From: a virus
Taxonomy: Duplodnaviria; Heunggongvirae; Uroviricota; Caudoviricetes
Length of the DNA stretch: 14,939 bases
Virus record (IMG/VR): IMGVR_UViG_2695420456_000009
Strand: one strand, 5' to 3'
In this document: positions 1 to 14,939 of the stretch, piece after piece
How the letters are laid out: every line of letters begins with the position of its first letter
Numbering within the stretch: position 1 is the first letter of the stretch
Made by a program: the position numbers and the translations under genes
Notes under the pieces: generated by a model
Told to the model about the DNA's origin: nothing
The model's input: only the letters and a program-made list of their open reading frames with translations
The model's database searches: none

Positions 1-110
1 CAGCTTCGGCTTTGAACTCTTTAGAGTAACGTTGGGTTTTTCTGCTCATTATTAGCTCCTTCTGATGCCATTCTATTTCAGGAAGGAGTGTCCGTTAAAC
101 TCAGGCTACC
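1..110 (-). mobile_element. IS3-family insertion sequence, left end with start of orfA (truncated by window edge)
   Basis: Reverse complement of 1..48 translates MSRKTQRYSKEFKAEA, the typical start of an IS3-family OrfA; AGGAG RBS (rc of 55-60) sits upstream. Minus strand then reads TGAG... near 103-113, consistent with a TG-initiated terminal inverted repeat. Exact IS boundary not resolved. Confidence 0.6.
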
Positions 111-1361
111 TCAGGCTAGTGCTTTTTCCAGACCAGAAAGTTTGTTTGCGCGACCGTATTTTTCGCCATCCTTGTCGGTGAAGAGGAAGTAGAACGGCCC
201 CTCACGCTCTACAGATGGTTCGACTTCCACTTTGCATTCGGTTTTTTCGTTGCCCGGAATTGCCGTTTCCACTGCATCAGTTTCTGGTACTGGCGACGAG
301 AGAGTATCAGTTGCGCTCTGATTTCTTCCTTCATCTTCAAACACGCCCTTTGTAGTCAGGTATTCAGTAATGTATTTGTTCAGTGCCACAGGGTCTTTGT
401 GAATGTCGATCGGACGTTCACGGACAAGGCCAAAAATAGTCTGGCGGTCGTAGCGAAGGGCATCAGGCTGTTTGCGCATTGATGCCGAGATACGCTTCCA
501 GTCTTCGCGGTCGTTGTCGATAACTTCATTTTTTGCCCAGCGATGGATGCTGCCGTCAATGTTTCCGGCATCCACATCACCAGGCCAGAGAGCGTAGGCC
601 AGTTCTTCATCCAGCGTTTTCCATGTCTGCTTGTATTCGCGACAAATGGCGGCAGTGACTGGGTTGATTTTTCCTGCTGAGTTTTCAGTGTTCTGTTGAT
701 TGACTCTGGCGCTGGCGAGATCAACAACAGACGTGTATTTTCCAGTCTCTTTGCGCTCTGCGTCCTGCCGTTTTTTCCAGTTACGTAATTCAGCCTGAAT
801 TTCGGGCCATTTGGCACCCGGATTACATTTGTGTTTAACCCATCCGATAGCGAACAGTTTGCGTTCCGGATACATAGCGTTAATTTCAGGCGTTTTCATC
901 AGTGCTTCAACGATATGCCCGTCAAAGGTAGCAACGTCTTCCTGCAGTAATTCCTGCGCGTCAATCGCCATATCAACGGTGATGTTTTCACATGTACCGA
1001 ACTTAACCAGGACCGCGTTCTGTACTTCAAGGGACAGCTTGTCAAAATTGACGTTCATCGGATCGGATTCTGGTTCGACCGGAATAAAGGAAGCGGATTC
1101 CTCATCCCAGCGGTTTTCCTGCATATATTCAGCATCCCAGGAATCGAGGGCAGGGCGGGGTATACCGGGTTTATCCTCGCAGACAAGAAATTTATAAGCG
1201 CAGTCCTGAGCAGCCGGATAATGTTCCAGGAATTGCCAGTGAAATTTTGCGCGGGCGCGACGTTCATCACCGGCTTCAATGGCAGTGGCTACAGCGACGG
1301 CACCTTCTTCCTTTATTGCCTGTTCGTCCGGAATGGCGGCGCAAATAAAGACTTTACTCAT
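111..1361 (-). CDS. hypothetical prophage early-left protein, 416 aa, acidic C-terminal half
   Basis: Long uninterrupted minus-strand ORF with ATG start; sits at the distal end of the dicB operon where K-12 Qin carries ydfE. No catalytic motif recognised. Its stop codon lies at or inside the putative IS terminus, so the C-terminus may be IS-derived. Confidence 0.7.
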   Translation of the reverse strand: MSKVFICAAIPDEQAIKEEGAVAVATAIEAGDERRARAKFHWQFLEHYPAAQDCAYKFLVCEDKPGIPRPALDSWDAEYMQENRWDEESASFIPVEPESDPMNVNFDKLSLEVQNAVLVKFGTCENITVDMAIDAQELLQEDVATFDGHIVEALMKTPEINAMYPERKLFAIGWVKHKCNPGAKWPEIQAELRNWKKRQDAERKETGKYTSVVDLASARVNQQNTENSAGKINPVTAAICREYKQTWKTLDEELAYALWPGDVDAGNIDGSIHRWAKNEVIDNDREDWKRISASMRKQPDALRYDRQTIFGLVRERPIDIHKDPVALNKYITEYLTTKGVFEDEGRNQSATDTLSSPVPETDAVETAIPGNEKTECKVEVEPSVEREGPFYFLFTDKDGEKYGRANKLSGLEKALA

Positions 1362-1456
1362 TTTGTTTTAACCTCATTACAGATTTCAGGGTGAACGAAT
1401 CCCTGCCATTGCTGGCATTTTTAATCCGTTGGTATGGCGTTAATATGGCTGGCGGG

Positions 1457-1645
1457 TTATCCAGCCGGTATTTCGTTATTCAGGTTCAGCGATACTTTTT
1501 TTAACGGGAGGCATTCACCGGGGATTTTTTGTTCGTCCCTTACCTGAATGCAGGATGACTTACTGTCATAAATTCCGGTAATCACATTTTGTGGCTCACC
1601 CGTTATAAGAAAAACGGTCATCACCAGTGCAAATGCTGAAGTCAC
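1457..1645 (-). CDS. ydfD: YdfD-like small membrane/lysis protein (62 aa)
   Basis: Protein MTSAFALVMTVFLITGEP...EQKIPGECLP...NNEIPAG matches my recollection of Qin YdfD (hydrophobic N-terminus, EQKIPG and EIPAG motifs). Start overlaps dicB stop in an ATGA arrangement. Confidence 0.75.
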   Translation of the reverse strand: MTSAFALVMTVFLITGEPQNVITGIYDSKSSCIQVRDEQKIPGECLPLKKVSLNLNNEIPAG

Positions 1646-1830
1646 TGCTGTTCTCCGATAATACCAAGTTCAAGAAGGGCAATTCTGGAAAGTATGGAAT
1701 TATCATTGAGAAGATAAGGTTCATATTTTCTCATCTTAATGGCATCTTCCGTAAACTCCCGGTTACTGAGCAGAACACCAATATCAAAACAACCTTCAGA
1801 CGTATTAACGTTTGGTAATAACGTTTCCAT
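1642..1830 (-). CDS. dicB: DicB cell-division inhibitor (62 aa)
   Basis: N-terminal sequence METLLPNVNTSEGCFDIGV...FTEDAI is near-identical to remembered K-12 DicB (MKTLLPNVNTSEGCFEIGV...FTEDAI); C-terminal third diverged. Lies immediately downstream of DicF, as in Qin. Confidence 0.85.
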   Translation of the reverse strand: METLLPNVNTSEGCFDIGVLLSNREFTEDAIKMRKYEPYLLNDNSILSRIALLELGIIGEQQ

Positions 1831-2004
1831 TATCGCGTCCTAAACAATGAATTTTGTGATGCGGTGCCTGGTGCCTCCAGGTGACGTTAACCAGTTAACA
1901 ATTAACGCCGGATACAGAGAATCCACCCATAACACTGTTTTTGGTTTTAACTGTTCCGCGTGCGCTCAGCCGCATTCACCACATCACAAAATTCACTTTA
2001 AAAA

Positions 2005-2057
2005 GGGCGGCAGAGCAGTCACGGAGTAAAACTGATACCGCCAAACGTCACCAGAAA
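2005..2057 (-). ncRNA. dicF: DicF small RNA (53 nt, antisense regulator of ftsZ and other mRNAs)
   Basis: Minus strand reads TTTCTGGTGACGTTTGGCGGTATCAGTTTTACTCCGTGACTGCTCTGCCGCCC followed by TTTT, matching my recollection of DicF. A 9-bp inverted repeat GGGTTGTCA/TGACAACCC at 2083-2118 could be the RNase III processing stem. Confidence 0.85.
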
Positions 2058-2390
2058 ATTGATAACAGAGGGCGTTGCAGCGGGGTTGTCACTTAAGCGT
2101 ATGGTCAACCTGACAACCCGGTGTCCTCAACGGGGAAGGAATAACCCCTCCATACTTACCGCCGCGCCATTTCGCGGATTGCCACAACCGGAAGCGCACG
2201 GTCGACGAAAATTTAACGACAGGCTATCTATGAACCAGCTACCTCGCCGTGCGCTTTCGCGTTATGGTCTGACTTTTCAGAGAAATATCCTTTCAGTAAA
2301 CTGTCAGTGCCGGATGTTCACCCGTGTCCGGCGCACGCACTCCACTTCACCCGTGGAGAACTCCTTAATTACCAACCCTCAGGAGGGTGA

Positions 2391-2624
2391 ATGTTAAAAT
2401 CAACTCTTATTGCTAAATGCCTTTATCAAAATCGCATGGTAAGCAGCATTTCAATAGGCGAGTCTGCAGTTAAAAGTATTTTCGAAGAGTACTTTCCCGG
2501 GCATGATTTTAATAAATGGAATACCAAATTACCGCCAGCAGTTTCAACGCGTATTCTGAAAGCAACCGAAAGAGCAAGTACAATTCGCGTTAACTATTTC
2601 ATTAAAGATTTGTGGGATCTTTGA
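2391..2624 (+). CDS. hypothetical protein, 77 aa, antisense to the dicB operon
   Basis: ATG preceded by strong RBS AGGAGGGTGA; an ORF of this length in AT-rich sequence is unlikely by chance. 3' end overlaps the convergent 135-aa gene by 23 nt. No family recognised. Confidence 0.4.
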   Translation: MLKSTLIAKCLYQNRMVSSISIGESAVKSIFEEYFPGHDFNKWNTKLPPAVSTRILKATERASTIRVNYFIKDLWDL

Positions 2625-3009
2625 TATCCACAGAGCCTAAAGTATGTGCATATGGATGTGCTATTATGCGCCCTCGCAGATTTGCATCATTTTCTAAATT
2701 CACTGAACGAAACAGGGCATCAACAAGGCTCTGTACAATGCAAAGGCAATCGAAGACTGTCGCCGTTTCTGTTTTGATTGATGAAAGAACATGGCCATTC
2801 ACGCAAACAGAAATTACCCGTTTATTAACATCGCTTTCCTGCTTTTGATTATCAGAACCATATAGCCCAGAAAAAGCATTGCGCACATTACGAACCATAT
2901 TATCGATGGTTTCTTTTTCTGCGGTACTAAGGTCAAGAGTAGCCAGTTGTGAACGAACTATATTCGATGCCATTTCCTGTAATGGCGTTGGTAAATCTTT
3001 AAATTCCAT
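2602..3009 (-). CDS. hypothetical protein, 135 aa, extra gene between ydfC-like and dicF
   Basis: ATG start with GAGG RBS 24 nt downstream of the YdfC-like stop; lower-GC sequence than neighbours; no motif recognised. Confidence 0.65.
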   Translation of the reverse strand: MEFKDLPTPLQEMASNIVRSQLATLDLSTAEKETIDNMVRNVRNAFSGLYGSDNQKQESDVNKRVISVCVNGHVLSSIKTETATVFDCLCIVQSLVDALFRSVNLENDANLRGRIIAHPYAHTLGSVDIKDPTNL

Positions 3010-3031
3010 TATTAGCCTCGTTGGTTAGCTA

Positions 3032-3250
3032 TTAACGTGGGTATGTAATCATTCTGGCAATGCTTAATGCCGCTGCTTTTTCCAGATTGGTGATATCCTG
3101 CTCCAGAGCGGACAGATTTTCAGCCTGCTTAGCCCTGGCTTCATTGGCCCATTTCAGGTCCTGCACCGCCTTAATTTTCTGGTGCATCCACTCATAAAGT
3201 TCATCATCGGTATAGTCTGGCGCGATGATGACGGGGTCTCGTTTCTGCAT
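3032..3250 (-). CDS. ydfC: YdfC-like protein (72 aa)
   Basis: 72-aa ORF, same length as Qin YdfC, ATG with AGGAG RBS; position in the dicA-proximal part of the operon. Assignment by position and length only. Confidence 0.6.
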   Translation of the reverse strand: MQKRDPVIIAPDYTDDELYEWMHQKIKAVQDLKWANEARAKQAENLSALEQDITNLEKAAALSIARMITYPR

Positions 3251-3322
3251 GTCGGCTCCTTGTGGTTAGCGTTGCCTGCTTTTTAACCACGTCAGGCGAG
3301 GTGGTATCCTCTGAGGGGTCTG

Positions 3323-3679
3323 TTACTCGAGAGGAAATTGGTTATGAATACAATCAAGTTTTCTTGCCCAGAATGTGGTGGCTAAGTCTTTGACACATCC
3401 TTTAAGCCGCAGGGCTCTGACAGTTTCGCGGGAGCCATCTGCAAAAATTGTGGTCACCTTGTAACTGAAGATGAGTCCTCGCAGTTCGATGACGAAATCG
3501 TTGACAATATCTTCGGTGCACTCACCAGAGACTTTCTGAAGTAAAGGCGCATACCGCTTAGTTACCGCTCTGATAACTCTTACCTGTCCGGCAATGGCGC
3601 TGATATCAATATAAAGCGCCATCGCTGTTTCTTTGCTGATCCCTGGACGCCTTCCATTCTGATGTTTGACTTCGCCCAC
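3323..3679 (-). CDS. hypothetical protein, 118 aa, first gene of the leftward operon (ydfA/ydfB position)
   Basis: GTG start with AGAGGA RBS; first ORF downstream of a TTGACC promoter-like element in 3680-3886. May be the intact form of the short K-12 ydfA/ydfB ORFs (inference). Confidence 0.55.
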   Translation of the reverse strand: MGEVKHQNGRRPGISKETAMALYIDISAIAGQVRVIRAVTKRYAPLLQKVSGECTEDIVNDFVIELRGLIFSYKVTTIFADGSRETVRALRLKGCVKDLATTFWARKLDCIHNQFPLE

Positions 3680-3886
3680 TGAGAAATCCTCTGCTTCCCC
3701 TTAACGCCGGGTAGCGGAACTGTTTGCTGAGAACACCGTGCGGTGTCTTGATGAGTAGAATTTAGAATAGCCTAAGAGTTATGGTCAAGCTTTTTGTGTA
3801 GAAAAACCTAAGCTTCTTGATGTAAAAAACACAAGTATTTGAAAGTTTGTGCTTTTTATTACAGAGAGTTGCGAAAAAAAGGGGGG
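3680..3886 (-). promoter_or_regulatory. early-leftward promoter/operator region between dicA-like stop and the 118-aa ORF
   Basis: Minus strand contains TTGACC followed about 18 nt later by TAAATT; CCTAAG motifs at 3771-3776 and 3808-3813 resemble the repeats in the dicA-dicC intergenic region. Confidence 0.3.
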
Positions 3887-4294
3887 TTATTTATTTGCGC
3901 TTCTTTTGCGAGCTTTGAGTAGTTCTTCAAAAAGTTTGTTGAAATTCTCAACTCGAGCACGCATCTCTGACAACAGAGCCTTTTGCTCTGACTCAGGCAG
4001 TGCGTCGAACAGTTGAAGCAACTCTTTTTGATCTTCTGTCAGATTGACTGGCTGATTATCTGGGATCGGTTCGCCTGGTTGCTTATCTTCATCTCCAAAA
4101 AGAAGCCAAGTCGGCGAGCACTGAAGCGCCTGGCTCAGTGCGAATAATCTCTTCCCCGCTGGCTGTGTTTCATCTCTTTCCCATTGAGAAATTGTTACGT
4201 GAGCCACTTTGACCAGCTTACCTAATGCGGCCTGAGACAGTTTTAATTTTTTTCGCCTGTATAAGAGGCGAGCACCGAAGGTTTCGTTTTTCAT
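3887..4294 (-). CDS. dicA: DicA-like prophage repressor (HTH XRE family, 135 aa)
   Basis: Protein ...LYRRKKLKLSQAALGKLVKVAHVTISQWERDETQPAGKRLFALSQALQCSPTWLLFGDEDKQP...NFNKLFEELLKARKR matches remembered DicA in length and sequence; divergent from a Cro-like gene. Confidence 0.85.
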   Translation of the reverse strand: MKNETFGARLLYRRKKLKLSQAALGKLVKVAHVTISQWERDETQPAGKRLFALSQALQCSPTWLLFGDEDKQPGEPIPDNQPVNLTEDQKELLQLFDALPESEQKALLSEMRARVENFNKLFEELLKARKRSANK

Positions 4295-4370
4295 ATTAGG
4301 TAATTCTAATTTTTCTTGGCTTAGGTTTCTCTACGACCTAGTTTCCTTAGGAAAATCTAAGGGGTTCGAT
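4295..4370. promoter_or_regulatory. divergent promoter/operator region of the immunity switch
   Basis: 76-bp intergenic region carries CTTAGG (4320-4325), CCTAG (4336-4340), CCTTAGG (4345-4351) and CTAAGG (4357-4362), mutually inverted half-sites plausibly bound by the DicA-like repressor. Confidence 0.5.
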
Positions 4371-4598
4371 ATGTTGAAAATTGATGCTATAGCGTTTTTT
4401 GGCAGCAAAACAAAGCTTGCCAATGTCGCAGGAGTTAGGCTGGCAAGCGTTGCTGCATGGGGGGAACTGGTTCCTGAAGGTCGCGCGATGCGCCTGCAAG
4501 AGGCATCCGGCGGGGAACTTCAGTACGACCCCAAAGTTTATGACGAATATCGTAAGGCAAAGCGGGCGGGGCGGTTGAACAATGAAAATCACCACTGA
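4371..4598 (+). CDS. dicC: DicC-like Cro-type regulator (75 aa)
   Basis: Protein MLKIDAIAFFGSKTKLANVAGVRLASVAAWGELVPEGRAMRLQEASGGELQYDPKVYDEYRK resembles remembered DicC; RBS AAGGGG; divergent from dicA-like. Confidence 0.8.
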   Translation: MLKIDAIAFFGSKTKLANVAGVRLASVAAWGELVPEGRAMRLQEASGGELQYDPKVYDEYRKAKRAGRLNNENHH

Positions 4599-5133
4599 AC
4601 AGGTTTGTGAGGCTCTGGATACCTGGGTATGCCGACCAGGAATGACACAGGAGCAGGCGACGATATTAATCACGGAAGCATTCTGGGCTCTGAAAGAACG
4701 CCCGAACATCGATGTTCAACGCGTCACGTTTAATGATGGCGAGGTTGATCAACGGGCGCTGGGCGTTAACCGGGTGAAGATATTCGAACGCTGGAAAGCT
4801 ATCGACACCAGAGATAAGCGTGACAAATTCACGGCGCTGATTCCGGCAATTATGGAGGCTATCCGGATCAGCGATTTCAGATTGTATTGTGAAATTACTG
4901 ACGGAAAAAGCATTACGTACATGATCGCCGGGTTAAACAAAGAATATGGCGATGTGGTGGAGTCCGGGCTGCTTTTTGCGGATCCAGTTGTTGTGGAACG
5001 TGAGACTGACGAGCTTATAGAAAAAGCTATTGCTTTCAAGCACGCGTATCGTCAGCAATACCAATATTACTTTGCAGATAAACAAATGTCTGCCAGGGGT
5101 TCGTATGAGTATCGATGCACTACGATGGGCTAA
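4582..5133 (+). CDS. hypothetical early protein, 183 aa (cII/YdaT position)
   Basis: ORF directly after the Cro-like gene with 17-nt overlap and preceding the replication initiator. Function not recognisable from sequence. Confidence 0.6.
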   Translation: MKITTEQVCEALDTWVCRPGMTQEQATILITEAFWALKERPNIDVQRVTFNDGEVDQRALGVNRVKIFERWKAIDTRDKRDKFTALIPAIMEAIRISDFRLYCEITDGKSITYMIAGLNKEYGDVVESGLLFADPVVVERETDELIEKAIAFKHAYRQQYQYYFADKQMSARGSYEYRCTTMG

Positions 5134-6145
5134 AAAGGTGAAAACCGGCAGTTCATCCAGTAAGTCAGTATTGACCTGGCTTGCTGATATGTGCGGTGCC
5201 GATTTGTGTGCATACCCGTCTGTATCTGCACTGGCAGAAGTAACGGAACTGAACAAAAAGACTGTGCAGGACAGCTTACGACACCTGATGGAGATTGGGT
5301 TAATTGTTGATACCGGTGAGAGAAAAGGCAGAACAAAGCAAATTGTGGTGTACCGACTTATCGGTGTAGAAGAAAGTGTTGCCGAGCCTGAATACACCCA
5401 AAAACGGGAGTCTTTAAAGGTGGGTAAAATTGGTGCTGTTAATAAAAACAGTACCGAAAATGGTTATGTTTCAGCACAAAACAGACCCAAAAACAGAACT
5501 CTTAGCTGCATGGAAAATAACCAAAGACACCCAAATTTTCCATCAAAGACACCCAAAAACGGATCACGGAACCCAAAGGAACCCAAAGATCTAAACCCCA
5601 CACATAACGCACGCGAGAGTGCTCCGACCAGTGAGCAGGAAGTTTTGTCGTTACAGGCAGCCCCCCCTGTATTCCTGTATGGCCTGAGCGAACCCATCGG
5701 AAAATTCCCGATGAGCGATAGCTGGTATCCGTCACGGGATTTTCGACGACGGGCTGCGTTGTGGGGGATGGCTTTGCCGGAGACAGAATTTACACCTGCT
5801 GAACTTGCCGCCTTCCGGGACTACTGGGCAGCGGAGGGGAAAGTGTTTACGCAGATTCAGTGGGAGCAGAAATTCGCCCGTCACGTAAATCACGTCAGGG
5901 CGCAGGTTAAACCAGTCAGCAAAGGGGTAAACCATGCAGCAGCACCAGGTGGCACCGCATCACGGGCAGTTCAGGAAATTCGGGCAGCACGTGAGCAGTG
6001 GGAACGTGAAAACGGATTTATCAGCGACGGAAACGGCCTGGAAGCTGTGGGAACTCATGGGGGTGGTTTATTCGAACCGCTGGATCCAGAAGAACGGGGC
6101 CGCACCTTCGAAGCTCTGGATTGCACAGATTGGCGCGATGACTGA
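5105..6145 (+). CDS. phage replication initiation protein (lambda O-like, N-terminal HTH)
   Basis: Preferred start ATG 5105 with RBS AGGGG 6 nt upstream (track ORF opens at 5030). N-terminus MSIDALRWAKKV...SVLTWLADMC...PSVSALAEVTELNKKTVQDSLRHLMEIGLI is a typical replication-protein HTH; iteron cluster lies inside the gene as in lambda O. Confidence 0.8.
   Translation: MSIDALRWAKKVKTGSSSSKSVLTWLADMCGADLCAYPSVSALAEVTELNKKTVQDSLRHLMEIGLIVDTGERKGRTKQIVVYRLIGVEESVAEPEYTQKRESLKVGKIGAVNKNSTENGYVSAQNRPKNRTLSCMENNQRHPNFPSKTPKNGSRNPKEPKDLNPTHNARESAPTSEQEVLSLQAAPPVFLYGLSEPIGKFPMSDSWYPSRDFRRRAALWGMALPETEFTPAELAAFRDYWAAEGKVFTQIQWEQKFARHVNHVRAQVKPVSKGVNHAAAPGGTASRAVQEIRAAREQWERENGFISDGNGLEAVGTHGGGLFEPLDPEERGRTFEALDCTDWRDD
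5481..5590. repeat. iteron array, candidate phage origin of replication inside the O-like gene
   Basis: Direct repeats of an ACCCAAA core: CAAAGACACCCAAA at 5521-5534 and 5546-5559, GGAACCCAAAG at 5569-5579 and 5578-5588, and a degenerate copy at 5481-5496. Confidence 0.7.
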
Positions 6146-6599
6146 GCAGCAAATCCGGCAGGTCTGCCGCCAGTGCATGGACCGCTGCCGGGCGGGTGAA
6201 ACATGGCCTCCGGACCTGGCTGAGTTTGTGGCACTGATTTCGAAAAGCGGAGCCAATCCATTCGGTCTGACGGTGGATGCTGTGATGGAGGAGTACCGCC
6301 GCTGGCGCAATGAGTCCTGGCGATACGACGGAAGTGATAAGTACCCGTGGTCTCAGCCTGTGCTGTATCACATTTGCCTCGAGATGCGTTCAAAGGGGAT
6401 TGAGCGCCAGATGACCGAAGGGGAATTAAAACGGCTTGCAGAACGGCAACTGACGAAATGGGCAAAGCATGTTAGTAACGGCCTGAGCGTTCCGCCAGTC
6501 CGGCGACAACTGGCGGCCCCCAAACGCCCGTCGGGGCCAACGCCAATTGAGTTGCTGAAACAGGAATATGAACGCCGGAAAGCGGCTGGTTTTGTTTGA
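6138..6599 (+). CDS. replication protein P-like helicase loader
   Basis: C-terminal 150 aa align by eye to lambda P (FVALI / YPW / ELKRLA blocks). Start ambiguous: ATG 6138 overlaps the O-like stop in ATGACTGA; alternatives are ATG 6057 and ATG 5934 (track ORF). No Walker motifs, so P-like rather than DnaC-like. Confidence 0.7.
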   Translation: MTEQQIRQVCRQCMDRCRAGETWPPDLAEFVALISKSGANPFGLTVDAVMEEYRRWRNESWRYDGSDKYPWSQPVLYHICLEMRSKGIERQMTEGELKRLAERQLTKWAKHVSNGLSVPPVRRQLAAPKRPSGPTPIELLKQEYERRKAAGFV

Positions 6600-6632
6600 G
6601 TTGAGAAGTGATTTTTTACCGGGAGGAAATTT

Positions 6633-7367
6633 ATGGAGACTGTTTTTGACGCACTGAAAGCGATGGGAAAAGCCACGTCGGTAGAGCTGGCTGCGCGACT
6701 TGATATCAGTCGTGAAGAAGTACTGAACGAGCTGTGGGAACTGAAAAAGGCTGGCTTCGTTGATAAAAGCGTATACACCTGGCGTGTGGCTGATAACAAC
6801 GTTCAGCAGGAACAGCCAGCGCCAGAAGAAACCACCACGGCAACAGAAGCGAAAATCTCAGAGTGCGATTTAACCGCGACGATTGAACAACGCGGACCAC
6901 AAACGGCGGATGAACTGGCTACGCTGTTCGGTACAACATCCCGCAAAGTTGCTTCAACGCTGGCAATGGCAATCAGCAAAGGTCGTCTGATTCGCGTAAA
7001 CCAGAACGGTAAAATTCGTTACTGCATACCAGGTGATAATTTACCAGCAGAGCCGAAAGTTGAATCGGTAGCGGAAACCGATGGTAAAGCCTTTCCTCAG
7101 CCAGCCGGTGTTGCGTTACCGGTACAGAAAGATGCAACACAGGAAGATATTAAAACAGAAACTGTGGCGGACATTGTGCAGTCGCTGCCATCGTTTACTG
7201 CAACGCGAGAAGATGATTTGATTTTGCCATCGCTGCATATGGCAAATCGCGAACTGCGTAGGGCGAAGAATCATGTCCAGAAGTGGGAGCGAGTCTGCGC
7301 CGCGCTGCGGGAGCTGAACAAGCACCGGGATATGGTTGCCGGGATTTGTCGGAAGTCCGGGCAATGA
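6633..7367 (+). CDS. hypothetical protein with N-terminal winged-helix DNA-binding domain (244 aa)
   Basis: ATG with RBS GGAGG; N-terminus [43 protein letters not shown] has a winged-helix pattern; acidic low-complexity middle. Confidence 0.7.
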
Positions 7368-7528
7368 GCGGATGGTGCAGGCCTGAAATCATGATACTAA
7401 CAATGAAGGTAAAATGCATCGGCAGTCTGATTGGTCGTAGTGAGGCGGCGGTCAGGATGAAAGCCCAGGTTAAGGGAATAAGCCTGATTCTGCGGGGTGA
7501 TTTTCACCAGTCAACAAAATATCCGTAG
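7364..7528 (+). CDS. hypothetical small basic protein (54 aa)
   Basis: ATG overlaps the upstream stop as ATGA (translational coupling); the track's longer form 7283..7528 overlaps the upstream gene and is less likely. Confidence 0.35.

Positions 7529-14939: not shown

Follow-up and report, generated by a model that had tools for sequence, protein, structure and literature searches.

An insertion of IS600 has very probably truncated an exonuclease gene in a lambdoid E. coli prophage of the PPompW type, integrated at ompW, keeping the conserved N-terminal module of the gene and removing its catalytic domain. We examined the whole of draft contig CYDC01000074.1 (14,939 nt, assembly GCA_001285425.1; hereafter the window), which starts inside IS600 because the assembly broke there. 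The prophage is the PPompW element of phage records LC5678xx, and the rest of the window is 99.8–99.9% identical to PPompW copies in O26, O103, O111 and O145 strains. A minus-strand open reading frame of 416 codons that abuts the element is the front half of a known prophage exonuclease gene, with its stop codon supplied by the IS600 end. The gene, the IS and the habitually defective prophage are all known.

Junction between IS600 and the exonuclease gene

The element at the window's edge is the left end of IS600. Positions 1–113 are 100% identical to thousands of IS600 copies in E. coli genomes, annotated there as 'IS3-like element IS600 family transposase', and carry a terminal inverted repeat (TGAGGTAGCC...) with the same TGAGGT terminus as other copies; the repeat and the identity to reference copies place the segment in IS600 and bear out a preliminary description of this DNA, which had proposed an IS3-family element. 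Aligning three independent IS600 copies together with their flanks fixed the terminus at window base 113, since the copies are shared up to this base and diverge directly beyond it; their other ends start TGAGGTGTAC. From base 113 the minus strand reads TGAGGTAGCCTGAG..., and at greater length TGAGGTAGCCTGAGTTTAACGG..., followed by the start of orfA, whose ATG lies at 49–47 and whose first 16 codons are in the window (MSRKTQRYSKEFKAEA). A complete IS600 measures 1264 bp (in L002), as do the reference copies, in which the transposase is frameshifted; the window shares the orfA start with these copies but holds only the left 113 of the 1264 bp and reaches only orfA codon 16. We count the identity of the element and the exact junction as demonstrated.

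The stop codon of the reading frame belongs to the element. The frame (111–1361, minus strand) starts with ATG and ends with a TGA, which the preliminary description had noticed to coincide with the start of the IS; because the IS600 terminus is at base 113, this TGA (113 to 111) is formed by IS600 bases 1–3. The intact gene has TTG (Leu) there as codon 417, and since this codon also begins with T, the first base of the stop is of ambiguous origin, IS or gene, by one base. IS600 is oriented like the interrupted gene and its TGA is in frame directly after Ala416; the predicted product would consist of the N-terminal 416 residues with no IS-encoded residues added.

The intact gene is about twice as long as the frame in the window. 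From base 113 on, 1,249 nt are 100% identical to DNA in many E. coli chromosomes, annotated as 'exonuclease' or '3'-5' exoribonuclease domain-containing protein'. In O26:H11 strain 11368 the intact gene has 2,472 nt and 823 codons (WP_000048478.1, ECO26_1771) and is followed by xis and int on the same strand, beside ompW. Residues 1–416 of its product are exactly those encoded in the window, and the protein continues as ...LEKALA-LGATEITKEEYF..., with 407 more codons in frame in IS-free genomes and the natural stop 1,221 nt further on. Because the intact gene runs on past codon 416, the frame in the window is its 5' half and the stop is IS-supplied. Of the two readings offered in the preliminary description, that the IS truncated a longer gene and provides the stop agrees with this result; the check it proposed, alignment with intact homologs, finds the C-terminus incomplete at 416 of 823 codons.

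Domain matches identify both the retained and the lost part of the protein. PHROG 2082 ('exonuclease') covers the window frame at profile positions 1–416 of 823, and precomputed Pfam annotation of the exact 416-aa product gives YdfE_N (PF27430) and YdfE_C (PF27432); both models, together with similarity to K-12 YdfE, assign the product to the YdfE family. Residues 241–360 match the non-catalytic central part of RecE/ExoVIII. In the intact protein, residues 642–813 form a Rv2179c-like DEDDh 3'-5' exonuclease domain (Pfam, E=2e-67), and a PDB sequence search returned a single solved-structure match, the 227-aa exodeoxyribonuclease 8KEL. We regard the length and domains of the intact gene as settled. 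The full-length PPompW-type architecture, by which we mean a YdfE-like N-terminus, a RecE-like center and a C-terminal DEDDh exonuclease domain, is absent from the window copy, which is a truncated allele; its retained part has the identity and the neighbors (DUF1482, dicB, DicF, ydfC) of the PPompW-type exonuclease gene. The earlier statement that the protein has no recognizable motif holds for our local Pfam copy, which predates the YdfE models and gave no match for the 416-aa fragment or its distant homologs, and fails for YdfE_N/YdfE_C, PHROG 2082 and the RecE-center match. Assignment to the RecE equivalog (NF007259) was rejected: the cutoff is 1269 bits, whereas the fragment scores 50 and the intact protein 280, with matches confined to central positions of the model, and neither sequence has an Exonuc_VIII or PDDEXK Pfam match.

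Table 1. Positions of the features discussed, in window coordinates
Feature	Position	Strand	Evidence
Left end of IS600 (IS3 family): inverted repeat, promoter-like site, orfA codons 1–16	1–113	-	Identity, flank divergence
9-bp direct repeat CTCAGGCTA (copies at 100–108 and 110–118)	100–118	.	Motif counts
Stop TGA of the truncated frame, IS600 bases 1–3	111–113	-	Alignment with intact gene, fixed IS terminus
GCC on the gene strand, predicted copy of a 3-bp target-site duplication	114–116	-	Predicted
Codons 1–416 of the 823-codon PPompW exonuclease gene (ydfE ortholog)	114–1361	-	Nucleotide identity, PHROG 2082, Pfam
ydfD-like gene (DUF1482)	1457–1645	-	Synteny with K-12 Qin, same leftward operon
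dicB	1642–1830	-	Synteny with K-12 Qin, same leftward operon
DicF sRNA	2005–2056	-	Rfam match above gathering score; synteny with K-12 Qin
DUF1627 gene, intact, 244 aa	6633–7367	+	
252-aa frame, SBP_bac_11; paa (AcfC-family adhesin Paa) in matching loci	8227–8985	+	Pfam
sok antitoxin RNA	9174–9323	+	Rfam above gathering score
51-aa Hok frame adjoining sok	~9321–9476		
tRNA cluster after the Q gene: two tRNAs, CAT (annotated Ile) and Arg-TCT	12607–12847		Rfam, RefSeq
tRNA-Lys(ttt), third tRNA, between those two	12684–12759		ARAGORN
STnc100 sRNA	13626–13798	+	Rfam above gathering score

The junction carries a short direct repeat. The preliminary description reported TCAGGCTA twice, at 101–108 and 111–118, which is correct; the repeat is in fact 9 bp long (CTCAGGCTA), and the window contains it just twice, where chance would give 0.07 occurrences. 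The first copy lies wholly inside the IS and the second combines five target bases (TAGCC) with the terminal TGAG of the element, so that the junction reads TAGCCTGAG-G-TAGCCTGAG. The IS600 end itself has TGAG twice, 10 bp apart, and the target TAGCC(T) happens to match IS600 bases 6–11, from which the 9-bp repeat results. Counting both strands of this prophage segment, a repeat of at least 9 bp would result from only 20 of 29,628 insertion points (0.07%). Some IS3-family members have been described as targeting sequences that resemble their own ends. IS600 shows no sign of a general preference of this kind: at twelve other ends of the element the junction repeats are only 3–6 bp long. The 9-bp repeat, recognized in retrospect, stands alone as an unusual case and cannot carry a targeting claim.

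The far side of the element and competing accounts

Draft assemblies show the two sides of the insertion point separately. The far side of IS600 is not visible in the window because the contig breaks within the element. The 416-aa product is in NCBI under three accessions as 'exonuclease [Escherichia coli]', and the identical product is encoded on three draft contigs, each ending in or at IS600; one of them, from another independent assembly (L006), ends at the same nucleotide (...GCACTAGCCT, that is ...CTAGCCT). Neither the 5,426 complete E. coli genomes nor the GTDB representative genomes contain the exact IS–gene junction, so the two sides are seen together in no finished assembly. For a modeled simple insertion with duplication of GCC we proposed ten candidate products of the 3' remnant; exact-sequence look-up found three of them in the collection. 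In three further draft assemblies (L011–L013) a contig opens at codon 416/417, with C, CC or GCC ahead of TTGGGAGCTACGG..., and runs on across the gene's 3' half into an intact xis, then int and ompW; the contig of L012 begins exactly GCCTTGGGAGC. GCC accordingly stands both at the end of left-hand contigs (the window and L006) and at the start of a right-hand one (L012) in different assemblies, and clean 3-bp duplications flank three of six other IS600 copies inspected. One remnant product, P0135, does not prove an IS by its presence, because the IS-free allele L010, with a nonsense codon at position 400, yields it as well; the useful evidence for the right side comes from the contigs that start at the junction.

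A simple insertion is favored by the right-hand contigs, which open at codon 416/417 and still have the gene's 3' half along with xis and int. Under this model IS600 would have entered the exonuclease gene at codon 416/417, and its terminal TGA, in frame after Ala416, would end translation. The far end of the element would be joined to GCCTTGGGAGCTACGG and not to xis or int sequence; with a duplication of GCC, the right end (...GCCAGTACACCTCA) would be followed by GCCTTGGGAGCTACGGAAATC. The assemblies that show the right-hand side differ from those that show the left-hand side, and since L011–L013 are not from the window's own assembly, it is only by inference that we extend simple insertion to this genome, where GCC was probably duplicated and the 3' half, xis and int probably still lie beyond the element.

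A different history could have produced the same left-hand junction. IS600 might already have been in xis, and the 5' part of xis together with the 3' half of the exonuclease gene (~1.4 kb) might have been removed, by recombination with a second IS600 copy or by a deletion mediated by the IS end, bringing the same end against codon 416. Such a deletion is plausible because in the prophage of NZ_OY754853.1 an IS600 copy interrupts xis, oriented as in the window and with its left end facing the exonuclease gene, 1,437 bp from the junction seen in the window; K-12 Qin has an IS-linked loss of this sort beside ydfE and intQ, and the far side of the element lies beyond the window's end. Contigs of three other assemblies that start 0–2 nt from the same point and keep the 3' half, an intact xis and int speak against it, as do the 3-bp duplications at half of the inspected IS600 copies, which mark those as simple insertions. 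We consider a deletion by either route unlikely.

Other accounts fare worse. Being a draft built from short reads and stopping 113 nt inside a multicopy repeat, the contig could be chimeric, with IS600 reads joined to the gene by the assembler. Against this, the contig is on record for two samples; an independent third assembly stops at the identical nucleotide; in three more the break falls on the other side of that point; and assemblers are expected to break contigs at true IS borders. Together these make an artefact highly improbable. We give almost no credence to the other reading of the preliminary description, in which the 416-aa frame would be whole and the IS would sit directly behind the gene's own stop. 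It is refuted because the natural stop lies far beyond: in IS-free genomes identical DNA runs on in frame through the remaining 407 codons, TTG stands where the window has TGA, and PHROG 2082 aligns the frame to the first 416 of its 823 positions, against which the one point in favor is an open frame with a good start codon. Insertion of IS600 into the exonuclease gene is the reading that we retain.

The YdfE-like module and the fragment that keeps it

The cut falls behind a conserved module and in front of the catalytic part. Similarity to Klebsiella homologs of 27–28% identity reaches to about residue 342, and because the cut is at 416 the N-terminal module is left intact; the window frame retains this YdfE-like module (residues ~1–345) and a low-confidence acidic linker. 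Missing are residues 417–823, which comprise the rest of the RecE-like center, a CxxC...CxxC segment and the DEDDh domain, that is, everything with a predicted catalytic role. Replacement of codon 417 by the IS-borne TGA means that the catalytic half is lost, and without the DEDDh domain and the RecE-like central segment the 416-residue product cannot be a nuclease.

The module combines with diverse C-terminal partners. Only 192 representative clusters match it among 1.84 billion proteins. In other temperate phages, residues ~1–345 are joined to differing C-terminal modules (P0166, P0290 and P0293; L014 at 2974–5106, L015 at 2998–5163): the partner is a DEDDh exonuclease in the PPompW protein, a RecE-type PD-(D/E)XK nuclease in P0293 (921 aa), and in most others a module that lacks a Pfam match and carries the PHROGs label 'exonuclease'. 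These others include the 710-aa proteins of Stenotrophomonas phage BUCT708 and Klebsiella prophages and the 721-aa protein of Pectobacterium phage ZF40 (gp07); further full-length representatives span 702–921 aa. Among these distant homologs from Pectobacterium and Stenotrophomonas phages and Klebsiella prophages (702–921 aa), none ends naturally near residue 416, and we found no IS-free homolog of the same length and with the same C-terminus as the window product, full-length relatives being about 700–920 aa. In the phage records examined the gene has the same place in all, late in the early-left operon before int. The distal operon position given in the preliminary description is right for the window as well, where the frame is the last gene of a leftward dicB-type operon before xis/int.

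Structural comparison says little of the N-terminal half. Neither the intact protein nor a family profile of 22 sequences found a solved structure matching this half. An AlphaFold2 model of the 416-aa fragment, built on a shallow alignment of nine sequences, has a mean pLDDT of 49 and a pTM of 0.31 and is of too low quality for fold searching; only residues 250–340, which are helical, reach a pLDDT of 70–85, and residues 344–416 are of low confidence. Its fusion to different DNA-processing domains leads us to guess at a recruiting or scaffolding role for the module. Since it keeps the whole module, together with the native start and the position within the dicB operon, the fragment could still be made and act alone; it may, for instance, bind a partner or substrate normally recruited by the YdfE-like module. 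We see a slim chance that the fragment is not inert, and a smaller one still that the insertion point was chosen for its resemblance to the IS end.

Prophage decay and comparison with known systems

PPompW prophages are reported to be widespread, all apparently defective, and to bear IS insertions (PMC8112680). Against this background the allele is one more ordinary decay event in a family already described as universally defective, and it presumably reflects neutral decay. Elsewhere in the same prophage, IS600 occurs at 300–1564 and 18878–20142 in L008 (NZ_OY754853.1) and at 20359–21623 in L009; among these sites in other strains, one is inside xis and the others are in the late/lysis region. 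The DUF1627 gene, intact in the window (Table 1), is annotated as frameshifted in O26:H11 11368, L008 and L009. The prophage's early-right region carries paa, a virulence-associated cargo gene. For annotation, the allele is a caution that a gene fragment can pass for a complete 'unknown protein' when an IS end provides a stop in frame; the caution is useful because the fragment sits in NCBI as plain 'exonuclease'.

Compared with the intact PPompW exonuclease, the window copy has the same residues 1–416, the same upstream operon and a prophage backbone that is 99.8–99.9% identical, but lacks residues 417–823 with the CxxC...CxxC segment and the Rv2179c-like DEDDh domain. The intact protein in turn resembles RecE/ExoVIII of the Rac prophage (NF007259, PF06630) in its center, where residues 242–625 align with positions 267–602 of the RecE model (E=5e-83), and both genes are the last early-left gene before xis/int. 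Unlike RecE, it has a DEDDh 3'-5' exonuclease domain and no PD-(D/E)XK domain, and no recT-like gene adjoins it.

The closest counterpart is ydfE of the K-12 Qin prophage. The gene order there is dicA-ydfA-ydfB-ydfC-dicF-dicB-ydfD-ydfE, and ydfE (b1577) is a pseudogene cut by IS2E, beside the intQ pseudogene. Over residues 1–257, K-12 YdfE and the window protein share 87% identity; the K-12 protein then passes into an IS2-derived tail. This identity and the shared neighbors (ydfD-like gene, dicB, DicF and ydfC) turn the parallel with ydfE drawn in the preliminary description into orthology, a closer relation than it had claimed and one that we count as secured: by position and by sequence the window gene is the ortholog of Qin ydfE. 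The two share their family, their place after dicF-dicB-ydfD and before the integrase gene, and truncation by an IS3-family element. They differ in that IS2 struck at codon 257, inside the conserved module, whereas IS600 struck at 416, after it; in that the K-12 product has an IS-derived tail and the window product none; and in that the int side is also degraded in K-12. A further allele (L010, GCA_050028875.1, 4753–7224) has the exonuclease gene split into 399 and 407 aa by a GAA-to-TAA change at codon 400, with no IS. This nonsense codon is a third independent inactivation, beside those by the two IS3-family elements, IS2 in K-12 Qin and IS600 here, which struck one gene independently at two codons.

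Follow-up and report, generated by a model that had tools for sequence, protein, structure and literature searches.

The 14,939-nucleotide stretch of DNA analyzed here (the window; IMG/VR record IMGVR_UViG_2695420456_000009) is a lambdoid prophage whose early-left (dicB) operon occupies the minus strand to the left of the repressor gene. Across this region the window matches the PPompW prophages of E. coli O145:H28 (e.g. LC567818) at 100% identity; these prophages have been described previously (PMC8112680). The operon runs in the order 118-aa gene, ydfC, 135-aa gene, DicF, dicB, ydfD-like gene and truncated exonuclease gene (Table 1). Compared with the layout of the dicB operon in K-12 Qin (PMC5069750), the 118-aa gene replaces ydfA and ydfB, indicating that the head of the operon is also variable among dicB prophages. 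On the other side of the repressor, Cro is followed by YdaT-like, O/DnaT-like and P replication genes, RusA, Q and tRNAs. The subject of this analysis is the pair of genes between ydfC and DicF, the 135-aa gene of the operon and a 77-aa gene that reads against it. The first-pass annotation had described the two as convergent with a 23-nt overlap, and the 77-aa ORF as having a strong ribosome-binding site; both descriptions hold, with AGGAGG standing 4 nt before the ATG.

Table 1. Features of the cassette and its surroundings, in window coordinates.
Feature	Position	Strand	Remarks
ydfD-like gene	1457-1645	-	
dicB	1642-1830	-	PF05358, E=3.7e-38
DicF sRNA	2005-2056	-	Rfam, 76.7 bits against a gathering score of 48; downstream neighbor
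Sigma-70-like promoter candidate of the small gene	2274-2302	+	TTTTCA-N17-TAAACT; putative
Two-gene cassette	2378-3011	.	634 bp; insertion relative to K-12 Qin and phage vB_EcoS-813R8 (junction mapping)
Shine-Dalgarno AGGAGG of the 77-aa gene	2381-2386	+	Part of the leader CCAACCCTCAGGAGGGTGAA
77-aa gene (phrog_10348)	2391-2624	+	ATG start
3' overlap of both genes	2602-2624	.	23 nt
135-aa gene (phrog_1363)	2602-3009	-	ATG start; RBS GAGG (plus-strand cctc, 3016-3019); dicB/early-left operon
C-terminal domain, residues ~62-135	2605-2826	-	phrog_23433-like; ancestral companion of the 77-aa gene
Constant N-terminal domain, residues 1-52	2854-3009	-	MEFKDLP...AFxGLY; common to proteins with unrelated C-termini
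ydfC (phrog_1744)	3032-3250	-	Upstream operon neighbor of the 135-aa gene
118-aa gene (phrog_21318)	3323-3679	-	Unknown function; first gene of the early-left operon
Operator-like 16-mer	3798-3813	.	Left of the dicA-like gene; inverted copy of 4319-4334, 94% complementary
dicA-like HTH repressor	3887-4294	-	HTH_3 domain match
Cro	4371-4598	+	P22_Cro domain match

Several features elsewhere in the prophage deserve mention. The 416-aa ORF at 111-1361 (-) matches only the first half of the 823-aa exonuclease family phrog_2082, and according to the deposited record the gene is frameshifted by a 4-bp deletion; given the truncated exonuclease, the prophage may be recombination-defective. The nin-like region has a full-length match to the sok antisense RNA (9174-9323, +; Rfam RF01794, 103.9 bits), terminating in an ATG, which indicates a type I toxin-antitoxin locus of the hok/sok kind. 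A 252-aa ORF (8227-8985, +) with an SBP_bac_11 periplasmic solute-binding domain (E=5.5e-34), an unusual cargo for this position, separates this locus from the replication genes. Three tandem tRNAs assigned by ARAGORN (Met-CAT, Lys-TTT and Arg-TCT; 12607-12847, +), two of which were also detected by Rfam at the gathering score, are found just downstream of the Q antiterminator gene (11716-12411), and the late-promoter region beyond them contains a match to the STnc100 sRNA (13626-13798, +; RF02076, 100.8 bits).

The interval between the ydfC stop and the dicF start measures 340 bp in K-12 Qin versus 975 bp in the window, an excess that corresponds to the size of the insert. Alignment with phage vB_EcoS-813R8 located the insertion at 2378-3011, and the same empty junction is present in K-12; the empty site reads CTCCTTAATTACCAACC up to the junction and TTAGC(T/C)TCGTTGG beyond it. 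Both junctions of the cassette are sharp: its left edge is exactly the leader and RBS of the 77-aa gene, and its right edge falls two bases past the start codon of the 135-aa gene. The GC content of the insert is 38-41%, compared with 46-54% in the flanks. The first-pass annotation had proposed both an insertion between ydfC and dicF relative to Qin and a GC content below that of the flanks, and the alignments and composition agree with it on both counts. Insertion between genes that are adjacent in related phages and a deviant nucleotide composition are two of the marks of a moron-type gene, and both were found here.

In 5,426 complete E. coli genomes, 679 places carry the cassette; they are spread over 659 genomes, mostly STEC. 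The conserved dicF flank is far more frequent (8,995 places, 4,316 genomes), which marks the cassette as an accessory element, not a core one. Prophages of this kind share genomes, at a median of 2 and up to 8 dicF-type loci per genome. Qin lacks the cassette, which is not part of the core dicBF operon set (ydfA, ydfB, ydfC, dicF, dicB and ydfD). That the 135-aa gene might be a conserved core member of dicB operons had been named beforehand as a finding that would speak against an insertion; with 679 of the 8,995 dicF-flank places occupied, it is not one. The temperate phage Evi also carries the cassette, at 96% identity. The 634-bp unit is a mobile accessory cassette with two real genes, set in a recombination-prone slot between ydfC and dicF of the DicA-controlled early-left operon.

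Homologues of the 77-aa protein with 55-72% identity were found in Klebsiella, Raoultella, Serratia, Dickeya, Yersinia, Xenorhabdus, Salmonella, Morganella, Proteus and Photorhabdus, so that the family spans at least 10 enterobacterial genera. Most are exactly 77 aa long, and a few were called with N-terminal extensions (78-129 aa). Between Serratia and Klebsiella, the substitutions in the gene cluster at the third codon position (12/6/37), and synonymous codons vary even within the invariant N-terminus of the protein, MLKSTLIAKCL. The strand opposite the gene is non-coding over most of its length. AlphaFold gave a confident all-helical model, with no known relative of the fold; the protein is predicted to be soluble and helical, and no transmembrane helices are evident in its sequence or model. 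Protein conservation, codon-position bias and the confident model rule out a chance ORF, and the concern, also raised beforehand, that the ORF would prove unconserved as a protein is answered by its identity across these genera. Judged from sequence conservation, both genes of the cassette are real and under protein-level selection.

Two observations concern the surroundings of this gene family. In a Psychrosphaera MAG (OZ244904.1; 2989-3228 of locus L104), a homologue 43% identical to the 77-aa protein lacks a partner and sits in chromosomal, non-prophage surroundings, flanked by genes for a chemoreceptor and a glycoside hydrolase, indicating that the family reaches beyond Enterobacterales and beyond the pair. 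In the window, a 112-aa ORF with a TTG start (2059-2397, +) crosses the conserved dicF leader in antisense orientation, with its stop 6 nt inside the 77-aa gene; its frame is fused to the small convergent gene in some relatives (145- and 158-aa calls, at loci L042 and L019). This ORF is probably an artefact of conserved non-coding DNA.

The 135-aa protein is composed of two parts with separate histories. PHROGs 6937, 2151, 9419 and 33007 match only residues 1-55/72, and proteins with this N-terminal domain are 106-212 aa long overall with unrelated C-termini. The DNA of the N-terminal domain is present at 1,840 places in 1,518 genomes, about a fifth of the dicF loci, and a recombination junction lies within it at ~2918 (hits H43-H48 of the E. 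coli genome search). Outside E. coli, the homologues of residues ~62-135 are stand-alone proteins of 77-102 aa; in BLASTP, a stand-alone partner and the C-terminal domain share 41% identity over 68 aa (E=4e-17). When the C-terminal domain was the sole query of a word-indexed homologue search, nothing but full-length E. coli proteins came back, and an exhaustive search of representatives added four further true relatives and two low-complexity false hits (P0205 and P0207). The ancestral partner corresponds to just the last ~75 aa of the 135-aa protein, and the N-terminal third is a constant domain common at this slot. In E. coli CP034803.1 (2724-3937 of locus L258), an IS3-family element (HTH_Tnp_1 and rve genes) interrupts the 135-aa gene after codon ~62, parting the N-terminal from the C-terminal domain and leaving the 77-aa gene intact.

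The arrangement of the two genes is retained across the enterobacteria. In all Serratia, Klebsiella and Dickeya contexts, the 77-aa gene converges with a 77-79-aa partner through the same 23-nt overlap, within operons that contain neither dicF nor dicB. Among 87 further loci scanned, the partner is present at 85, and at 82 of those 85 with the 23-nt overlap; the two partner-less cases are accounted for by a contig end (L168) and by a frameshifted 77-aa gene beside an intact partner (L184). Three more diverged loci (L172, L173 and L177) also have the partner. The last ~75 residues of the operon-strand gene always accompany the 77-aa gene, and these comparisons trace the cassette's core back to an ancient pair of genes carried by temperate lambdoid phages of Enterobacterales. 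The physical overlap would by itself also explain such co-occurrence. Moreover, complete genomes carry a frameshifted or IS-disrupted 135-aa gene beside an intact 77-aa gene, and the reciprocal case, a frameshifted 77-aa gene beside an intact partner, was also found. Either gene can thus be disrupted with the other intact, which gives no signal of dependency. The idea that the small protein is the dangerous one, derived from its never being seen without the partner, was rejected on account of those genomes that retain the 77-aa gene beside a broken 135-aa gene.

In E. coli the slot between ydfC and dicF is polymorphic. Across 89 loci we distinguished at least seven cassette types of shared architecture, which differ in the C-terminal part of the N-domain protein and in the small convergent ORF (63, 69, 73, 77, 91, 92, 100 or 148 aa). 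Apart from the 91-aa ORF, each of them falls into a PHROG family of unknown function. The leader CCAACCCTCAGGAGGGTGAA directly precedes the small gene in five cassette types, the 63-, 73-, 91- and 92-aa genes sharing it with the 77-aa gene, and a second common leader is used in two types. The commonest type encodes a 124-aa N-domain protein and has no small convergent gene. At the same slot of IMG/VR UViG_2623620502_000005 (2954-3400 of locus L036, -), the convergent gene encodes a 148-aa protein (phrog_6315) with an apparent hydrophobic helix pair that recalls small membrane effectors, and with no Pfam match.

Modules are also shuffled between these cassettes. Depending on the phage, the gene facing that of the 63/69-aa small protein encodes either a 201-aa protein (N-C0-ext) or a 119-aa protein (C1-ext); the two operon-strand proteins have only their last ~36 residues in common (E=2e-9), and C1 has a match in the C-terminal domain of a further slot variant (E=5e-14). 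Both fusion contexts preserve this second pairing, between ext module and 63/69-aa protein, at 53-54% identity. The C-terminal domain of the 135-aa protein, in turn, pairs with the 77-aa gene both as a stand-alone protein and when fused to the N-domain. In all four architectures examined, the C-terminal-most module tracks the small gene. The C-terminal domain also persists, apparently constrained, in 201-aa variants that lack the 77-aa gene, which implies a role beyond its own small gene, unless it acts on the copies of other prophages.

How the two genes are expressed was approached through their regulatory sequences. Two operator-like 16-mers (3798-3813 and 4319-4334) flank the repressor gene as oL and oR would, the left one marking the repressor-controlled region of the early-left promoter. 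Similarly, in Serratia operator-like repeats (5558-5607 versus 6336-6398) flank the cI-cro divergent region, and the Serratia partner is the first gene after two operator-like 16-mers, indicating that it heads a repressor-controlled early-left operon. For the small gene, a consensus promoter scan of the window found nothing upstream of the 77-aa gene, the site at 2274-2302 included. In a position-weight-matrix scan this site scored 9.75, which is weak, and was among the seven top plus-strand scores of the window; every E. coli locus retains it, even the empty one of K-12. Outside E. coli, the best promoter-like match in 9 of 11 distinct upstream regions is an extended -10 (TGnTATCTT-like) whose end lies 30-34 nt ahead of the ATG. 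These sites suggest that the small gene may have its own promoter. No intrinsic or bidirectional terminator was found at the overlap (a weak hairpin only, with no U-run and unremarkable z-scores), and a plus-strand transcript would therefore run antisense through the whole 135-aa gene.

The first-pass annotation had stated that neither protein matches a recognized family, and the searches bear this out. Neither scored above threshold in Pfam or NCBIfam; PADLOC-DB v2.0.0 returned zero families at E<=1 for both proteins and the stand-alone partner; PDB-sequence profile searches with all three domains were negative; Rfam had no match within 2378-3011; and no toxin or secretion/delivery domain was detected in the cassette proteins. 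Literature searches by sequence, PHROG ids, UniProt ids or concept found no description of either gene. Structure prediction, proposed for both proteins, succeeded for the 77-aa protein; the 135-aa model, with a pLDDT of 46.7, is too poor for a fold search. From the gene arrangement, a toxin-antitoxin, abortive-infection or anti-defense module had also been suggested. What stands of that suggestion is the conserved pair, which is real; homology to such families was found in none of the PADLOC, Pfam, NCBIfam and PDB searches, and a classical toxin-antitoxin system is unlikely.

Weighing these results, we consider that the cassette may encode a phase-switched antagonistic pair, with exclusion or abortive infection coupled to self-immunity as its likeliest role (probability about 0.35); the role is suggested by a position and logic analogous to sieB/esc and other prophage defenses. 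According to this model, lysogens with a repressed early-left operon would express the small gene, which has its own RBS and probably its own promoter. Loss of repression, upon induction or in a fresh infection, would send strong operon transcription head-on into the small gene and also yield the partner, whose C-terminal module would bind and neutralize the small protein. The small protein would then be a lysogen-expressed function of the exclusion or abortive-infection type directed against other phages, and the early partner would provide self-immunity or escape for the phage itself. Under such a scheme, the polymorphism of the slot and the stacked C-terminal modules would reflect an arms race among co-resident prophages. 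Several findings count against the pair being antagonists: the 124-aa orphan proteins, the single disruptions, the C-terminal domain without a 77-aa gene, the partner-less Psychrosphaera homologue and the absence of a PADLOC match. Furthermore, block exchange between conserved flanks would be expected to produce co-variation without any functional link. An antirepressor role for the 77-aa protein (DicA has no peptidase domain) was rejected as a general explanation, since homologues in other genera adjoin S24-peptidase repressors.

Two alternatives are serious. The stronger, which we regard as somewhat less probable than antagonism, is that two independent moron-type genes lie back to back with no functional interplay, the small gene being a lysogen-expressed moron and the 135-aa protein an ordinary early protein whose C-terminus was altered by exchange breaks in the 3' end of its gene. 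An insert of deviant GC between genes adjacent in relatives is what this predicts, as is the co-variation that block exchange between the flanks would generate, and the 124-aa orphans, the 201-aa variants that keep the C-terminal domain without the 77-aa gene and the tolerance of either gene to disruption fit it as well. It is less easily reconciled with a pairing and a 23-nt overlap that persist down to 55-60% identity in at least 10 genera and in otherwise different operons, or with the retention of the ext and 63/69-aa pairing at 53-54% identity in two fusion contexts; divergence of this order normally reshuffles unrelated neighbors in mosaic lambdoid genomes.

The second alternative, doubtful though to be taken seriously, reverses the polarity: the operon-strand protein would be a host-takeover or toxic effector, and the small protein its cognate immunity, expressed in the lysogen against leaky expression or against the early protein of superinfecting relatives. 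The features looked for in polymorphic toxin-immunity systems, namely a constant N-terminus, a variable C-terminus and an adjacent variable small gene, are all present, with the small gene on the opposite strand. The constant domain extends to an invariant AFxGLY, the variable small gene follows the variable C-modules directly downstream, and module and small gene shift jointly onto different N-parts. In addition, dicB and dicF of the same operon are division inhibitors that are toxic when derepressed (PMC5069750). However, no toxin, nuclease or enzyme domain is detectable, and the modules are small for such a role (just ~75 aa for the C-terminal domain and just ~36 aa for ext). An opposite-strand gene is also unlike known immunity genes, strains exist with a frameshifted small gene and an intact partner, and the stacked N-C0-ext architecture fits an array of binders better than an array of toxins.

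It is improbable that the module acts at the RNA level, with transcription of the small gene serving as an antisense or interference insulator that damps dicF-dicB read-through in the lysogen and the peptides being secondary. The convergent orientation, the position of the insert just upstream of the toxic dicF-dicB and the lack of a terminator at the overlap would suit this. Nevertheless, the 77-aa product is conserved as a protein with free synonymous sites and folds confidently in AlphaFold, the pair occurs in dicF/dicB-free operons of other genera, and the insert has no Rfam match. Finally, we consider an addiction module of the classical type II very improbable despite two small, adjacent prophage genes with conserved pairing, since the genes are convergent and thus not co-transcribed, the partner belongs to a repressed operon, strains with either gene disrupted are viable (so that a toxin would be tolerated without its antitoxin), the pair is nearly absent from plasmids (1 of 72,556 records), no toxin-antitoxin family matches, and a pattern of acidic antitoxin and basic toxin pI is inconsistent across homologues; nor does the insert have the antisense RNA family or small hydrophobic toxin peptide of a type I (hok/sok-like) system.

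Returning to an antagonistic pair, we raise, as an unlikely though conceivable generalization, that lambdoid prophages of Enterobacterales carry an unrecognized class of polymorphic two-protein modules in their early-left operons. In such modules, a small lysogen protein encoded against the operon and a C-module of an early protein that specifically neutralizes it, with folds that have no known relatives, would be exchanged as cassettes at a defined slot. Neutralizing modules would be stacked into multivalent early proteins (N-C0-ext, C1-ext) in an arms race of exclusion and anti-exclusion between co-resident prophages. The pair occurs in ~12% of complete E. coli genomes, including most of the O157:H7, O145, O121 and O111 Shiga-toxin strains among those listed, as well as in prophages of Klebsiella, Serratia, Salmonella, Yersinia, Proteus and other bacteria, and both proteins are annotated only as hypothetical. 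Its locus is the operon that controls the division inhibitors DicF and DicB, beside the immunity region, a typical site of exclusion and defense genes in temperate phages. If the two proteins are cognate antagonists, the polymorphic slot would supply, in compact form, new proteins of phage-phage interference together with inhibitors specific to them, and it could influence which prophages, Stx phages that integrate into PPompW included, are inducible in a given strain or able to superinfect it. If the genes are independent, the slot is still a well-defined exchange hotspot with precise junctions. The pair is a good uncharacterized lead, not a solved system.

Among known systems, the cassette can be compared first with the morons of lambdoid phages, accessory genes found between genes that are adjacent in relatives, as in comparisons of the HK97/HK022 type. 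Like morons, it lies between two such neighbors, ydfC and the dicF leader, which adjoin in K-12 Qin and several phages; it also has a deviant GC content and includes an independently oriented small gene with its own RBS. It differs in that its promoter is only a candidate, no terminator was found and there are two convergent genes, one of them not free-standing but fused in frame to the domain of a pre-existing operon gene.

A functional parallel is offered by sieB/esc of P22, lambda and Rac, in which an exclusion gene expressed in the lysogen from the early-left region is accompanied by a phage-encoded escape function, Esc, an internal product of sieB. The cassette likewise lies in the early-left region beside the immunity region, and the logic proposed for it would be the same, a product of the prophage state harming lytic growth and an early product sparing its own phage. 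By contrast, the cassette has no sequence or family similarity to sieB/esc in Pfam (where the SieB family gave no match), PHROG or PADLOC, the 77-aa protein has no transmembrane segments, and its partner is a convergent gene, whereas Esc is internal to sieB.

In module architecture, the slot resembles CdiA-CT/CdiI and Rhs-CT/RhsI: a constant N-part ends in a sharp motif (AFxGLY), exchangeable C-modules follow, a cognate-looking small gene comes next, and module and small gene move together onto different N-parts. Unlike those systems, the slot proteins are tiny (106-212 aa) and have neither a delivery domain nor a recognizable toxin domain, and the small gene lies on the opposite strand within a prophage early operon. 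With BstA-aba and Tha-type prophage defenses (PMC11087260), the cassette shares a site near the repressor gene and would share the silencing of a defense for the phage's own lytic cycle. The cassette has no homology to them, and the means of self-protection would differ: self-immunity is conferred by a DNA element in BstA and by timing in Tha, whereas the cassette would use a dedicated early protein together with convergent transcription.
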